Below, one piece after another: positions 1-64,000 of a DNA stretch of 64,000 bases. The position numbers and the translations under genes were made by a program. Under the pieces are notes generated by a model. That model did no database searches. It was given only the letters and a program-made list of their open reading frames with translations, and was not told where the DNA came from. The stretch covers positions 1-64,000 of the IMG/VR virus record IMGVR_UViG_2706796489_000001. One strand, given 5' to 3'. This DNA is from a virus (taxonomy: Duplodnaviria > Caudoviricetes). The number at the start of each line of letters is the position of its first letter. Within the stretch, counting starts at the first letter, position 1.

Positions 1-61
1 TGAAGTTACTTGACTTTCCCTCAAAAGTGCGCTACCACGCCAACGCCCAATTTAACTCCAA

Positions 62-376
62 TCATTTGTCCCTTATATTCCAGGCGAGCCGCAGCTTGTC
101 CGCCAACGCGACCAGGGAATCGGCCACTTCAACGCGCTTGCGGGTCGATTTGCGGCGAACGCGAACCCGCTCAACCGCCTGGACCTCATCGAGCCAATCG
201 AAATCCCCATCTTTCTCGGCAGCGCGAATCTCTTCCCGCATCCGATTCCGTTCCAACTTCGCGTTGCGGTTTTCATTGGCCGCACGGCGAAACAGATCCT
301 GCTTCCATTGCAGTTGGGCGCTTACGCCGCTGCTAATGACCTTGGAATAGCTACCGATGAGCGGATCTTGCGACAT
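62..376 (-). CDS. hypothetical protein (104 aa, basic and helical)
   Basis: ATG-started ORF with a protein-like composition and a palindromic site just upstream; no family recognised. Confidence 0.6.
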   Translation of the reverse strand: MSQDPLIGSYSKVISSGVSAQLQWKQDLFRRAANENRNAKLERNRMREEIRAAEKDGDFDWLDEVQAVERVRVRRKSTRKRVEVADSLVALADKLRLAWNIRDK

Positions 377-395
377 AATTTTTTCTTCCGACTTG

Positions 396-412
396 AAGTT
401 CGTAACGAACTT
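396..412. promoter_or_regulatory. palindromic operator-like site AAGTTCGT-A-ACGAACTT
   Basis: 17-bp palindrome upstream of the leftward ORF 62..376; the same core recurs at 1314..1328. Confidence 0.6.
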
Positions 413-525
413 TTGACCTACCGTTTACCGAAGTTGAGTTGCCCAATTCAAACTTGAATTGAGGCCGTATAGGCGCGACTTCGCTACCACGCCAGCTTCA
501 CGGGCCGCGCCTATACGAACTTGTC

Positions 526-551
526 AAAAAGCCCCTACCCGAGGGTAGGGG
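526..551 (-). terminator. rho-independent terminator
   Basis: Minus strand reads CCCCTACCC-TC-GGGTAGGGG-C-TTTTT, downstream of ORF 590..1291. Confidence 0.65.
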
Positions 552-589
552 AAAAGCCAAGCCGCCAGGGTCGCGGCTTGACTGGGGCG

Positions 590-1291
590 TTATGCCGTCA
601 CGGCCGCATCTTCAGCATGGACCGAGTAACCCATGTCCACGATGTGGGCCATCAGGGACTTGATGAATACGGCGCGGTCATCGTCGCTCATGGCTTGCAT
701 CTGCGCGGCGATGGTTGCCGCGTAGGCCTCGGGGCCGGTGGCCGATGCGAGCGGGGCCACGTCTTCAACCACTTCGGGCGCTTGATCGGGGCCGGCCGTG
801 GGCGCGGGCGGGGTAGCGGGCTTTTGCGCCTTTTCGCGCTTCGCATTGCCACCCGCAAAGCCGAATTTGGTCCAAAGCGATTCAATGTCAGTCACGCCGA
901 CATGCCCCGTAAGCCACGCGCATACGGCCTTGATGGCGTCGGCCTGCGACAGGTCATGCAGGGCCGTCACATTCAGGCCGCGCTCCGCCGCGATGCACGC
1001 GATAGCTACCCCCTTTTCGGCGTACTTCTTGAACCGGGCGAAGAACTGGCCGCGCGCCTCATCGCGGGTCGCGTCGTCCATGGTCTCCCAGGCCTTGCCG
1101 TGCGTGGCCATGGCCGCATCCAGTTGCAGCGCCTTGCGCAGGTCGGCGGCGTAGCCGCGTTCATTGGCCTTGCCATCCAGCACGGCATGGGCGATGACGG
1201 CGGCGTAACCGCCCAGGTCGGCGCGCATGGCCTTGACGATAGCGGCGCGAGTGACCGAGATAGAAGTGGTCGGGGTAGCGGTCGTTTGCAT
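590..1291 (-). CDS. hypothetical Ala-rich protein (233 aa)
   Basis: Long ORF with an AAAGGA RBS upstream and a terminator downstream; no family recognised. Confidence 0.75.
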   Translation of the reverse strand: MQTTATPTTSISVTRAAIVKAMRADLGGYAAVIAHAVLDGKANERGYAADLRKALQLDAAMATHGKAWETMDDATRDEARGQFFARFKKYAEKGVAIACIAAERGLNVTALHDLSQADAIKAVCAWLTGHVGVTDIESLWTKFGFAGGNAKREKAQKPATPPAPTAGPDQAPEVVEDVAPLASATGPEAYAATIAAQMQAMSDDDRAVFIKSLMAHIVDMGYSVHAEDAAVTA

Positions 1292-1313
1292 GGTGAAGTC
1301 CTTTAAGAGGTTT

Positions 1314-1328
1314 GGTTCGTAACGAACC
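1314..1328. promoter_or_regulatory. palindromic operator-like site GGTTCGT-A-ACGAACC
   Basis: Second copy of the GTTCGTAACGAAC core; on the minus strand it follows TTTACA (-35-like) upstream of ORF 590..1291. Confidence 0.6.
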
Positions 1329-1668
1329 TTTGTAAACCGTAGGGGCGAAGTTGCCCCGGCCCTCCTGGGCCTGGCTACCAGGGAGACATTCCCCGATTGC
1401 TTAGGTATAAGTGTACCTAGCTTTTATGGGACGTGCAACCACATAAACCCCAGGATGTCAACCCCACAATTGTAAAATTTTTGAAAATTTTAAAGGTTAA
1501 ACAGTAGTACACTGTAGAATGCTCGTACACGCTACCCCGCCCCCGCCTGCTACGCCCAGCCGACCCTCCCCCAGCGACAGCTCCAGCTACCGCGATAGGC
1601 ACCAGGCGCAGGCGCTGTAGCGCCGCAGGCCCAGCTACACCACCCCGAACAGCTACAGGAACTCCACC

Positions 1669-2316
1669 ATGGCCAAATTACGGCTCTCCAACCCTCTCAC
1701 CGAACCCATCGGCGCTGACCGGCCGGACTACTCAGGCCAGCAGAAGAAGGGGCCGCCGACCAACACGACTGCAAAGTTAAAGGCTGATCCTTCATCCATC
1801 GAAGATCTCGCCAACTATTTCGGATATGACGATCAATCGGGCAGGGTTTACTGGCTCAGAAACCCGGTGCGCGGGCCGCGAAAGATCGGAACCTACGCCG
1901 GCACGCCGTATGCAAGCGGCCACCGCTTCGTCAAGTTCAAAGGCGCCATTCTCATGGAGAGCCATGTGGTCTGGGCGCTCACGCATGGAGAGTGGCCAAT
2001 TGGTCGCCTGAATCACCGCGACGAAGACAAGGACAACACGCGGGTGGACAACCTCATCCCCCAAAGTGAGTGCGACAACCCCAGCGGCCTGCCGCCAGGC
2101 GTCAAAAAGCACGAAAATGGCCAGTTCAAGGCGTATATATTCCGCAAAAAACTGCATTATTTGGGGATTTACGACACTGCTGAAGAGGCACACGCTCAAT
2201 ACCAAGCCGCCAAGAAGCTCGTCCACAACCCGTCCAACTGGTCTGTGGACCCTGAAATCATGCTGAAAGGACTCATGATCGACTACAAAAATCGTGCGAA
2301 ATCCCTCAAAACATGA
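1669..2316 (+). CDS. HNH endonuclease with AP2-like C-terminal domain
   Basis: SHVVWALTHGEW...LNHRDEDKDNTRVDNL (HNH_3-like), then GVKK...F.AYI...YLGIYDTAEEAHAQY (AP2-like). Confidence 0.85.
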   Translation: MAKLRLSNPLTEPIGADRPDYSGQQKKGPPTNTTAKLKADPSSIEDLANYFGYDDQSGRVYWLRNPVRGPRKIGTYAGTPYASGHRFVKFKGAILMESHVVWALTHGEWPIGRLNHRDEDKDNTRVDNLIPQSECDNPSGLPPGVKKHENGQFKAYIFRKKLHYLGIYDTAEEAHAQYQAAKKLVHNPSNWSVDPEIMLKGLMIDYKNRAKSLKT

Positions 2317-2384
2317 GAATATGTGTCCGTCCGGTTGAGCAGCGGACGACGAGTGATGAAGAAACTGACTTGAGGGAAGTCGGC

Positions 2385-2413
2385 AGGGAGCCTGGCAACA
2401 GGCTCCCTTTTTT
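2385..2413 (+). terminator. rho-independent terminator
   Basis: AGGGAGCCTG-GCAA-CAGGCTCCCT followed by a T run. Confidence 0.85.
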
Positions 2414-2489
2414 ATTTCAGCGAGAAATAGAAAATACTACTTCACCTTTGCAAATTGATGTATGATTCCTCAACCTTCAAGGAGTCATC

Positions 2490-3080
2490 ATGGCGCGTTC
2501 ATTCAGAAACCTGGACATCACTCACGCTCAGATCCGCGAGATGTTCGACTACGACCCAGAGACAGGAGTGCTCACGCGGCGCAACAGCAAGCGCCCCCAG
2601 TTCGAGCATTCGAACCGTGCTCAAGAGGGCGGGGATGGGTATATCACCCACTACGTGGTCAACGGCAACTATTCAGCGCATCACATCATCTGGTTTTGGT
2701 GGTACGGAGAGCACTTCGTGCATGGTGTTGACCACGCTGACAACGACCGCACGAACAACCGCATCTCCAATCTTCGTGACTTGAGTCATCGAGCCAACTG
2801 CTGGAACACCAAGACGGCTCGTAAAGGCTCCAATCTGATAGGCGCGGCCCTTCAGAAAAACGGGAAGTTCCTGGCTCGCATCAAGGTGGTTGACCGGCAA
2901 GTGACCATCGGTACGTTCGACAGTGAGCTGGAGTCACATGAAGCCTACATGGCTGTGAAAGCCCTCATCCATAAACCGGAGGATGAAGGTCTCACCTATG
3001 AAAAAGCCCTTGAACGAATCCAAGGGCTTCTCGATAAACACCGCAAGTACAAGACGAGTTCTAATACTTCTCTTTGTTGA
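2490..3080 (+). CDS. HNH endonuclease with AP2-like C-terminal domain
   Basis: AHHIIWFW...VDHADNDRTNNRISNLRDLSHRANCWN, then F.ARI...IGTFDSELESHEAY. Confidence 0.88.
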   Translation: MARSFRNLDITHAQIREMFDYDPETGVLTRRNSKRPQFEHSNRAQEGGDGYITHYVVNGNYSAHHIIWFWWYGEHFVHGVDHADNDRTNNRISNLRDLSHRANCWNTKTARKGSNLIGAALQKNGKFLARIKVVDRQVTIGTFDSELESHEAYMAVKALIHKPEDEGLTYEKALERIQGLLDKHRKYKTSSNTSLC

Positions 3081-3092
3081 GGATGAAGCGCC

Positions 3093-5609
3093 TCAATTCG
3101 TCGTAAGCATCTTGCCAGAAGGCTGTGAGTTCGACTGTGACGAACTCCCCGGGCCGATCAAGGTAATATTCTCGTATACGACCTCTTGACCCCCGTTCGC
3201 TGTGTTTTTTATCGTAATCTTGAATCCAAACTCGGTGCCAAGCTCCCGCATCTTCGCTCTGAACTGTGTGGATCCAACTGGCCTTGCAGAGCCAGGCCCG
3301 ATGCAGAACGACCAATATGCCGCGAAGATCTTCGTTTCCTCCACGAATGTGGGGTTGGTAGTCGGCTCGCCAGCGGACGCCACCAGTTGGAGATTGGCCG
3401 TCCGCACTTTGCCGCTCTCCGTGAGAAAAAAACGCACAGAGTTGTTCTGATTGGCCACTTCCCGGATCATCTGCTTGTGCGAGGCGGGGATCGTGTATTC
3501 GTTGTTGGTCTTCAACCGTGGCATGGCCTTCACAGCCCAGGCGACGATGCCTTCACGCTCTTCGGCTACGATGTGGTCGCCAAAATCCAACCTTCGTTCT
3601 TCAGCAGGCACCGGCCGGCTGAATTGGAGCATCAACCAGCGGCGGTTGAACCCCTCGCTGGTGTCGTCCGTCTTCGGATAGTGGTTGCCGGCGAACCAGT
3701 GCGCGCACTGCGGTTTGAACGTGAAGATCTGACCACCCTTCATCTGGCCACTCATCTCGGTGCCGTCGATGATGTCCTTGAACTTCTGGCCATCAATCAG
3801 CTTCTTCTCGCTCAACTCTCCGGCCACGTTGAGCAACTTCTCGTGCATCATGGTAGGAAGGAACTTGTCGGCCCACACATCGGGCGGCACCGCGCAGCGA
3901 GCGCTGTCCGGCACGAGCGCAGATGCGATCTTGAGCATCTGGGACTTGCCCGATTTGGGCGCGCCCTGGAGCAAGAAGGCACGTTGATAGCGCGGCGCGA
4001 CCGCGAAGAGCGTCACGCACAGCGCTTCCTGGAGCGCGGCCACCTTGTCCTGGTAGTCCTCGTCCTGGCTCCAGCTGCGGCGCAGGAATTCGAAGAAGAG
4101 CGGCGCACGTTCGGCTTCTTCCGGCAGGTATCGGAAGGGCAGCGTGTACGTCATGCCGAACTGAGGGTCATGGCTCAGAAGTTGCAGGCCTTCGGTCAAG
4201 AAACCGTTGGCAAAGTTCACGCCTTTGACCTCGACCGTGCGGATGCCCTGCGGCAGCAGCATCTTGAGCACGTTCAAGATGCCCTTCATGTCCGAGTGCT
4301 TGCGGCAGGCCTGCAAGTGGCCATAGTCCACCGAGATCCGCGCCAGCAGATACTGGTCGTCCATCGCTTCCCAGTTGGAGCCGGCCCATTTCCACACGCC
4401 GCCGTTGTGCGAGCGCACTGCGTGGATCTGTTCCAGGTCAGCGATCATGGCGCGAGCGATCTCCGACTGGTCCTCACCCTTGATCGTCCCCTTGCGCAGA
4501 TCCTTCACGCGGGCTTTCAGAGACGCAACCTTCATGCCCAGCTGGCCGGCCGACGAGATGAAGTCGTACAGGCGATCTTCTTCCAGGCGATTGAGCGTCT
4601 TCGAAGATGCGATCTTGGCCAGTGCCTTGTCGATGGTCAAGACGCGCTGCGGGCTGTCCTTCGGATAGCGCTCGAATTCACCGCGCATCCACTCGACCAG
4701 GTACTCGTAGGACCATTCTTCATGCTCCTTCTTGAACTCCAGGCCGTACCCCGCCTTCTCTTCAGGGGTCATGTCGGCGTCCCAACCCTCGGGGAGCGCC
4801 TTTTCCTTGTCGATCACATCGCGGTGAAGGAACTTGATGAGGTTGGAGACGTGCTTTTCCTCGTCCACCGGGTCGCCTGCGACGTTCTCCACGAACTCGC
4901 GGGCGTAAGTGCGCAGCATCCCGATGGCTTCCTTGAGCGTGCGGTCGCCGCGCATCACCGCGTAAGCGAAGAGGCCAGCACGCTCGGTCAAGCTGGTGTC
5001 ACGCGAGCCGGCCGACGCGAAGTCCAGCGTCTTGGTCCAACCCGAGTGCGACAACTCACAACCGGCCTCGGTCAACGCCGAGCGCAGCAGCGCTTCGATG
5101 TTCGGGTCCAGCACGGGCAGCTTGTCGATCACGTCAAGCAGGTCGCAGTTGGCCGTGTAGGGCCGCTTGGTGTCCGGGTGGATCGACGGCGGCAGCACAA
5201 CCTGGGTCCGCGTGGACAAGTGCTCGCAAATCGTCTGGCCGGCCGTGTTCTTGATGCGGAACGTGGCCACGCCGGAGAACCGATAGGCCATGACCATGCC
5301 CTTGGCCCCGATGCGAACCCACGGCGACGGCGGCAAGAGCGCGGTGATCACGCGGATGATGGCTTCATCAACCGCGTCGATGTCGAGCACGACGATGCCG
5401 GACTGCTGGCCCAGCACAATGCCGATGTTCGAATTGGCATGGCTATGCAGCCACTGCTGTTGAACGTCGGCTTCGACAGGATGGTCATGGTAACGAGACC
5501 AATCCATCGGCATCGGCTTCTTATCCTGCGGATAGAGCGGGATAACCGGCAGGTTGCGCGCATAGTAGGCCGGCGCGGTCTCGGCAAAGATCAGCGGTGT
5601 GGTTGACAT
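3093..5609 (-). CDS. DNA primase-helicase (Prim-Pol + PriCT + D5/P4-type SF3 helicase)
   Basis: N-terminal PVIPL..K.P / NIGIVLG..SGIVVLDID; VNFANG and MTYTLPF..Y (D5_N); Walker A QGAPKSGKS; motif C FAGNHYP; GFNRRWLML. Confidence 0.92.
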   Translation of the reverse strand: MSTTPLIFAETAPAYYARNLPVIPLYPQDKKPMPMDWSRYHDHPVEADVQQQWLHSHANSNIGIVLGQQSGIVVLDIDAVDEAIIRVITALLPPSPWVRIGAKGMVMAYRFSGVATFRIKNTAGQTICEHLSTRTQVVLPPSIHPDTKRPYTANCDLLDVIDKLPVLDPNIEALLRSALTEAGCELSHSGWTKTLDFASAGSRDTSLTERAGLFAYAVMRGDRTLKEAIGMLRTYAREFVENVAGDPVDEEKHVSNLIKFLHRDVIDKEKALPEGWDADMTPEEKAGYGLEFKKEHEEWSYEYLVEWMRGEFERYPKDSPQRVLTIDKALAKIASSKTLNRLEEDRLYDFISSAGQLGMKVASLKARVKDLRKGTIKGEDQSEIARAMIADLEQIHAVRSHNGGVWKWAGSNWEAMDDQYLLARISVDYGHLQACRKHSDMKGILNVLKMLLPQGIRTVEVKGVNFANGFLTEGLQLLSHDPQFGMTYTLPFRYLPEEAERAPLFFEFLRRSWSQDEDYQDKVAALQEALCVTLFAVAPRYQRAFLLQGAPKSGKSQMLKIASALVPDSARCAVPPDVWADKFLPTMMHEKLLNVAGELSEKKLIDGQKFKDIIDGTEMSGQMKGGQIFTFKPQCAHWFAGNHYPKTDDTSEGFNRRWLMLQFSRPVPAEERRLDFGDHIVAEEREGIVAWAVKAMPRLKTNNEYTIPASHKQMIREVANQNNSVRFFLTESGKVRTANLQLVASAGEPTTNPTFVEETKIFAAYWSFCIGPGSARPVGSTQFRAKMRELGTEFGFKITIKNTANGGQEVVYENITLIGPGSSSQSNSQPSGKMLTTN

Positions 5610-5612
5610 GGT

Positions 5613-6155
5613 TTACTCTTCTCCCATCGTGAGATCGACGGGATCGTTACGCCCTTTGGACAAGATGGATCGGAGACCGTCCATCACCTTGGTGCGCTGT
5701 TCCGGGTCGAGCACGTCTTCCATGACGCCCAGCACAGCACTTTCGAATTCTTTGACTTGCTTGACGCCGGCAGCGCGCTCGCGCAGCAGCACGAGCTTTT
5801 CCAGCAGGCTGGTGATCGTGCGGAAGTAGGCCATCTTCTCGGATTGCTCGACGTTGGTGAGCGTGGCCCCGTGGCGCTTCAGCTCCAGCAGCACGCGCAG
5901 CAGATCCTCTTCCAGCCCGCTGTCGATGTTGGCCAGGTCTTCGGCCGTGACCTGCACGGGCGGCAGGACGGCGCCTTGACCGTCTTCGCCCCCACCCTCG
6001 GGCGGCAGCACCAGCGCCTGGAGAAGGACCAGCGTGCGGCCCTCATAGGGGCAGTCAGGGTGCAGGAAGTAGTCCTCGTGCTCGCTGGCCAGGGTCGCTA
6101 TGACGCCCAGCGCCCAGGTCACTTTCTCGTCCAGAGGGGGGTAGTGGTAGCTCAT
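5613..6155 (-). CDS. hypothetical protein (180 aa, helical)
   Basis: Clean ORF abutting the primase and divergent from the terminase; function unclear. Confidence 0.75.
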   Translation of the reverse strand: MSYHYPPLDEKVTWALGVIATLASEHEDYFLHPDCPYEGRTLVLLQALVLPPEGGGEDGQGAVLPPVQVTAEDLANIDSGLEEDLLRVLLELKRHGATLTNVEQSEKMAYFRTITSLLEKLVLLRERAAGVKQVKEFESAVLGVMEDVLDPEQRTKVMDGLRSILSKGRNDPVDLTMGEE

Positions 6156-6355
6156 TGGATCGCTCTTCTAGGGTGAGGACGGCATCTTCCCACACCACCC
6201 CAATTCGATGAACCAAAATCTATCGTTTATAGGATAAATCCCCCTTCCGTATCCGATACACGGCAGGATTTATATGATAAAGAGCGCGTTTTCATCTTTC
6301 CTTTGTGTCCCTCATCCTTATGGGTGAGAATACGGGCCTGGCAACCAGGACCATC

Positions 6356-8137
6356 ATGAGCAACCAGTATCTTCAATCCTTCCTAGATCGCTGCGCGAAC
6401 CGCTACTCGACGGATCGCGCCGGCATGACGACCGGGGATTGGATGATCGCCAACACCCGGTTGCACGACAGGCCGTTCTCTTTCGACCGCTATCCGTTCC
6501 AGAAACAGATCGCGGATGACATGCACCGGGACTTGAACGTCATCAAGCCGTCTCAAGTGGGGTTGACTGAAATCCAGATCCGCAAGGTGCTGGCTTTCAT
6601 CACTCGTTATAAGGGCGTCAACGTCATCTACACGTTGCCCAACGAGAAGATGTTCGAGAAGATCTCGACCGGCCGCATTCGACCCATCGTGGACAACGAC
6701 AAGGTGTTCAACCTGGAGCAAGTCGGCAACTCCAACAAGCCGAGTCGTTCCAAGAGCATCATTCAAGTCGGTCGCTCGTTCATGTACATCACCGGCGCGG
6801 GTGAAGGCGACGCTACCGCTACCTCGGCCGACATGGTGGCCAACGATGAAGTGGACTTGACCGATCAAGCCATGCTTGGCCTGTTCAACTCACGCCTTCA
6901 GGGTAGTGATTGGGGCTTGAACCATAAGTTTTCGACTCCGACCTTTGAAGGCTACGGGATCGACCAACAGTACAACAACAGCGATCAGCACGAATACTTC
7001 TATAAGTGCGAGCACTGCAACCATCATCAAGTCCCCATCTTCAACAAGAAGTTCGTTCGCCTGGATGGCTTGAGCGAAAGCGTCGAGTTCGAAGAGCTGG
7101 AACCTGACATGCTCGATGATGGAGCCATCGACTTCCTCGGCATGCACATCATGTGCGAGAAGTGCCACAAGAAGATCAACGTCGGGGATCACAGCCGCCG
7201 CCAGTGGGTGGCCAAGTACCCCAACCGCGTCCACTCGCGTGGCTACCGCGTGCGCACGTTCTCGACCGAGCGCCTGACGCCGCAGTACGTGATCCAACAG
7301 CTGTTCAAGTACAAGCAAGCGGACAACCTGCGCGGCTGGCACAACACCGTGCTGGGCCAGGCCAACGAAGGCGGCAACGAGCGCCTGTCGGTCCCCGTGA
7401 TCCACCAGTGCTTCACGCACGAGATGCTGGTCAAGCCCCCGCTCATCGGCGTGCCGGCCTGGCTCGGCATCGACATGGGTCAGACCGTCCACATCGTCGT
7501 TGGCCAGGGCTTCGGCCTGAAGGATCTGGAGGTCCGCGAGTTCATCAGCTGCCCGGTGGGTGAGCTGCCGCTGGTCATCAACCGCATCATGGACACCTAC
7601 CGGCTCTGGGCCGGGGGTTGCGACCGCCACCCGTACACGCCGACCGCTGACGCGGTGTGGGAACAGACCAATCGCCGGGTCTTGCCCATCGAGTACCGTG
7701 GTCAGAAAGAAGTCAACATCGTCAAGGACGCTTCAGGGACCGAACTCTATGCTCAAGCGAACCGGACCATTCTCCTTGATGATGTCGCGCGTGTCGTGCG
7801 CCAGAACAAGATCCGCTTTTCTGGCTACGGAACCCAAAAGAACGTCATCACCGAACACCTGCGGGACATGGTGCGCGAAGAGTCGCCTGAAACCGAAGCA
7901 ACGTGGCGAAAACTGAGCAACAACGACCACTACTTCCACGCGCTCGGCTTCATGATCACCGCGATCAAGATAAAGACCGAAGGTGTAGGGAGTAAAGAAG
8001 CGCAAGAGGTTCGCTCTACCGTCGCAGTGGCTGGGGTATCCTACGCGCAGTCGCCTGACTCCAATCTATTCTTGCCCCTCGGGCAGCTCACCAAGAAAAT
8101 GAACCATGGCAACCAAGCCCAAACCCTCTTCATCTAG
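6356..8137 (+). CDS. terL: terminase large subunit (lambda GpA-like)
   Basis: KPSQVGLTE (GpA-type Walker A), ANDEVD (Walker B), CEHC/CEKC zinc knuckle, LGIDMG nuclease motif. Start placed at ATG 6356 after an AGGA RBS (ORF track starts at 6305). Confidence 0.92.
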   Translation: MSNQYLQSFLDRCANRYSTDRAGMTTGDWMIANTRLHDRPFSFDRYPFQKQIADDMHRDLNVIKPSQVGLTEIQIRKVLAFITRYKGVNVIYTLPNEKMFEKISTGRIRPIVDNDKVFNLEQVGNSNKPSRSKSIIQVGRSFMYITGAGEGDATATSADMVANDEVDLTDQAMLGLFNSRLQGSDWGLNHKFSTPTFEGYGIDQQYNNSDQHEYFYKCEHCNHHQVPIFNKKFVRLDGLSESVEFEELEPDMLDDGAIDFLGMHIMCEKCHKKINVGDHSRRQWVAKYPNRVHSRGYRVRTFSTERLTPQYVIQQLFKYKQADNLRGWHNTVLGQANEGGNERLSVPVIHQCFTHEMLVKPPLIGVPAWLGIDMGQTVHIVVGQGFGLKDLEVREFISCPVGELPLVINRIMDTYRLWAGGCDRHPYTPTADAVWEQTNRRVLPIEYRGQKEVNIVKDASGTELYAQANRTILLDDVARVVRQNKIRFSGYGTQKNVITEHLRDMVREESPETEATWRKLSNNDHYFHALGFMITAIKIKTEGVGSKEAQEVRSTVAVAGVSYAQSPDSNLFLPLGQLTKKMNHGNQAQTLFI

Positions 8138-9620
8138 CGCCGGCTCCGGCATTCTTGCCAAGCTGACCACCCTGGTGCTGCCCTCTCGGGCGAATAAGAA
8201 GGGGGTGGCGATCCCTGGCCACTACAACCCGAGCGATCCCAACCAGGTGCTCACGGTCCCCGGCTATCGGGAGCACTTGACCGACCTCTTCACGACGCGC
8301 CAGGCTTCGAACTCGCGTGAACTGCTCAAGCAGCTGTTCATCCAAGACCCCGACGTGTCTGGCGCGGTGAACGCCTACCTGACGATGGCCAACACCGAGA
8401 TGCTGGCCATCGTCAAGGACGTGGACGGAGCCATCGACCGCGATGGCCAGAAGATCCTGAACGCGATCATGAGCGCCTACGAACAGCGCTCGGACTACTC
8501 GAAAGGTTTCCAGCTGCGCCCGTCGATCCGCGAGATCTGCGAGAACCTGCGCTGGCTGCTTCTGCGCTGCGGCACGCTGCCGGTCGAGATGGTGCTGGAT
8601 GAGAACTTCTCCATCACCGAGTTCCGCATGGTCGATCCTGACACCTTGGAATGGGTCGAGCCTCAACCCGGCGTCTTCAAGCCTCAACAGAAGACCAGCG
8701 ATGGCAAGACCATCGTGCTCGACATTCCCACCTTCTTCGTCAAGTTCCATCGCCGCGAACCGACGAGCATGTACACGTACTCCAGCTTCGTGTCGGCTAT
8801 CAACACCATCGCGGCGCGCCAACAGGTCATCAACGACCTGTACCGGATCATGAAGCTCACCGGCTATCCGCGCATGGAAGTCACGGTGATGGAAGAAGTG
8901 CTGCGCAAGAAGGCGCCTGCCGAGCTGCACACCGATGCGGCGAAGATGGATGAGTACATTCGTGCGCAGCTCCAGACCATCTCGTCGGCCGTCGCCGGCA
9001 TCCGTCCTGATCAAGCCTTCATCCATACGGACTCGATTGAGACCGGGATGTTGAACGAGAAGTCGGCTGGCATGACGCTGGATATCAGCAAGGTCATCGA
9101 GACGCTGAACGCCCAGAACCAGGCTGGTCTGCGGACCATGGCCACCATCTTGGGCCGGGGCAACTCTGGCGTGAACACGGCCACGGTGGAAGCGCGGCTC
9201 TTCACCATGAACGCGGAAGAGCTGAACAACCCGGTGGCCGACCTCTTCGCCAGCGCGCTGACCCTGGCCATCCGGCTGCAAGGCTCGGCTTCCACGGTCG
9301 AGGTCAGCTTCCGACCCAGCGAGATGCGTCCTGATACCGAACTGGAACCTCAATACACCATGCGGGCGGCGCGCCTGAAGGAAGATCTCTCGCTGGGCAT
9401 CATCAGCGATGACGAATACCACCTTCAGATGTACGGCCGGCTGCGCCCGGACAGTGCGCCGGAGCTGTCTGGTACGGGCTTCATGAACCAGGGTAAAGGC
9501 GTCAGCTCCCAGATCGACCCGAGCGGCGTCAGCCCCAACCAAGACCCGATGGGTCGATCCTTGACCCCTGATGGATCAAAGTCGGCGCGCAGCAACACGG
9601 TCAAGAGCGGCAAGGCGTAG
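8106..9620 (+). CDS. portal protein
   Basis: 504 aa immediately after terL and overlapping it; helical; DPDVSGAVN motif; position-based call. Confidence 0.8.
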   Translation: MATKPKPSSSSAGSGILAKLTTLVLPSRANKKGVAIPGHYNPSDPNQVLTVPGYREHLTDLFTTRQASNSRELLKQLFIQDPDVSGAVNAYLTMANTEMLAIVKDVDGAIDRDGQKILNAIMSAYEQRSDYSKGFQLRPSIREICENLRWLLLRCGTLPVEMVLDENFSITEFRMVDPDTLEWVEPQPGVFKPQQKTSDGKTIVLDIPTFFVKFHRREPTSMYTYSSFVSAINTIAARQQVINDLYRIMKLTGYPRMEVTVMEEVLRKKAPAELHTDAAKMDEYIRAQLQTISSAVAGIRPDQAFIHTDSIETGMLNEKSAGMTLDISKVIETLNAQNQAGLRTMATILGRGNSGVNTATVEARLFTMNAEELNNPVADLFASALTLAIRLQGSASTVEVSFRPSEMRPDTELEPQYTMRAARLKEDLSLGIISDDEYHLQMYGRLRPDSAPELSGTGFMNQGKGVSSQIDPSGVSPNQDPMGRSLTPDGSKSARSNTVKSGKA

Positions 9621-9627
9621 ATTTTCT

Positions 9628-9656
9628 TTGACTTAAAACCTCCGTCCCGAAATAAT
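9628..9656 (+). promoter_or_regulatory. sigma70-like promoter for the head genes
   Basis: TTGACT-17 bp-AATAAT in the portal/protease intergenic gap. Confidence 0.6.
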
Positions 9657-9699
9657 GTCGGCACTTTCACCGCGTCCCTGAAAAAGCACCAAACTGGTT

Positions 9700-10848
9700 A
9701 TGGCCAAGAGCGTAAAAGTTACCCCCGCTATCGAAGCCCGTGTTCGTGCGAACAACGGAGGCGAAGACGTTGACATGAGCAAGGTCGTCGTCTTCGAGAC
9801 CGTGGCCGCGTCAACCAGCCCGATCAACAAGCGTGGTTCCATCTTCGACAAGGGCGTGATCTCCGCGTCCACCTTGATCGAGATGGCCAACTACCTGAAC
9901 CAGCAGAAGGGCTTCGTGCCGCTGCACACTCTGCACCCGCAAGGTGACGAGTTGCCGCTGGGCCGCTTCTTCTACGCCGAGGTGCTGCCTTCGCCGGACG
10001 GCGACGGGTCGATGGACCTGGTGGCGCAGTTCTACATCTCGGCCACCGAAGAAGACAAGATCGCCAAGATGGAGCAAGGCATCATTGACGAGGTGTCGGT
10101 GACGCTGCGCACGAAGACGATCCTGTGCTCGGAATGCGGCTGGGATTACCTCGGCAAAGACGCCACCATCATGAATCTCTTTGACCAGACGTGCGGCAAC
10201 GACCACACTGTCGGTCATAACGGAGTCCACGTTAACCTCAATGGCATGGAAGCGTGGACGGAAACCTCGCTCGTGTCCAAAGGTGCCTCGTCCAATGCGA
10301 AGATCGCGGGTCGTGCCAAGCAACGACTCTCGGCCGAGCATTACGAGAAACTGGCCGCGAGCGGTATCCATCCCGACGCTACTTTCCTTACCGCAACCAT
10401 CAAAGATCACCCCCGGAGCAATTCGACCATGGACAAAGAAACCCTCGACCGCCTGACCTCGTTGAGCGCCAGCGAAGCCACCCTGAAGGCCCAGGTCGTT
10501 ACCCTGACCGCCAGCGAAACCACGCTCAAGGCCCAAGTCGCCGCGCTGACCGCCGAGCGTGACCAGCTCAAGTCCGGTGAAGCCGTGACCGCCGCTGTCG
10601 CCGCGCACGAAGCCACCAAGACCGAACTGGCCGCTGCCAACACCGCGCACGACGCCACCAAGGCCGAGCTGACCGCCGCCAACACGGCCAAGGCCGAGCT
10701 GGAAACCAAGCTGACCGCCGCCACGGCCCAGGTCGAGGTGCTGAAGGCCAACGTGATCAACAACCCCCGAGCCAATGGTGACAAGACCGGCGTCTCGGAC
10801 CTCTCCGCTTCGGCGGGCAACAGCGCGTTCAAGACCCGTCGCAACTAA
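9700..10848 (+). CDS. prohead protease fused to a coiled-coil scaffold
   Basis: N-terminal protease-like domain (LHTLH, DEVSV, ETSLVSKGA) plus C-terminal Ala-rich heptad repeats (SEATLKAQV/SETTLKAQV; AHEATKTEL/AHDATKAEL). Confidence 0.8.
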   Translation: MAKSVKVTPAIEARVRANNGGEDVDMSKVVVFETVAASTSPINKRGSIFDKGVISASTLIEMANYLNQQKGFVPLHTLHPQGDELPLGRFFYAEVLPSPDGDGSMDLVAQFYISATEEDKIAKMEQGIIDEVSVTLRTKTILCSECGWDYLGKDATIMNLFDQTCGNDHTVGHNGVHVNLNGMEAWTETSLVSKGASSNAKIAGRAKQRLSAEHYEKLAASGIHPDATFLTATIKDHPRSNSTMDKETLDRLTSLSASEATLKAQVVTLTASETTLKAQVAALTAERDQLKSGEAVTAAVAAHEATKTELAAANTAHDATKAELTAANTAKAELETKLTAATAQVEVLKANVINNPRANGDKTGVSDLSASAGNSAFKTRRN

Positions 10849-10900
10849 GACGGATCGCACGCGCCGTTAATCATCAACCCACCGACTACTGGAGAACCAC

Positions 10901-11299
10901 ATGCAGATCGGTCAAGGCGTTACCCTCAGTGGCCACTTCCACGAGGACTCGCAGTACACGTTCGTTCTGAACCCGGCCATCACCAAGGCTGACATCGCCA
11001 AGGCCGTGCGCGTCACCGGCCCGAACACCGTGTCGCTGGCTGGCGACGGCGAAGAAATCGACGGTCGCCTGGAAGTGGTCGAAGACCGCGTGCAGGAAGG
11101 CATCAAGGTCGGCACGATCAACGCCAATGGCGGCGTCATCTTCCCGCTCAAGAGCGGCGATGCCCTGGCTCCGGGCGACTGGGCCATCGGTGGCGGCGCG
11201 GGCAGCGTGCGCAAGGCTCTGCCGGCCGATACGGTCGGTCGCAGCTGGAAGTGCGTCGAGAAGCTGTCGGCCACCCAAGTCGTGCTGCTGAAGCTGTAA
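10901..11299 (+). CDS. head decoration/cement protein
   Basis: 132-aa beta-rich ORF between scaffold and capsid genes. Confidence 0.65.
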   Translation: MQIGQGVTLSGHFHEDSQYTFVLNPAITKADIAKAVRVTGPNTVSLAGDGEEIDGRLEVVEDRVQEGIKVGTINANGGVIFPLKSGDALAPGDWAIGGGAGSVRKALPADTVGRSWKCVEKLSATQVVLLKL

Positions 11300-11345
11300 T
11301 CGGCCGCGTTCCCAGAACAACAACCCCACTCATCCAGGAACCAAA

Positions 11346-12524
11346 ATGGATCTCATCGACATCAAGCGTCAATCGCCCGAAGACGCCCTGGCTGGCCTGA
11401 AGGCCACCAGCATGTCCGAATCGGTCGCGGCCGGCCAAAAGCTGATCGCCCGCGCCAAGGACGTGAGTCTGAACCTGCGCGACTACCTCGTGCTGGCCAT
11501 CGACCCGCGCCTGTCCAAGGCCGACGACGCCCGCAAGTACGAAGGCCTGAATGGCTACGAAGCCACGCTGGCCCACCTGAACCTGCCGGTTCGCACCGAC
11601 CTGGAACAGGGCGTGCTGCTGCAAGCCGCCAGCGAAACCTTCCAGACGTACCCCGGCACCCGCGCCATGTTCCCCGAAGTCATGGACGACGTGCTGCGCT
11701 GGAAGAACCGCCAGGACCAGCTGGAAACCGTCACCCCGCTGCTGGCGCAATCGCGCACCATCAACGGCGCCGAAATGATCTCCACCTTCGTGGACGACGA
11801 CTCGGACCAGCGCGGCACCTACACGGTGTCGGAACTGGGCCGCATCCCGGTTCGCTCGCTGCGCACGTCGCAACAAGCGGTCGGCATGTTCAAGCACGGT
11901 TCGGGCTACCGCACCAGCTACGAGTTCAACCGCCGCGCCAGCCTGGACATCATGACCCCGTTCGCCGCCCGTGTGGCCCGCGAGCTGGAGATCTCCAAGG
12001 TCAAGGCGGCTACGTCCATCCTGATCAATGGCGACGGCGTGAACCCGGCCGCGACCGTGGTGCCGATCTCGTCGTTCGACGGCGTGCCCGCCGATGGTCT
12101 GTCCAAGAACTACAAGGCGCTGGCCAAGTGGCTGATGAAGGCCGCGAAGGAAGGTCGTCCGATCGACACGATCATCGGCAACTACGACATCTTCGTGGAC
12201 CTGCTGTTCATGTTCCAGCCCACGCTGTACGGCACCACGACCGACATCGAAAAGCTGGTCGCTGCCGGTGCGCCGAAGATCAACACCAACATCCCGCTGC
12301 TGAACCAGTCGGTGAACTTCCAGCTGTCCTCGACCGTCCCGGCCGGCCAGCTGGTGGGCTTCACCAAGGCCGAAACGCTGGAAGAGCTGCTGGAAGCCGG
12401 TTCGAACATCTCGGAAAACGAGCGTTCCATCGTCAACCAGGCGATCACCTACGTTCGTTCCGAGAACACGGGCTACCGCCTGGTGTTCGGTGACACGCGC
12501 TCGATCCTGGACACGACCGCGTAA
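11346..12524 (+). CDS. major capsid protein
   Basis: 392 aa, strongly biased codons, HK97-like features (KHGSGYRTSYE; ILINGDG) and a terminator downstream. Confidence 0.88.
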   Translation: MDLIDIKRQSPEDALAGLKATSMSESVAAGQKLIARAKDVSLNLRDYLVLAIDPRLSKADDARKYEGLNGYEATLAHLNLPVRTDLEQGVLLQAASETFQTYPGTRAMFPEVMDDVLRWKNRQDQLETVTPLLAQSRTINGAEMISTFVDDDSDQRGTYTVSELGRIPVRSLRTSQQAVGMFKHGSGYRTSYEFNRRASLDIMTPFAARVARELEISKVKAATSILINGDGVNPAATVVPISSFDGVPADGLSKNYKALAKWLMKAAKEGRPIDTIIGNYDIFVDLLFMFQPTLYGTTTDIEKLVAAGAPKINTNIPLLNQSVNFQLSSTVPAGQLVGFTKAETLEELLEAGSNISENERSIVNQAITYVRSENTGYRLVFGDTRSILDTTA

Positions 12525-12546
12525 TTCGGCCAGCATGTTGGCACAG

Positions 12547-12576
12547 AGGCCCGCCCGAACTCGGGCGGGCCTTTTT
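12547..12576 (+). terminator. rho-independent terminator
   Basis: AGGCCCGCCCGA-AC-TCGGGCGGGCCT-TTTT after the capsid gene. Confidence 0.88.
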
Positions 12577-12600
12577 ACTTAGAACTCAAGGAGCTTTCCC

Positions 12601-13239
12601 ATGAAGAAGAAACTGCTCGTTCAAGCCCTGGCCTCGATCATGCTGATCGAGCCGGTCCAAGGCACCGTCATCACCAACAAGCGCCCGCATGTGGTGGATG
12701 ACTCGTACTTCATCAAGCAACGCTCCGGTGGCACCGTGCCGCCGATGGAACCGCAGATCAAGGTCTTCGAAGATGTCGAGCTGAAGGACACCGCCGCCGA
12801 CGAAGAGCTGGCCAAGTTCTTCAAGGACTCGGACGGCGACGAGAACCTGGCCATGACCGCGTTCCTGAGCAAGTACAGTGCGGATGCCCCGGACGACGAG
12901 ACCGAGGACGAGCGCGCCGCCCGTGAGGCCCAGGAACGCACCGACGCCGCCGCCCGCGAGGCGATGGCGCAGGCTGACGCCACGGCTGCTGCCGAGGCCC
13001 AGGCCAAGGCCAAGGCTGACGCTGCTGCGGCCGAGCAACAGGCCAAGGAAGCCCAGGAACAGGCTGAGAAGCAGGCCAAGGAAGCCCAGGAACAGGCCGA
13101 GAAGGACCAGGCCGACGCTGCTGCCAAGGCCGCGCAGGAAAAGGCCGATGCGGATGCTGCCGCCAAGGCTGCGCAGGACGCCGCTGCTGCCGAAGAAGCG
13201 GCCAAGACCCCGACCCAGACGGGTCGTCGTCGCGCTTAA
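12601..13239 (+). CDS. hypothetical virion-module protein with Ala/Glu/Lys/Gln repeats
   Basis: AAGGAG RBS; repeated KEAQEQAEK and ADAAAKAAQ units. Confidence 0.75.
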   Translation: MKKKLLVQALASIMLIEPVQGTVITNKRPHVVDDSYFIKQRSGGTVPPMEPQIKVFEDVELKDTAADEELAKFFKDSDGDENLAMTAFLSKYSADAPDDETEDERAAREAQERTDAAAREAMAQADATAAAEAQAKAKADAAAAEQQAKEAQEQAEKQAKEAQEQAEKDQADAAAKAAQEKADADAAAKAAQDAAAAEEAAKTPTQTGRRRA

Positions 13240-13248
13240 GGAGCGGCC

Positions 13249-13974
13249 ATGCGGTGGTTTCAAGCAGGTATCGGTTTCAAGCTCAACCTCCAACTGGTGG
13301 TGGACGAGCTGCCGGCTCAGGCCGACAACGGCGAGATCCAGTGGAGCATGCGGGATCAGGCCGGCAACGTTGTGGGCGCGCCCCAGCGAACCGGATCTGC
13401 GACCGGGACCACTGGCGTTCTGGAGTTGACCGACTCCGACATGACCTTGACCGCTGGAAACGAGACGGAGGCGCGGTATGCCTCCGTCCGTTTCCAGGTT
13501 GAGGGTGTCCAGCAAGAGCAACGTTTGACCTTCGGGGTTGCTCCTTTCCTTCCTATCGAGGCTGACGCCCGCCTGGTGCGGACGATCCTCGGTCTCAGTG
13601 GGGAAGAGCTGGCGTCGGATGAGGTTGACGTGGTAACGGCGTTCTACACGCTTAAGGAAACCTACGGGAACAACCTTCTGGCGGCTTTGTCCAGCGGAAA
13701 GGTGAAGTTGAGGAATTCGGTTAACCGAGCTGTGGCCCTCAAGGCTGCGATTCAACTCATCCCGTCTCTTCAACTTCGCACCTATCAGACGACCCAAAAT
13801 GAAAACTCGATGTTCACCCGATTTCGGGCCATTGACTGGGACCGACTGCTGGCGGATCTTGAAGCCCAGCTGGCTGAAAGTCTTGCTGATGCTGGTCTTA
13901 CTGGCGATGTGACCGAAAGCTATCCCGTGATCTTCCTCGTCTCTCAACCTCAAGATCCTGTGACCGGCCAATGA
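13249..13974 (+). CDS. putative head-tail adaptor
   Basis: Position after the capsid; helical C-terminal half (VRTILGLSGEEL..DEVD). Confidence 0.55.
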   Translation: MRWFQAGIGFKLNLQLVVDELPAQADNGEIQWSMRDQAGNVVGAPQRTGSATGTTGVLELTDSDMTLTAGNETEARYASVRFQVEGVQQEQRLTFGVAPFLPIEADARLVRTILGLSGEELASDEVDVVTAFYTLKETYGNNLLAALSSGKVKLRNSVNRAVALKAAIQLIPSLQLRTYQTTQNENSMFTRFRAIDWDRLLADLEAQLAESLADAGLTGDVTESYPVIFLVSQPQDPVTGQ

Positions 13975-14495
13975 CCCGCAATAGCAACCTGACGCGCATC
14001 GTCATCAACAAGTCGCGTGGCAACGCTCGGGTTGCTGCGACCATCTCTGCTCCCCAGGCGAGATCCGCAACGGAGAACTTCGAGTCTGTGATGCGCCTAC
14101 TTCAGGCGCCTATCGGCTCGGTGATCGAGCCTGGGGACACCATTTTCGACCTCGGCAACTTCTATGTCGTGGGCTACTTCAATGTGACCCACAAGGCCAA
14201 GGTCTTCCGCATGTTCATCACCCCTGAAGAAGGGAAGATCACTCGGCGCAAGATGGTGAAAGACAGCGTGACCGGCTACGACCAGCAAGATGGTCAGGAC
14301 GTGGTGGAGAGCTTCCACTTCGCCTTCGAAAGCCGGAGCCAGAAGGCGGACGTGACGCATTATTCGCAGTCAACCTTTCGGATCATCACCGGCTACCCGA
14401 TCATTGAAGGCGACATCATCTCGTCCCACAAGCTGCGCATCAAGAACGTGCGCGAGGACAACGGCGTCTACTACTCCGAAGCGGTGGCTGCATGA
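13971..14495 (+). CDS. putative head closure/stopper protein
   Basis: Beta-rich 174 aa, ATGA-coupled, in the neck region. Confidence 0.5.
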   Translation: MTRNSNLTRIVINKSRGNARVAATISAPQARSATENFESVMRLLQAPIGSVIEPGDTIFDLGNFYVVGYFNVTHKAKVFRMFITPEEGKITRRKMVKDSVTGYDQQDGQDVVESFHFAFESRSQKADVTHYSQSTFRIITGYPIIEGDIISSHKLRIKNVREDNGVYYSEAVAA

Positions 14496-15256
14496 GCACG
14501 CCGGCCCAGGCCATCGCTTCGCTACGAGCACAGATCAACAACGTTGTGCTGGAGCAAGTCAACCGCCGTGTAGCCATGACGGCGGATCGCCTGAGCACTC
14601 GGCTCAAGAGCCGGGTCAAGACCGATCTTCAAACCTTCTTTCTTCAGTTCCGCACGTTGCTCAACGGGTTGCAGTTCGACCCTGATTGGGTCTACGACTA
14701 CAACAACACACCGTGGCGTGAACTGAACTTCGATTACGTCAAGACGAAGAAAGCTGATCGCATCGACTACTTCGTCTATTCAGAACTGCCCAAGGTGCTC
14801 AGGCGCGCCGCCAGGAATCGTCGCAAGACCATCGGTGGAAGTGAGGGGGGAAGAGCCAGCTTGAGGAAAGTGCTCGCTGGCATCGCCAATCCTGAACGGA
14901 TCTTCGGACCCGTGACCGTGACCGTTCAATCGAACACCGGGATCAACAAGTCCGGCAAGCGCTACTACCTGGCAGGAACAACGCTTGATGGCGTGAAGGC
15001 TGGTGGCCGACTGGTGCAGAACGGACGCGACGTGGTATCCATCATGGTCAATTGGGCACCCAAGTTCGACGGCAAGAACGTGCTACAGCGCGGTGTCGTA
15101 GAAGCTGCCTTGCCAAGGGCCGGCCGGCTGCGCCAGAAACTCATGAACCGAGATGGCTCCTACCGCGCCCTCATCGGTCCTCGAATGCTGTGGTATCAAG
15201 ATCAACGCATCCCAGAGATCATTCAACAGATCATTGATGGAAAAGGATTGAAATGA
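14492..15256 (+). CDS. putative neck/tail completion protein
   Basis: ATGA-coupled and basic, in the neck region. Confidence 0.5.
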   Translation: MSTPAQAIASLRAQINNVVLEQVNRRVAMTADRLSTRLKSRVKTDLQTFFLQFRTLLNGLQFDPDWVYDYNNTPWRELNFDYVKTKKADRIDYFVYSELPKVLRRAARNRRKTIGGSEGGRASLRKVLAGIANPERIFGPVTVTVQSNTGINKSGKRYYLAGTTLDGVKAGGRLVQNGRDVVSIMVNWAPKFDGKNVLQRGVVEAALPRAGRLRQKLMNRDGSYRALIGPRMLWYQDQRIPEIIQQIIDGKGLK

Positions 15257-15735
15257 GCAATGTGAGCAACGACCCGTATCTCGACCATATGGCCAGCGTG
15301 CGGGCTTTCTGCAATCGCATGCTGCAAACGGGGAACCTCGGCCTGGATGTGGACACGACCGGCAAAGGCCCGCTGGTGGACTTCGACAGCTACGGCGACT
15401 CGGATGATCTGCCGCCCAAGGACTTGATCGGTCCTGCCAGCTTCTCGCTGGACATTGACGAACACCTGGTGTCGATCACGGTCATGATCGGCATTTGCAC
15501 GCAAAACGATTTGAACAGCCAGCGCTTGAACAAAGCGATCAGCCAGTTGCTCAAATCTCTGCTGCCCACAAAAGAAATCCCCGTTATTCGAGCGAATAAC
15601 GGGGAGCGTATCGGTGGCATGAAGGTCGGTCAGAACGTCCGCGTGCTGCCGGTGTCTGGTGAAGCTGGCCGCAACATGAAGTTCGTCGCGGTTGAACTCC
15701 ACTCCACCGTAACTCTCAACCTCTCTGATGACTGA
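15253..15735 (+). CDS. putative tail terminator
   Basis: 160 aa, last neck gene before the tail tube gene. Confidence 0.55.
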   Translation: MSNVSNDPYLDHMASVRAFCNRMLQTGNLGLDVDTTGKGPLVDFDSYGDSDDLPPKDLIGPASFSLDIDEHLVSITVMIGICTQNDLNSQRLNKAISQLLKSLLPTKEIPVIRANNGERIGGMKVGQNVRVLPVSGEAGRNMKFVAVELHSTVTLNLSDD

Positions 15736-15916
15736 AGTTTCTTTTCAGAGAGTTGTCCGAGTCAACCGAGTCATCAATTGCCTTGGAAAGCAGATGAATG
15801 ATCTCGGCATTTCGGGTTCGATGCTGGAGCTTGGCGCGGGTGTCGATCTGATCCTTCAAGGATCGGGGAATGCGAAGCGTGAAAGCGTCGAGTTCGTCGG
15901 GGTTGGGATGGGCCAT
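15716..15916 (-). CDS. Arc-like ribbon-helix-helix DNA-binding protein
   Basis: FTLRIPRSLKDQIDTRAKLQHRTRNAEIIHLL matches the Arc/Mnt pattern; AGGAACG RBS-like sequence upstream. Confidence 0.8.
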   Translation of the reverse strand: MAHPNPDELDAFTLRIPRSLKDQIDTRAKLQHRTRNAEIIHLLSKAIDDSVDSDNSLKRNFSHQRG

Positions 15917-16007
15917 GGTGGTTCGTTCCTATACCTAATAAAACCTTTGCTTGTTGAAGGTATCACGATTACGATTCCGCAACCAGATTTTTAACCGGAG
16001 AGCTAAC

Positions 16008-16808
16008 ATGGCTGGTGAAGCTAAGACTGAAAAATTCATGCTGGGAACGGCCACGGTCATGATCGGCCCCATGGCCGACTTGTTCGACCTGAATCCCAAG
16101 GAACATTCCATCGGCCTGGTGAAGAACTTCACCATGACCTCGGAACCCGGCTATACGGATCTGACGCAAGGTGTCAAGAACACCACCGTGTACTCGATCA
16201 TGACCTCCAACCCCGTGCGCGCCACGATGGAAGTCTACGAGCACACGATGCGCAACCTGGCCTACTCGCTGGGCCTGAACGGCGGCGGCTACAACGTCGA
16301 TCCGGCCGCGAGCACGACGACCAGCGCCGACATCGCCGCCGATCCGGCCGGCGTGAGCGTGGTTCCCGTCGTGGCCACCACCAGCTTCGCCGCTGGCAAG
16401 TGGATCGCCGTCAAGCCCACCGGCGAGTCGGACAACGTGATCGTGGCCGAAGTCGAAAGCCTGGACGCCACGGCCAAGACCATCACCATCAAGCAAAAGA
16501 TCACGGTGGCCGTGCCGACCGGCTCCAAGGTCGAAGCCATGGAGATCGTCGGCGTCGGCTCCAAGGAAAACCAGCCCTACCTCGCGGCCAAGGTCGTGGG
16601 CGAGCTGGCCAACGGCGACGTGGTGGCGCTGCTGATCCCGAAGATGCGCGTGACGGCCGGCTTCACGCTGTCGTTCCGCACCGACAACTTCGGCAACCTG
16701 CCGTTCACCATGACGCTGTACGACCTGGTCAACAGCGACATCTTCTTCGACACGTTCAAGCCGTATGGTCAGGCCATGCTGGCGGCGGCGGCGAAGGCGA
16801 CGACCTAA
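16008..16808 (+). CDS. major tail (tube) protein
   Basis: GGAG RBS before ATG 16008; beta-rich; IGLVKN..MTSEP; biased codons; terminator follows. Confidence 0.85.
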   Translation: MAGEAKTEKFMLGTATVMIGPMADLFDLNPKEHSIGLVKNFTMTSEPGYTDLTQGVKNTTVYSIMTSNPVRATMEVYEHTMRNLAYSLGLNGGGYNVDPAASTTTSADIAADPAGVSVVPVVATTSFAAGKWIAVKPTGESDNVIVAEVESLDATAKTITIKQKITVAVPTGSKVEAMEIVGVGSKENQPYLAAKVVGELANGDVVALLIPKMRVTAGFTLSFRTDNFGNLPFTMTLYDLVNSDIFFDTFKPYGQAMLAAAAKATT

Positions 16809-16847
16809 GAGGTTCGATTAGGTATCAAAAATACCCTTGATGAACCT

Positions 16848-16878
16848 AGCCCCACGAGGCATACTCGTGGGGCTTTTT
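16848..16878 (+). terminator. rho-independent terminator
   Basis: AGCCCCACGAG-GCATA-CTCGTGGGGCT-TTTT. Confidence 0.88.
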
Positions 16879-16894
16879 CATTCAAGGATCAACC

Positions 16895-17347
16895 ATGACC
16901 GACGCTTCCCCTGCCGAATACCAACGCCCCGTTGACCACCTCACCGTCAAGGTGGCCGGTGAACCCGTGAAGCTGAAGATGACCTTCGGCTTGCTCAACG
17001 AGATCTGCCGCCACTACGGCGACGTACACGCCGCCACCCAAGCGCCGCTGAACGCCGAGCTGCGAGACGCAACCATGGTCCTGCTGTTCTCGCCGCGTGA
17101 CGAGAATGGCGAGATCCCGGACGGCAAGATGGTGCGCCTGGCCACCCTGGATATCAGCCTGGACGAGGCCGAGGACGCGGTGTCCTGGGCCTCCGAACAC
17201 GCCATCTATTTTTTCGTGACCGCGCTGAAGAGGGTCGTGAAAGCGCAGCGGGAAAACGCGGCCCTGAAGGATCTCATGAAGGTGGCCGGGGTAACGCTCC
17301 AGGCTCCCGGAACCTCGACCACTTCGTCCGTTGGTACGGAAAGCTGA
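16895..17347 (+). CDS. tail assembly chaperone (gpG-like)
   Basis: Between the tube and tape measure genes; contains slippery T-TTT-TTC at 17209..17215. Confidence 0.85.
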   Translation: MTDASPAEYQRPVDHLTVKVAGEPVKLKMTFGLLNEICRHYGDVHAATQAPLNAELRDATMVLLFSPRDENGEIPDGKMVRLATLDISLDEAEDAVSWASEHAIYFFVTALKRVVKAQRENAALKDLMKVAGVTLQAPGTSTTSSVGTES

Positions 17348-17610
17348 CCTTCCAAGAAGCGGTCTGCTGGTCCTTTGGTGTCGTCCCTTCGGAACTGCCC
17401 AGTCTTTTCTGGCGGTACACGTATTACGACATTAAAATACGCACCAGACTGCGGCTTGGTGAATGTCAAGCAAATCATGTGCAGCAGTTCCAGACGCTCG
17501 CCTTGCTCCTTTCGCAAACCATAGGCAGCTCCGGTTCTGAAGCCCAGGACCAGCGCCCGAAGGACATGGCAGATGCAACTCGGCAACTGTCGCGCCTCTT
17601 CGGAAAATAA
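17209..17610 (+). CDS. -1 frameshift extension of the chaperone (gpGT-like); no start codon of its own
   Basis: The -1 frame is open from the slippery site to TAA at 17608..17610 (...RWYGKLTFQEAVCWSFG...LSRLFGK), ending 5 nt before the tape measure start. Confidence 0.8.
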   Translation, partial: FFRDRAEEGRESAAGKRGPEGSHEGGRGNAPGSRNLDHFVRWYGKLTFQEAVCWSFGVVPSELPSLFWRYTYYDIKIRTRLRLGECQANHVQQFQTLALLLSQTIGSSGSEAQDQRPKDMADATRQLSRLFGK

Positions 17611-17615
17611 GTGAA

Positions 17616-20600
17616 ATGGCGACTAAATCCCAGGTTGATCAAGGCCAAGTTGATCTCAACATCAATCAACAGGTCTTCGATGATGTAAGGAAGCTGGAGT
17701 CGAGCCTTCAAGGTGTACTGAAGGTCTTGAACTCGGTAAGCTCGGGCTTCAAGGGAATGTCTATTCCCGGAGTCTCCAGCACGAGCACCAGCAACGCCAA
17801 CCTGGGTAGCCAGATCGCCGTCTTGACCCGCGATGTTCGCTCTCTCCTGGCTGCTGCGAAGCAGTCGGGAGCGATCTCGCAGACCGGCGTTCCTGCGGCC
17901 TACAGCTCGGCCGTGAACCAAGGCCGCGTGCAAGGTGCATCGCAAGCCGCAAGGTTCTCGAACAACCGCGTGGAGCTGGAGCTGGCCAATGCTCAGGTCA
18001 AGGCCGCAGAACGCCGCTTCGAGATCCTGAAATCCCAGGACGTGCTGGAAGAGGCGCAGCGCCGCCGCACCGTCACCAGCATCGGCATGCAGACGCAGGC
18101 TCGCAAAGAGCTTGCGAACATGGACAAGGCCCAGGCCGAGTATTCCAAAGCCCTGCTGGCCAACGACGAGCAGGCGGCACGCCTGGCAAAGCAAGAGCTG
18201 GTCTCCGGCCGGCAGCGTCTCGACCAGCTGGAAACCGAGCTGAAGCTGCGCCAGGCTGGCGCCCGCGTGCGCCTGGCCAACGCCATGGACGGCGGCACCC
18301 GCGCCCAGGTGAACACGGCCGACTTGCAGCTCAAGGCCGTCAACGAGTCCATGGCGCAGATGCGCGCCGCGCAGCGCGAGCAAGACCGCATGATGCGCGC
18401 CTCGGAGCAAGCGGCCGAGGCCCAGCGCCGCCAGAATACGGCCCGTGCGGCCCGTGAGAGCGCCCAGGCCGAGCGCTACGCGGCTTCCTATGGTCCGACC
18501 AACCAGACGCGCCAGCAGGCCCAGGATCGTGAGGCGGCACGCGCCCAGTCCGATGCCTACCGGCCGGCGCGCCTGGCCGCGACCCAGACCCAGCTGCTGG
18601 CCAACTACACGGCCACGCGGGCGGTGATGGACTCCATGCGCGCTGGCATCCAGTTCACGCTTCAGTACGAAGAAGAGCTGATGCACTTGCGCACGATCAC
18701 GAAGGCCACCGATGACCAGATGCGTGGTCTCCAGAGCACGATTGAAGCGGTGTCCAATACGACTCGCTACAGCGCCGATGACTTGACCAACGCCGCTGCG
18801 GCGTTGTCCGAGACGGGCGTGACCATCAATCAGATGGGCGGAAGCTTGAAGGCTGTATCTGACCTGGCCACGGCTACGGGCGCAGGCTTCACGATGGCGG
18901 TGAACACCGTGACGGGTTCGCTCGGCGCGTTCAAGATGTCGGCCAACGACACCGTGGACGTGGCCAACATGATCGCTCAAGCGGTCAACTCGTCTCGCCT
19001 GACGATGGACAAGCTGAAGACTTCCATCGAAACGGCGGGCGAGACGGCCAGTCAAGCCGGCGTGTCCTTCAAAGAATTCCTGGCCGCAGCTGCAACCATC
19101 GCTGATAGCGGCACCGGCACCGGCCAGACGCTGGGCAACGGTATGCGCCAGCTGCTTCTGGATCTGGAGAACCCCAGCAAGGGTCTGAAGGACGCGCTCT
19201 CGCGCCTTGGCCTGGTGGAAGAAGACATCAACGTCAAGACTCAAGGTCTCTATGGCGCGTTGATGAACCTGAAGACCGCAGGCTTCACGGCCAGCGATGC
19301 GATGAACGTGTTCGAAGCGCGTTCGTCCTCGGCGTTCAACGCGCTGACTTCGAATCTTCAAAAGATGGAGAGCTTCCAAGAATCTCTCTTGAACACCGAC
19401 GCTGCAACCCGCGCCAACGCCGACCAGATGGAAACGCTGGGCGCGCAGTACGACCGTGTGCGCAACCAGACCAACCTCCTGGTGAGCGAAGGCCTGAAGC
19501 CCATGGCTGCGGTCTTGACCAACGTGTTCGAAGCGGTGGCCAATGGTGAAGGCAAGTTGAAGGAGTTCTCGGCCGTCGTTCAAGCCATCGGCGCGCTGTT
19601 GACTGGTGGCGCGTTCGCCGTTGGTCTGAGCTGGGCGGCGAAGCTGATGGGAGGCCTGGCTGCGCTCACCTTCACGTCGGGCGGCGTGGCAGCGCGGATG
19701 CTGTCGGCCGCGACCTGGGCCGCAGCTGCTGGTCCCATCGGTCTGTACGTCGGAGCCGTCGCTGCGGCGGCTGGTGGCCTGGCCTACCTGATCTCGCAGC
19801 TGACCAAGACCGAAGATGCATTCGAGAAGCAACGCACGAAGGTGAACGAGTCCAAGGCGGCGCTGCAAGAGAGCACGCAAGCCTATGACACCATCGGTCG
19901 CCGGATCTCCAACGTGCAAGACAAGATGATCGCCATGAACCGCGACACGTCCGGCGCGATGCTGCGCCGTGAAGTGAACGACGTGGCCAAGCAATTCGAA
20001 GAGTACGGTGTGACGCTGGATCGCAGCGCGATCAAGAAGACCGAAGATCTCATCGACGCGCTGCAACGCCTGCGCAACGAGCTGGGCAAGCGCTACTCCA
20101 TCGACGCCAGCATTCTGGCCAACGACATGGAGACGCTGGCCATCCGAGCTGGTGACAAGGCGGGTGAAGTCTCTCGCGGCGTGAAGGGTCGTCCTTTCAT
20201 GTCGGGGAATGTAGATCGAGCCTTGGCCCTTCCTGGCCTCTACTCGGGCTACAGCAACTTCGACTTCTTCACTGGCGCGGCGAGCCGCAATGGTCGTCGT
20301 CTCGGCACGACCCTGACGGGCGCTCAGTCGTCCGGCTTCCTGCCGATTGAAGAGCAGTTGAGCACGGCCAACGTCGCGCAGATCGTGCAGTACCTGCGCG
20401 ACTCGGGCGTCAACGGCGCTGCTGGTGCCGGCGCGGGTCTGCTGGAGGCCTTCGGCCTGAACGGCAAGAAGGCTCCCAACGATGTGAACTCTATTGGCCA
20501 GTCCATCTCTGCCTTCAGCGATCTTCGCCGCATGGCCACGTTGCAGCGCTCGCAGTCGTCCGAGGGTTCGGCCGATTACCGCCGCGCTGAAGCCGTGATC

Positions 20601-23099
20601 CAGCTGGCCGAGAACATGAACGCCAGCCTGACCAAGGTTCAACAAGCCGTCTTGGAGCAAGAGAAGGCGACTCGTGATGCTGACCAGGCGCGCAAGACGG
20701 AAGCTTCGGCGCAGTATCGCCAAAGCCCGGAAGCGCAGGCGATGGCCAAGGAAGTGAGCGACGTGGTCAAGACGGTCAACACCGCCATGGCCTCCCGCGC
20801 CAGCAGCCCCACGCAGTCGTTCGAAGCGCTGTGGAACGCGGTCAAGCAAGCCGAGAGCGGTGGTCGTCAGTTCGGCAGCGATGGCAAGCCCCTGACCAGC
20901 TCCAAGGGCGCGGTCGGTGTCTCGCAAATGCTGGAGACCACCGGCCCTGAAGCTGCACGCTTGGCTGGTGTCGAGTGGAACAAAGAGTCGTTCTACAACG
21001 ATTCCAACTACAACGAGAAGCTGGGAAGGGCGTACCTTCAATCTTTGCTGTCTCGCTACAGTGGCAACCAGATGCTGGCCACGTCGGCCTACAACTGGGG
21101 CATGGGCAACGTTGACCAGCTGATCGGCAAGGGTGATCCCCGCGTGCCTGGCTCTGGCGTGACCTCGACCGACTTCATGATGAAGCTGCCGGCTGAGACC
21201 CGCAACTACAACCAGTCCGTTGGCACGGCCGACTACGCCTCTGGTCTGGGCGTCTATGGCGCCTACAACCAGCTCATGGCCAACAAGGACATGGCGGCGG
21301 CGCGCACGCTGGCCGGCAACAAGCTGCGCGAGCTGACCACGGCGCTGGAAGCCGCAACGAAGTCGGGCAACGACAGCGTGGTGGACTCCTTGAACGAGCA
21401 GATCAAGGCCGTCAACGAGGCCAAGAGCGGTATCGACAAGGTGTATGCCGGCTCTCGTGCTGCGGCCGAGCAGGCCATCGGCCGCACGTCGCAGGCTCGC
21501 CAGCGCAGCTACGCGGATCAGATCGAAGCCGAGCGCCGCCAGCTGGCCGACGAGAAAGATCCTGAAGTGGTCAAGGCCGCGTTTGAGCGCATCAAGGCGC
21601 TCACCAACATGACCTACGAAACGCGCATTCAGGCACTCAAGGACACCAACGAGGCGAAGTTCAACCCGGCCACCGGCACGACCGAGTACACGCAGGACAT
21701 CAACGATCAGTTGCTGTCTCTTCAACAGCAATGGGAAGCCGAGATCGCTAAGGAAACGGCCAACCAGAAGCATGAGATGGAGAACCGCTACAAGATCATC
21801 GGTGACAACCAGCTGTCTACGCGCATGAAGACCGAGAACGTCGATTTCAAGAACCTCATTCAACGCCTGGAAGCCAGCCGCAAAGGCATCAACAAGAACC
21901 TGGCTTCGGACTTGAACGACGCCGAAATCAACTCTGGCCTGCGTGGGTTCCAACGCGACCAGCAGCTCATGAGTGACCCCCGCTACGCTTCGCGCTACAG
22001 CGCTGCGCAGCGCGAGTACATGAGCCGTTCTATGGCTGATGCGCAAGACGTGACGAACAAGGCTCAGTATGAAGCCGTGACGGCGCGCCTGCGCGAGATG
22101 GACGCCAACGTGAAGACGTTGCAGAACCTCATCGGCACGTTCGACAAGACCGTCGGTAGCGACCAGGATGGTCCCCTGTACGCCCAGCGTGACCAGTACG
22201 GCGAGAACACCAAGGAATATCAACGCCTGACCAAGGAGATCGACGCTGCCAATTCGCAACGTCAAACCGCGACCGAGAAGTTGAACTCGCTGGAGACGGA
22301 TCGAGTGGCGATCCTGCAACAGCAAAAGGATCTGTACGAGAAGATCAGCCAGGTGCCGCCGCGTCCCGCCAACTTCACTGAAGGCGTGGACATGGTGAAC
22401 AAGAACTTCTTGAACAAGAACGATCCTACCGAGCAGGCCATCGCCGGCTACGGCAGCATGATCGACACCAGCAAGAACTCGCTGGCCACGTTCCTGAGCG
22501 ACATCGCCACGCGCTCCAAGACGGCCGGGGATGCCTTCAAGGACTTCGGCCGCAGCGTGGCAAAGTCTTTGCTCGACATCGCCACCCAGTACCTGGCCAT
22601 GGGCGCGATTCGAGGCCTGCTGTCGCTGGTGGGATCGGTCGCTGGCGCTGCTGGAGGGGCCGCAGGCGCGTCCGCAGGGGCAGGGGATGTCATGACCCCG
22701 ACCACGACGGGTTTTGCGAACATGGGCGGCATGGCGCGGGCTGGCAGCATCCACCGTTTCGCAGGCGGCGGCATGGTCCCGGGAGGCCTGGCCCGCGACT
22801 CGGTGCATGCCCTGCTGCGACCGGGCGAGATGGTCATGAACACCGAGGCGGTCTCGGCGGTCGGTGCGGGATACCTGGCTGACCTGAACACGGCCGGCCG
22901 GCGCGAGATCCAGGACTCGGCCCCGCCGCGCATGCCCAGCCAGCAGCGTGAAGCGGACATGACCAACGTCTACGTGGTGGCGCCTGACCACCAGCCGACG
23001 ATGGGTCCGAAAGACGTGCTCGTTACGATACAAGATGATATCTTGCGGAACGGCTTCACCAAGAAACTCATTAAGCAAGTGGCAATGGGGCAAACCTAA
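17616..23099 (+). CDS. tape measure protein with an internal lytic transglycosylase domain
   Basis: 1827-aa helical protein; TMP core (T.YSA.D...A...L...G); SLT motifs AVKQAESGG, KGAVGVSQM and AYNWGMGNV at about 20820..21220. Confidence 0.93.
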   Translation: MATKSQVDQGQVDLNINQQVFDDVRKLESSLQGVLKVLNSVSSGFKGMSIPGVSSTSTSNANLGSQIAVLTRDVRSLLAAAKQSGAISQTGVPAAYSSAVNQGRVQGASQAARFSNNRVELELANAQVKAAERRFEILKSQDVLEEAQRRRTVTSIGMQTQARKELANMDKAQAEYSKALLANDEQAARLAKQELVSGRQRLDQLETELKLRQAGARVRLANAMDGGTRAQVNTADLQLKAVNESMAQMRAAQREQDRMMRASEQAAEAQRRQNTARAARESAQAERYAASYGPTNQTRQQAQDREAARAQSDAYRPARLAATQTQLLANYTATRAVMDSMRAGIQFTLQYEEELMHLRTITKATDDQMRGLQSTIEAVSNTTRYSADDLTNAAAALSETGVTINQMGGSLKAVSDLATATGAGFTMAVNTVTGSLGAFKMSANDTVDVANMIAQAVNSSRLTMDKLKTSIETAGETASQAGVSFKEFLAAAATIADSGTGTGQTLGNGMRQLLLDLENPSKGLKDALSRLGLVEEDINVKTQGLYGALMNLKTAGFTASDAMNVFEARSSSAFNALTSNLQKMESFQESLLNTDAATRANADQMETLGAQYDRVRNQTNLLVSEGLKPMAAVLTNVFEAVANGEGKLKEFSAVVQAIGALLTGGAFAVGLSWAAKLMGGLAALTFTSGGVAARMLSAATWAAAAGPIGLYVGAVAAAAGGLAYLISQLTKTEDAFEKQRTKVNESKAALQESTQAYDTIGRRISNVQDKMIAMNRDTSGAMLRREVNDVAKQFEEYGVTLDRSAIKKTEDLIDALQRLRNELGKRYSIDASILANDMETLAIRAGDKAGEVSRGVKGRPFMSGNVDRALALPGLYSGYSNFDFFTGAASRNGRRLGTTLTGAQSSGFLPIEEQLSTANVAQIVQYLRDSGVNGAAGAGAGLLEAFGLNGKKAPNDVNSIGQSISAFSDLRRMATLQRSQSSEGSADYRRAEAVIQLAENMNASLTKVQQAVLEQEKATRDADQARKTEASAQYRQSPEAQAMAKEVSDVVKTVNTAMASRASSPTQSFEALWNAVKQAESGGRQFGSDGKPLTSSKGAVGVSQMLETTGPEAARLAGVEWNKESFYNDSNYNEKLGRAYLQSLLSRYSGNQMLATSAYNWGMGNVDQLIGKGDPRVPGSGVTSTDFMMKLPAETRNYNQSVGTADYASGLGVYGAYNQLMANKDMAAARTLAGNKLRELTTALEAATKSGNDSVVDSLNEQIKAVNEAKSGIDKVYAGSRAAAEQAIGRTSQARQRSYADQIEAERRQLADEKDPEVVKAAFERIKALTNMTYETRIQALKDTNEAKFNPATGTTEYTQDINDQLLSLQQQWEAEIAKETANQKHEMENRYKIIGDNQLSTRMKTENVDFKNLIQRLEASRKGINKNLASDLNDAEINSGLRGFQRDQQLMSDPRYASRYSAAQREYMSRSMADAQDVTNKAQYEAVTARLREMDANVKTLQNLIGTFDKTVGSDQDGPLYAQRDQYGENTKEYQRLTKEIDAANSQRQTATEKLNSLETDRVAILQQQKDLYEKISQVPPRPANFTEGVDMVNKNFLNKNDPTEQAIAGYGSMIDTSKNSLATFLSDIATRSKTAGDAFKDFGRSVAKSLLDIATQYLAMGAIRGLLSLVGSVAGAAGGAAGASAGAGDVMTPTTTGFANMGGMARAGSIHRFAGGGMVPGGLARDSVHALLRPGEMVMNTEAVSAVGAGYLADLNTAGRREIQDSAPPRMPSQQREADMTNVYVVAPDHQPTMGPKDVLVTIQDDILRNGFTKKLIKQVAMGQT

Positions 23100-23494
23100 T
23101 GGCTATCGTAGAATCAACCTTCAACTTTCCCGTCCATACTGTGGGCGAGAAATATTCCGAGAGTGGCACTCGCGTCAAGCTGGGGAACTCGTACCAGTTT
23201 GACTCGCCTCCTGTCGGTCCTGATCAACGCATCTTCACCCTGAACTTCGAGTCGATGATCCGACTGCTGGATGAAACCGGCCAGATGGACACGACCACGA
23301 TGCGAGAGGTGAACGCAGGCGCGCTGCTGGTCTTCTACGAAACCCACCGCCTGTATAAGCCGTTCTACTACCCCCACCCATGGCTGGGAACCATCATCGT
23401 CAAATTCAATACGCCTCTCGATCTGCCCAAGGGCATCAAGAACGGCGGTGGCTGGTGCGAGGCTTTCAGCGTAGAGCTGATTGAACAGCCGTGA
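23099..23494 (+). CDS. distal tail protein (lambda gpM-like)
   Basis: 131 aa after the TMP; FYETHRLYKPFYY motif resembles gpM/Dit. Confidence 0.7.
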   Translation: MAIVESTFNFPVHTVGEKYSESGTRVKLGNSYQFDSPPVGPDQRIFTLNFESMIRLLDETGQMDTTTMREVNAGALLVFYETHRLYKPFYYPHPWLGTIIVKFNTPLDLPKGIKNGGGWCEAFSVELIEQP

Positions 23495-23988
23495 GGAACA
23501 ATCTTCCGTCCACCCACGTTAAGGATGCCTTCGAGCTTACGCCGGAGTCTCAGGTAGATCTCATCATGATCGAACTGAACTTGAACGGCGGTGGCCAGAT
23601 CATCTGCATCACAAGCCGCCAGGAATTCACCTGGCAAGGTCGCAAGTACGAGTTCCTTCCGAATGCGATTGCTGGTGAAGGCGTCAGCACCCAGGGTGAG
23701 GCCAAGCGGCCGAAGTTCACCGTGGCCAACCCTGACGGAGCCTTCTCGGCGTTCGTCGCGCAGGGCAAGATGGACGGGGCCACCATCACGCGCTACCGCG
23801 TCAGCCTGGCGGACATCACCAACAACATCAACCGATTCCAGATGAACCGTTGGCGCGTGTCCAAGGTGGCATCCATGACCAAATCCATGTTGACGTTCGA
23901 ATTGCGCTCGCCACTGGACGGTCAATTCTTCCTGCTTCCTGCTGAAGCCTTCTATCCCCCGGAGTATCCGCATGTCTCTCTACAGTAA
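23491..23988 (+). CDS. minor tail protein (lambda gpL-like)
   Basis: FTWQGRKYE..P..I.G...STQG...RPKFTVAN; TFELRSPLD. Confidence 0.75.
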   Translation: MRNNLPSTHVKDAFELTPESQVDLIMIELNLNGGGQIICITSRQEFTWQGRKYEFLPNAIAGEGVSTQGEAKRPKFTVANPDGAFSAFVAQGKMDGATITRYRVSLADITNNINRFQMNRWRVSKVASMTKSMLTFELRSPLDGQFFLLPAEAFYPPEYPHVSLQ

Positions 23989-24520
23989 GTACGTCGTCGG
24001 CTTTGAAGGCCGGCCCTATGTTGAGGGACGCTACGACTGCTATGAACTCGTGCGTTCGTGGTTCAACAAGCACTACGACCTCGGCATGGAGAACTACGCC
24101 CGCCCAGACGGCCTGGTGGTTGGTGGTCAGACGGTCTTGTACAAGAACATGGAAGCATTGGGTTTCCACATCGACCAGTCGGCTACGCTCAACCGTCTTC
24201 AGCTGGGGGATGTGCTGATCATGCAGGTCAACACCCGTGGTCCAGATCCCAACCACGTTGGCGTTTACGTTGGCAACGGCTACTTCCTGCATCATATGTA
24301 CGGGCGCAAGTCTGAAGCCGACACGATCACCGAGAAGTGGAAAGGCCGCATCATGGACATCGCCCGTCACCCTGATGTCGTGGAAGTGAATCGTCTGACC
24401 CCCCTCGAAACCGTGAGCATCACCGAGCTGATGCCCCCCAACATGAGAATGCGATATGAAGGAATCCCTGCAAGCATTGTGGAACCCGACGGTGGAACGC
24501 TGCGGCCTAATACTCCGTGA
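23972..24520 (+). CDS. NlpC/P60 tail-tip peptidase (gpK C-terminal-like)
   Basis: YVEGRYDCYELVR (catalytic Cys) and PNHVGVYVGNGYFLHH. Confidence 0.88.
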   Translation: MSLYSKYVVGFEGRPYVEGRYDCYELVRSWFNKHYDLGMENYARPDGLVVGGQTVLYKNMEALGFHIDQSATLNRLQLGDVLIMQVNTRGPDPNHVGVYVGNGYFLHHMYGRKSEADTITEKWKGRIMDIARHPDVVEVNRLTPLETVSITELMPPNMRMRYEGIPASIVEPDGGTLRPNTP

Positions 24521-24803
24521 CGGAACCATCCTTGAATGTCAAAATACGCACGAAGATCCACACATTGGTTTCGAGATCTCGGCCGATGATCTTGTGAAGT
24601 ACGCGAGCCAGGCCGTGGCTACCTGGCACACGCACCCGGCGACCAGTTCGAACCTCAGTCCCGACGATTACGAAGCCTTCCTGGCATGGCCTCAGTTGCG
24701 GCACTACATCATCTCCGAAAAAGACGTGTGGTGCTTTTTTATTAGAAACAACCTGGTGGTGTTATTCGATGAAGAGAATCCATCTGCTTGGGTACTTGAA
24801 TAA
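24456..24803 (+). CDS. JAB/MPN metallopeptidase (gpK N-terminal-like)
   Basis: ERCGLI...WHTHP..SSNLSPDD (JAMM motif). Confidence 0.85.
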   Translation: MKESLQALWNPTVERCGLILRDGTILECQNTHEDPHIGFEISADDLVKYASQAVATWHTHPATSSNLSPDDYEAFLAWPQLRHYIISEKDVWCFFIRNNLVVLFDEENPSAWVLE

Positions 24804-25377
24804 GTTCCATCCTGAACCCATTGAGGTCGAAGCCTCGACTCCTGAAGAAGCCTTGATGTACCTGAAGTACATCCCGGGCCTCGACACCGACACGATGGAA
24901 AAGATCCGTGTGCGCGTGCGTGGTTTCGAGTCTGTGGATGCTCTGCGCGCGCCGACCGACGTGGTGGACCTGTTTGTGGCCCCCACGATGCGCGGGTCTG
25001 GCGCCAAGGCCGGGGGCTTCTTCCAGATCATCGTCGGCATCGTCGTGGTCGTGGTGTCTGCCGTCTTCCAACAATACTACGGGGTGGCGGCGGGCCTGGC
25101 CATGATCGCAGGCGGCGTGATCGCCGTGCTCGCGCCGACGCCCAAGCTCGGGGGAGGGGAGACCGGGCCGGACACCCAGACCTTGTTCCTTCCATCTACC
25201 CAAAATACCGTCAAGATCGGAACTCGAAAGCCGATCTTGTACGGTCGCATCAAGCACTTCGGCCATTATCTGTCGTTCAACGTGGACGCCAAGCGCTACG
25301 ACGACAGCGCCATGAACATCTCCGGTTACTGCAACGGCACCGGAGCCGGTCAAGACTACTATTGCGTGATCAATTAA
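24769..25377 (+). CDS. tail assembly protein (lambda gpI-like)
   Basis: N-terminal beta-grasp-like region, Gly-rich linker, hydrophobic stretch, and G.RKPILYG motif. Confidence 0.8.
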   Translation: MKRIHLLGYLNKFHPEPIEVEASTPEEALMYLKYIPGLDTDTMEKIRVRVRGFESVDALRAPTDVVDLFVAPTMRGSGAKAGGFFQIIVGIVVVVVSAVFQQYYGVAAGLAMIAGGVIAVLAPTPKLGGGETGPDTQTLFLPSTQNTVKIGTRKPILYGRIKHFGHYLSFNVDAKRYDDSAMNISGYCNGTGAGQDYYCVIN

Positions 25378-28300
25378 ATGCACATTGCACCTTTGCGTGG
25401 AGCCGGTGGCGGCGGGGGCGGCAGCAGCTCCAAGTACAAGCGCACCGATGACAACCTCTTCTCCCGAGACACCGTTGAACTGGTCCTCGGGTTGAGCGTT
25501 GGTCCCATTCGTGGCCTGACCCGTGGCATGAAGAGCTTCTACGTTGGCGGCACCCCGCTGATGTCGGAAGGCGGCGACATGAACTTTCAATCTTTCAACC
25601 TGGGCGTCAAGCTCGGGTACGAGAGCGATGGTCCGGTCTCCTACAAGCTGGGTGGCGAATCCTCCAACAAGTCCGTTGGCACGAAGATGATGAGCGGTAC
25701 GTGGATCAGTCGGCAGACCGAGCAGACCGTGCGCGGCGTGATCGACCAGCTCCAGGTTCGCATCAACTTCCAACAGCTGTACCGCACCGACGACAAGGGT
25801 GACTACAACCACACCGCGCAGTTCTACATCCAGTACAAGCCGGCGTCTTCCGGCTGGTGGCAGAACTATGGCGGCGAGATGGTCCAGATCACGGGCAAGA
25901 CCACCTCTGGCTACTACGTGGACTTCGTCTTCGACGTGCCGCGCATCAATGATGACTGGCTCATCCGAGTCATGAAGGTGAACCCGGACAGCACGAACAC
26001 CAACGTGTGCGACATGGCCTGGGACAGCTTTCAAGCTATCACCAAGAGCAATCGTCGCTACAACAAGCTGGCACTGGCCCACATCGTCGCGCTGGCCACC
26101 AGCCAGTTCGGCTCCATCCCCGACTTTGCTGGCGTCTACGATGGTCGCCTCATCCAGATCCCGACGAACTACAACCCTGACACCAGGCTCTACGACGAGA
26201 TCACGCCGTGGAACGGCACGTTCAAAACGGGTTGGACGAACTGCCCGCCGTGGATCTTGTATGACCTGATCATGAATCCCGACTACGGCCTGCGGAAGTA
26301 TTACCCGCAGATCACGGTCAACCGCTTCGACTTTTACGACGCGGCCAAGTGGTGCGATACCTTCGTGCCGAACGGCAAGGGTGGCTATCAGCCGCGCTAC
26401 ACGTTCAACATGGCGCTGCTGGAGGCCAAGGATGGTCTGGAGATGCTGCAATGGATCGCGGGCAGCTTCGGTGCTGTGATCTTCGATGATGCAACCGGCC
26501 AGGTCTATCTGAAAGTGGACAAGTGGGAAGAGCCGAAGATGCTCTTCACGCCGGAGAACGTTGAAGGTGGAGACTTCAACTACAGCTTCACCGACATGAC
26601 CACGCGGTACAACGACTACAAGGTGCAGTTCGTCAACCCGGATCTCGACTGGAACCAGGATCAACGTCGCGTCTACGATCCCACCCACATCGCTTCGCAT
26701 GGCAACATCCCGACCGAGATGGTCATGGTGGGATGCACCGACGAGCATGAAGCGCTGCGCCGTGGTTACTACCGCATGATCACGGCCTTGACCGAAACGT
26801 GCTCGGTCACGTTCAACGTTGCTCGCCTGGGCAAGGTGATCGACCCGTACATGGTCATCGCTATCGCTGACCCGACCCCTGGCTGGTCCGTCAGCGGCCG
26901 GATCAAGGCGTACATGAACAGCTACGTCCAGCTGCGAGATCCGATCTACTTCACGACGGTGCAGAACTACACCATGACCTTGCAGACCGTAGATGGCCTG
27001 GTCAAGGTGGTGGTAAATCCTGAGCGCGTGGGGACGGCTTTCCAGGTCAAGGTGGTGTCGGGCTTTGTGCCGGATGGTCTGCCGGATCGCACGGTGTTCT
27101 CTATCGAGGACAACGGCAACTTCGGCGTGGCCAAGCCCTTCCGGGTAATGGACATCGAGAACATCGAAGGCAGCGCTGATCGCTTCACGATCATGGCCAT
27201 CGAGATCAACCGGAACAAGCAGGCCGGCGCGGACAACTGCACGCCGGTTGGCAGCGTCCAATACTCGTTCAAGAACCCGCTTATCCCTCCACCCCCGATG
27301 AACATTCAGGCGGACTCCGGCACCGAGCAAATGATCATCGCCCAGGATGGTTCCATCATGGCGCGGATCTTCGCGTATTGGGACGCCCCGCCCAACGTGC
27401 TAATCGAGCGCTATGAGATCGAGTGGAAAGAGAGCGATCAATCCACCTGGTATTACACGACCAGTCCCAGCGAAAGCGTGTTCCTTGCACCTTGCAAGAG
27501 CGGCGTGGCTTACGACATCGTGGTCTGGGCTGTGAACTCGTTCGGCAATCGCTCGTCGGCGCTGACGCTGTTCAACTATGTCTGCATCGGCAAGACCGCG
27601 CCCCCGTCGAACGTCAAGAACTTCACGATCCGCCGCCGCACGAATGACATCCTGCTGCAATGGGACGCTATCCCCGACCTCGACCGCAAGGGCTACGAGA
27701 TCCGCATTGGCACGACGTGGGAGACCGCGACCGTGCTGGTGACGGACTACTCCGCTACGCAGTTCGCATGGACGACGACTGAAGGCGGAAGCTACTCGTT
27801 CTTGATCAGTGCCATCGACTCGTCGGGTAACTACTCGCTGCTGCCCACGCTGCAAACGATCTACATTCAAGGGCCGAGCGCGGTCACAGGTGTCATCGCC
27901 ATCCAGTCGAACAACCGCATCGAGCTGCGCTGGACGCCGAACCCTGAAGACAACATCTTGGAATACGAGATCCGGGAGGGTGGCGCGTGGGGTACTGCGG
28001 TGTTCCTGGCCAAGGTCAAGTCCACCGGCTACAGCGTCACGGCCGGTTCCGCTGGCACGCGGATGTTCTGGATCAAGGCCATTGCCTCGCCTGGCGTCTA
28101 CTCCGAACGTGCATCGTTCGTGACGACCGACGTAGCCCAGCTGGACGACACCAACATCATCTACACGACGGACGAAGTGGCCAATGGCTTCCTCGGTTCG
28201 CGCTACAACATGGTGGTGGTCGGCGGCGAGCTGCGAATGGACAGCGGCCGGCAGCGTTCCGAGTACATCTTCCCGGTCACGCTACCCACGCGCTTCCGGG

Positions 28301-28968
28301 CGCAGAACACGCTGTTCGTGGGTCTTGACGCCATCGTGGACTACAGCACGACTTGGGCGCAGGCCACCTACCCGTGGGACGACCCCAAGGCGCGCACGCC
28401 GTGGGTCACGCCCGGCGACATCTCATCCATCGGCTACAAGTCCGAGATCTCGCTGCGCCGCGAGATCCCTGCGGATGTGCTGCACTCCTGGCCCCTGAAC
28501 GGCACGCTGGTCTCGGAAGGCTTGTCCGACCGCAACCCCGCCAACATCCTGGAACAGGAGAACATCACCTACGGCACCGGCAAATACGGCCGAGGCCTGT
28601 ACGTGGAAAGCGGCACGCCGACGCCAACCAAGCTGCGCTACACGACCATCATCCCGTCCACCTTCAGCTTCAGCGCCTGGGTTCGCCCGATGGATGTTGA
28701 GGACGACGTGTGGTTCGTGATGGAACGCGGAGCTGACTGGATCGCCGTGGTCTACAACAAGGAACGCGAAGCCGTCATGGTCACTTCGACCGACAGCAAG
28801 CAGATCCTCATTCCTTTCAAGATCAACCCTGGTGAACGTTACCTGGTCACGCTCGTTCAAGGTAGCGGTGATCGCACCTTGTACGTCGGCCGTGAAGACA
28901 ACACCTATGCCAAGGGCATGGTCTCCGCCTTCCCGATTGGCGCTATCACCAGCGTGAGGTACTACTGA
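25378..28968 (+). CDS. central tail fibre/host specificity protein (gpJ-like)
   Basis: VELVLGLSVGPIRG; WTNCPPWILYD; PRYTFN; FN3-like repeats; C-terminal LamG-like region (GKYGRGL, FSFSAWVRP). Confidence 0.9.
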   Translation: MHIAPLRGAGGGGGGSSSKYKRTDDNLFSRDTVELVLGLSVGPIRGLTRGMKSFYVGGTPLMSEGGDMNFQSFNLGVKLGYESDGPVSYKLGGESSNKSVGTKMMSGTWISRQTEQTVRGVIDQLQVRINFQQLYRTDDKGDYNHTAQFYIQYKPASSGWWQNYGGEMVQITGKTTSGYYVDFVFDVPRINDDWLIRVMKVNPDSTNTNVCDMAWDSFQAITKSNRRYNKLALAHIVALATSQFGSIPDFAGVYDGRLIQIPTNYNPDTRLYDEITPWNGTFKTGWTNCPPWILYDLIMNPDYGLRKYYPQITVNRFDFYDAAKWCDTFVPNGKGGYQPRYTFNMALLEAKDGLEMLQWIAGSFGAVIFDDATGQVYLKVDKWEEPKMLFTPENVEGGDFNYSFTDMTTRYNDYKVQFVNPDLDWNQDQRRVYDPTHIASHGNIPTEMVMVGCTDEHEALRRGYYRMITALTETCSVTFNVARLGKVIDPYMVIAIADPTPGWSVSGRIKAYMNSYVQLRDPIYFTTVQNYTMTLQTVDGLVKVVVNPERVGTAFQVKVVSGFVPDGLPDRTVFSIEDNGNFGVAKPFRVMDIENIEGSADRFTIMAIEINRNKQAGADNCTPVGSVQYSFKNPLIPPPPMNIQADSGTEQMIIAQDGSIMARIFAYWDAPPNVLIERYEIEWKESDQSTWYYTTSPSESVFLAPCKSGVAYDIVVWAVNSFGNRSSALTLFNYVCIGKTAPPSNVKNFTIRRRTNDILLQWDAIPDLDRKGYEIRIGTTWETATVLVTDYSATQFAWTTTEGGSYSFLISAIDSSGNYSLLPTLQTIYIQGPSAVTGVIAIQSNNRIELRWTPNPEDNILEYEIREGGAWGTAVFLAKVKSTGYSVTAGSAGTRMFWIKAIASPGVYSERASFVTTDVAQLDDTNIIYTTDEVANGFLGSRYNMVVVGGELRMDSGRQRSEYIFPVTLPTRFRAQNTLFVGLDAIVDYSTTWAQATYPWDDPKARTPWVTPGDISSIGYKSEISLRREIPADVLHSWPLNGTLVSEGLSDRNPANILEQENITYGTGKYGRGLYVESGTPTPTKLRYTTIIPSTFSFSAWVRPMDVEDDVWFVMERGADWIAVVYNKEREAVMVTSTDSKQILIPFKINPGERYLVTLVQGSGDRTLYVGREDNTYAKGMVSAFPIGAITSVRYY

Positions 28969-29441
28969 TGTCACACATCATCTCCGATGCCTTGGTGACT
29001 ACCAAGCTTTTGACCGAGGAACAGTTTCGACAGTCCCTCATCAACGAAGCGCCGGTGGGCTTCGGCCCCTTCCAGCAGTTCGTCCCCGGTGACTACGAGT
29101 ATGAGACTGCGCTGTACCGGATCTCGATGGTGTCGAGTTCCGGCGACCGTGGTGTGATCAACAAGTTGCAGGTTGATGTGGACGTGCCGGACATGATGGA
29201 CCGTGGTCGCGTGACGATCACGCCGGCCATGGCCGCAGCTGGCCCGACCTGGGTGTCTTTCAGCCGCCCGTTCCACATTCCTCCTGAGCCTGTAACCAAC
29301 TTGATGAGCGCGTCGTTCGAATGCGTGGTCCGCGTGTTGCCGGATTCCGTCACTCGGGCAGGCTTCATGGTCTACCTCCAACGGACGGACAACGGGGAAC
29401 GAACGGATGGTGTGCTGACCTGGGCCGCGCACTCCTATTAA
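28968..29441 (+). CDS. tail-tip-associated protein
   Basis: Coupled to the gpJ-like gene; VSFSRPFH..PEP (fibre-type beta motif). Confidence 0.6.
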   Translation: MSHIISDALVTTKLLTEEQFRQSLINEAPVGFGPFQQFVPGDYEYETALYRISMVSSSGDRGVINKLQVDVDVPDMMDRGRVTITPAMAAAGPTWVSFSRPFHIPPEPVTNLMSASFECVVRVLPDSVTRAGFMVYLQRTDNGERTDGVLTWAAHSY

Positions 29442-29501
29442 ACCTGGGCTTCTCCGGTTCTCCCGGATAAAATCTCACCACGGTAAACGGAAGATTCAAC
29501 C

Positions 29502-30953
29502 ATGCAAAACTACACCAACATCCCGTCAAGCCAGCGAGTCTCCGACTCGCTGGCGCTGTTGCTGAACAACGACCTGACGGGGATCTCGCGCAACAGTGGC
29601 ACGGCCTTCCCGACCATCGGTCTGCAAGTCGGGATGCCCTTCGTCCATTTGACCGAGCGCAAGCTGTACCGCCTGGAGAGTCTGTCGCCCGTCACCTGGA
29701 CGCTGGAGCTGGACCTGGCCAAGACCCTGGTCTACTCGGAAACCATTGACACGGTGAACGCGCTGGTGGCCACCAAGGTTTCGCTGTCGGGCGGCGTCAT
29801 GACCGGATTGCTGACCTTGAGCGGCAACCCGACGCAGACCCTGCACGCGGCCACCAAGGGCTACGTGGATACGGTCGGCGCTACCGCTTCAGCGTCCGCC
29901 AATACCCGCGTGCTCAAGACGGGCGACACCATGACCGGCCAGCTCACGCTGCCGGGAGATCCGACCTTGGATCTTCATGCGGCGACCAAACGCTATGCCG
30001 ACTACCTGTTCAACACGGTCAACCAGAACAAGGTGAACAAGGCCGGCGACACGGTGAACGAGATCTACAACACCGGCTGGTATCGCTCGACGGGTAACGT
30101 GGGCTGGTACAACCAGACCTACGGTGGCGGCCTGTACATGGTTGATTCCGTCTACTTGCGCGGCACGGGCGCACAGGGGTTGATCGTCGGCCCTCACCAG
30201 CTACTGAACAACGGTCAGATCTACACCGGACGCTACGGCTACCTTGAAAACTACTTCGCTTCCAAGAGCGCGGAAGATCGCATCACGGCGGCGAGCACGA
30301 CCGAATCGGGCAGCGGCTCCTTCTACAACCCGGGCGGCTATTACCTGACGCGCTCCGGCGCCTACGTCTACCTCGTCAAGCCGCGCCAGAACTGCAACTG
30401 TGACTGCAACTGCAATTGCTCGTGCTTCCCGGCCGGTACGATGGTGCTGATGGCCGATGGGACGCAGAAGCTGATCGAGACCATCCAGGTCGGAGATCAA
30501 GTCATGGGCTGGGATGGCCAGCCTGATGAAGTTGACTTGATGGAATACCCGATCTTGGGCGAGCGCCGCCTGGCTGGCTTTGCTGACGGCTCGTTGAGCT
30601 GGTCGGAAGAGCACCTGGCCTGGACGCGCCGCGATGGCCACGAGTGGTTCGGCACGCTGGGCAAGAACTGGTGGTATGCCGAGGTACTGGCGGATCACGT
30701 CGTCGGCCTGCGCGACAACGCCACGCTGCGGGATCTGGATGAAGACCGCGACGAGTTCGCGCACGTTAGCGGCTGGGTCAAGCGCAAGCTGGTGGCCGAG
30801 AAGGCCGACTACAACACCCAGCTGTACCTGCCGCGCACCAAGCGCACGCACATGATCATCGTCAACGGCTACCTGATGACGGCCGGCACTGACGGCTTCG
30901 CTGTGGACTACACGCAAGTGAACTGGAAAGGACTCCCCCATGTTGCTGCATAA
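29502..30953 (+). CDS. tail fibre with Cys-rich tip and C-terminal Hint domain
   Basis: Fibre repeats (GGVMTGLLTL..P...LHAATKGYVD; GDTMTGQLTL..P...LHAATKRYAD); GWYNQTYGGG motif; NCNCDCNCNCS then Hint CFPAGTMVLMADG, block B SEEH. Confidence 0.88.
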   Translation: MQNYTNIPSSQRVSDSLALLLNNDLTGISRNSGTAFPTIGLQVGMPFVHLTERKLYRLESLSPVTWTLELDLAKTLVYSETIDTVNALVATKVSLSGGVMTGLLTLSGNPTQTLHAATKGYVDTVGATASASANTRVLKTGDTMTGQLTLPGDPTLDLHAATKRYADYLFNTVNQNKVNKAGDTVNEIYNTGWYRSTGNVGWYNQTYGGGLYMVDSVYLRGTGAQGLIVGPHQLLNNGQIYTGRYGYLENYFASKSAEDRITAASTTESGSGSFYNPGGYYLTRSGAYVYLVKPRQNCNCDCNCNCSCFPAGTMVLMADGTQKLIETIQVGDQVMGWDGQPDEVDLMEYPILGERRLAGFADGSLSWSEEHLAWTRRDGHEWFGTLGKNWWYAEVLADHVVGLRDNATLRDLDEDRDEFAHVSGWVKRKLVAEKADYNTQLYLPRTKRTHMIIVNGYLMTAGTDGFAVDYTQVNWKGLPHVAA

Positions 30954-31662
30954 ATCCTTCGTCTCCCCCGAGCTGGTCTTCTCGGACGACAAAGAAGTGG
31001 CCAAGGCCAATGAATGGACCTTGCGTGTTCAACCCACGCCTACCGGGTTCATCATCCAGTCTGCGGCCTATCAGCTGTATTGGCAGTTCGACCACACGAA
31101 GCTCCAGCACGGCGACGACATCCTGCACCTGGTCAAGGCCCGCAGCGGTGAGGTCAAGATGATCTGGCACTCCGAGACCACGCAGTCCAAGGACGGCATG
31201 GCGGCGGCGCTCCAGCGCAACAACATCGACGTGTTCATGCCGCTGGTGGTCATCGCCATTGCCAAGGACACGTCCGACTTCGTTGCGGTGTTCCAGGCCA
31301 ACTCGACCCAGACCCTGGGCGACTTCAACGTGCTGCCCGAGAACCTGGCCACGGCGCGCTCGGACGAGATCTTCCTGGCCGTCGCGCCGCAGATGACGGA
31401 CATGATCAACCGTTATGGCGAGAAGATGCGCTTGCTCAAGGGCATCCGCACCAACGACGCCATCGCGGCGCTGGAGGCCCAGGTGGATCTGCTGACCTCG
31501 TGGGTGTCGGCGCTGATCCCCGAGGAATTCCGGGACCAGCTGATCGAGGCCGGAGTTCTAAGGAACAAAGATACCAAAGTGGTTTTTGATGATATGCTTG
31601 CGTTCAAGCAGTCGATGCGCTCCCGCGTTGGCACTTATCAAAAGATCGTCAAGAAAACATGA
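30940..31662 (+). CDS. hypothetical protein coupled to the fibre and radical SAM genes (240 aa)
   Basis: Overlaps the fibre stop and the radical SAM start; beta-rich N-terminal half, helical C-terminal half. Confidence 0.8.
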   Translation: MLLHKSFVSPELVFSDDKEVAKANEWTLRVQPTPTGFIIQSAAYQLYWQFDHTKLQHGDDILHLVKARSGEVKMIWHSETTQSKDGMAAALQRNNIDVFMPLVVIAIAKDTSDFVAVFQANSTQTLGDFNVLPENLATARSDEIFLAVAPQMTDMINRYGEKMRLLKGIRTNDAIAALEAQVDLLTSWVSALIPEEFRDQLIEAGVLRNKDTKVVFDDMLAFKQSMRSRVGTYQKIVKKT

Positions 31663-33023
31663 CCACCTTTGTTCTCAAGACGGTCGATGCCGATGGCATC
31701 GGCCGTGATTTTTTGTACAACAACATGGCCAGCGTGTTGCGTGAGATCAGCACCAACACGAAGATCATGCCGCGTGTCACCGAAGAGAAGGTGACGCCGA
31801 CCCGCCCGGTCATGGTGACGTGGAAGAAGAGCCGCAAGATCAGCGTGCTCAAGATTCAGCTGGGTCTGTCCTGCAACTACTCCTGCGAATACTGTCTCCA
31901 GCGCTTCGTGCCATTCGAGCAAGACACGAGCGCCCGCGATGTCGAGGCCTTCATGGCCAGCCTGGAGCGCAACGTCACGCTGGCGCCTAACGCCCGCATC
32001 CAGTTCTGGGGCGGCGAGCCGCTGGTCTACTGGAAGACCATGTTCCCCTTGGCGCGAGCACTGCGCGCCAAGTACCCCGAGGCACAGTTCTCGGTCATCA
32101 CCAATGGTTCATTGTTGGATTTCGAGAAGGCCTTGTTCCTGCTGGAGCTGGGCTTTGACGTGGCCATCTCGCACGACGGCCCCGGCCAGTCGATCCGAGG
32201 TGCTGACCCGTTCGAAGATCCGCTCACGCGCCAGGCCATTCTCATGCTCTACCAGCGCCTGCAACCGCTGGGCAAGATGTCCTTCAACGCGATGATCCAC
32301 AAGAACAACCAGAGCCGCGCTGCGGTTCAAGAGTTCTTCCAGAAGCTGACCAACGATCCTGACGTGCCGATTGGTGAAGGCGGCTTCATCGACGCCTACG
32401 ATGAAGGCGGCATGATGCACACGACCATGACCGCGCAAGAGCACGTCGAGTTCCGCCGGCAGGCGTTCGATGAGATCTCCAATGGTCGAGCCTTGAACTT
32501 CGTGTCGGTCGGCCAGAAGATCATGGACTTCTTCGAAACGCTGGACACTGGCCGCAGCGGCTACCACGTCTGGCAGAAGTGCGGCATGGATAAGGAAGAC
32601 CGCATCGCGGTCACGCTCAAGGGCGACGTGCTGACGTGCCAGAACGTCTCAACCACGGCGGTCGCGGCGAACGGTGCCTCGCACCATGTCGGCAACATCG
32701 AGCGGATGGAAGAGGTCAAGATCGAAACCAGCAGCCACTGGCTCGGCCGCGAGAACTGCCGGTCATGCCCGGTGCTTCAGCTGTGCAAAGGCTCCTGCAT
32801 GTACCTGCAAGGCGACCTGTGGGATGCGAGCTGCGCGGCCTCGTACAGCGACAACGTGGTCTTGCTGGCCGTGGCCGTGAAAGAGCTGACGGGATGCACG
32901 CTCAAGACCATCGAGCCGCTGGGCGACAAGCTCCCTGACTACCGGCGCAACGTGTTCGATGACGCCCCCAAGAACGAAACGCACCTTCGGAAAATCATTC
33001 CGATCACCCTGGAGAAGAAGTGA
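31659..33023 (+). CDS. radical SAM enzyme with a SPASM domain
   Basis: CNYSCEYC (CX3CX2C), FWGGEP, VITNG, ISHDG; seven-Cys SPASM: C-X13-G-X4-C...CRSC-X5-C-X3-C...C. Confidence 0.95.
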   Translation: MTTFVLKTVDADGIGRDFLYNNMASVLREISTNTKIMPRVTEEKVTPTRPVMVTWKKSRKISVLKIQLGLSCNYSCEYCLQRFVPFEQDTSARDVEAFMASLERNVTLAPNARIQFWGGEPLVYWKTMFPLARALRAKYPEAQFSVITNGSLLDFEKALFLLELGFDVAISHDGPGQSIRGADPFEDPLTRQAILMLYQRLQPLGKMSFNAMIHKNNQSRAAVQEFFQKLTNDPDVPIGEGGFIDAYDEGGMMHTTMTAQEHVEFRRQAFDEISNGRALNFVSVGQKIMDFFETLDTGRSGYHVWQKCGMDKEDRIAVTLKGDVLTCQNVSTTAVAANGASHHVGNIERMEEVKIETSSHWLGRENCRSCPVLQLCKGSCMYLQGDLWDASCAASYSDNVVLLAVAVKELTGCTLKTIEPLGDKLPDYRRNVFDDAPKNETHLRKIIPITLEKK

Positions 33024-33424
33024 TGAACGACCCTCAAGCTCAAGCTCAACCCCGCGAACCCGGCGACTACATGATCCAGGCGCTGCAACACCAGCGCAAC
33101 AACGCCATGGACTTGCTGGCGCAGACCCAGATGTCCCTGGGCATGGCTCAACAAGGCCTGGAGCAAGCCATCGCGCAGAACAAGGCGCTCAACGAGATGA
33201 ACGAGGCCATGATCAAGGCCAACGCCGAGCTGGAAGGTGAGCTGGCGCGCCTGCGGTCGGAGAACCAGATCCTGGCCACCAAGCTCGACTCGCACGCGCA
33301 CTGCGCGCAAGGGGAGGGGGTCTTGACCACGTTGCTCACGGCCGACAATCCGCCCGCGCATACCCCGCCTCCCCCTCAAGCCCAGGCGGGCGAGCCGGCC
33401 ACGGCGAGGGGGTCGGAAAGTTGA
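33020..33424 (+). CDS. hypothetical coiled-coil protein
   Basis: Start overlaps the radical SAM stop; Gln/Ala/Glu heptads and a Pro-rich tail. Confidence 0.75.
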   Translation: MMNDPQAQAQPREPGDYMIQALQHQRNNAMDLLAQTQMSLGMAQQGLEQAIAQNKALNEMNEAMIKANAELEGELARLRSENQILATKLDSHAHCAQGEGVLTTLLTADNPPAHTPPPPQAQAGEPATARGSES

Positions 33425-33545
33425 CGCCCCACCAGTGGTCGTGGAAGAGGCGCTGGCGCGTTTTCTGAACGCCGTTGGGGACCAGATAGCAGCACTGGCC
33501 AGAAAGCTCCCCAGAGGCCGGAATCGCAGGCCATAGCCCTATGTG

Positions 33546-33574
33546 AAAGCGCCCTTGACGGGCGCTTTTTCTTT
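33546..33574 (+). terminator. rho-independent terminator
   Basis: AAAGCGCCC-TTGAC-GGGCGCTTT-TTCTTT. Confidence 0.75.
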
Positions 33575-33639
33575 CCAGAAAACCTTTGGGTAGATGCAAC
33601 CATCCGGTTAGAATCATCCCACCTTCACCGGAGTTCACC

Positions 33640-34179
33640 GTGATCACCATTTCCCCCCAACAGCTCAAGCGGATAATGCCGAACGCCAGCCTGGCTAACA
33701 CGGAGCTGTACGCGCCTCTGCTGACCTCGCACATGCTCAAGTGGCACATCGACACTTACGAGCAAGTCACTGCCTTCATCGCCAACGTTGGCCATGAAAG
33801 CGGTGAGTTGAAATGGGTCGAAGAGATTGCAAGTGGTGCCGCTTATGAAGGTCGCCGCGATCTCGGCAACACCGAACCTGGCGATGGCAAGCGGTACAAA
33901 GGCCGGGGTCTCATCCAGTTGACGGGCCGGCTCAACTACGTGTTGATCGGCTTCATGCTGGAGCAAGACTTCATCAACAACCCTGAAAAACTCAAGGAGC
34001 CGAAATTCGCATCCGAAAGCGCTTGCGCCTTCTGGTGGAACAACTATCTGGATCGCAAAGCAACGAGCGAGACTCAGTTCCGCCAAGTCGTCAAGATCAT
34101 CAACGGCGGATATAACGGGATGGACGACCGTAGCAAGTTGTACGCCCGCGCCCGTGACGTTCTCGCGGAGCAAAAATAA
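33640..34179 (+). CDS. endolysin, glycoside hydrolase family 19
   Basis: FIANVGHESGEL..VEE; YEGRRDLGNT.PGDG.RYKGRGLIQLTGR.NY; IINGGYNG..DR. Start placed at GTG 33640 after GGAG. Confidence 0.93.
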   Translation: MITISPQQLKRIMPNASLANTELYAPLLTSHMLKWHIDTYEQVTAFIANVGHESGELKWVEEIASGAAYEGRRDLGNTEPGDGKRYKGRGLIQLTGRLNYVLIGFMLEQDFINNPEKLKEPKFASESACAFWWNNYLDRKATSETQFRQVVKIINGGYNGMDDRSKLYARARDVLAEQK

Positions 34180-34589
34180 TGAACCACAATGACTTCATTG
34201 GTCGCCTCATGTTCACGAGTTGGGCGGTCATCGTAGTTATCTTAGCGGTGACTCCCTCAGACTCTGTTCCCGAGATCAGCAATCTGTATGGAGGAATGTT
34301 GCTCACAGTCCTCCTGGCAATTGCAAGCGCGTTCTTGATTGCTGATCTGGTCATCAACGACTTCATGCCTCCCCGATTCGTGTTTCGCACCGCGATGAAG
34401 TGGAGAACATGGGCCTACACTCTGTCGTCTTTCGTATACGCCGCCCACTTGTTCGTCGTCGCTCGGTCGATTGGATTTGTGGAAGGCGGGACCATCGTCA
34501 TGTACACGACCATGGTCCTATTCGGATTGCTGCTCTCGTTTCGCAACATCTTCTGCCTGCGAGGGAAAAAGCGTGCAACCGTTAATTAA
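34179..34589 (+). CDS. multi-TM membrane protein (holin/antiholin candidate)
   Basis: About four hydrophobic segments, located between the endolysin and spanin genes. Confidence 0.6.
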   Translation: MNHNDFIGRLMFTSWAVIVVILAVTPSDSVPEISNLYGGMLLTVLLAIASAFLIADLVINDFMPPRFVFRTAMKWRTWAYTLSSFVYAAHLFVVARSIGFVEGGTIVMYTTMVLFGLLLSFRNIFCLRGKKRATVN

Positions 34590-34980
34590 ATATATGGCCG
34601 CTATGACGGCCATGCTGTGGGGCGTTACCTTCACTGCGGCGGTGCAAGCTCAAGGCATCGGCTACCGCATTGGGGCTGACCTGGCGAGCATTCCGTTCTC
34701 GGCTTACGTGATCGTGGTGATGCTCAGTGGTGTCGGCGGATTTGTCTCGACGTTGATCCGGCTGTCGAATGAGTCCGACGAAAAACTTGCGCGGTGGAAG
34801 CTCTTCGCCCTGCGAGATATGGCGTCGTCCTTGTTGGCCGGCATCGTGGTCTTCTTCTGGGCGGAATCCTCCCAGTGGGATTCCGCTCGTGCCGCCATCA
34901 TGATCACGCTGGCCGGCTTCGGCGGGACCAAGGTGCTTGACATCCTGATGGACAAGTTCTTTTCCAAAAAGGAGCCGCAA
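34582..34980 (+). CDS. holin candidate
   Basis: Several TM segments, LAGFGGTKVLD motif and a basic C-terminus. Confidence 0.7.
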
Positions 34981-35546
34981 TGAAGATGATCTCTCTCCAG
35001 ACCACCATCATTGCGGCCGCAATAGCACTCGCGGTCGGGGGCATCGGCGGATTGGTCTCGGCATGGAGCCTCACCAGGAACCATTACATCGCCAAGATCG
35101 AATCTGAACGATCAGCTGCGAGTGAGGCCGCTCGTATCGCTGAAGCGAAGTTCAACACCACGGTGGCCAACCTCAAGTCTGCCAGCAGCCGTGAGCTAAA
35201 TGAAGTATCAACTGCTCTTCAGGAGAAACTGAATGCTGCTGAAAAGATCAACGATGATTATGCTCGTCGTATCGCCACTGGTTCTCTCGTCCTGCGCGAC
35301 CCGGGAGCCAGTCGCCCCCGTCAAGTATCCCAGGATCGAAGTTGCCCCGCCGCCAGCCAACGTGATGGTCAAACGGGAAGCGAACTTTCGACAGAGGCTT
35401 CTCAATTTCTTTGGGGAGAAGCCGAGCGAGCTGACCGAAACACCGAAGAATTGAGCGCGTGCCAGGCGGTGGCCGCGAGCTACTGGCAACTGATCAACAA
35501 GTATGGCCTGGAGATCGAAGCTCTCACGGCCACCATGATGAAGTAA
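34980..35546 (+). CDS. Rz: i-spanin
   Basis: N-terminal TM, coiled coil, LSTEASQFL.GEAERAD. Confidence 0.85.
   Translation: MKMISLQTTIIAAAIALAVGGIGGLVSAWSLTRNHYIAKIESERSAASEAARIAEAKFNTTVANLKSASSRELNEVSTALQEKLNAAEKINDDYARRIATGSLVLRDPGASRPRQVSQDRSCPAASQRDGQTGSELSTEASQFLWGEAERADRNTEELSACQAVAASYWQLINKYGLEIEALTATMMK
35233..35454 (+). CDS. Rz1: o-spanin lipoprotein embedded in Rz
   Basis: AGGAG RBS; signal peptide ending in the LSSC lipobox; Pro-rich mature part; alternate frame inside Rz. Confidence 0.88.
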   Translation: MLLKRSTMIMLVVSPLVLSSCATREPVAPVKYPRIEVAPPPANVMVKREANFRQRLLNFFGEKPSELTETPKN

Positions 35547-35555
35547 GGACTGAAG

Positions 35556-36176
35556 ATGGCCACCAACCCTCTTATCCCTAACAACGCAGATGGCCAGAAG
35601 GTGATCCTGGTCGTAGCACCCGTAGTGAATGCCGGAGATAACATCGTGCCTATCAAGATGCTTTATGGAAGCGGCGCGCCGTCGAATGCTGACGGCGACG
35701 AGAAAGACTTCTACATGAACATCGACAACTACTATCTCTTCGGTCCCAAGACCCAGGGTCTGTGGGGGACCGGCATCAACCTGCGTGAGAAGGGAGAGCA
35801 AGGCCCGCCCGGGGACATCAACCTGGAGAAGATCGAAGAGATCATCGGACCTTCTGGCGCGAATGCCGAAATCGTGATCGACCTCTCGCTGGTCAAGTCG
35901 GTGTTCAAGATCAAGCTCAATGCTTCGATGAACAAGATCACGCTGGTGAACACGACCACGGCCGACGCTTCGATTGCGCGCACCTTCACGGCTGTGCTGG
36001 AGCAAGGCACCGGCAGCAACGAAGTCACCGACTGGGACGCCCGTATCCGTTGGCCCGATGGTCTGCCGCCTGAGCTGTCGTATCAGATCTCCACCTACGA
36101 CATCTTCCACTTCCTGTCGCTCAATCGCGGTGACTCGTTCATCCCGATGCGCGTTGCGGCCAACGCCCCGGTGTAA
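35556..36176 (+). CDS. short tail fibre-like/adaptor protein
   Basis: GAPSNADG...DFYMNIDNYYLFGPKT...WG fibre motif, collagen-like GEQGPPGD, C-terminal IRWPDG..PELS...DIFHF domain. Confidence 0.65.
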   Translation: MATNPLIPNNADGQKVILVVAPVVNAGDNIVPIKMLYGSGAPSNADGDEKDFYMNIDNYYLFGPKTQGLWGTGINLREKGEQGPPGDINLEKIEEIIGPSGANAEIVIDLSLVKSVFKIKLNASMNKITLVNTTTADASIARTFTAVLEQGTGSNEVTDWDARIRWPDGLPPELSYQISTYDIFHFLSLNRGDSFIPMRVAANAPV

Positions 36177-36180
36177 CCCC

Positions 36181-37794
36181 ATGCGCAACATCATCGCAAC
36201 CGAATTGAGCCGTGCCGGCGCTGCCCAGAACGCGGTGGTGCTGGCCAAGGGCTTCATGAAGTTCCTGGACCGGCACACGGGTCTTGACCCGGATACTGGC
36301 CCCGCCGCCAACGTCGTCATCAACCCGATGGGCATTGCCGCACACAACCTCCAGAACGCAATCTCCGCGCTGGGCTGGCCAGGCGGCGCGGCCTGGGCCG
36401 ACCACAACGTGGACTTGATCCAAGGCTACTTCTTCATGTGGCAGGCCACGGGAGATCGCCTCTACTTCGACCGCTTCCTGGCGGCGGTCGATGGCTACCG
36501 CGTGGGCTTCTACGCCGGCCAGGAGATCCCGAGCCAGCGCAGCATCTGGCGCGCCAACTACCTGCTCAACAGCAAGCGCCTGTACACGAACAGCGGCCAG
36601 ACGGTGCCGCGTGGCGCGCCGTTCGACGTGCCTGGTGGCATCCCCACGCCCGTGGCCAACCCCAGCTCGGCCACGATGGGGAACTTCCCGCGCACCGACC
36701 TGAAGTTCGCGGAGATCCTGACGCTGGCCTATCCGAAGACCCAGCGCCAGGACCACCAGGCCATGCCGCCCTCGGTCTTTCTGACCGTGACCGATTTCGT
36801 GTCCAACCTGCGCGACGGCAACGGCGGTGTAGCGCTGCCCTACACGCCTGGTGCTGCACCCGCGAGCCTCGGTGCTTCGCCGCGCCTCATGCGCCGCGAC
36901 AACTGGTCCGGCATGTGCGACACGGCCTATCAGCATCCGGCGACCTACGCGCTGCTGGGCGCGGAAGCCGAGTACCTGAACGTGGCCCAGATGTACAACG
37001 ATAGCCAGCTGGCCTACCGCGACAAGTCCGGCATCCTCGGTCCTTTCGCCACGCGGTTCAACTGGAACCGGCCGGACAACACGGCCGGCGTGAACGTCTG
37101 GACCATGACCGACCGGCCCGAGGACAATGCCGCGACCTTCTACGGCGCAGCGCGCTTGTGGGAAACGATGGTGGTCAATGGCATCACGCCGCCTGTGACG
37201 TTGACCGCGACGTGCCAGCAGTACGTGACCTGGCTCACCAGCTTTCTCCAGGCGAACGCGGGCAAGACCCCGAACGTCTTTCCGACGAACTGGGCCGCGC
37301 CTTCGACTACGGGGGACGACGCGACCATCGCGGCCCTGCATCTGTCTGGTGTGGTGAGCATGGCGCGTGCTGGCGTGGCCACGAGCGCGTTGGCCGGCTT
37401 GATGCGAGCTTGCTACCTCTCGATCAAGGCCAACTACACCAAGATGGACCCTTCCTCGACGCACGCGGACATGAGCGGGACCATCGGTCCTGATCCGTCG
37501 CAAGGCTACTTCTTCACGGGAGTGGGCGGCATCGTCCTGCGAGCGCTGGGCCAGTACGCATCGTGGGCGACTCGTCGTGCTCCGGCGTTCACGCGCCCCG
37601 TGGTGCAAAGCCGATTCTTGCTGGAATCGGGCGCGGGTCGCATCCGCCTGGTAGATGGAAACCGAATCATGAAGGAACAGGGCTACGTGCCGAAGCCTCC
37701 TGTGGTCAAGTTCCGGTTGATGCTGGAAGGCGGGGACTCGGCGCTACTACGCCAGCCGGCAAGCGGCACTGGCAACCTGATGCTTGAGCCATAA
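36181..37794 (+). CDS. hypothetical protein, possible (alpha/alpha) barrel carbohydrate-active virion protein
   Basis: YFFMWQATGDRLY-type helical repeats and two C-terminal (F/L)xLE(S/G)G motifs. Start placed at ATG 36181. Confidence 0.6.
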   Translation: MRNIIATELSRAGAAQNAVVLAKGFMKFLDRHTGLDPDTGPAANVVINPMGIAAHNLQNAISALGWPGGAAWADHNVDLIQGYFFMWQATGDRLYFDRFLAAVDGYRVGFYAGQEIPSQRSIWRANYLLNSKRLYTNSGQTVPRGAPFDVPGGIPTPVANPSSATMGNFPRTDLKFAEILTLAYPKTQRQDHQAMPPSVFLTVTDFVSNLRDGNGGVALPYTPGAAPASLGASPRLMRRDNWSGMCDTAYQHPATYALLGAEAEYLNVAQMYNDSQLAYRDKSGILGPFATRFNWNRPDNTAGVNVWTMTDRPEDNAATFYGAARLWETMVVNGITPPVTLTATCQQYVTWLTSFLQANAGKTPNVFPTNWAAPSTTGDDATIAALHLSGVVSMARAGVATSALAGLMRACYLSIKANYTKMDPSSTHADMSGTIGPDPSQGYFFTGVGGIVLRALGQYASWATRRAPAFTRPVVQSRFLLESGAGRIRLVDGNRIMKEQGYVPKPPVVKFRLMLEGGDSALLRQPASGTGNLMLEP

Positions 37795-37795
37795 G

Positions 37796-37825
37796 AAAAA
37801 GCCCCGGATCTCTCCGGGGCTTTTT
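37796..37825. terminator. bidirectional terminator at the convergence point
   Basis: AAAAAGCCCCGGA-TCTC-TCCGGGGCTTTTT. Confidence 0.9.
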
Positions 37826-37834
37826 CATTCACGC

Positions 37835-39127
37835 TTAGACGATGATGTGTCGCCGGATCGTGAGTTGGGCAATCTGCACCCAGATCTCGCTGTCGATGTC
37901 GGTGATGTTGGAGTTGCCCAGCAGCACCTGGAGGTGCGCCGCGTTCTCCGGCACCACGACCGAAAGGATGATGGTTCCATCTTCCTCGTCCAGCCCGTTG
38001 GTGGCCATCAGGAACTCGGTCGTGACCCCGCCCCAGCTGGAGTTGGCATAGTAGAGCGCCAGCATGTTGTTCCAGCTACCATCGGGGAGCGTGGTCGGCG
38101 TGCTGGTGGCCTTGAGCTTGACGCGCACCGTGATGTCCAGGATCTCACCCGGAGTCACGTCCATCGCGCCGATGGTGGCCGGCGAGGACTCCCCGGCCGA
38201 ACTCAGGCGCGCCACACGTTGCCAGCGGCCCCGGATGTCGGGGTCATTGGCCACCAGCGTGCAGATGCCATCCGGGCCGGGGTTCACGCCAGCGGCGGCG
38301 CCTGCGGTTCCGCTGTCGGTGGCGAACAGCCCACCCGGGAAGACGTTGTACGGGTCGTTGTCGTAGGTCGTCAGCGCCGTCACACCATCGGCTTCTTGCA
38401 GCGCGCCCGCGAACTTCGGATCTTTCAGCGCGTAGGCCGCGAGCAAGCCGCAACCATGCGCCGTCAGGTGGGTCAGATCGTAGGAGGCCTTGACCGGAAA
38501 GATCTTCCAGCCCGTGGGATCTTGCAGCGCGGCGTTCGCGTCGATCATCGGGTAGCCGGTCTGGTTGCGCAGCATCTGGATCTTGTAGTTCCAGCGCGTG
38601 AGCGTGGCTTCGCTACCCGGCAAGTCCCCACGCGGCGGCACGGTCCACAGCACGGGCTTGATGCCGACGCTGTCGAGCGCGGCGCACATCCGCTTGACGG
38701 CGGCGATGCCGTCGTCCACGGCGGTGTTGTCCTGGAAGTTGTTGGAGCCGACCGCGATCACGCACAGGCGCGGCGGCGGGTCCATGGCCAACACGCCGCT
38801 CAACTGCGTGCTCTCGGCCTGCTGGGCGGTCTGGCCACCAACAGCGTTCTCGCCCCGGAAGCGCAGGCGCTGGTGCGAGAGGAAGCACAGGCGGTAGAGC
38901 CAGCCCTTGCGCTGGACGCGACCGTCAGCGGTGAGGGAATCCCCGATGGCCGTGATGCCGATGTGCTGGCGCGTGGTGCCGTAGGGGGCTTGGGTCTTGA
39001 CGTAGGTGGAGAGGACGGATTCAGGCACGTTGGCGTTCTTTTCAGGGTTGCCATTCAGCGCAACCAGACGAGTCGTCGGGCCGATGCTGGTGACATTGGG
39101 TTGCTGGGAGAGGTATTCATCAGCCAT
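37835..39127 (-). CDS. SGNH/GDSL hydrolase with a C-terminal carbohydrate-binding-like domain
   Basis: IGDSLT (block I), AVGG (II), VGSNN (III), DLTH (V); beta-rich C-terminus. Confidence 0.85.
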   Translation of the reverse strand: MADEYLSQQPNVTSIGPTTRLVALNGNPEKNANVPESVLSTYVKTQAPYGTTRQHIGITAIGDSLTADGRVQRKGWLYRLCFLSHQRLRFRGENAVGGQTAQQAESTQLSGVLAMDPPPRLCVIAVGSNNFQDNTAVDDGIAAVKRMCAALDSVGIKPVLWTVPPRGDLPGSEATLTRWNYKIQMLRNQTGYPMIDANAALQDPTGWKIFPVKASYDLTHLTAHGCGLLAAYALKDPKFAGALQEADGVTALTTYDNDPYNVFPGGLFATDSGTAGAAAGVNPGPDGICTLVANDPDIRGRWQRVARLSSAGESSPATIGAMDVTPGEILDITVRVKLKATSTPTTLPDGSWNNMLALYYANSSWGGVTTEFLMATNGLDEEDGTIILSVVVPENAAHLQVLLGNSNITDIDSEIWVQIAQLTIRRHIIV

Positions 39128-39233
39128 TTAGGCGACTCCATCGGGTTAAGGCCGTTGGCCGGATAGCGGATAGGTGCAAGGATTTTACTTCGGAGACCGA
39201 GAAGGTGTAAGGATTTATCATGCGCGAAACGAC

Positions 39234-39263
39234 AAAAAGCCCGCCACCGAAAGGTGGCGGGCT
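39234..39263 (-). terminator. rho-independent terminator
   Basis: Minus strand reads AGCCCGCCACC-TTTC-GGTGGCGGGCT-TTTT after the kinase gene. Confidence 0.88.
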
Positions 39264-39276
39264 AGGGGTTGAACCG

Positions 39277-39900
39277 CTACGACGCCAGCACTTCGGCGTA
39301 GATGCGGTTCATGGCGGCGCGCAGTTCGTCTTGCTCGTTCTTCTGGTTGATGATGACGTGATCGAACAGTTCATCGGGCAGCGGGATCTCGGAGACGTGC
39401 GACGTGTCCGGTTGAGGTGCCCACGGCGCGACGACCTTCACGAACGTCGTGTCGAACGTCTGCTCCAGCATGTCGTACTCGGTGCCGAAGCGAAGATCGT
39501 CCACGAGGATGACATGGCCAGGGCTGACACGATGATGCTGTTCGATCTTGAGCTGGGCCAGGCGCGTCCAGATGAGCGGGTGGATGAGGTTGCGCCCCCA
39601 CTCGGTTCCCATGGTTTGCTGGAGACGACGCGGCGTGATCCCGAACAGCTCCTTGATGGGGAGCGACTTCATCATCGCGTCTTCCATCGAGTGGATCGCC
39701 GCGTCAGGGGAATCCCCCATGTAGATCAAGAGCGTGGCCAGCATGTTCTTGATCGGCGCGGCGAACTTCACCACATCCAGGCCGTGCGCCGAGACCAGGT
39801 GCTTGGTTGAAGTGGTCTTGCCGTGGGAGGCCGCGCCATGGATGGCGATGACTTTGATGGGGCTACGACGTTCCCCAACAGCGCAGGTTGAGTCAGTCAT
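39277..39900 (-). CDS. deoxynucleoside monophosphate kinase
   Basis: P-loop HGAASHGKTT; PRRLQQTMGTEWGR; VDDLRF.TE. Start at ATG 39900, overlapping the thyX stop. Confidence 0.88.
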   Translation of the reverse strand: MTDSTCAVGERRSPIKVIAIHGAASHGKTTSTKHLVSAHGLDVVKFAAPIKNMLATLLIYMGDSPDAAIHSMEDAMMKSLPIKELFGITPRRLQQTMGTEWGRNLIHPLIWTRLAQLKIEQHHRVSPGHVILVDDLRFGTEYDMLEQTFDTTFVKVVAPWAPQPDTSHVSEIPLPDELFDHVIINQKNEQDELRAAMNRIYAEVLAS

Positions 39901-41215
39901 TACTCGACCCCCCAGAATCGCTCCCAGCGCCCGAACTGGACGAGGGAGAGGGGTCAGCTTGGGTGGAGCTGGAAAACGCATCCTGGATCTCCTGGAGCGG
40001 TTTGACGGGGGCGTCGTGAAAATGCGGGTCCAGCGGGTACGGATAGCCGCCTCGGCCCTTCGTTTCCGTCCTGATATCTTTGTGGAAAGTCAAGCCACCA
40101 TGGTCACTTGACTTCTCCAGCGATTCCTGAACACGAATCGCGCCGAACGGAAGGATGAACTCCGCGCCAGGCTGGCCGCTCAGGGGGTTGGGGTCGGGTG
40201 CGCCGACCGCCGATACCCGGCCGCGTGTGAACGTGGTGGTGATCGGCAGCTCGGCCGTTCCCAGGTTACGCAACACGTTCTGTTGCATGTGACGCTGGAC
40301 CAGCTCCTTGCCGCGAGCGTGCAGGGCGTGCTCTTCCGGCGACCAGCTGCGGCGCAGGATCATCGGCTGGTGGTTGGACGCGAGATCTCGCTGGAGCGCT
40401 TCAGCCTCGACCTGGTAGCGGTATTGCCGCCAGCCACGCAGGTTGCCGAACTGCATCTCGGTGCCGCCCATGGGCCGGCACTGGTGCTCGGTGGGCGACG
40501 AGTGAACCGGCCGCGACGAGACGAGATGGTCATGACGCTGGAACTCTTTGTCGTACTGCGCGTTGCCGTCGAACGGTGCAAAGCTCACGCGGGCGCAGCG
40601 CGCCGTCGAGAGCTTGAGCTGGCTGGCCAGCGGGATATCACGGCGTTCTTTCTCGGTGACGTATGGCAAGTGCCATTCATCGAAGCCCAGCGGGGTCGGC
40701 GTCGAGACATCGAGCGCCGTCATGATCTCGATGGCCAGATCCTGGATGGTCGGGTCGGCGTCAGGGTGGCAGCGCAGTTGTTCCCAGTTGCTCCAGTCGG
40801 TCGAAGTGACCAGCGTGTTCATGTACTGGTACGGCTCGGTGACGCGGTTGGCCACTTGCTTGTGCGCGCCCAGCTTCATCATGATCCACGAGCCGAAGGC
40901 CGAGATCTTGGCCAGCGCGAGCCAAGTAGCCTTCACGCCCCACAGTCGCCAGCCGGTCAGCTCTTCACCGGCCTGCATGCCGGGTTGATTGCGGCCCCAC
41001 GAGACCGGCGCGGCCGGCTCGCGGCGGATCTGCCGCAGCATCTTGGCAGTCGGGATAGCCCGCGACGAACCCGCGTTGCGGCTGAAGGCGCGGTGGGTCA
41101 TGAACTCGGCGTGAACGATGCGCGGATATCGCAGCGCCAGCGTGGTCACGCGGAGGCCAGCAGGCGAGATCGAATCTTCGATGACGACTGCGGTGATGGT
41201 AGGTTTAAGGTTCAT
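39893..41215 (-). CDS. thyX: flavin-dependent thymidylate synthase with a C-terminal extension
   Basis: RYPRIVHAEFMTHRAFSRNAGSSRAIP; HKQVANR..EP; STARCARVS; H.SPTEH. Confidence 0.9.
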   Translation of the reverse strand: MNLKPTITAVVIEDSISPAGLRVTTLALRYPRIVHAEFMTHRAFSRNAGSSRAIPTAKMLRQIRREPAAPVSWGRNQPGMQAGEELTGWRLWGVKATWLALAKISAFGSWIMMKLGAHKQVANRVTEPYQYMNTLVTSTDWSNWEQLRCHPDADPTIQDLAIEIMTALDVSTPTPLGFDEWHLPYVTEKERRDIPLASQLKLSTARCARVSFAPFDGNAQYDKEFQRHDHLVSSRPVHSSPTEHQCRPMGGTEMQFGNLRGWRQYRYQVEAEALQRDLASNHQPMILRRSWSPEEHALHARGKELVQRHMQQNVLRNLGTAELPITTTFTRGRVSAVGAPDPNPLSGQPGAEFILPFGAIRVQESLEKSSDHGGLTFHKDIRTETKGRGGYPYPLDPHFHDAPVKPLQEIQDAFSSSTQADPSPSSSSGAGSDSGGSSND

Positions 41216-41274
41216 ATGTCCTCTTGTTGAAAGACCCGCCGCCGCCCCGGGCGACGGGTGGCCTGCCGATGGGA

Positions 41275-41889
41275 TTACGACTCGGTGTGAGCAGCACCAT
41301 CCTTGTCGGCACGCGCTTCAGCCGCTTGGTCCGAGTAGCCGCTGGCGCCGTAGCGTGCGGTCTTGCCCGAGAGCAGCTTTTCGTTGTTGGCGATGAACAG
41401 CTGTTCGAGCGTGAAGCCCAGCAGCTCGGCGGTCATGTTGATGAGGTACAGCAGCTGGCCGAAGAGGATGGCCAGGTCGGCGCGGCCGTTGACCAGGTGT
41501 TCGTCCGAGCGCAGCGCCAGGCCGGCCAGCGCGCCCGTGACCGAACCCATCATGAAGGTCAGCTTGGCCAGGCGGTCGGTCAAGGTGTCTTCTTCCTGGA
41601 ACGCGATGGGGGCCATGATCATGCGCATGTCTTCGCCGGCCGCATCGAAGCCGATGCCGATGTACCAGCAGCTGTCGTGCAGCTCTTCGAACATGCCCTG
41701 GCGCGGCGTGGGTTCGCCTTCCTTGCGCGCCGTGTCGGCGTCCTTGCCGTAGATGGCCACGCGCTTGACCTGGCTGGCGAATTCACCGACCTCGGTGAAG
41801 CAGCCGATGATGGCATGACGCAGGCGCTTGGGCAGCGGGAACGGCTTCTCGGTTTGCAGAGCGCCTTGTTGGTAGGTTTTGATGTCCAT
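41275..41889 (-). CDS. mazG: MazG-like NTP pyrophosphohydrolase
   Basis: GCFTEVGEF...K; EELHDSCWY; N..KL..RY. Confidence 0.85.
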   Translation of the reverse strand: MDIKTYQQGALQTEKPFPLPKRLRHAIIGCFTEVGEFASQVKRVAIYGKDADTARKEGEPTPRQGMFEELHDSCWYIGIGFDAAGEDMRMIMAPIAFQEEDTLTDRLAKLTFMMGSVTGALAGLALRSDEHLVNGRADLAILFGQLLYLINMTAELLGFTLEQLFIANNEKLLSGKTARYGASGYSDQAAEARADKDGAAHTES

Positions 41890-42233
41890 TAGTATGCCTC
41901 TTTTTCAGCGGTGAACCACTTGGTTCTGGGTTGGGAGATAACGGGTACTGCGTACTGGATGATGTAGTCGCCATCACGCGCCTGCACCATCGAGATCTTG
42001 CCTTCATCGTGGGAGACACGCACCTTGGCAAGGATCGGTTGATCGACCTCCGGCCAGCTGCGCTCCCACGCCTTCTTGCGCGAGACGATGCGATGGATGT
42101 TGTCGGGAGCGCCCCAGCCCCGCATCGCTGTCTCTTTGATCACAGTCACCACCTCGGTGATCGTGACCCCCAATTGTTGCACTATGGTCTGGGGACCATA
42201 GCCCTTTTCAAGAAGTTGTTTTATGTTTGTCAT
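41889..42233 (-). CDS. hypothetical protein, possible N-terminal HTH
   Basis: ATGA-coupled to the SbcC-like gene; GYGPQTIVQQLGVT pattern. Confidence 0.65.
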   Translation of the reverse strand: MTNIKQLLEKGYGPQTIVQQLGVTITEVVTVIKETAMRGWGAPDNIHRIVSRKKAWERSWPEVDQPILAKVRVSHDEGKISMVQARDGDYIIQYAVPVISQPRTKWFTAEKEAY

Positions 42234-44242
42234 TGCTTCAACGGCAACTCGTAGATGTGATCTGCAATCGGCCGCTTGTGAGTTACCAGGATGACTTGCC
42301 GGATGTTGGGTGACAAGCGGCGCAGACACTCCGCAGTGAAGGCAGCTCGTTCCTCGTCCATCCCTTCGTCCACTTCATCCGCTTGGAAAGACGAGAAGAT
42401 GTTGTTGGTCATGATCTGCCCAAGGCCGATACGGATGGCCAAGTTGGCCACGGCCTTGCCCGAGCCGGACAACGTAGCGATGTCCGACCCATCAACCTGG
42501 ATGTCAAAGTCCTCCGAGATGGTGATGTTGTTGCGAACGCCGCCCGTCATCTGAGAGAGCAAAAGGGACGACACCTGATTCAAGGAAGGCACCAAGAACG
42601 ACTTGATGACCACCTTGGCTTCCTGCACTGCCAGGCGGGCGCGAGCCAGCCCATCAGCTTCTTCCAAGATCGAATCTTTCAACGCGACCTTGGCTTCGTA
42701 GTCGGCCAGCGTGGTGGCGAACGCGGCGATCTCGATGTCGTATTGCTTCACATGCGCCAGGCGCGTGATCAGCGACTCGACCTCGGCTTCCGAGTTCTCC
42801 AGCTCCACCATGCGTGCTTGCTTGCGCGGGTAGTCGGCCATGAAGTTGTTGTAGACGCGCTGCTGTTCGTTGAACGAGACCATGGCCGCGTCGAACTCGC
42901 GGCGCGTGCGCAAGTCCGCAGCGCGATCCGGCATGGCTTCAAGACGAAGCGTCAGCTCTTCCAGCTCGACCATGGTCTCCGACAGCAGCTTGCTGGCCGC
43001 TTCCATGGCCTCTTCATACTCCAGCGAAGCCTGATTGAAGTCGGTCTCGGCCTTCGCCTCGTCGTACTCGTGCTGTTCCTTCATGCGCTCCCAACGCAAC
43101 GCATGATCCTTACCCAGCTGTTCGATAACAGCTTCGTTGGACACGACCTTGGCCTCGGCGTTGATCTGCGCCAGCGTGAGCGCCGGAGCTTCGCATTCCA
43201 CGACGGCCTTCCAGTCGGGGTGCTCCAGCTCTTCGGCCACCGGCCAGTGATGCGCGCAGGCGGGGCAGACGTGCTCACCGCGCTCGATCAGCTTCTGCTT
43301 GGACAGCCAGGCCTGGTGCTGGTGGTGCTGGGAGCGCAGCTCGTCCAGCTCGGCCGGCGTGTACTTCGGCACAACCAGCTCGGGCAGCTTCAGCTCGGGG
43401 AAGACCAGATCCGGCACCACACGCTTGACGGGCTTGGAGAGCGCGTCGCGGGCCTGCATGCGCCGTTGGGCGGTGGCGCTCGCCTCCAGCACCTGGCCGC
43501 GCAGCACCTGGCGCTCGTCAATCAGCAGCTGAAGGGTGTCCACCGTCTCCAGCACGCTGGAGACGGGCTGCTGCGGCTCGACAGGCACCGTGGCCAGCTC
43601 GGCCTTCAGGCGCCGGAACTCGTCCACCAGCGGGCGCGCCTGGGTCAGCTGTTCGACCAAGACCACTTCGGGCAAGTAGTCCTGGGGCTGCTGCGGCTCC
43701 TGCGGCCGGACCAGCACCTCGGCCATGCCCTCGGCGCGGCGGCGCTTCTCCAGCGCTTCCTTGCCCAGGTCATCAGCGATGCCGTCCAGGATGTGCAGGC
43801 CGATGGTCTGGTCCACCAGCTTCTTGCGCTCGGCCGGCAGCGAGTCCGACAGCTTCTCGATCTGGCCTTGCAGGCAGGCGTTGGCCATGGCGTAGACGGG
43901 GTAGCCGTAGCCGAACAGTTCCACGATGCGCTGGTTGACGGGCTTGGTGCCAGTGGCCATCGGCTCACCCGCGTTGTCGTAGATCGTGGCGTTCTTGAGC
44001 GTGCGTTCGACGCGGTAGCGGTTGCCCCGGGCCGTGAATTCCAGCTCGACGTTCAGGTCTTTCTTGTAGCCCGTGGCCGACACGCGCAGCGCCTGCACAC
44101 CCCACAGGGCGAAGGCGATCATCTCCAGGATGACCGACTTGCCGGACTCGTTCTTGCCGATGATCGCGGTCTGGCCTTCACCGAATTCGAGCGTGGTGTC
44201 GTCGTGGCGGTAGCCGTTCTGAATGCGGATCTTATGCAGCAT
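42230..44242 (-). CDS. SbcC/Rad50-like SMC ATPase
   Basis: Walker A GKNESGKS; coiled coils; CPAC zinc hook; LSGSG signature; ADEVDEGMD Walker B. Confidence 0.92.
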   Translation of the reverse strand: MLHKIRIQNGYRHDDTTLEFGEGQTAIIGKNESGKSVILEMIAFALWGVQALRVSATGYKKDLNVELEFTARGNRYRVERTLKNATIYDNAGEPMATGTKPVNQRIVELFGYGYPVYAMANACLQGQIEKLSDSLPAERKKLVDQTIGLHILDGIADDLGKEALEKRRRAEGMAEVLVRPQEPQQPQDYLPEVVLVEQLTQARPLVDEFRRLKAELATVPVEPQQPVSSVLETVDTLQLLIDERQVLRGQVLEASATAQRRMQARDALSKPVKRVVPDLVFPELKLPELVVPKYTPAELDELRSQHHQHQAWLSKQKLIERGEHVCPACAHHWPVAEELEHPDWKAVVECEAPALTLAQINAEAKVVSNEAVIEQLGKDHALRWERMKEQHEYDEAKAETDFNQASLEYEEAMEAASKLLSETMVELEELTLRLEAMPDRAADLRTRREFDAAMVSFNEQQRVYNNFMADYPRKQARMVELENSEAEVESLITRLAHVKQYDIEIAAFATTLADYEAKVALKDSILEEADGLARARLAVQEAKVVIKSFLVPSLNQVSSLLLSQMTGGVRNNITISEDFDIQVDGSDIATLSGSGKAVANLAIRIGLGQIMTNNIFSSFQADEVDEGMDEERAAFTAECLRRLSPNIRQVILVTHKRPIADHIYELPLKQ

Positions 44243-45242
44243 TGTGGCGCTCCTTGTACATGGCCAGCGTCTTGTCAGCGATGGCTTGCGGCACCTCGTG
44301 CTTGGCGAGGCAACGCGAGATAACGTCGATGGTGTCGAACGACTCGGCTTGGACGGAGATGTCCACGAAGTCCTCGCCGTTGTTCTGGATCAGCTTGGTG
44401 GTGATCGCCCAGGCGTCGATGGCGAAGTCCACCTTCTCGCCAGGCTTGAGCGCGATGCGCAGCGCCTTGTCATGGAAGAAGGTCGGATCTTCGGCCACCT
44501 TGGCGCGCACGTCTTCCAGCGCCAGGGTGATGTACTTCTCGCCATCCTGGTCTTCACCGTGGGAGTACGGCTGCATCGACCCGGTGTAGAGGATCTTCAC
44601 GTCGCCCATCTCGTACTCACAAGCATTGTGGTCATGACCCGAGACCAGGAACTTGCAGTACGGTCGCAGCTCGGTGAGCGGGATGCAGTTGTGCGGCTCG
44701 TCATCGAACGTCACGCGATCCCAGTGGCCCACGCACATATCGAATTCGTAGCCTTGCTCGGTGAGCAGCTTGGCTTGCTCACGCGAGTTGCGAAACGGAT
44801 GCCAGGGCAACAGGCCGATGCGCAGCACCGAGTCGTGGAACACCAGGATTTCGGGGTCGTCCTCGGTGATGATCAGGCGGTCGCCCGATTCGATCATGCG
44901 GGCCAGGATGGCATAAGACGACACCTTGCCCACGTCACGCGAGGCATCGTGGTTGCCACGAATCACGACGATGTGCAGGTCGTCATGGTTCATGTAGGCG
45001 TCCATGAGGACGTTGAAGAAGTCCATCACGACGGAGTTGGGGACGGCGAACTGGTCGAACACGTCACCCACGATGATGGCCACGTCCAGGCCTTCGGTGT
45101 TCAGCTCTTCTTCCAGCTGCACCCACTGGCTGGCTTCGCGCTCGCCACGGCGGTCCAGCGGAACGCCGGTTTCAAACTTGCGGCCAAGGTGGGGATCTCC
45201 GATCAACCCGATCTTCTTGCCATGCAGTTCAATGATCTTCAT
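44232..45242 (-). CDS. SbcD/Mre11-like metallophosphoesterase nuclease
   Basis: GDPHLG, GDVFD, GNHD, GHWD, GHDH motifs; start at ATG 45242. Confidence 0.92.
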   Translation of the reverse strand: MKIIELHGKKIGLIGDPHLGRKFETGVPLDRRGEREASQWVQLEEELNTEGLDVAIIVGDVFDQFAVPNSVVMDFFNVLMDAYMNHDDLHIVVIRGNHDASRDVGKVSSYAILARMIESGDRLIITEDDPEILVFHDSVLRIGLLPWHPFRNSREQAKLLTEQGYEFDMCVGHWDRVTFDDEPHNCIPLTELRPYCKFLVSGHDHNACEYEMGDVKILYTGSMQPYSHGEDQDGEKYITLALEDVRAKVAEDPTFFHDKALRIALKPGEKVDFAIDAWAITTKLIQNNGEDFVDISVQAESFDTIDVISRCLAKHEVPQAIADKTLAMYKERHNAA

Positions 45243-45257
45243 GTCTTGGTTTCCGGT

Positions 45258-45288
45258 AAAAAGCCCTCGGTGTTTTACGCCGAGGGCT
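45258..45288 (-). terminator. rho-independent terminator upstream of the SbcD-like gene
   Basis: Minus strand reads AGCCCTCGG-loop-CCGAGGGCT-TTTT. Confidence 0.7.
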
Positions 45289-45306
45289 GTACTGCGTTGT
45301 TGAAGG

Positions 45307-45891
45307 CTAGAGTTCGAAGGCCGGGTGCGGCGTCGAATGAGCCTTGGCGGCGAGCAGCACCTTGATCTGGTGCAGCACGTCGTGCAGCGCGTTGTGGGCG
45401 TCACCTTCGAACGGGATGAGGCTTTCCAGCGCCGGGGGATCTTGCGGGTAGTAGCGACCACGCAGGAACGAGTTCATGTCGTTGGTCATGCGGAAGTGGA
45501 ACGGGTTGCCCACGCCGAATTCCTTGAAATAGGATTCCAGGAACGGGTATTCGAAGTGCGACGGCTTGGCCCACAGGCGCGGCTGATCGTTGTAGGGATC
45601 GAGGTCGGCTTGAACCCAGTCGCGGAAAGCGTTGACCACCACGTTCGGCTTCTCGCCACGGCCCATGATCGAGAGCAGCAGATCCTTCTTGTCTTTCATC
45701 CACCAGCTGCGGGTGTCTTCTTGCCAGAAGCGCGTCGGCGGCATCATCAGGCAGCGGTCGAACATATGCGGCGAGACGGTGCCTTCGGCCAGGTTGAACT
45801 TGACGGCGGCGATCTGAATGATCGCGGTCGTTTCCGGCTGCGTGCCAGTGGTTTCCAAGTCAACCATAACGTCGGGGAACAGTTGAGTCAT
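45307..45891 (-). CDS. DEDDh 3'-5' exonuclease
   Basis: VMVDLETTG...HNALHDV. Confidence 0.88.
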   Translation of the reverse strand: MTQLFPDVMVDLETTGTQPETTAIIQIAAVKFNLAEGTVSPHMFDRCLMMPPTRFWQEDTRSWWMKDKKDLLLSIMGRGEKPNVVVNAFRDWVQADLDPYNDQPRLWAKPSHFEYPFLESYFKEFGVGNPFHFRMTNDMNSFLRGRYYPQDPPALESLIPFEGDAHNALHDVLHQIKVLLAAKAHSTPHPAFEL

Positions 45892-46334
45892 GACAGAAGT
45901 TCCAGAGTGAATTGTTGAAGAGAGCGAGAGGGAATGTCATGCCACTTGACCGACTTCATATCGTTGTCGATCATGCGGATGAAGGCTTCGGCATCCACCA
46001 CATGCCACAGGTTGGTGACGATGTGGTTGATGAAGAAGTAGTAGCGACCGCCTGCGGCCAGGGTCTGGCGGGCGCAAGCCATCTGGTTCTTGGTGATGTT
46101 GCCGAAGGAGAACGACGTGGCATTCTCGGATTCCTTGACCTCGGCGTAGAACATCTTGCCGTAAGCCGAGACCAGGTAGTCGGCCGGCTGGGCGTCCTTG
46201 CGGGCCAGGCGGTCTTGCTGCTGGCCCATCACGAATAGGGTGTCGGTGAAGCGTTGAACGTGGACCCGCTTGCCGTGGGGCTTCCACCAGGACTCGAAAT
46301 AGTCCTCGGAGATCTTTCCTTTGCTGCGAGCCAT
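45888..46334 (-). CDS. PD-(D/E)xK Holliday junction resolvase (RecU-like)
   Basis: GKISE..F...PADYLV...YAEVKES..SF....I...Q. Confidence 0.78.
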   Translation of the reverse strand: MARSKGKISEDYFESWWKPHGKRVHVQRFTDTLFVMGQQQDRLARKDAQPADYLVSAYGKMFYAEVKESENATSFSFGNITKNQMACARQTLAAGGRYYFFINHIVTNLWHVVDAEAFIRMIDNDMKSVKWHDIPSRSLQQFTLELLS

Positions 46335-46408
46335 GGTCCGTCCTTCAAGAATGAAGGTTGCATTATAGGCCGGAATACACCGGAGTGGTGCATCCGGCCT
46401 AGGTCTTT

Positions 46409-46717
46409 TTAATAGACCACGCAATCGGCGCTGTTGCAGCGCCAGCCCAGGGTGTCACGATGCACGTTCTCGGTGGTGCCGCAGCTGGCGCACTTGTGCG
46501 GCACCAGGGTGAAGCGCGGCACGCCGGTATGGTGCTGGCCCTGGAAGTTGTCCAGGGTGCGGGTCCAGATGCGCCCGTCGTGCCGGCCGACGAACGTCAC
46601 CGAAGGGAACTCGCTGCCCTCCAGGGTGATGTGACCGAGGCCGAGGACTAGGTAGGTGTGGCCGTTGACATGCGTGTACTCGCGGCCATCAATGACTTCG
46701 GTGAGGCTCATGATCAT
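46409..46717 (-). CDS. DUF1653-like protein with a C-terminal zinc ribbon
   Basis: YTHVNGHTYLVLGL...WTRTLDNF; CASC...C....C. Confidence 0.65.
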   Translation of the reverse strand: MIMSLTEVIDGREYTHVNGHTYLVLGLGHITLEGSEFPSVTFVGRHDGRIWTRTLDNFQGQHHTGVPRFTLVPHKCASCGTTENVHRDTLGWRCNSADCVVY

Positions 46718-46944
46718 TTCCCTTCGATGAGGTTGAGTTTGCGGTGGGCCTTGTTCAACAACTCCATGGCCAGGGCAATGGCTTCCTTCGGGGTCAAGTG
46801 AATCCGAAGATCACGATTGCCGCCTTCCAGCTCGTGCAGCTCCACCACCATGCCTTCAGCCAGGGCAGCGCCGGAGCGCACGGTGAAGGTGTTGACCTCG
46901 ATCAGCGGCGAGGCCCGCTTGTTGAATCGTTCATCTGCCTTCAT
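46714..46944 (-). CDS. hypothetical protein
   Basis: ATG 46944 with a GGAG RBS; coupled to the next gene. Confidence 0.6.
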   Translation of the reverse strand: MKADERFNKRASPLIEVNTFTVRSGAALAEGMVVELHELEGGNRDLRIHLTPKEAIALAMELLNKAHRKLNLIEGK

Positions 46945-46952
46945 GACAGCTC

Positions 46953-48299
46953 CTATTGGTTCTCGTGCAGTCGCACGAACACGGGGTTTTTCAACGACCC
47001 GTCTTTGGTGATCTCGATGGCTTCGATCACGGCGCGCTTGCCGACCACCGTATCCTTGCCGGCGCGCCACCACAGCACGCGGGTGGCCAGGTCGAAGCCC
47101 GAGCCGCACTTCGAATCGAAGTGGTTGCCGTGCTCGTCCACGCCGCGCACATGGATGCCGCCCAGGCTTCCTTGCAGGGCCGAGTTCTTCTTGCCTTCGT
47201 AGATGTCGTAGATCTCGCCGTCGAACGTCTGCAAGGGCTTGCCCTTGAGCCAGTTCTTGCTGCGCTTGTACTCGTAGACGCCTTGGGCATTCTTGATCAT
47301 CAGACCTTCGTAGCCATCGGCCACTGCCTTCTTCAGCGCGGCCGACAGCTCTTCATGGCTGTGCGCCCACTTGACAGGGCTGGGACGCAGGATGAGGTCG
47401 TCACCGTAGATCTTTCGCATCTGTTCCATGGCGTCCAGCAGGCGCAAGCTGCGGGCTTCCTGGTTCATCAGGCACTCGCCGTTGTTCCACTGGTCCAGCG
47501 GAATCCAGTCGAAGAGGTGGTAGCGCAGCTTGGACTTGTCCGCGCCTTCCTTCTTCGATTCCATGGTGGCGTTCCAGGTGTTGGATTTGCCACCAGGGTT
47601 GAGGCGCTGGTCCATGATCTCGCCATCGAACACGATGCCGCCGTCGTCGCCGCGCCCCAGGAAGAAGCGCAGCTCGTCCAGCTGGTCATCGAACATATCA
47701 CCCAGCCAGCCCTTGCGTTGGTCCAGGCCGTCACGCGAGCGCATCTCGAAACCGAGGATCGGACCGTCGCCGGGGCGCGGCGTGGTCTTGATGAGCGTGG
47801 TCACGCGCTGGCCGTCGAACTTCAGTTCGTACATGGCGGGGAAGGGGACTTCGGTCTCACCAGGCAACCACTTCTCGGCCAGCATCACGTTGAACACGGG
47901 GATGAAGCCGGGGATGATCTTGTTGATCTCGGTTGCGCCGAAGCCCACGCGCAGGTTCTTGCGCAGCACGCAGGCCAGGGCTTCAGCCGTGTCCTTCGTG
48001 TACATGCTCAGGATCTCGATGATCTCGCTCTTGGCCGCCTTGCCGGTCAGCTCGCGGTCGGACAGCTTGTCCAGCAGCATGAAGAAGAGGTCGATGGGCT
48101 TGGAGTTCTCGGCAGCGTACTCGGTCGGCATGTCGAAGTCTTTGACGCCGAACGTGACGAACGGGGTGAGCGCCTGGAAGATCAGCTCATGAGCGGTGCT
48201 GGGAGCCGCGCCCATTCGCATGAAGGCTTCGGCCTTCTCGATGCGACTGCTGGTGGCGGCGGCTTCCTGCATGAAGCGAACGAAGCGATGAACAGTCAT
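46953..48299 (-). CDS. lig: ATP-dependent DNA ligase
   Basis: ELKFDGQR (KxDG), VFDGEI, YHLFD, EGLMIK...YEYKRSKNWLK, OB fold with CGSG. Confidence 0.93.
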   Translation of the reverse strand: MTVHRFVRFMQEAAATSSRIEKAEAFMRMGAAPSTAHELIFQALTPFVTFGVKDFDMPTEYAAENSKPIDLFFMLLDKLSDRELTGKAAKSEIIEILSMYTKDTAEALACVLRKNLRVGFGATEINKIIPGFIPVFNVMLAEKWLPGETEVPFPAMYELKFDGQRVTTLIKTTPRPGDGPILGFEMRSRDGLDQRKGWLGDMFDDQLDELRFFLGRGDDGGIVFDGEIMDQRLNPGGKSNTWNATMESKKEGADKSKLRYHLFDWIPLDQWNNGECLMNQEARSLRLLDAMEQMRKIYGDDLILRPSPVKWAHSHEELSAALKKAVADGYEGLMIKNAQGVYEYKRSKNWLKGKPLQTFDGEIYDIYEGKKNSALQGSLGGIHVRGVDEHGNHFDSKCGSGFDLATRVLWWRAGKDTVVGKRAVIEAIEITKDGSLKNPVFVRLHENQ

Positions 48300-48301
48300 T
48301 C

Positions 48302-48505
48302 TTAATCCTTGTAAAGGTCAACCCACTTTTGCTCTTTGGAATCCCAATACTCCTGAGCAATCATGGTGTAGGTGGAGAACCACACGGTCCCTGGCGCTGC
48401 GGTACTTACCTGTCCCGTTTTCTGGTCGGTGTACCGCAGCGTTCCGTGGCGCGGCCGGTCTTCAGTTGTTCTTGAATTCTTGCCAGTTGACATTGGGAGC
48501 CTCAT
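48302..48505 (-). CDS. small hypothetical protein (start uncertain)
   Basis: Fills the gap before the ligase gene. Confidence 0.4.
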   Translation of the reverse strand: MRLPMSTGKNSRTTEDRPRHGTLRYTDQKTGQVSTAAPGTVWFSTYTMIAQEYWDSKEQKWVDLYKD

Positions 48506-48743
48506 CGCATTGTTCGATCATCCACGTCTCGGCCTCGACCACGGCGTCCAGCAGCTGCTGGTCGAAGTCCTCGCCCGTGGACTCTTCGCCCCACTTGTCG
48601 AAGATCTCGTTGTGGGTCATGCGACCTTCCAACACTTCGACCTGGGCGTCCAGGCAGTGCTTGAGCATGTTCGGGATGAACTTGCGGCACTCAGCCAGAC
48701 GGTTCAGCTCGCCGCCGATCTCTTCGTTGGTGCGCATACCCAT
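48462..48743 (-). CDS. hypothetical protein
   Basis: Acidic 93-aa ORF in a packed operon. Confidence 0.65.
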   Translation of the reverse strand: MGMRTNEEIGGELNRLAECRKFIPNMLKHCLDAQVEVLEGRMTHNEIFDKWGEESTGEDFDQQLLDAVVEAETWMIEQCDEAPNVNWQEFKNN

Positions 48744-48744
48744 G

Positions 48745-48984
48745 TCACTTCCCCTCGATCATGCGGCGAATGTCCTGGGCCAGGATCGGGTACTCGCGCT
48801 CGCACGCATCAGCGTAGGCACGCAGGGCCGGCACGGCGAACTTGTCGTGGTCCAGGTCCAGCACGAAGTAGCTGGCGCCGGCACGATCACCGCCCGGTTC
48901 GTCGCGGCCATCACGGCGAGTCACCAGGTACTTCTCGTACAGGCCTTGAGGTTGGACGCTGTTGGTCTTCAGATCATCTTGCAT
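48745..48984 (-). CDS. hypothetical phage protein
   Basis: GLYEKY.V.R.DG...YFVLDL.HD.FA..AL.AYA; AAAGGA RBS. Confidence 0.65.
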   Translation of the reverse strand: MQDDLKTNSVQPQGLYEKYLVTRRDGRDEPGGDRAGASYFVLDLDHDKFAVPALRAYADACEREYPILAQDIRRMIEGK

Positions 48985-48994
48985 GGTTGTTCCT

Positions 48995-49618
48995 TTACGC
49001 GGGGTTGGACAAGTGAACCCGCTGGCCACCGCGCATGACCAGCTCGTTGTAGCGGATGAGAAAGGCGTTGCGCGAGTCGCTGTGGCTCATCGGCTCGCTC
49101 AGGTATTCGGAGATCGGGCGGGGAAGGTGGAACGCCAGCGAGGCGGTGGTGATGCCAACGTCTTCCAGGCAACCCCAGTGATCGTTGTTGCCCAGCAGCG
49201 TGAGCTTTTCAATGGCCAGCGCCAGAAGATCTGCGTGGCGCACGCGGTCGTCATGGCGGGGGTCAAAGCCGAACCACATGCCCATGAAGTACGCCAGCTC
49301 GCTCTCGATGCGGCGGTAGTCGGGCAGCAGCTTCTTGAGCGGCGACGTGATGTCGCCCATCAGCGCTTCGGTCGCGTCGTGCATCAGGCCGTCGAATTGC
49401 AGCTGGTAGTCCATCGGGTACTTCTCGGCCAACAGCTTGGAGACCAAGATGCTGTGGTGGGCGACGTTGTAGACGCCGCCCGGGATCTGGCCGCAGTAGC
49501 GGCCCGTCGAGGCCAGACCGCTGGCCACGTCGATGATCTTGAGGTGCGTGTTGGATGCGATGTTGGACCAGTCGAAATACTTGCCCGACACCAGAGAGAC
49601 ATCATTGCGGTGAATCAT
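48995..49618 (-). CDS. HD-domain 5'-deoxynucleotidase-like hydrolase (YfbR-like)
   Basis: YNVAHHS, LMHDATEALMGDITSPLK, HADLLAL..E; start at ATG 49618. Confidence 0.85.
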   Translation of the reverse strand: MIHRNDVSLVSGKYFDWSNIASNTHLKIIDVASGLASTGRYCGQIPGGVYNVAHHSILVSKLLAEKYPMDYQLQFDGLMHDATEALMGDITSPLKKLLPDYRRIESELAYFMGMWFGFDPRHDDRVRHADLLALAIEKLTLLGNNDHWGCLEDVGITTASLAFHLPRPISEYLSEPMSHSDSRNAFLIRYNELVMRGGQRVHLSNPA

Positions 49619-50270
49619 CGCTTTCTCCTTTGTTGGCCGCGTCGAGGTTGTGCTGCGCGACCAGCAACTCCCATTCTTCCTTCTTGATGCGCCGGCAACC
49701 TTCCAACCCATCCTGGTTCCACACGGCGCACTCGCCCTTGACCTTGTAGCCTTTGGCTTCCTGCGCCCTTGCATAGGCTACGATGTCCGGCGTCCACAGC
49801 GCATAAGGACCAGCCTTGCCCAGGTACAAGAAGCCGACTTCGTGGAGCGGAGGCCAGCCGATGTGTCGGAAGCCTTCTTCGGTTTCCTTGCCGTTCTCGA
49901 TCTTCACGTAGTTGAGCGTGAGGGGGATCTTGTAGGCATCAACCACGTTGCGCGGCAACGTCTCGATCTTGGGTTGTTCCTTGAAACGCTTCTCCCAGAA
50001 CGTGCCTTGCTTCGGATGGCACGTCTTGTTGCGCCCGCGAGGCTTGGTGAAGTCCGGGTGATGGTGGCCACGGGCGAAGGTCACGCCCAGCAGGACACCA
50101 GTATCGACGTGACGATAGGCGTTTTCCACCTGGGCCTCGTCGCTGATCTCCTTGATCAGCGCGTGGCGTGCACCGTCCGTAGCGATCACGTCGCGGATGT
50201 GCGCCTGCACCAGTTCAAGGGCTTGACCATCTTCGATGAGGTAGTAGAGAGCGGGGATATTTGGGGTCAT
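49602..50270 (-). CDS. hypothetical protein
   Basis: Start at ATG 50270 (ATGA coupling); 222 aa. Confidence 0.7.
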   Translation of the reverse strand: MTPNIPALYYLIEDGQALELVQAHIRDVIATDGARHALIKEISDEAQVENAYRHVDTGVLLGVTFARGHHHPDFTKPRGRNKTCHPKQGTFWEKRFKEQPKIETLPRNVVDAYKIPLTLNYVKIENGKETEEGFRHIGWPPLHEVGFLYLGKAGPYALWTPDIVAYARAQEAKGYKVKGECAVWNQDGLEGCRRIKKEEWELLVAQHNLDAANKGESDDSPQ

Positions 50271-50494
50271 TCCAGTATGTCCTCGATAACGGCGATCTGG
50301 TCGGAGTCCAGCTCGTCGCGGTTGTTTTCCAGGTACTCCGCGACCCATCCCCGATACGGGATGGACAGCCGGAGCGCTTTGCAGATTCGGGCATGAAGGA
50401 AGCTGCGGTCATCCCACGGTTTGTCCGTGATGTGTGCCAGAGCTTCCTTCAACATCTTGCCCTCATCCGAGTTCTTTCGGATGTGCGGAATCAT
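50267..50494 (-). CDS. hypothetical protein
   Basis: Coupled between the polymerase and the next gene. Confidence 0.6.
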   Translation of the reverse strand: MIPHIRKNSDEGKMLKEALAHITDKPWDDRSFLHARICKALRLSIPYRGWVAEYLENNRDELDSDQIAVIEDILE

Positions 50495-53223
50495 GCTGCC
50501 TTCTTCTCCTTCTTGGGACCATCAAGGATGTAGTCCACGATGGCCTGGCGCTCTTCGTCGTTCGCCGCCTTGCCCCAGCGGTCGGCCGATACAGCCGGCA
50601 CACCATCCTGGATTTCCATGAGTTCGATCTGCCCGTTCGGAGCTTTGTCCAGGCTCCACGGTTGCAGCGTCTTGCCCACGGCGAGCGAAGAGTCCAGCTT
50701 CAGGTTGTTGATGAGACCAGCGGGTTCGATCATGACCTCGTAGAGATCCTTCATGAACGCCACGGCTTGAGAACGCGGCACCGAGTAGACCAGCTCGTCG
50801 TGGATCAACAGGAAGAAGCGGGCGCGGTAGCCCTTCTCCTTGATGACATCCTTCATGCGGCGGATCTTGCGCTTGGCCAACGCCGCGCACAAGCCCTGCA
50901 CCATGGAGTTGACGGCCTGGTTGCCCGCGCGGCGGTTGATCTTCTTGATGACGACTTCACCGAAGTTGGCGATGGCCGGCACGCCATACTGCTGGAACTT
51001 CTGCCGCATGGCGTTCATCCACTCAATCGTGGATTCGAAGCGGTCACGGCGGTGATGATCCGGCAGCTCGACATAGCCCTGATCACGCGAGGCTTCGATG
51101 ACGCCCAGGCGCCAGGCTTCGCCCTGCGGGAAGGTGTTGCGGTACTTGTCGGACTGTTCCCACATCTCGTCCGAAGTCCATCCCATTTCCTTGGCCGTGG
51201 TCCCCAGCGCGCCGGAGTACCAGTAGCCGAAGTTGGAGACCTTGCCGATCTTGGTCCGCATCTTCTTCTTGTCGGGATGAACGTCGTACTCGTCCGGCGA
51301 CATGCCTGTGATACCGAGCACCGCCAGGCGGTGCAGATCTCGGTGAGGCCGCTGGCCATATGCTTCGAAGAAGCCCGCATCACCCGAGTATTCCCCGATG
51401 ATGACCAGCTCCACCGCCGACCAGTCGGCCGACACCAGGATGTGCTCTTCCCCCTCGGCGTCATCATCGTCCGCTTCGAAGAAGCCCCGCACATACTGGG
51501 ACTCCCCGAACTTGGCCAACTGCTGGCCGTTGGGGGTTGCGCACGCGGAGCGCCGGCTGGCCAGCAAGCTGGACAAGACCGGATAAACGCGGTTGGTCTC
51601 GGGGTCAATGAGGTTCAGGTACGGCGTGATGTACAGCTTCACGCGCTGGGCGATACCCGCCATGGCGCCGTAGGTCTGGAACACCCCCAGGCCGGCCCGG
51701 AATCGGTCGTAGGCGGGCCGCAGCTCGTCGGGTAATACCCAGGTAGCCATGTCCTCCACGGCCTCGCCCTGGGCGTCGATTTCGCGCCCATTGCTGTCTT
51801 CGATGAAACCCTTCAGCTCGCCCTCGGCGTACTTCTTGATCCAGCGGCGGCGCAGCTCGGCGCGGCAATCACCATCGGATTGGGTCTTGCCGTTGACCAG
51901 CATGAAGCTGCCGCGCATCAGGTCGTAGAGCACCACGCGCATCGGCATGTAGTGAACCAGGTTCAACCCCTTCGATTCGGGCTTGCCCTTCTCCAGCGCC
52001 CATGCTGCCGACACCGGGGAGCGAACCTGCATCACCTGAGCGAAGTCATCCTCGCTGTCCGGGCTGTTGGCCCAGTCGATGATCTGCTTGCGGTACTTGG
52101 CCGCGTTGCCGGTCCCCTTGTTCTCATCGAAGTACCACTTGTCGTACTTGGCCAGCTTCTCGTGGATGTCGTCCGGGAACGGCAGCAAGCCCCGGATGGC
52201 CTTCTTCATGTCGCGCAGCGCCTGCGCTTCCATGGAGCGCTCGACAGTGCGGCGGTCGTAGACGGCCTGAGTGTTCATCTTGATGCCGTGTTGCCAGACC
52301 TGGGAGGCCTCGCGCACGAACGGCATCTCTTGATCCAGGTAGGTCTGGAACACGGGCGGGTTGGTCTGCATGATGTAGGCCAGCACGCGATGGAACAGCT
52401 TCACGCACCAGTAGGCGTCATCAACGCCGTAGCTGGCCACTTCCTCGCCGGTCAACTGGCCCATGTGGACCTTGCCGTCCAGCGTCTGCTGGAACGTGGC
52501 CATGTCGTAGTCGAACCACGACTTCACAGCACGCTTGAGGTCGTAGCCGATGCGGATGGCGTTGACGAAGCCGTTGTACGAGTGCTCGGCGTCCGACTCC
52601 TTGGCGATGACCTTGTACAAGATCTCTTCTTGCTCGTTGGTCATCTCCTGGCCTGGCTCGAAGCCGGCGAACACGCGCTGCACGATGGGCAGGATCTTCT
52701 CGATCCCACCCAGGCCTGGCCCATAGAAGTTCTCGCGGAAGTAGGTGTCGGGCGAGTAGGCCGACACGCACAACTGCATCGAGCACAGCACGCGCTCGCC
52801 CAGGTCGTGACCCAGGGACTTCATCATCATCGTCCACTCGTAGTTCGCGTTGTGGATGATCCAGTAGGCATCGGGATTCTTCTTCTCGATGATCTGGCGA
52901 GCCTTCTCCCACGGCACGCGGTTCTCCACGTCAGCGTGAGCGAGGTTGATGTAGTAGGCCTGATCCTTCTTGTTCTCATCAGCGTAGATCGAGAAGCCCG
53001 TCACGGTCGTGCGGTTCACGTCGAACACCAGCTTCGTGTTCGACGCCTTCTGACCTTCCTCGTTGGTCTTCATGAAGCGGTTCAGACCATCGTGGCGGTC
53101 GGCGTCGTGGGTTTCGATATCGAAGCCCACGAACTTCGCCTCGCTGACTTGCGCGATCAAGTCGGGCAGCAGCTGGTCGATGTTGCGAGCATCGACCAGG
53201 ATCTTGTTCTCCGGCAACAGCAT
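50491..53223 (-). CDS. polA: family A DNA polymerase with 3'-5' exonuclease
   Basis: Exo I FDIET; motif A SADWSAVEL; motif B R...GKVSNFG..Y (Phe at the PolI-762 equivalent); motif C IHDEL. Confidence 0.93.
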   Translation of the reverse strand: MLLPENKILVDARNIDQLLPDLIAQVSEAKFVGFDIETHDADRHDGLNRFMKTNEEGQKASNTKLVFDVNRTTVTGFSIYADENKKDQAYYINLAHADVENRVPWEKARQIIEKKNPDAYWIIHNANYEWTMMMKSLGHDLGERVLCSMQLCVSAYSPDTYFRENFYGPGLGGIEKILPIVQRVFAGFEPGQEMTNEQEEILYKVIAKESDAEHSYNGFVNAIRIGYDLKRAVKSWFDYDMATFQQTLDGKVHMGQLTGEEVASYGVDDAYWCVKLFHRVLAYIMQTNPPVFQTYLDQEMPFVREASQVWQHGIKMNTQAVYDRRTVERSMEAQALRDMKKAIRGLLPFPDDIHEKLAKYDKWYFDENKGTGNAAKYRKQIIDWANSPDSEDDFAQVMQVRSPVSAAWALEKGKPESKGLNLVHYMPMRVVLYDLMRGSFMLVNGKTQSDGDCRAELRRRWIKKYAEGELKGFIEDSNGREIDAQGEAVEDMATWVLPDELRPAYDRFRAGLGVFQTYGAMAGIAQRVKLYITPYLNLIDPETNRVYPVLSSLLASRRSACATPNGQQLAKFGESQYVRGFFEADDDDAEGEEHILVSADWSAVELVIIGEYSGDAGFFEAYGQRPHRDLHRLAVLGITGMSPDEYDVHPDKKKMRTKIGKVSNFGYWYSGALGTTAKEMGWTSDEMWEQSDKYRNTFPQGEAWRLGVIEASRDQGYVELPDHHRRDRFESTIEWMNAMRQKFQQYGVPAIANFGEVVIKKINRRAGNQAVNSMVQGLCAALAKRKIRRMKDVIKEKGYRARFFLLIHDELVYSVPRSQAVAFMKDLYEVMIEPAGLINNLKLDSSLAVGKTLQPWSLDKAPNGQIELMEIQDGVPAVSADRWGKAANDEERQAIVDYILDGPKKEKKAA

Positions 53224-53238
53224 CGTGTGCTCCTTGGA

Positions 53239-53679
53239 TCAGGCGCGGCGGGGACGAATGTCCAGGACCATCTCGTAGCGGCCCATGGCCAGCGGCACGG
53301 TCGGCCGGTTCTCGATGGTCACGACCACGCCCAGCTCGTTGGCGGTCTTGACCAGCAGTTCGGCCTGGGCGCGCACGCGGTTCTCGGCGTCCTTGAGCGT
53401 CAGCGCCGGCCCGGTCTGGCGGGCCAGGAAGTCGTTGATCTCGGTGCGGGTCACGACGACCGGGATCACCGGGCCGTCGAGCTTCCAGCCCTTCTTGCCC
53501 TTGGTGGCCACGCGGTACTTGCCCTTGCACAGGATGGCGTCGGTGCCGATGCGTTCGAACTCGTAGAACGAGAACTCGTTGCTCGTGACCAGCGTGTCGC
53601 GGTTCAGCTTTTCCCAGGCCGCGAGCATGTAGGGTTCGGGTTCGGGGTAGCTGGGGCAGTGGTAGGGGAGCATGTCCAT
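53239..53679 (-). CDS. hypothetical protein
   Basis: 146-aa ORF with biased codons. Confidence 0.7.
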   Translation of the reverse strand: MDMLPYHCPSYPEPEPYMLAAWEKLNRDTLVTSNEFSFYEFERIGTDAILCKGKYRVATKGKKGWKLDGPVIPVVVTRTEINDFLARQTGPALTLKDAENRVRAQAELLVKTANELGVVVTIENRPTVPLAMGRYEMVLDIRPRRA

Positions 53680-53682
53680 GAC

Positions 53683-53898
53683 TTAGATTCCTTCTTCGAG
53701 AACGGCCACTTGAGTGGCCAGGGTGCAGATGGCCAGGGCCACGAGGCCATGGGGGTTGTTCGCCTTCACAGTGGCCATGAGCTGGGTGATGATCTCTTGG
53801 CATTTCTGCTGGTCTTCAGCAGGCATCGCGCGCAGTTCGTCTTGAGCTTCCATGAGGTCAAGTCGCGCCTTACGCAACTCGTCTTGCTTCGTGGTCAT
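53683..53898 (-). CDS. hypothetical protein
   Basis: ATG 53898 overlaps the exonuclease stop. Confidence 0.6.
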   Translation of the reverse strand: MTTKQDELRKARLDLMEAQDELRAMPAEDQQKCQEIITQLMATVKANNPHGLVALAICTLATQVAVLEEGI

Positions 53899-54677
53899 AG
53901 GAGAAATCCTTTCAGGATGGATTCGATTTGCGACGGGTTGGGTTTCCCGAAGGTCATGCGCTTGATCAGGTCGTCGTTGGGTACGTCGCGGAACCCGGCA
54001 ACGGTCCACATGGCCTTCAGGGTGGCTTCGTTTTCCTTGACCCACGTCAAAGACGCCGGCCGCAATGCCAAAGCGTCGGCAAACATCTCCCAGTCGAGCT
54101 TCCGGGAATTTTCGAAGTAGTCGAGCCATAGTGCTTTGTCCGTTTTTTCCCAGGCCACGTCCCCGAAGAGATGTATGCCTTTGATGGTGTCAGATTTATC
54201 GCCCACGAGGGTCTTGTACAACCGAACTTCAGTCCAGTCGGTGTTCTCGTAGGTCGTGTTGTCTCGACCATGGATGGTCACGTTCACGCCGTCACACAGC
54301 GCGAGGAAGTCGCCGTCGTTGGAGTAGATCTTGATGCGTTGACCCGTCCCGATGCGCGGTCGAACCAGCGCGCTGATCACGTCGTCGCCCTCGTAGTGGG
54401 GGACTTCGACCTGGATCACACGAGTATGCAGCAGCACTTGCTTGAACAAGTCCTGGATCTTGTAGAACTCGTCACTCGCTCTTATCCGTTTGCTCTTGTA
54501 CAGCGGGTAGATATCCTGGCGGTACTTCTTGGAATGGTAGCCATCCCAGACGTAGATGACAGGATCTCCAACGGGATACGTCAGCTCGATGTCGGCCAAC
54601 ACGCCGCGAATCAAGCCGGTGGCTTCGAACATGCGGCGGAAGGTGTTGTTTCCGTCAACGATGTGAACTGTGGTCAC
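53895..54677 (-). CDS. 5'-3' exonuclease/flap endonuclease (RNase H-like)
   Basis: IVDGNN, VWDG, YRQDIYPLYKSKR, YEGDDVI, SNDGDF, LVGDKSDTIKG; start at GTG 54677. Confidence 0.92.
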   Translation of the reverse strand: MTTVHIVDGNNTFRRMFEATGLIRGVLADIELTYPVGDPVIYVWDGYHSKKYRQDIYPLYKSKRIRASDEFYKIQDLFKQVLLHTRVIQVEVPHYEGDDVISALVRPRIGTGQRIKIYSNDGDFLALCDGVNVTIHGRDNTTYENTDWTEVRLYKTLVGDKSDTIKGIHLFGDVAWEKTDKALWLDYFENSRKLDWEMFADALALRPASLTWVKENEATLKAMWTVAGFRDVPNDDLIKRMTFGKPNPSQIESILKGFLL

Positions 54678-54681
54678 GGTG

Positions 54682-54882
54682 TCATACCTGCTTGAAAATG
54701 TGGAACTGCTCGACATCCGCGTGCCATGCTTTGGCACACTTGGCGACGACCCGATTGCACTCACGCTTAGTCTTAAACTGCGTGGCTTCGGTAGGCTTGA
54801 AGGTGCCACCGAAGTCTCCGGTTCCATCAGGGTCGAGAAGCCAATAGCCGGGGTGTGTACGACTTGAGAAATAGATAATCAT
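54682..54882 (-). CDS. small hypothetical protein
   Basis: ATG 54882 with an AAGGA RBS. Confidence 0.55.
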   Translation of the reverse strand: MIIYFSSRTHPGYWLLDPDGTGDFGGTFKPTEATQFKTKRECNRVVAKCAKAWHADVEQFHIFKQV

Positions 54883-54895
54883 GTCGGTCCTTGAG

Positions 54896-54930
54896 AAAAG
54901 AAAAGGGCGGAAGGTTTTATCCTTCCACCC
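54896..54930 (-). terminator. rho-independent terminator
   Basis: Minus strand reads GGGTGGAAGG-ATAAAA-CCTTCCGCCC-TTTTCTTTT. Confidence 0.75.
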
Positions 54931-55112
54931 TTTGATGGCTCCAGTCGCTGTTCGGCGTTGCTGGAGGGTCTTTAGCGAAAGCACGCATAGCGGACCCTGG
55001 GGCGTTGCCGAACTGAAGGTGCCGAGGTTTCCCGCCTACATCGTGATGGTTGCTTCCCCATCACAAGCTCCCCTCGGGTCCGTCCACCTTCACAACTGGA
55101 GCCATCAAAGGG
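54928..55112. ncRNA. candidate structured non-coding RNA (unclassified)
   Basis: 18-bp perfect terminal inverted repeat enclosing two multi-helix arms; no credible ORF. Confidence 0.55.
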
Positions 55113-55142
55113 CCGCGCCCTTGTGAAGCGCGGCCCCTTGCC

Positions 55143-55850
55143 TTACTCGTCGCCGCCTTCGTCCTGAGTCATCTCGCCCACCAACTCCCAGGTCATGATG
55201 CCCCAGGTGTTGTTGTTCTTGTTGCTCTTGGCTTCGAAGGAAACGACCACTTCAACGCACTTGCCCAGCAGGCCGGCGTTCTGCACCGCCTTGTAGAAGC
55301 TTTCCCACGCCGACCAGTTCGTGGTCGAGGTGGAATAGCCAGCGCGCTGACCGGCCTTGGCCAGCTCGACGCCCTTGGGCGACTTGATGTCTTCCAGCAG
55401 CACCATCGGCACATCGACCGAACGGTACGGACGGGCCTTCGGGTCCAGCGCCACGGCCTTCTGGATGGCCTCGTTCCACGGCACGCCCTTGTCGGACATG
55501 GCGCCGTCGTAGGTGGACCAGTATTGCGCGGGGTTGCCGGCCTTGATGGATTGCTTGCACGAGAAGCCCACGCCGTCGGTCATGTCGATGTAGGCCTTGA
55601 AGCTGGAAACCAGCTCTTGGGTCTGACCGACCAGCAGGCCGAACTCCTTGCACTTGACCCAGACATCGACGGTCATGCCGCCAGCCATCAGGGTTTCCAT
55701 CGACATCTTCTGGCCAGTGGTGGCCACCGCGCCGCCCGAGGGTTGGGTCGTGGCTACCGCCGTGTTGGCCGGCGCTTGCTGGGCGACTTGTGCGGCTGCA
55801 CCAGCGGCGTTCTGCGCGGCTTGAATGGCGGCTTGGATAGGATCACTCAT
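55143..55850 (-). CDS. probable single-stranded DNA-binding protein
   Basis: In the replication cluster, strongly biased codons, beta-rich core, acidic tail (TQDEGGDE), hairpin downstream. Confidence 0.6.
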   Translation of the reverse strand: MSDPIQAAIQAAQNAAGAAAQVAQQAPANTAVATTQPSGGAVATTGQKMSMETLMAGGMTVDVWVKCKEFGLLVGQTQELVSSFKAYIDMTDGVGFSCKQSIKAGNPAQYWSTYDGAMSDKGVPWNEAIQKAVALDPKARPYRSVDVPMVLLEDIKSPKGVELAKAGQRAGYSTSTTNWSAWESFYKAVQNAGLLGKCVEVVVSFEAKSNKNNNTWGIMTWELVGEMTQDEGGDE

Positions 55851-55949
55851 TTTAATGCTCCAGGGTATGTTTCAGTTTCGATATGTCTCACCAACTTGGT
55901 GAGATGGCAAGATCATACCATGGTTGTTAAAGGATGGAAGATCCATTTA

Positions 55950-56348
55950 TCAGATAAATGTGAAGTTCTCGTCCTCCGGTTTGTGTGCTGCATTAGTCGA
56001 GTCAACCAGTTTGTTGAACTGGTCAACAGGTATGTCCCAGTGCTGGTGAGCATCAACATCCACCATCACGTCATGCTCGGTGCCGCACGGCGTGTCGTAG
56101 GTGATGAACACGAGATGCCCCATGATCATGATGGCCTGGGGACCAACAGGTTGGGTGTCCAGTTCCACGATGTCACGAGCGGCTTCGAATACCGGGAAGT
56201 GCTTGCCCAACAGATCGTTGATGGCCTCGTGGTTGTCGCAGACCACCTCTTCCAAGATGATCTCCAGCTCAACCTTCTTGGCCTTCGGGTCGTCCTTCCA
56301 GGTGTGTAGCTTGACCAGGTAGGCGAAGGGAACTTTTCCTGTGACCAT
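55950..56348 (-). CDS. hypothetical protein
   Basis: GGAGG RBS; 132 aa. Confidence 0.7.
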   Translation of the reverse strand: MVTGKVPFAYLVKLHTWKDDPKAKKVELEIILEEVVCDNHEAINDLLGKHFPVFEAARDIVELDTQPVGPQAIMIMGHLVFITYDTPCGTEHDVMVDVDAHQHWDIPVDQFNKLVDSTNAAHKPEDENFTFI

Positions 56349-56357
56349 GATGGCCTC

Positions 56358-57494
56358 CTATTGCATGCGCTTCTGGATGTCGCCCAGGGACCACTTGTCC
56401 GGGAAGTTCTTGGTCATGTAGACCGAGATCTCGCAAGCCGCGTTGTAGACCCAGCGAGGCACCTGAACGGGAGAGCCGAGGATCGCAAGATCCACCATGT
56501 CGGTGTTCAACTGGAAGGCATTGGCCCAGGCCACGATCTGTTTGGCGTGAGCGAGCTTGCCTTCGATGCCGCCGTAAGAGGTGTGGTAGTCGTCGCCCAA
56601 GACCTCTTGGCCATACGCCATGTCGGGCTTGGCCGGCGCTTCAACGAAGCAGTCGATCAACTCGCCACTGGGGCTGCGGCGTTCACGCACGCGCCACCCG
56701 AGGTTCGCACCGACCACCGAGGGTGGCGTGGCGTAGTGCGGGATGCTTTCCCACTTTTCGCGGTTGAACGGCATGTCTTCCAGGTCTTCCATCGCCAGAT
56801 GAACCTTCCCGGATTCTCGGTGCGTGTGCTTCCAGATGACGGACGACAAGGGGGAGGGTTCAGGCGTCTGGTCCGCCTTGTTCCGCAGCCAGTAGATGGC
56901 ATTGTCCAGGCTCATCGTGTCAAAGCCCGGGATGTTGCAGAAGCTGATAGCACGTCGGGCTTTCTCCAGATCGTGCTTGTAGCCGATGTTCACCCAGCCT
57001 TGCCGTTCCATCTCATCCTGGTCGGCGTCGGCGCTGGCCAGCGGGGTGGTGTAGAGCGTGCGCACCTCTTTTCCGTTCTCGTCGCAGTTGGCGAGCGCCT
57101 GAGCGTCGATGTCTTCCCAGGTGCCGTTGGAATGGAACACCTGATGCACCGGAGTTGCCATGGGGATACGTTGGTTGGCAAGCCACTGGGCTGCAACCTT
57201 CTCCGCTTCCTCTTTGCTGGCCAGCCCTCTCGCAATCTGAAAGACACGCCGGCCTTTGCACCCCCAACGGTTCACGTCCTCGAAAACATCGGTGCCATCA
57301 ATCCGCACGCACCAGCCGCTGCCGATGGTGTCGCAGACATACACCCCCTCAACCCAATCCAGGTCGGGGCGCACGCCATCATGGCGCTTGACGGCCTTCG
57401 TGGTGGCGCGCGCCGCTTTCCAGGCAGCGAAGGGAGTGACCACGCTCGCGGTCTTCTCCCAGGCTTGGAACTCTTCCAGTTCTTTGTCGATCAT
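56358..57494 (-). CDS. hypothetical mosaic protein
   Basis: 378 aa of short phage-type modules (..RTLYTTP; ..PHYATPP). Confidence 0.7.
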   Translation of the reverse strand: MIDKELEEFQAWEKTASVVTPFAAWKAARATTKAVKRHDGVRPDLDWVEGVYVCDTIGSGWCVRIDGTDVFEDVNRWGCKGRRVFQIARGLASKEEAEKVAAQWLANQRIPMATPVHQVFHSNGTWEDIDAQALANCDENGKEVRTLYTTPLASADADQDEMERQGWVNIGYKHDLEKARRAISFCNIPGFDTMSLDNAIYWLRNKADQTPEPSPLSSVIWKHTHRESGKVHLAMEDLEDMPFNREKWESIPHYATPPSVVGANLGWRVRERRSPSGELIDCFVEAPAKPDMAYGQEVLGDDYHTSYGGIEGKLAHAKQIVAWANAFQLNTDMVDLAILGSPVQVPRWVYNAACEISVYMTKNFPDKWSLGDIQKRMQ

Positions 57495-58942
57495 GATGCC
57501 TCCATAAACACCGCCATGCTGGCCTTGCGGTCAGCGATCTTGTTCACGTCGTAGATGCCGCCTTCAATGGCCTCTTCGTCCAGGTTCTGCTGCGACAGCT
57601 TGTAGATCTCCTTCGTAGGATCAACCAGGTGGGATTCACGAGACTTCATCTCGATGATCTTCATGATGCGCTGGTCAATCGAGTCGCGGTATTCCAGCAC
57701 GTAGATCAGCAGCGGCGTCTCGCGCTTGCCGCGAATGCCCCGGCGATACGCCTGCATGAAGGAGTCGTCTTGGTAATCTAGCGAAGCGAACACCATAACC
57801 CTCAGATGGTTCCAGTTGAACCCGATGCCGGCCGTGGCGGGCGAGGCCACCACGCAGTCGAGCAAGCCGGCCTGGAACTGTGCGTCGATCTCGGCGCGGC
57901 GCGCGGCCGACACCGTACCGTTGATCAGACCCGTGCGCAGGCCAAGCGACTTGGCCAGCTCCACGATGCGCAGTTGCTCGGGGATGAGTGAGGCGAAGAC
58001 CGCAATGGGTTCGCCCGACTGCACGGCGTTGCCCAGGTGGATCTTCAGGCGCTCATCCTTGCCCGTCGTGCCGACCTTCAGGCCGAACGTCTCGGGATGA
58101 GCCATGAGCTGGCGGCAACGAATCGCCGACGTGCCGGGAGATCCAGCCGACAAGAACGAATCTTCCAGCTCGACCAGTGCGTCGGCTTCCATCGAGTCGT
58201 AGACCTTGCGCTGCGCGGGACTCATGTCGCACAGCTCGGGGATGATGACTTTCGACTCCGGCCCGTGGACCTCTTCGAAGGTGTGGCGCACGGCCACGTT
58301 CATGAAGATCTGGCGCAGCTTCTCGTGGTTGCGCCACCCAGTGATCTTGCCACCATCGTCGCGCACGGCGTGGTAGCCCAGGAACGCGCCGTAGGTGCCG
58401 TAGAAGCGCGGCTCGATGATGTTCAAGGCCGGGTAGGCCGAGGTCAGCCGGCCCTTGATGATGGTGCCAGTCATGCCGAGGAAGGTGTCAACTTCCTTCA
58501 TCGAGTCATAGAGCGCCTGGGTGCGGCCGGAGTCATGACCCGCGTAGCCCAGGTGCATCTCGTCCACCGTCAAGTGGCCGATCTGCGGGTGATGGTGAAG
58601 GATGTTCTCCCAGTCCGAGGACCAGCGGTCAAAGCCCATCAGCAAGACCTTCGGCTCGCGGCGCAGCAGCATCTGTTCACGTTGTGCCGGCGTGCCGTCG
58701 AGGATCAAGACCTCTTCGTCGCGGAAGTGGCTGAATTCCAGCAAGTCAACCTTGTTCTTGCGCAGGAGCGACTTGGGCATGGCCCACACCGACTTGGTGT
58801 TCTTCTCGCTGGCCAGATACCACGAGTACATCGCGGCGCTGCCGGTCTTCTGCGCGCCAGGGTCCGACAGGTTCAGGCAGCGGCGCGTCTGAATATAGAA
58901 GGCCAGGTCAACGATCTGGTGCGGGCGGGGAGTCTTCTTCAT
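57491..58942 (-). CDS. superfamily 2 (SNF2-like) helicase
   Basis: DPGAQKT (motif I), VDEMH (II), MTGT (III), AGIGFN, QAYRR (VI). Confidence 0.9.
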   Translation of the reverse strand: MKKTPRPHQIVDLAFYIQTRRCLNLSDPGAQKTGSAAMYSWYLASEKNTKSVWAMPKSLLRKNKVDLLEFSHFRDEEVLILDGTPAQREQMLLRREPKVLLMGFDRWSSDWENILHHHPQIGHLTVDEMHLGYAGHDSGRTQALYDSMKEVDTFLGMTGTIIKGRLTSAYPALNIIEPRFYGTYGAFLGYHAVRDDGGKITGWRNHEKLRQIFMNVAVRHTFEEVHGPESKVIIPELCDMSPAQRKVYDSMEADALVELEDSFLSAGSPGTSAIRCRQLMAHPETFGLKVGTTGKDERLKIHLGNAVQSGEPIAVFASLIPEQLRIVELAKSLGLRTGLINGTVSAARRAEIDAQFQAGLLDCVVASPATAGIGFNWNHLRVMVFASLDYQDDSFMQAYRRGIRGKRETPLLIYVLEYRDSIDQRIMKIIEMKSRESHLVDPTKEIYKLSQQNLDEEAIEGGIYDVNKIADRKASMAVFMEAS

Positions 58943-58945
58943 GGC

Positions 58946-59650
58946 TTACCTCTTGGGCGGCAACGGACCCAGCGGGTCATCGTCGCGGCGCATGTGACGT
59001 TTGAGCACCATCATGCCCAGGTTCTCCAGGGGCATCTGGTGCAACAGGTCGAAGTCTTCGACCGTCAACGTGGTTTGGATCTTTTCAACCGGCTCGTTGA
59101 TGACGAGCAGCGACGAGCCGGTCAAGATGATGTTTCGCCGGCTGTTGTAGCTCAGGGTCTTCAGCTCTTCCAGCAGGCCGGAGTGCTTGTAGGTGAGCTG
59201 GGTCATGACCAGCGGTTGTACGTTCGTGCGGCCCAGCTCGGTCACGAGCTGCGAGAGCGACGGCGCGGTCCACACGGGGCGCACGATCGGCTCCAGCGGG
59301 CTGGACAAACGGGACAGGGTGTACAGAGGCCGCAGAAGCTCGTTGGCGGCGTCTTCGATGAAGTACACCCCTGGGGTATAGGCAGGCTTCGGAAGCGGCA
59401 GCATGGCCCGCACAAGGGGGTCAGCGGCCAGGCGTCGGAAGGCCTCCCAGTGACGCGGGTCCGGCACCTGGGCGCTCACCGGGAAGAGGTGGTTGCAGGG
59501 GAACCGCGTCACGGGCCGGACGTTGAAAGGGGAGGGCGCTTTCATCGACAGAAAGTTGGTCGCCCCGCGCCCCTGGTGCAGGTAGGCCACGCCTTCCTCG
59601 CTCCAGTGGACGCCGTAGTGGCTGACATCAGTGATGATTTTTTCGGTCAT
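58946..59650 (-). CDS. hypothetical protein
   Basis: 234-aa ORF, coupled to its neighbours. Confidence 0.7.
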   Translation of the reverse strand: MTEKIITDVSHYGVHWSEEGVAYLHQGRGATNFLSMKAPSPFNVRPVTRFPCNHLFPVSAQVPDPRHWEAFRRLAADPLVRAMLPLPKPAYTPGVYFIEDAANELLRPLYTLSRLSSPLEPIVRPVWTAPSLSQLVTELGRTNVQPLVMTQLTYKHSGLLEELKTLSYNSRRNIILTGSSLLVINEPVEKIQTTLTVEDFDLLHQMPLENLGMMVLKRHMRRDDDPLGPLPPKR

Positions 59651-60048
59651 AGTGCTACCAGCTCGGCAATACCCTTGTTGGTGTAGGTTGAGATGTCCAA
59701 CAGATCGTTCAAGGTCACGTTGAACACCCCCTTCTCGATGGCCGCGAGCTTATGCGTCGTCCAGCCGATCTTCAGGGCTGCTTCTTGGCGGGTTTGTCGG
59801 ATCTCCATTGAACGGGAGAAGGCCAGCCGCTCCCCCAGTTTTTCATGAGTTCGACTGAGGGTTTTATTCATGTTGTCTGAGGAAGCGGTGGATGAACGGT
59901 GGGTCGCCTTGACCCCCTTAGCCGCGAGGATCTTCCTGACCAATGCTTCTGAGATCTGGAAAGACCTGGCGACTGCGGGGCCAGATTGACCATCAAGGTA
60001 GCTTTGAACTACCTGTTGGTCGCGCTCATCCTTCGTCATGCCGATCAA
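59647..60048 (-). CDS. HTH transcriptional regulator (two HTHs, XRE-like)
   Basis: SGPAVARSFQISEALVRKIL; TRQEAALKIGWT..KLAAIEKG. Confidence 0.8.
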   Translation of the reverse strand: MIGMTKDERDQQVVQSYLDGQSGPAVARSFQISEALVRKILAAKGVKATHRSSTASSDNMNKTLSRTHEKLGERLAFSRSMEIRQTRQEAALKIGWTTHKLAAIEKGVFNVTLNDLLDISTYTNKGIAELVAL

Positions 60049-60278
60049 CCGATCTTGCGATACGGGTAGTTGTGCGGGTTGTTCTTGATGTTGGCGGCAA
60101 ACGCCGAACCCACCGAGGACGACTTGACGAAAACGGCATCGACCACTTGGTCCGGCACGTCGCTGTATTCGTAGATGCCACCACGGTTGAACTTGACGGT
60201 CAAGACCCGGGCCTCGGCGTTGTAGTGGTAGCCAGAGATCTGCGACGATTCCACGGCGGTGAAGTTGATGTTCGACAT
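60045..60278 (-). CDS. KTSC domain protein
   Basis: VESSQI..YHY.....LTVKF..GG.YEY.DVP.......S.SVGS.F...IK. Confidence 0.88.
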   Translation of the reverse strand: MSNINFTAVESSQISGYHYNAEARVLTVKFNRGGIYEYSDVPDQVVDAVFVKSSSVGSAFAANIKNNPHNYPYRKIG

Positions 60279-60308
60279 CTTGATTCCTTACTGGAAAGCT
60301 TGAGGGGT

Positions 60309-60338
60309 AAAAAAGCGGGGCCGGCGGCCCCGCTTTTT
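60309..60338. terminator. rho-independent terminator (bidirectional-type)
   Basis: AAAAAAGCGGGGCC-GGC-GGCCCCGCTTTTT. Confidence 0.85.
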
Positions 60339-60357
60339 CATCAGGCGCAGCGCGCCG

Positions 60358-60783
60358 TCAGAGGGGAGAGCACGGGTCGGCCAGGTGCCAGTTCGTGGGC
60401 CACGCCACGCGCTTCAGCGGGCCAGGGCGCTTGTCTCGCATCAGCACCTTGGCCCACGGCCGCACGTCACGGCGCCAGAGCAGTTGCATCACGGCCGTGG
60501 CCACGCGGGCCATGCGGCGCATCGGCGCGCTGGCCAGCAGGAACAGAGCCAGCAGGCCCAGGCCGGCGAGCAGCAGGGCGATGGCGGGTGCAGCTTGGGC
60601 TTGCGCGAGGACTTGATCGACGTAGCTGGCCGGCGCGGACGAGACCGCAGCGGCCGGTTCGGCGTAGGCGTGGAGGGAGGCGTAGGTGCTGGTTTGCACG
60701 ATGTCGATGGCTTGTGCCTGGCCGGCAAAGCAAGCTGCCAGGCCCATGACGGCCCCGACGATGGCGATACGGATGGATCTCAT
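60358..60783 (-). CDS. exported/membrane-anchored hypothetical protein
   Basis: Signal peptide ending in AQA plus a second hydrophobic helix; AAGGAG RBS. Confidence 0.7.
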   Translation of the reverse strand: MRSIRIAIVGAVMGLAACFAGQAQAIDIVQTSTYASLHAYAEPAAAVSSAPASYVDQVLAQAQAAPAIALLLAGLGLLALFLLASAPMRRMARVATAVMQLLWRRDVRPWAKVLMRDKRPGPLKRVAWPTNWHLADPCSPL

Positions 60784-60834
60784 ATAGAACAACTCCTTGT
60801 GGTTTACCAGTGGTCCGACTGGCGGCGGAAAAGG

Positions 60835-60922
60835 TGGTACAGGTGGCGGGTATCGAACCTAAACACTCGTCAGTGCGCGCCTTCCGGTTAAGAACCGGGT
60901 GCTCTCCTTGAGCTACACCTGT
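60835..60922 (-). tRNA. tRNA-Lys(CUU), atypical (88 nt, encoded CCA)
   Basis: Acceptor ACAGGTG/CACCTGT-A-CCA; D arm GCTC/GAGC; anticodon loop TT-CTT-AA; TTCGATA T loop; 16-nt insertion in the T stem. Confidence 0.82.
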
Positions 60923-61320
60923 TCGGACGTTTCATCTGGGTTGCCTTTGAGCGCGAACATGATGGCTCGCACCAGGTTGAAGCCAGCGTCACCCGTGGGG
61001 TCTTGACTGAAGTCGAACAAGGCATCATCCACGGCCTTGATGTTCTGGATGTGCTCGACTTCAGCTTGGGGGATCTCGTGCGGGGTGTTGTAGAGCACGG
61101 GCGGCGCTGTCGGGGCGGTGTAGCCCAGCGCGGCCAGGCGCTCTTGGATACCAGGGAAGGGCTTGCCGGAATGCGAGACGCCCAGGAAGAGGAAGTTCAG
61201 GCGCGCTTCCTTGTCCTTGATGACCGAGGTGGGAAGCTTCACCCATCCCGTCACGCGAACGGCGGGGCCGTATTGGTCCATCTGGACAGCGCGGGTTTGC
61301 AGGTGTTCACCGGATCGCAT
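60913..61320 (-). CDS. hypothetical protein
   Basis: AAGGA RBS; its last codons overlap the tRNA 5' end. Confidence 0.65.
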   Translation of the reverse strand: MRSGEHLQTRAVQMDQYGPAVRVTGWVKLPTSVIKDKEARLNFLFLGVSHSGKPFPGIQERLAALGYTAPTAPPVLYNTPHEIPQAEVEHIQNIKAVDDALFDFSQDPTGDAGFNLVRAIMFALKGNPDETSEQV

Positions 61321-61347
61321 AATGATTCCTTGTTGGAAGATTGAAGG

Positions 61348-61629
61348 TTACTTCTTCTTGCCCGAAATGACCAGGGTTCGTTTCAAATTCTTGACGACCC
61401 GTTCCTGCGCCGGGGTGAGCGTGCCGCTGGCCAGCAGGTTGTTGGCGGCGGTGTACCACGTCTGCCGGTCCACGGTCACAGGCTCACGCGGGTCGTCAGG
61501 ATCGAACGCGGCCTGGACGGTGTTGACCTTGCGCAGCACCGCCGCCGTCTTGGCCAGCGTATCGACGGCTTCCTTGGTCGAGTACAGGCGCTCGCGGGGA
61601 GCTTCATCGTAGGGTTGATCTTGGTTCAC
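61348..61629 (-). CDS. hypothetical protein
   Basis: GTGA-coupled start at 61629. Confidence 0.6.
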   Translation of the reverse strand: MNQDQPYDEAPRERLYSTKEAVDTLAKTAAVLRKVNTVQAAFDPDDPREPVTVDRQTWYTAANNLLASGTLTPAQERVVKNLKRTLVISGKKK

Positions 61630-62000
61630 AGCTTGATGTCCATGTACATGGACGCGCTCGCACGCGCCCGGTGTTTGATGTTGTTCTCGTCGCCACGTTG
61701 GAAGATGCCAACCAGCTCCGGGATCTCGGGGTGCGTGGAGAAGTAGCAGTTCTCCGGCACGAATGGCTTCAGGCGCTCGTTGATGTCTTCGAAGATCGCC
61801 TGTCCATGCGCGCACCAGAACGGATGATTCTCGTCATGCAGCGCTTCACGCAGGCCTTTCGGAATCCATTCTTCCTTCAGGCGGTTGATCTGTTCGATGT
61901 CCACGCGGGACAGAACCAAGATCGCTGCATCAACCAGCTTGCACAGCGACTTGTTCTCCGCGATGTACACCGGACGTTGCTCCGGCAACTCGTAGGCCAT
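61626..62000 (-). CDS. hypothetical protein
   Basis: GAGG RBS; 124 aa. Confidence 0.7.
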   Translation of the reverse strand: MAYELPEQRPVYIAENKSLCKLVDAAILVLSRVDIEQINRLKEEWIPKGLREALHDENHPFWCAHGQAIFEDINERLKPFVPENCYFSTHPEIPELVGIFQRGDENNIKHRARASASMYMDIKL

Positions 62001-62002
62001 GA

Positions 62003-62194
62003 CTACCTCGTCTCGACTTTCGCGCCCTTGGGCAGCGCATACAGGGGCGTGATCATGAAGTCCTTGACCGCGCCGGCTTTCTTGAACACGGTCATGGTCT
62101 CCTTCCAGGAATCAAGCACCTTCTGGCACTTGAAGAAGCGCTGGCGCACGCCGCCCCTCGGGTACGTGACCAGCATGACTGCTGCATTACTCAT
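62003..62194 (-). CDS. small hypothetical protein
   Basis: Packed operon. Confidence 0.6.
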   Translation of the reverse strand: MSNAAVMLVTYPRGGVRQRFFKCQKVLDSWKETMTVFKKAGAVKDFMITPLYALPKGAKVETR

Positions 62195-62759
62195 TGCACA
62201 GGTATCCTTTCCCCATCTTGTGGAGTGTTTTGATGACCAACTCGCGGTTGAAGTCGATCATGTAGACGTGGTTCAAGACCTCATCCAACGTCGAAGGTCC
62301 GCCGACCATGAAGATCTGATCAAGCAGATCCTCGCAGTCGCGGCGAAGCAATTCTTCTTCATCGGGTGGAGCCTCGTCCTTCTTGTCCTTCTTCGGCCGG
62401 CTAGCCGATTGACCTTGCATCACGCACTCCCAGTGCTCGGGGTTGCAGCACAGGGTGTTGTCGCAGGTGTTGACCAGGCGCCATGGCAGCGGCAACTCAG
62501 CCACAGCCGGCACAAGGAACTCGTACACAATGCGGTTCACGCGCAGGTACTTGCCCTTGTCCATGATCTCGCCATACGGCTTGTCAATCGAGGTGTACAT
62601 CGACACCGGCATGCCGTAGACGAACTTGTGGCGGATGCGAGTGCTGGCCGTTGTCTTCTTGCCCGTCCATGGCCAGCACTTGTCCTTCTCCCCGTAGTTC
62701 TCGATACGAGGGAGAAGGCGGTCCATCAACAGCTTCAGTTCGTCGCGGGTCATGGTCAC
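62187..62759 (-). CDS. degenerate HNH (zinc-binding loop type) protein
   Basis: CWPWTG...YG...RVNRIVY...LVNTCDNTLCCNPEHW; the expected catalytic His is replaced by Asn. Confidence 0.65.
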   Translation of the reverse strand: MTMTRDELKLLMDRLLPRIENYGEKDKCWPWTGKKTTASTRIRHKFVYGMPVSMYTSIDKPYGEIMDKGKYLRVNRIVYEFLVPAVAELPLPWRLVNTCDNTLCCNPEHWECVMQGQSASRPKKDKKDEAPPDEEELLRRDCEDLLDQIFMVGGPSTLDEVLNHVYMIDFNRELVIKTLHKMGKGYLCNE

Positions 62760-62926
62760 TCCAGCGCTTCGAAGTCCGCGAACGGCACGAACGCATTGAG
62801 CGTGGGTGCCTCGCAGTTGCTGCACTCCAGCGTGAGGTCGAGCTTGCCTTCCGGCATGAACTCCCCCACGTCCAGGATCAGGGGCGCGCCGCAGTGAGCG
62901 CAAGGGATCGTTGTGGTCGAGGCCAT
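62756..62926 (-). CDS. small zinc-ribbon protein (56 aa, not in the ORF track)
   Basis: MASTTTIPCAHCGAPL...LECSNCEAP...; GGAGG RBS; GTGA coupling to the next gene. Confidence 0.7.
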   Translation of the reverse strand: MASTTTIPCAHCGAPLILDVGEFMPEGKLDLTLECSNCEAPTLNAFVPFADFEALE

Positions 62927-62929
62927 GGT

Positions 62930-63097
62930 TCAACCCTCCATGTTCACGTCGCGCACGACGTAGCCGGCCTTGGTTGCAATCCGGGATGCCTGGTCACGGT
63001 TGGCGGCGTAGACCGTAATCTGGCGTTCCGGGCCTTCCACGCCCACCTGGTAGACGTGGCCCTTCGGGGTAGCGATTCCGAGGGTGGTCATGGTCAC
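62930..63097 (-). CDS. small hypothetical protein (55 aa, not in the ORF track)
   Basis: GTGA-coupled; reads TMTTLGIATPKGHVYQVGVEG...VRDVNMEG. Confidence 0.6.
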   Translation of the reverse strand: MTMTTLGIATPKGHVYQVGVEGPERQITVYAANRDQASRIATKAGYVVRDVNMEG

Positions 63098-63324
63098 AGG
63101 TGAACCAGCAGGTTGTCGAAGAATTCCTGCGGCTCACGGGTGCAGTTGCCACCCGTGTAAGCGCGGATGTGCCGGGTCGTCGTGCTGCTGTACTTGGCCT
63201 CGGTCTGCACGTAGCCACGGCCCGGGATGAACGCGGCGACCGGCGTCTCGTAGGAGAACAGCACCTCGGTGCCGTCCTTCAGGATGATCGTGGTCGAGTT
63301 GGTGGTGTTGATCTTCAGCTTCAT
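63094..63324 (-). CDS. small hypothetical phage protein
   Basis: LFSYETPVAAF...KYSSTTTRHI. Confidence 0.7.
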   Translation of the reverse strand: MKLKINTTNSTTIILKDGTEVLFSYETPVAAFIPGRGYVQTEAKYSSTTTRHIRAYTGGNCTREPQEFFDNLLVHL

Positions 63325-63728
63325 GATGATCCGTTTCCTTTGTTGTCGTAGTAGGCGCGAAGCGCGGCCTGGAGTCCTTCCTTCAGCACCTGGAGACGCG
63401 AGCCTGGGCGGCGGTGGTCGTCGATGACTTCTCTCAGTGCCTTCACCATCGCCGCCGTCACCTGGATCTCGACCGCTTCGCTCGGAGGCGGCGGCTCTTG
63501 ATACTCAGGTGCGCGCAGCGTCTCGGTCAGCTTGCCGTCTTTGAAGAAGCAAACTTCACCCCAGCGGTAGATGCGCAGCCAGGCCATCTGTGCGCCGGCC
63601 CGCCGCCAATCGGTGCCGGCGTATTCCATGTGGCCATTCTGGACGATGTGATAGACCGAGGGTCCGGTTTGGACCGCGATCATCATGTCCAGCATGGTGT
63701 AGCGCTTAGTCTTCGTCGTCTTCGTCAT
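63321..63728 (-). CDS. hypothetical protein
   Basis: Start near 63728 (MTKTTKTKRY). Confidence 0.6.
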   Translation of the reverse strand: MTKTTKTKRYTMLDMMIAVQTGPSVYHIVQNGHMEYAGTDWRRAGAQMAWLRIYRWGEVCFFKDGKLTETLRAPEYQEPPPPSEAVEIQVTAAMVKALREVIDDHRRPGSRLQVLKEGLQAALRAYYDNKGNGSS

Positions 63729-64000
63729 CGTCGTCTTCCCCGATGAGTGCCGAGGGATAGTCGGCACGCGGCACTTCGCTCTGGTCATCGTAGTCCGGCG
63801 TGCCGTCGTTGATGTAGACCATCGCGGTCTTGAGCGCCTGCCGGCCTTCCAGGATCTCGGCTTCGCGCTCGACCCAGCGGTCAGGGTTGATCTCGTCCAC
63901 GATGTGACGGCGCACCAGCGTGGACAGGTAGCGCGGCTCCAGCGCGTCCAGTTCCCAGGACGATTCACCGAATTGCTCGGCGTAGCTTTCGAACCGGGCA
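63706..64000 (-). CDS. 3' end of a gene running off the window; possible Toprim-like protein
   Basis: Frame open to the window edge: ARFESYAEQFGESSWELDALEPRYLSTLV... Confidence 0.55.
   Translation of the reverse strand, partial: ARFESYAEQFGESSWELDALEPRYLSTLVRRHIVDEINPDRWVEREAEILEGRQALKTAMVYINDGTPDYDDQSEVPRADYPSALIGEDDDDEDDED

Follow-up and report, generated by a model that had tools for sequence, protein, structure and literature searches.

Among the described systems that come closest to the locus presented here is the streptococcal RaS-RiPP pair NxxcB/NxxcA, in which NxxcB, a SPASM radical SAM enzyme like the phage enzyme, forms a beta-thioether from Cys to Asn and accepts N, A, D and Q as acceptors (PMC9389541). 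These are also the residues found between the Cys residues of the phage tail, a likeness which concerns the reported acceptors and the NxxC register. NxxcA is, however, a small quorum-regulated peptide of Gram-positive bacteria, whereas the candidate substrate in the phage is a tail-fibre protein with the motif repeated at its extreme C-terminus. The maturases PapB (acting on PapA, freyrasin) and CteB (SCIFF; ranthipeptides) are SPASM enzymes as well and act on Cys-rich repeats, in which they connect Cys with Asp/Glu or other residues; for PapB, the partner of Cys can be an adjacent acceptor or the residue at the C-terminus (PMC12373016). Both families are among the best NCBIfam and PDB matches of the phage enzyme, yet its scores are far below the cutoffs (PapB-family ranthipeptide maturase NF047865: 55.7 bits vs. 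340; SCIFF maturase TIGR03974: 43.9 bits vs. 425), and the phage system differs from them in its candidate substrate, a structural virion protein, and in that no RRE or PqqD domain was matched in Pfam or NCBIfam. QhpD (acting on QhpC) and the anaerobic sulfatase maturases (anSME) are SPASM enzymes whose targets are Cys residues of folded proteins or subunits rather than of released peptides. Here, too, the phage enzyme scores below the cutoffs (46.2 vs. 453 for QhpD; 51.2 bits vs. 349.45 for anSME, TIGR03942), the biological setting is another one and the anSME substrate motif C/S-x-P/A-x-R is present in none of 87 phage tails. In a classical RiPP system the core is released from a short precursor with an RRE-bound leader; the carriers of the phage system are fibre proteins of 92-686 aa with a conserved strand in front of the tail.

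The window, i.e., the whole stretch of 64,000 nt of phage DNA which was analysed, contains a run of four plus-strand genes which had been described in an earlier note as overlapping, and the ORF coordinates confirm overlaps of 14, 4 and 4 nt between neighbours. The run consists of a side-tail-fibre-like protein fused to a Hint domain (29502-30953, 483 aa), a 240-aa partner protein (30940..31662), a radical SAM/SPASM enzyme of 454 aa (31659..33023) and a coiled-coil-like ORF of 134 aa, which overlaps the stop codon of the enzyme gene (33020..33424). It lies downstream of the gene for a gpJ-like central fibre protein (25378-28968; phrog_31, 5e-177), with one 157-aa ORF in between. Our preferred reading, to which we assign a probability of roughly 55%, is that of a phage fibre-tip maturation module in which a dedicated radical SAM/SPASM enzyme modifies the Hint-capped Asn/Asp-Cys tail of the fibre. 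The idea of a fixed four-gene system had to be abandoned, because the coiled-coil gene is not conserved; in addition, the Hint domain is a portable cap and the 240-aa protein represents one of two alternative partner families. The 134-aa ORF itself is present as the earlier note had stated, with its coiled coil judged by eye, but tblastn recovered it only in the two closest relatives (L001 and L003), and it was rejected as a core member. What recurs in hundreds of phages, as judged from their sequences, is the pair of tail and enzyme.

The part of the fibre that would remain after cap removal (aa 1-307; 29502..30422) matches phrog_16641 at 4.8e-9 as well as other tail-fibre PHROGs and includes a Shufflon_N-like segment; both its fibre repeats and its position in the tail module are those of a tail fibre. 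Carriers of such tails in related phages match collagen-like fibre families with E-values down to 1e-105, which identifies the tail carriers by homology as tail-fibre proteins. The proposed substrate at the end of this part, N297-C-N-C-D-C-N-C-N-C-S307 (30390..30422), is indeed directly followed by the Hint domain, starting with C308-FPAGT, and it conforms to the consensus N-C-N-C-[NDA]-C-[NAD]-C of 87 distinct tails. Across these tails the residues between the Cys are N (187), A (45), D (42) and Q (5), and the Asn beside Cys shows the same degree of conservation as Cys, which fits a role of Asn as acceptor. The motif is no chance occurrence, as CxCxC is found at any position in only 102 of 5294 six-frame ORFs of related loci and is located at most six residues from the C-terminus in 65 of these 102, almost all of them fibre genes. 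In the entire window the sole other ORF with CxCxC is a 63-aa frame on the minus strand. The carriers have diverse bodies and share mainly their last ~25 residues, with the conserved strand preceding the tail, and several of them can accompany one enzyme (three in L004, two in the P0144 contig). In capped tails C-[S/T] stands immediately before the Hint Cys. An AF2 monomer model gave low pLDDT for the Cys tail, which thereby resembles a flexible linker.

The co-occurrence of tail and enzyme, which the earlier note had suggested as a check, was found in both directions. When upstream same-strand proteins ending in (N/D/A-C)n were counted for each enzyme locus, 66 of 85 loci of the viral set contained such an ORF (most of the remaining ones have missing upstream sequence), as did 48 of 53 bacterial/MAG loci whose upstream sequence extended over 3 kb or more. 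Conversely, all 34 C-terminal NCNCNCxC tails that were in frame and followed by 3 kb or more of sequence had a family enzyme in the locus, whereas out-of-frame matches to the same pattern, serving as control, had an enzyme nearby in only one of 24 cases. As many of the counted loci come from related phages, these counts do not represent independent events. About 10% of the well-flanked enzyme loci lack a tail by this criterion (L035, L059, L103, L124, L126, L131 and L142). The linkage nevertheless extends over siphophage, myophage (RSP15) and prophage contexts and over enzyme identities of 40-87%. From this two-way linkage, the tail-fibre nature of the carriers and the correspondence of the residues between the Cys to the NxxcB acceptor set we infer, in line with the earlier proposal, that the SPASM enzyme has the Cys-Asn/Asp end of the fibre as its substrate. 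Neither the earlier note nor a literature search provided a description of such a tail-modifying system in a phage.

The enzyme belongs to the radical SAM superfamily (PF04055: 37.7 bits vs. a cutoff of 29.5), and the Cys residues of its CX3CX2C motif (C72, C76 and C79; aa 72-79, 31872-31895) are invariant among 26 homologues. The SPASM model TIGR04085 gave 34.5 bits against a cutoff of 27, and the seven Cys residues which are expected from the pattern CX9-15GX4C ... CX2CX5CX3C ... C were found as C308-x13-G322-x4-C327, C367-x2-C370-x5-C376-x3-C380 and C392 (aa 308-392, 32580-32834), again all invariant in the 26 homologues. Thus, both the intact radical SAM motif and the complete SPASM motif reported earlier are real. 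The enzyme is further a member of phrog_1802, a family of phage radical SAM proteins (E 2.1e-74 over residues 23-421). The closest NCBIfam models are those of Cys-peptide maturases and anSME, with the scores for all named families far under the respective cutoffs, including CcpM (TIGR04068: 47.6 bits vs. 500).

According to the preferred reading, the side tail fibre would be made with its flexible, alternating Asn/Asp-Cys tail under the Hint cap, and the enzyme would act on this tail in the cytoplasm. The product would most likely be thioethers in which the sulfur of a Cys is bonded to a carbon of an Asn, Asp or Ala neighbour; the NxxC register is contained in NCNC. Such links might stay within one chain or connect the three fibre chains with each other. 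Self-removal of the cap through an N-S acyl shift at Cys308 would then leave a mature fibre which ends in the tail, like its uncapped relatives. A bolder version, which we regard as unlikely, holds that the thioethers weld the three chains of the receptor-binding tip, a lock which could, unlike disulfides, be formed in the reducing cytoplasm, and that, in the Hint-capped lineage, the thioester at Cys308 does not merely undergo hydrolysis but serves to cyclise the fibre C-terminus or to ligate it, with a nearby thiol or a partner protein as conceivable targets, by analogy to BIL domains in BUBL conjugation. It is also conceivable, albeit less probable than thioether formation, that the enzyme acts on the tail with a different outcome, such as formylglycine (as by anSME), dehydroalanine, a thioaldehyde, C-C links or a C-terminal oxidative decarboxylation as by MftC. 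The anSME model aligns with the full length of the enzyme (residues 67-381) and scores about as high as the thioether maturases, and the tail is located at the extreme C-terminus, with Cys being the last residue in 45 of 62 uncapped tails. However, the absence of the sulfatase-type motif from the tails does not fit formylglycine formation, and the strong conservation of Asn next to Cys is in keeping with an acceptor role.

Other readings detach the enzyme from the tail or the tail from the virion. His-x-His motifs form iron sites in gp37 of phage T4, and the Cys tail might by analogy bind a metal or a cluster as a structural element of the trimeric tip, the substrate of the enzyme being something else, such as a partner protein or a host molecule. 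Alternating Cys residues in a strand would all point to one face, three chains would provide 15 thiols and the monomer model shows no structure for the tail. Yet such a motif would leave its two-way linkage with one enzyme family unexplained, and the tail stays constant where partners of the unrelated families c0 and c2 replace each other, so that we consider this idea distinctly improbable. Even less can be said for a released, RiPP-like peptide acting as a secreted, non-virion effector with the carrier body as leader: some carriers are indeed just 92-109 aa in length, arranged as tandem paralogues that resemble each other in their N-terminal parts, but the carrier in this locus and in many others is a tail-fibre protein of 300-690 aa in the tail module right after gpJ, the module encodes no protease or exporter, and Hint cleavage would keep the tail on the fibre. 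Some phages have radical SAM enzymes for thymidine hypermodification (PMC8989533), and the enzyme could accordingly be regarded as a passenger gene for DNA hypermodification or another metabolic role with no functional link to the fibre. This appears highly improbable for a SPASM-type enzyme with seven auxiliary-cluster Cys that stays linked to the tail across diverse phage contexts and identities.

The Hint domain (aa 308-483; 30423..30953) was correctly recognised in the earlier note, with Hom_end_hint (Pfam PF05203) scoring 47.5 bits against a cutoff of 32.1. An AF2 model of the C-terminal part of the fibre has a pLDDT above 90 for this domain and matches BIL, intein and Hedgehog structures in Foldseek, namely Tetrahymena BUBL BIL2 (6y75; E 3.9e-8, TM 0.77 by target), the BIL domain of C. 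thermocellum (2lwy) and Hedgehog (1at0). Members of the superfamily are defined by the fold, an N-terminal Cys1 and a block B TxxH, and splicing needs in addition a terminal Asn and a downstream nucleophile. In the phage domain the fold is present and both Cys1 (C308) and the block B His (H371, in S-E-E-H) are invariant among 44 homologues, which places it with the cleavage-only, BIL/Hog-like members. Splicing is not expected, as the conserved V-N-G-Y is followed by a tail of ~25 aa without a C-extein nucleophile. Like BIL and Hog domains, the domain terminates a variable surface protein and would allow for cleavage but not for splicing; it differs from them in what it caps, a fibre tail of Cys repeats with linkage to a radical SAM enzyme, and in its conserved C-terminal extension of ~25 aa. 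Peptidase S74 domains are self-cleaving C-terminal intramolecular chaperones of phage fibres and tailspikes. They resemble the phage Hint domain in being a removable C-terminal fibre module, whereas fold and mechanism are unrelated. The predicted cleavage would expose the tail as a free C-terminus, as is already the case in uncapped relatives. The cap is not specific for Cys tails, as other sequences precede 37 of 63 homologous caps; one cap lies in a type IV pilus (PilV-like) locus without radical SAM gene, and two adjoin other radical SAM genes in jumbo-phage-like contigs. By its distribution, it is a portable cap outside the module core.

The 240-aa protein is, as stated before, an unknown one without any match in Pfam, PHROG or NCBIfam, and its family (c2) is small, with 36 representatives among 1.84 billion proteins. 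It was modelled by AF2 with a pLDDT of 94.5 and consists of an N-terminal beta and a C-terminal helical domain, for which no clear fold match was obtained in the PDB (Foldseek; VIA wide), BFVD or Atlas. The best match was SPP1 gp22 (Z 4.9 over residues 1-121), the others being uncharacterised phage proteins. Atlas feature matches to beta-trefoil families scored below 0.9 and serve as a lead only. Family c2 is present in 17 loci, never alongside c0, and alternates with an unrelated family of 285 aa; hhalign revealed no relation among the partner families c2, c0, c1 and c6. A specific association of c2 with Hint-capped carriers was rejected, as c2 occurs also with uncapped tails and one Hint-capped carrier (L089) is accompanied by c0. 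Its role is probably that of a partner in assembly or at the tip, specific to the fibre, rather than that of a catalytic subunit.

The pairing of tail and enzyme points to an undescribed enzymatic modification of a host-binding fibre tip. Should the tail be modified, virus-particle building would include enzymatic chemistry of the RiPP type, and the change would sit at the C-terminal end of the fibre, where contact with the host is expected if other phage fibres are a guide. This would constitute a new class of post-translational modification of virions, spread over hundreds of phages from Burkholderiales and other bacteria, and a new reaction or substrate class for radical SAM enzymology. The enzyme would then be required for engineered or heterologously produced phages, fibres and tailocins, while the short, portable N-C repeat could act as a crosslinking tag. 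The Hint-capped form represents a natural experiment on the need for a free C-terminus.

With respect to regulatory signals, the promoter-like site claimed for the module was not reproduced, as a consensus scan of 28800-33800 yielded no match. The claimed terminator is legible as a terminator-like GC hairpin with a T-run, in the interval that separates the module from the endolysin gene (hairpin at about 33546..33576, +), when the sequence is read directly, but it is missing from the list produced by the scan. A further hairpin with a 12-bp stem and a U-run is located inside the 5′ end of the enzyme gene (31680..31716, +; z -3.87). Its stem is preserved through paired changes in relatives with a 56% identical enzyme, and it is a possible attenuator.

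The tail, i.e., the alternating Asn/Asp-Cys run of the window's tail fibre, and the radical SAM/SPASM enzyme encoded downstream of it proved to be linked in both directions of search, which supports the co-occurrence of Cys-repeat fibres with this enzyme clade that the earlier note had put forward. In IMG/VR, a profile of the enzyme matched more than 595 stretches; the species-representative genomes yielded 201, mostly from Burkholderiales (e.g., Limnohabitans, Burkholderia, Polynucleobacter, and Rhodoferax). For 66 of the 85 viral loci an upstream ORF on the same strand was found to end in (xC)n, at a gap of 0.7–6 kb, and most of the loci without such an ORF have almost no upstream sequence. 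The genome set contained an (xC)n-ending upstream ORF in 48 of the 53 loci whose upstream flank spans 3 kb or more. As background, CxCxC occurred anywhere in 102 of 5294 six-frame ORFs of the enzyme loci; in 65 of these 102 it lay no more than six residues from the C-terminus, and these 65 are almost all carriers, i.e., proteins that end in such a tail. For the reverse direction, IMG/VR was scanned with a DNA pattern for NCNCNCxC, and 80 of at least 120 matching stretches were taken as loci. Among these 80, an enzyme of the family was present in all 34 loci with the pattern in frame near the C-terminus and at least 3 kb downstream, but in only one of 24 loci with the pattern out of frame, this single match being located at a contig edge.

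In the window, ORF calling placed four genes on the plus strand, encoding the fibre (29502–30953, 483 aa), a 240-aa protein (30940–31662), the enzyme (31659–33023, 454 aa) and a 134-aa protein (33020–33424). They share 14, 4, and 4 nt, and are thus overlapping as described before. The block is flanked by a gpJ-like central tail fibre gene (25378–28968; phrog_31, E = 5e-177) and a 157-aa ORF on one side and by a lysis cassette on the other, a layout identical to that of the closest annotated genome, Achromobacter phage 2-1 (82.7 kb). The window genome is siphophage-type. A candidate for the terminator proposed for the module is readable from the sequence, a GC hairpin with a T-run (~33546–33576) before the endolysin gene (33586–34179), and a consensus scan for the proposed promoter-like site gave none. 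A further hairpin, with a 12-bp stem and a U-run, lies 20 nt into the radical SAM gene (31680–31716; RNA fold −21.9 kcal/mol, z −3.87), and relatives with an enzyme of only 56% identity preserve its stem through paired base changes. The hairpin may act as an attenuator within the gene, holding the enzyme level under the fibre level.

Residues 77–176 of the window fibre match tail-fibre PHROGs and residues 178–251 the PilV Shufflon_N constant region. The fibre is free of Cys until N297-C-N-C-D-C-N-C-N-C-S307, which is directly followed by C308-FPAGT, just as the earlier note had read the fusion to a Hint domain. In the AF2 monomer model the tail has low confidence, as expected of a flexible linker. 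Across 87 distinct tails the consensus is N-C-N-C-[NDA]-C-[NAD]-C with 3–9 Cys, the inter-Cys residues being N (187), A (45), D (42), and Q (5). Cys is the final residue in 45 of 62 tails without a Hint cap (a C-terminal Hint domain after the tail), and capped tails close with C-[S/T] immediately ahead of the Hint Cys. A short strand, G-x-x-hydrophobic-x-hydrophobic, sits 3–8 residues N-terminal of the tail. The carrier bodies vary in size between 92 and 686 aa, with many matching collagen-like tail-fibre families. A myophage example is Ralstonia phage RSP15, whose "side tail fiber" ends in N-C-Q-C-G-N and is separated by two genes from the enzyme downstream. A single enzyme can come after several carriers, with three in locus L004 and two in contig P0144.

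The enzyme passes the Pfam Radical_SAM and NCBIfam SPASM models and belongs to phrog_1802. The CX3CX2C motif (C72/C76/C79) and the complete seven-Cys SPASM set, both previously described as intact, are invariant among 26 homologues. Its closest solved structures are 8vpo, anSME (4k37), CteB (5wgg), and BtrN. As the nearest named NCBIfam families are maturases (including geopeptide, PapB, nif11-type, anSME, CcpM, QhpD, and SCIFF), all scoring far under their cutoffs, the enzyme is predicted to work like a Cys-directed SPASM maturase outside every named family.

A literature search found no published description of the tail-enzyme system. That tail and enzyme have no link at all is one rival explanation, which has to be set against their co-occurrence in both directions of search. 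Further rivals are that the tail is a metal-binding element, that it ends as a released peptide, or that the enzyme carries out a different chemistry on it. The favoured explanation is that the tail is a substrate of the SPASM enzyme, and by analogy to known maturases the putative modification would most likely be thioethers from Cys to Asn, Asp, or Ala. NxxcB forms a Cys-Asn beta-thioether and can use Asn, Ala, Gln, and Asp as acceptor (PMC9389541), the same four residues that lie between the Cys of the phage tails, and PapB is able to join Cys to an adjacent acceptor or the C-terminal residue (PMC12373016).

Three main protein families, c0, c1, and c2, are encoded between carrier and enzyme. 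Family c0 (about 285 aa, 45 loci) and c2 (about 234 aa, 17 loci) are mutually exclusive across loci, and hhalign found no relation between them; c1 (about 203 aa, 39 loci) has a marginal match to 2OG-Fe(II) oxygenases (PF13759). The 240-aa protein, which had been noted as being of an unfamiliar kind, belongs to the small family c2, of which a set of 1.84 billion proteins contains 36 representatives; its model (pLDDT 94.5) comprises a beta domain and a helical domain, for which structure searches gave no informative match. The position of its gene, which corresponds to that of tfa in the lambda gene order, together with contig P0144, where both carriers are each followed by their own ~230-aa protein, suggests that c2 could be a fibre-specific assembly or tip partner. 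Of the proposed four-gene system all four ORFs stand, but the 134-aa ORF is present in the two closest relatives only and is not core to the module. In many relatives, one or more 2OG-Fe(II)-oxygenase-like genes lie next to carrier and enzyme or between them, e.g., at 3973–4563, 6309–6947, and 8280–9256 of L004; the window has none. These genes suggest that the phages bearing them add a further modification, such as hydroxylation of Asn/Asp. The Hint-capped locus L089 contains a 125-aa aspartate-decarboxylase-like gene (PF02261; 9662–10039) between partner gene and radical SAM gene.

The Pfam match to the Hint domain of the window fibre covers only its first 37 positions. The AF2 model (44 homologues) has a pLDDT above 90 from residue 308 to about 470, and Foldseek matched it to the Tetrahymena BUBL BIL2 (6y75; E = 3.9e-8, TM 0.77 by target), the Prp8 and gp41-1 inteins, a Clostridium thermocellum BIL (2lwy), and the Hedgehog autoprocessing domain (1at0). 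With Cys1 and the block-B His (S-E-E-H371) being invariant in Hint homologues, this confirms a Hint domain on the fibre. As no downstream nucleophile follows the domain, it is predicted to be able to cleave, not to splice. Removal of the cap would put the tail at a free C-terminus, as in the uncapped majority.

Homologous caps terminate 63 proteins, 26 of them after a Cys repeat and 37 not. The three capped Cys-tail carriers examined are all encoded downstream of gpJ and upstream of a partner gene and the enzyme; one such locus has c0 and one c2. In the enzyme tree, capped loci make up 12 of 103 rows, namely a clade of 10 including the window (aLRT 97) and two long branches. Caps without a Cys repeat were found in a type IV pilus locus lacking any radical SAM gene and in jumbo-phage-like contigs, adjoining other radical SAM genes. 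Given these other contexts and low shares, the Hint cap is a portable, minority addition. In the pilus cluster (L088, 5303–8044) the same cap forms the end of a 347-aa protein whose gene directly follows that of a PilV-like Shufflon_N adhesin; the window fibre, too, has a Shufflon_N-like segment, and modules appear to be shared between phage fibres and pilus-tip adhesins. In the jumbo-phage-like contigs (L086, 9490–14778; L087, 9430–14685) the capped proteins are fibre-like, have no Cys repeats and carry ...YVPPT ahead of the Hint Cys; a 67–68-aa gene comes next, ahead of two or three different radical SAM genes. The arrangement looks to be another radical-SAM cassette, distinct from the first, that is tied to a Hint-capped protein. 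Many caps without a preceding Cys repeat (among proteins P0139–P0175) keep a Cys at −2, as in G-C-S or S-C-T preceding the Hint Cys. C-x-C spanning the cleavage site is therefore a shared feature of the cassette, and this arrangement may matter for its chemistry.

Follow-up and report, generated by a model that had tools for sequence, protein, structure and literature searches.

The window analysed here is a 64,000-nt stretch of DNA from the start of a phage record of 81,541 bp that has direct terminal repeats. Among named records, Achromobacter phage 2-1 (OQ974181) is the closest, and the phage belongs to the Achromobacter phage group. Around the locus under study all genes share the minus strand and make up a replication module: a helicase gene (57491-58942), an SSB-like gene (55143-55850), a 66-aa open reading frame (ORF; 54682-54882), a gene for an RNase H-type 5'-3' exonuclease or FEN (53895-54677; Pfam PF02739, phrog_107) and a family A DNA polymerase gene (50491-53223). 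Just downstream of the SSB-like gene, a 258-nt spacer (54885-55142) houses a non-coding element of ~175-185 nt that is predicted to form a three-armed RNA fold.

The SSB-like gene, the upstream neighbour of the element, encodes a 235-aa protein with an acidic C-terminus and ends in a TAA stop codon (55143-55145). Pfam and PHROG searches with this protein gave no match, and a protein search returned 55 homologues. Its AlphaFold model (pLDDT 78.7) most resembled the gp3 chain in the structure of the PhiC31 integrase-RDF fusion (9teh_I; 150 residues aligned, Z 9.6), followed by the OB folds of gp32, RPA and bacterial SSB (Z 4-5). Residues 16-57 of the protein are predicted to be disordered. Judged from the structural model, the SSB-like label is reasonable but not proven.

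Translation of the 66-aa ORF would begin at ATG 54882, preceded by the SD sequence AAGGA (54888-54892). The ORF had no Pfam or PHROG match; its one homologue (P0057, 82% identity) was found in Logan/ENA contigs, and it is missing from phage 2-1 and from the related locus L003 described below. At its longest, the FEN ORF (53895-54827, minus strand; 310 aa, start ATG 54827) shares sequence with the 66-aa ORF, which is read in a different frame. The N-termini of the homologues in L003 and phage 2-1 (MTTIHLIDGNN) indicate that the real FEN start is likely GTG 54677 (260 aa), with the stop codon of the 66-aa ORF (54682-54684) 4 nt upstream of it. ARAGORN identified no tRNA or tmRNA at the element. 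The sole tRNA in the window was an unusually long tRNA-Lys(CUU) of 88 nt (60835-60922, minus strand).

The element is bounded by an 18-nt inverted repeat, CCCTTTGATGGCTCCAGT (54928-54945), which is 100% complementary to its partner at 55095-55112, 149 nt away. This repeat closes a three-way junction flanked by two hairpins (54902-54933 and 55107-55139), each of which has the outer 6 nt of the repeat (AAAGGG/CCCTTT) in common with it. An earlier, sequence-only reading of the locus had described the perfect repeat, the two arms inside it and the shared flanking hairpins, and all three were recovered here. Read 5' to 3' on the minus strand, which is the sense strand of the genes, the order is the SSB-like stop codon, 3 nt, hairpin T1, UUU, helix P1, arms P2 and P3, the return strand of P1, hairpin T2, a U-tract, SD AAGGA and ATG 54882.

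T1 (55107-55139) is a 14-bp G+C-rich hairpin that starts 3 nt past the stop codon and is followed only by UUUGAUGG. Its tail amounts to UUU, without a U-tract, and the terminator scan did not call it. T1 abuts P1 without a spacer, and its 3' base, CCCUUU, doubles as the outer end of P1. P1 pairs a 5' strand at 55093-55112 with a 3' strand at 54928-54947, each taking in one repeat arm. It has 14 bp, extendable to 18-20 bp, with 20 standard pairs in both phages that carry the element, and in the minus-strand fold it runs on into 7-8 bp of P2. The last 6 nt of its 3' strand (AAAGGG) are also the 5' base of T2. T2 (54892-54933) was called by the terminator scan as a 13-bp hairpin (54902-54933) with the U-tract UCUUUUCUC (54892-54901). 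This G+C-rich hairpin, directly followed by the tail TCTTTTCTCA, has the make-up of an intrinsic terminator, and T2 is the sole canonical intrinsic terminator on the minus strand within 53500-58000. It contains one U-G pair that is valid on the sense strand only and is C-A on the other strand. The SD of the 66-aa ORF lies directly after T2.

The arms P2 and P3 are similar in length. In P2 (55015-55091), a stem of 7-8 bp is followed by a 7-nt bulge, then by stems of 6 and 4 bp, and lastly by a 7-bp hairpin whose 8-nt tip loop is L2 (GGAAGCAA, 55050-55057). P3 (54950-55013) has stems of 7, 2 and 6 bp below a 3-bp hairpin whose 6-nt tip loop is L3 (UGCUUU, 54978-54983), and alignments showed a 30-nt stretch at its tip (54967-54996) to be identical in both phages. 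The MFE folds of both strands contained arm 1 as GTTCGGC/GCCGAAC and GGGTC/GACCC, and arm 2 as TGAAGGTG/CACCTTCA, CCGAGG/CCTCGG and GTGATGG/CCATCAC. The sequence-only reading had capped arm 1 with a GC-GAAA-GC tetraloop; this holds for the plus strand, and on the sense strand the tip is a 3-bp stem with the 6-nt loop UGCUUU.

The two tip loops are complementary over 6 nt (GAAGCA in L2, UGCUUU in L3), and the one change in L003 converts a G-U to an A-U pair. By our own estimate, a 6-nt loop would be fully complementary to an 8-nt loop by chance with a frequency of 0.001-0.01. In the modelled fold, L2 and L3 can pair, mostly through invariant sequence and backed by a single one-sided change. Another tertiary pairing, between CGGAC in the P2 bulge and GUCCG, was rejected, because it is disrupted by an A-to-U substitution in L003.

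A search with the SSB-like protein identified the second carrier, an 80.4-kb IMG/VR contig (UViG_3300017560_000009) on which the loci L003, L006, L009 and L012 all lie. In L003 the element occupies the same place, directly after the homologous SSB-like gene, and the FEN gene comes next, without a 66-aa ORF. Covariation, which the sequence-only reading had put forward as a check, was assessed on these two carriers. RNAalifold applied to the two sense strands gave 83 pairs, with 6 double changes that still pair, 7 one-sided changes that still pair and 0 broken pairs. Within a 188-column core, 68/68 pairs were standard in both sequences, the proposed loop-loop helix included. The compensatory pairs were spread across four helices (two in P1, three in P2, one in P3), and P3 carried two sense-only G-U changes in addition. 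Sliding the pair partners by 1-3 columns on the core left zero compensatory pairs.

To avoid circularity, we also threaded L003 onto a fold predicted from the window only. We observed that 83/91 pairs were kept, with 5 double and 7 one-sided changes, and that the 8 losses were peripheral. When the 29 substitutions were placed at random 200,000 times, a mean of 11.5 pairs were broken; none of the 200,000 placements had zero broken pairs, and none reached at least 6 compensatory pairs. Because the carriers of the element number two, this covariation amounts to one pairwise comparison. The pattern of substitutions shows that the predicted fold is selected and strand-specific. Since a related phage keeps the fold by matched base changes, we regard the element as a real new phage RNA candidate.

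The predicted fold was strong on either strand and strongest on the sense strand. The minus strand reached -137 kcal/mol, compared to -95.6 +/- 5.6 kcal/mol in 200 dinucleotide shuffles (z = -7.4), and the plus strand reached -125.6 kcal/mol (z = -6.1). The L003 element on its own gave z = -6.8 on its sense strand, and in both phages the sense-strand fold had an advantage of about 11 kcal/mol over the antisense one. The sequence-only reading had stated that G-U pairs do not settle the strand, which was mistaken: 83/83 consensus pairs were standard on the minus strand in both phages, whereas on the plus strand 6 (window) and 9 (L003) pairs became A-C mismatches, so that 77 and 74 were kept. Every one of the 7 one-sided changes was a transition, leaving G-U on the sense strand but A-C on its complement, an outcome with a chance of about (1/2)^7 = 0.008 if there were no strand preference (our own calculation). 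Because G-U pairs and free energies both favour the sense strand, we conclude from these folds that the element probably works best as a minus-strand, gene-sense RNA. The strand bias is not strict proof of RNA, since G-T pairs also form in single-stranded DNA.

The core of the element was better conserved than both neighbouring genes. Between the window and L003 it was 85% identical, and T2 with its tail 95%, compared to 82% (SSB-like) and 73% (FEN) nucleotide identity in the flanking genes; at third positions of identical codons these genes were 77% and 61% identical, respectively. The two elements differ by three separate 1-nt indels, and thus no reading frame is conserved in them. An 81-aa ORF on the plus strand (54881-55126) was rejected, having no Pfam match and three 1-nt indels relative to L003. 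A hammerhead-like CUGAUGA noticed by eye in L003 was likewise set aside, as it is not kept in the window and the Rfam ribozyme models were silent.

None of the 4227 models of Rfam 15 matched the element at its gathering threshold. The best score inside it was 18.6 bits for BjrC68 (threshold 39), which fell on the T2 hairpin alone, and the remaining scores were <23 bits with E of 0.05 or more (search at E up to 10). The sequence-only reading had recognised no riboswitch or ribozyme consensus here. Its suggestion of an undescribed phage ncRNA gained support from the lack of an Rfam match, the strong fold, the compensatory changes in L003 and the conservation above that of the neighbouring genes.

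The element is single-copy in its own phage genome, and a blastn search against phages and plasmids gave no match. An IMG/VR scan with three exact conserved blocks plus the 18-mer found it on the L003 contig alone; L004 and L005 were rejected as single-arm chance matches. The repeat-pair pattern had 0 matches in 185,579 species genomes. blastn against 401 Burkholderiales genomes, which are a sample and not all Achromobacter, returned short matches of 18-45 nt only; one recurrent short match was treated as chance, being GC-rich with no likeness beyond the match itself. With the covariance model R1, the phage's own copy was the single match; 20 related loci and 151 Burkholderiales genomes gave no match.

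In 15 other related loci the element was absent and a single hairpin followed the SSB-like gene. The U-tract, SD and FEN gene came directly after this hairpin in 10/15 of them (nine IMG/VR contigs of about 80 kb and the shorter L020, mostly from Burkholderia-type isolates). A Burkholderia paludis locus, L026, was left out of the spacer comparison. Phage 2-1 lacks the element, and T1 there has a full U-tract. Over the aligned part, identity to the SSB-like protein of the window was 89-91% for phage 2-1 and 87-88% for L003; closer relatives are known from the proteins P0003, P0004, P0006 and P0057. Because phage 2-1, the closest named relative, goes without it, the element is dispensable. It is an accessory and not a core part of this phage group.

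Comparison of the spacers suggests how the element arose. The relatives read stem-TTTTT-SD-ATG, and the carriers read T1 stem-TTT-P1-P2-P3-P1'-T2 stem-TTTTCTTTTC-SD-ATG. T1 is homologous to the single terminator found in all relatives, and the 7-mer GCCCTTT ends both the T1 and T2 hairpins. The simplest reading of this arrangement is a ~205-bp insertion between the ancestral terminator stem and its U-tract. T1 would have kept its stem and been disarmed, and T2, brought by the insertion, would now sit on the old U-tract. The cross-pairing of CCCUUU with AAAGGG would then need no regulatory logic, because the insertion would have duplicated the terminator base. The site appears to be a hot spot for insertion: phage 2-1 has an HNH gene there, the window has the 66-aa ORF, and distant relatives have other inserts.

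The HNH gene of phage 2-1 is an unannotated 153-aa ORF (L001:2469-2930, minus strand; about 57393-57854) with the motif EVDHVVP...HVPWNLE...NRSKHN. It fills a 515-bp gap between the RNaseH and SSB-like genes, the exact site of the element in the window. It is probably a free-standing homing endonuclease that was missed in annotation.

We next considered what the element may do. A scan found no promoter-like site for it on the minus strand. Given this, and its position right against T1, the RNA of the element would have to come from transcription that runs on from the SSB-like gene. Our best reading, to which we assign a probability of about 0.55, is that the element is a functional gene-sense junction RNA made as a 3' extension of the SSB-like mRNA, with P1 as its processing stalk. 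Polymerases running through T1 would yield this extension, and the transcript would stop at T2 or carry on into the two genes that follow, the 66-aa ORF and FEN. With its long perfect P1 duplex stacked on P2, this RNA would present a processing stalk for a double-strand-specific nuclease of the RNase III type. Cutting there would separate the SSB-like mRNA, its end capped by T1, from a compact junction RNA of about 150-170 nt.

P1 offers about two turns of near-perfect double-stranded RNA, as expected of an RNase III stalk, in its 20 pairs. It has been kept perfect by two double substitutions, though 5-8 bp would close a junction. From these features of the predicted helix, P1 probably serves as a processing stalk, and the RNase III-processed RNA put forward in the sequence-only reading is plausible. 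The loop complementarity and the invariant P3 tip argue for a defined three-dimensional shape that a partner recognises, and the freed RNA may use the 30-nt tip and the loop-loop contact to bind such a partner, a protein or a nucleic acid. A search of the whole phage genome for an antisense target gave a longest match of 13 nt, compared to 11-17 nt for shuffled sequences, and hence nothing beyond chance.

A cis-acting attenuator is the alternative that fares best, and we consider it unlikely. It would comprise four segments, AAGGGG (a, T1 5' base), CCCUUU (a'), AAAGGG (a) and CCCUUU (a', T2 3' base), and would couple the downstream replication genes to translation of the SSB-like gene. With segments 1:2 and 3:4 paired, T1 and T2 would be whole and transcription would terminate at T2. 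With 2:3 paired, the full P1 would form, the T2 base would be sequestered and transcription would read through into the 66-aa ORF, FEN and polymerase genes. The choice between the two states would fall to a ribosome ending translation at the stop codon of the SSB-like gene, or to a ligand or factor that the junction binds. The shared 6-nt segments are identical in both phages, and forcing the full P1 costs only 4-7 kcal/mol. T1 lies 3 nt past the stop codon in the two carriers only, compared to about 14-20 nt in the element-free relatives, and in both phages the SD of the next gene directly follows T2. Masking the first 15-18 nt from the stop codon flipped the MFE fold to the full P1 and cut T2 to a 6-bp hairpin off the U-tract; however, masking 12 nt, which is nearer to the real footprint of a terminating ribosome, left the fold unflipped.

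The T1 plus T2 state was always favoured while T1 was free, and the inner 14 bp of P1 appear too stable for ligand dependence. Moreover, a simple attenuator needs no conserved 150-nt junction with an invariant tip, and in the relatives the same downstream genes are expressed behind a plain terminator. The four-segment symmetry is automatic if the insertion duplicated the terminator base, as the GCCCTTT at the end of both hairpins suggests. The competition between folds described in the sequence-only reading is real and amounts in silico to a coherent four-segment switch, which can also be explained as a by-product of the insertion. Its proposal of an SSB-sensing attenuator found no support: nothing ties the element to SSB binding, and the element lies downstream of the SSB-like gene.

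More speculative still, and rather doubtful in our view, is that the junction is a sensor of a small molecule or of a phage or host protein for a two-terminator ON-switch, or that the excised RNA is a trans-acting decoy. In the sensor version, the state of the junction would decide whether P1 zips to its full length, and a fully zipped P1 would release the bases of the two flanking terminator hairpins together, perhaps in step with ribosomes that terminate 3 nt ahead of T1. If true, such an ON-switch would determine how much SSB-like protein is made during replication relative to FEN and polymerase; a decoy would be aimed at a host defence or RNA-binding protein.

Two explanations that dispense with an RNA fit the data worse. 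In the first, which we judge improbable, the element is a single-stranded-DNA signal on the same strand, for example a priming site or replication start exposed while the module is replicated. Its position inside the replication module would suit this, compensatory changes keep DNA hairpins as well as RNA hairpins, and the strand bias is compatible with it, given that DNA tolerates G-T pairs. However, two RNA-level signals in the same orientation frame the element, a terminator hairpin and a canonical terminator with a U-tract, and it is neither A+T-rich nor endowed with iterons. Most relatives that have the same replication genes lack it, so it cannot be their origin; phages with a T7-type replisome (polymerase, helicase, SSB, FEN) are not known to need structured priming signals.

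The second, a selfish MITE-like insertion or mobile-element remnant with no RNA function, would account for a segment of about 185 bp whose ends form an 18-bp perfect inverted repeat, and which is patchily present among close relatives, has the homing-endonuclease ORF in its place in phage 2-1 and seems to be inserted into a terminator. This explanation is improbable all the same, as the segment is single-copy with no counterpart in the species genomes, plasmids, phages or Burkholderiales genomes searched by repeat pair, blastn (401) or covariance model (151), lacks a target-site duplication (the repeat flanks are GCGCGG and TGGAAGG, and the 7-nt direct repeat GCCCTTT marks the T1 and T2 ends and not the repeat boundaries), is conserved beyond its neighbouring genes, and keeps every one of its 83 pairs through all changes, those of the internal hairpins included, where an immobile neutral remnant would gather mismatches.

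We compared the element, on the preferred reading as a processed junction RNA, with known systems. Judged by analogy, the nearest documented kind appears to be the processed 3'UTR-derived ncRNAs of Pseudomonas phage PAK_P3, ncRNA1 of about 210 nt and ncRNA2 of about 120 nt, which lack a start site of their own (PMC10914365). The element is similar to these in size, is likewise sense-oriented right behind a phage gene with no separate promoter, and is conserved, as they are, among close relatives only. It differs in having no sequence or Rfam relation to them, and the PAK_P3 ncRNAs come from transcript data whereas the element comes from structure and covariation alone.

With RNase III stalks the element shares a long near-perfect intergenic duplex (20 pairs plus 7-8 stacked) in a phage operon. 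The RNase III sites of T7 early mRNA and lambda sib are single irregular hairpins, and in sib retroregulation a terminator hairpin is lengthened into an RNase III site once transcription reads through it. The duplex of the element similarly overlaps a terminator-type hairpin, such that read-through alters the fold; in contrast to T7 and sib, it closes a conserved three-way junction with an invariant tip. In this it resembles rRNA and tRNA-type stalks, where the duplex encloses a functional RNA.

Purine ON-switches are three-way-junction aptamers with kissing loops and a terminator that overlaps P1. The element resembles this type in its P1-P2-P3 junction, its complementary terminal loops and the overlap of the P1 3' strand with the terminator 5' strand (AAAGGG) just upstream of an SD and start codon. 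However, its arms are three times longer, its P1, whose inner 14 bp are predicted to be stable without a ligand, appears far too stable for ligand dependence, the overlap covers only the outer 6 bp and needs T1 to be opened, Rfam gave no match, and the downstream gene differs between the two carriers.

Few structured ncRNAs of virulent phages are known, and most of these only as bands or read pile-ups. The element adds a compact ncRNA candidate with an unusually clean structural signal, in that all 83 pairs are compatible, the strand is resolved and the tip is invariant, and its evolutionary origin is readable as an insertion splitting a terminator. The modelled folds support it, at the level of structure and strand, as a new family-level structured ncRNA candidate. 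With two carriers, this is a well-founded lead and not the discovery of a mechanism, and its practical value is modest. Achromobacter phages are under development for cystic fibrosis therapy (PMC10457797), and an accessory RNA in the replication module of this phage group may be worth knowing.

Several relatives show further features at the same place. Past the terminator U-tract of phage 2-1 (L001:2946-2990, plus strand), the sequence CACTGGAGTTACCATG resembles the P1 3' strand GACTGGAGCCATCA (window 54934-54947), with a 7-mer and CCAT in common. It could be a remnant of the element or a chance match, chance being estimated at about 0.2. A distant relative (IMGVR_UViG_3300048858_000027; L025:3122-3350, plus strand) has an unrelated spacer of ~220 nt in this position, with a hairpin without a U-tract first and a canonical terminator last (z -4.1; no closing helix predicted), possibly a structured insert that arrived independently at this hot spot. 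In the more distant loci L008, L011 and L024, we noticed by eye a sigma-70-like promoter after the SSB-like gene (TTGACA-N17-TATACT in L011). An ORF of about 80-100 aa follows in L007, L008, L010, L011 and L024, beginning MLLKVTVNGQ... in L007 and L024. These promoter-like sequences and small ORFs suggest that the spacer is a regulatory junction across the phage group.
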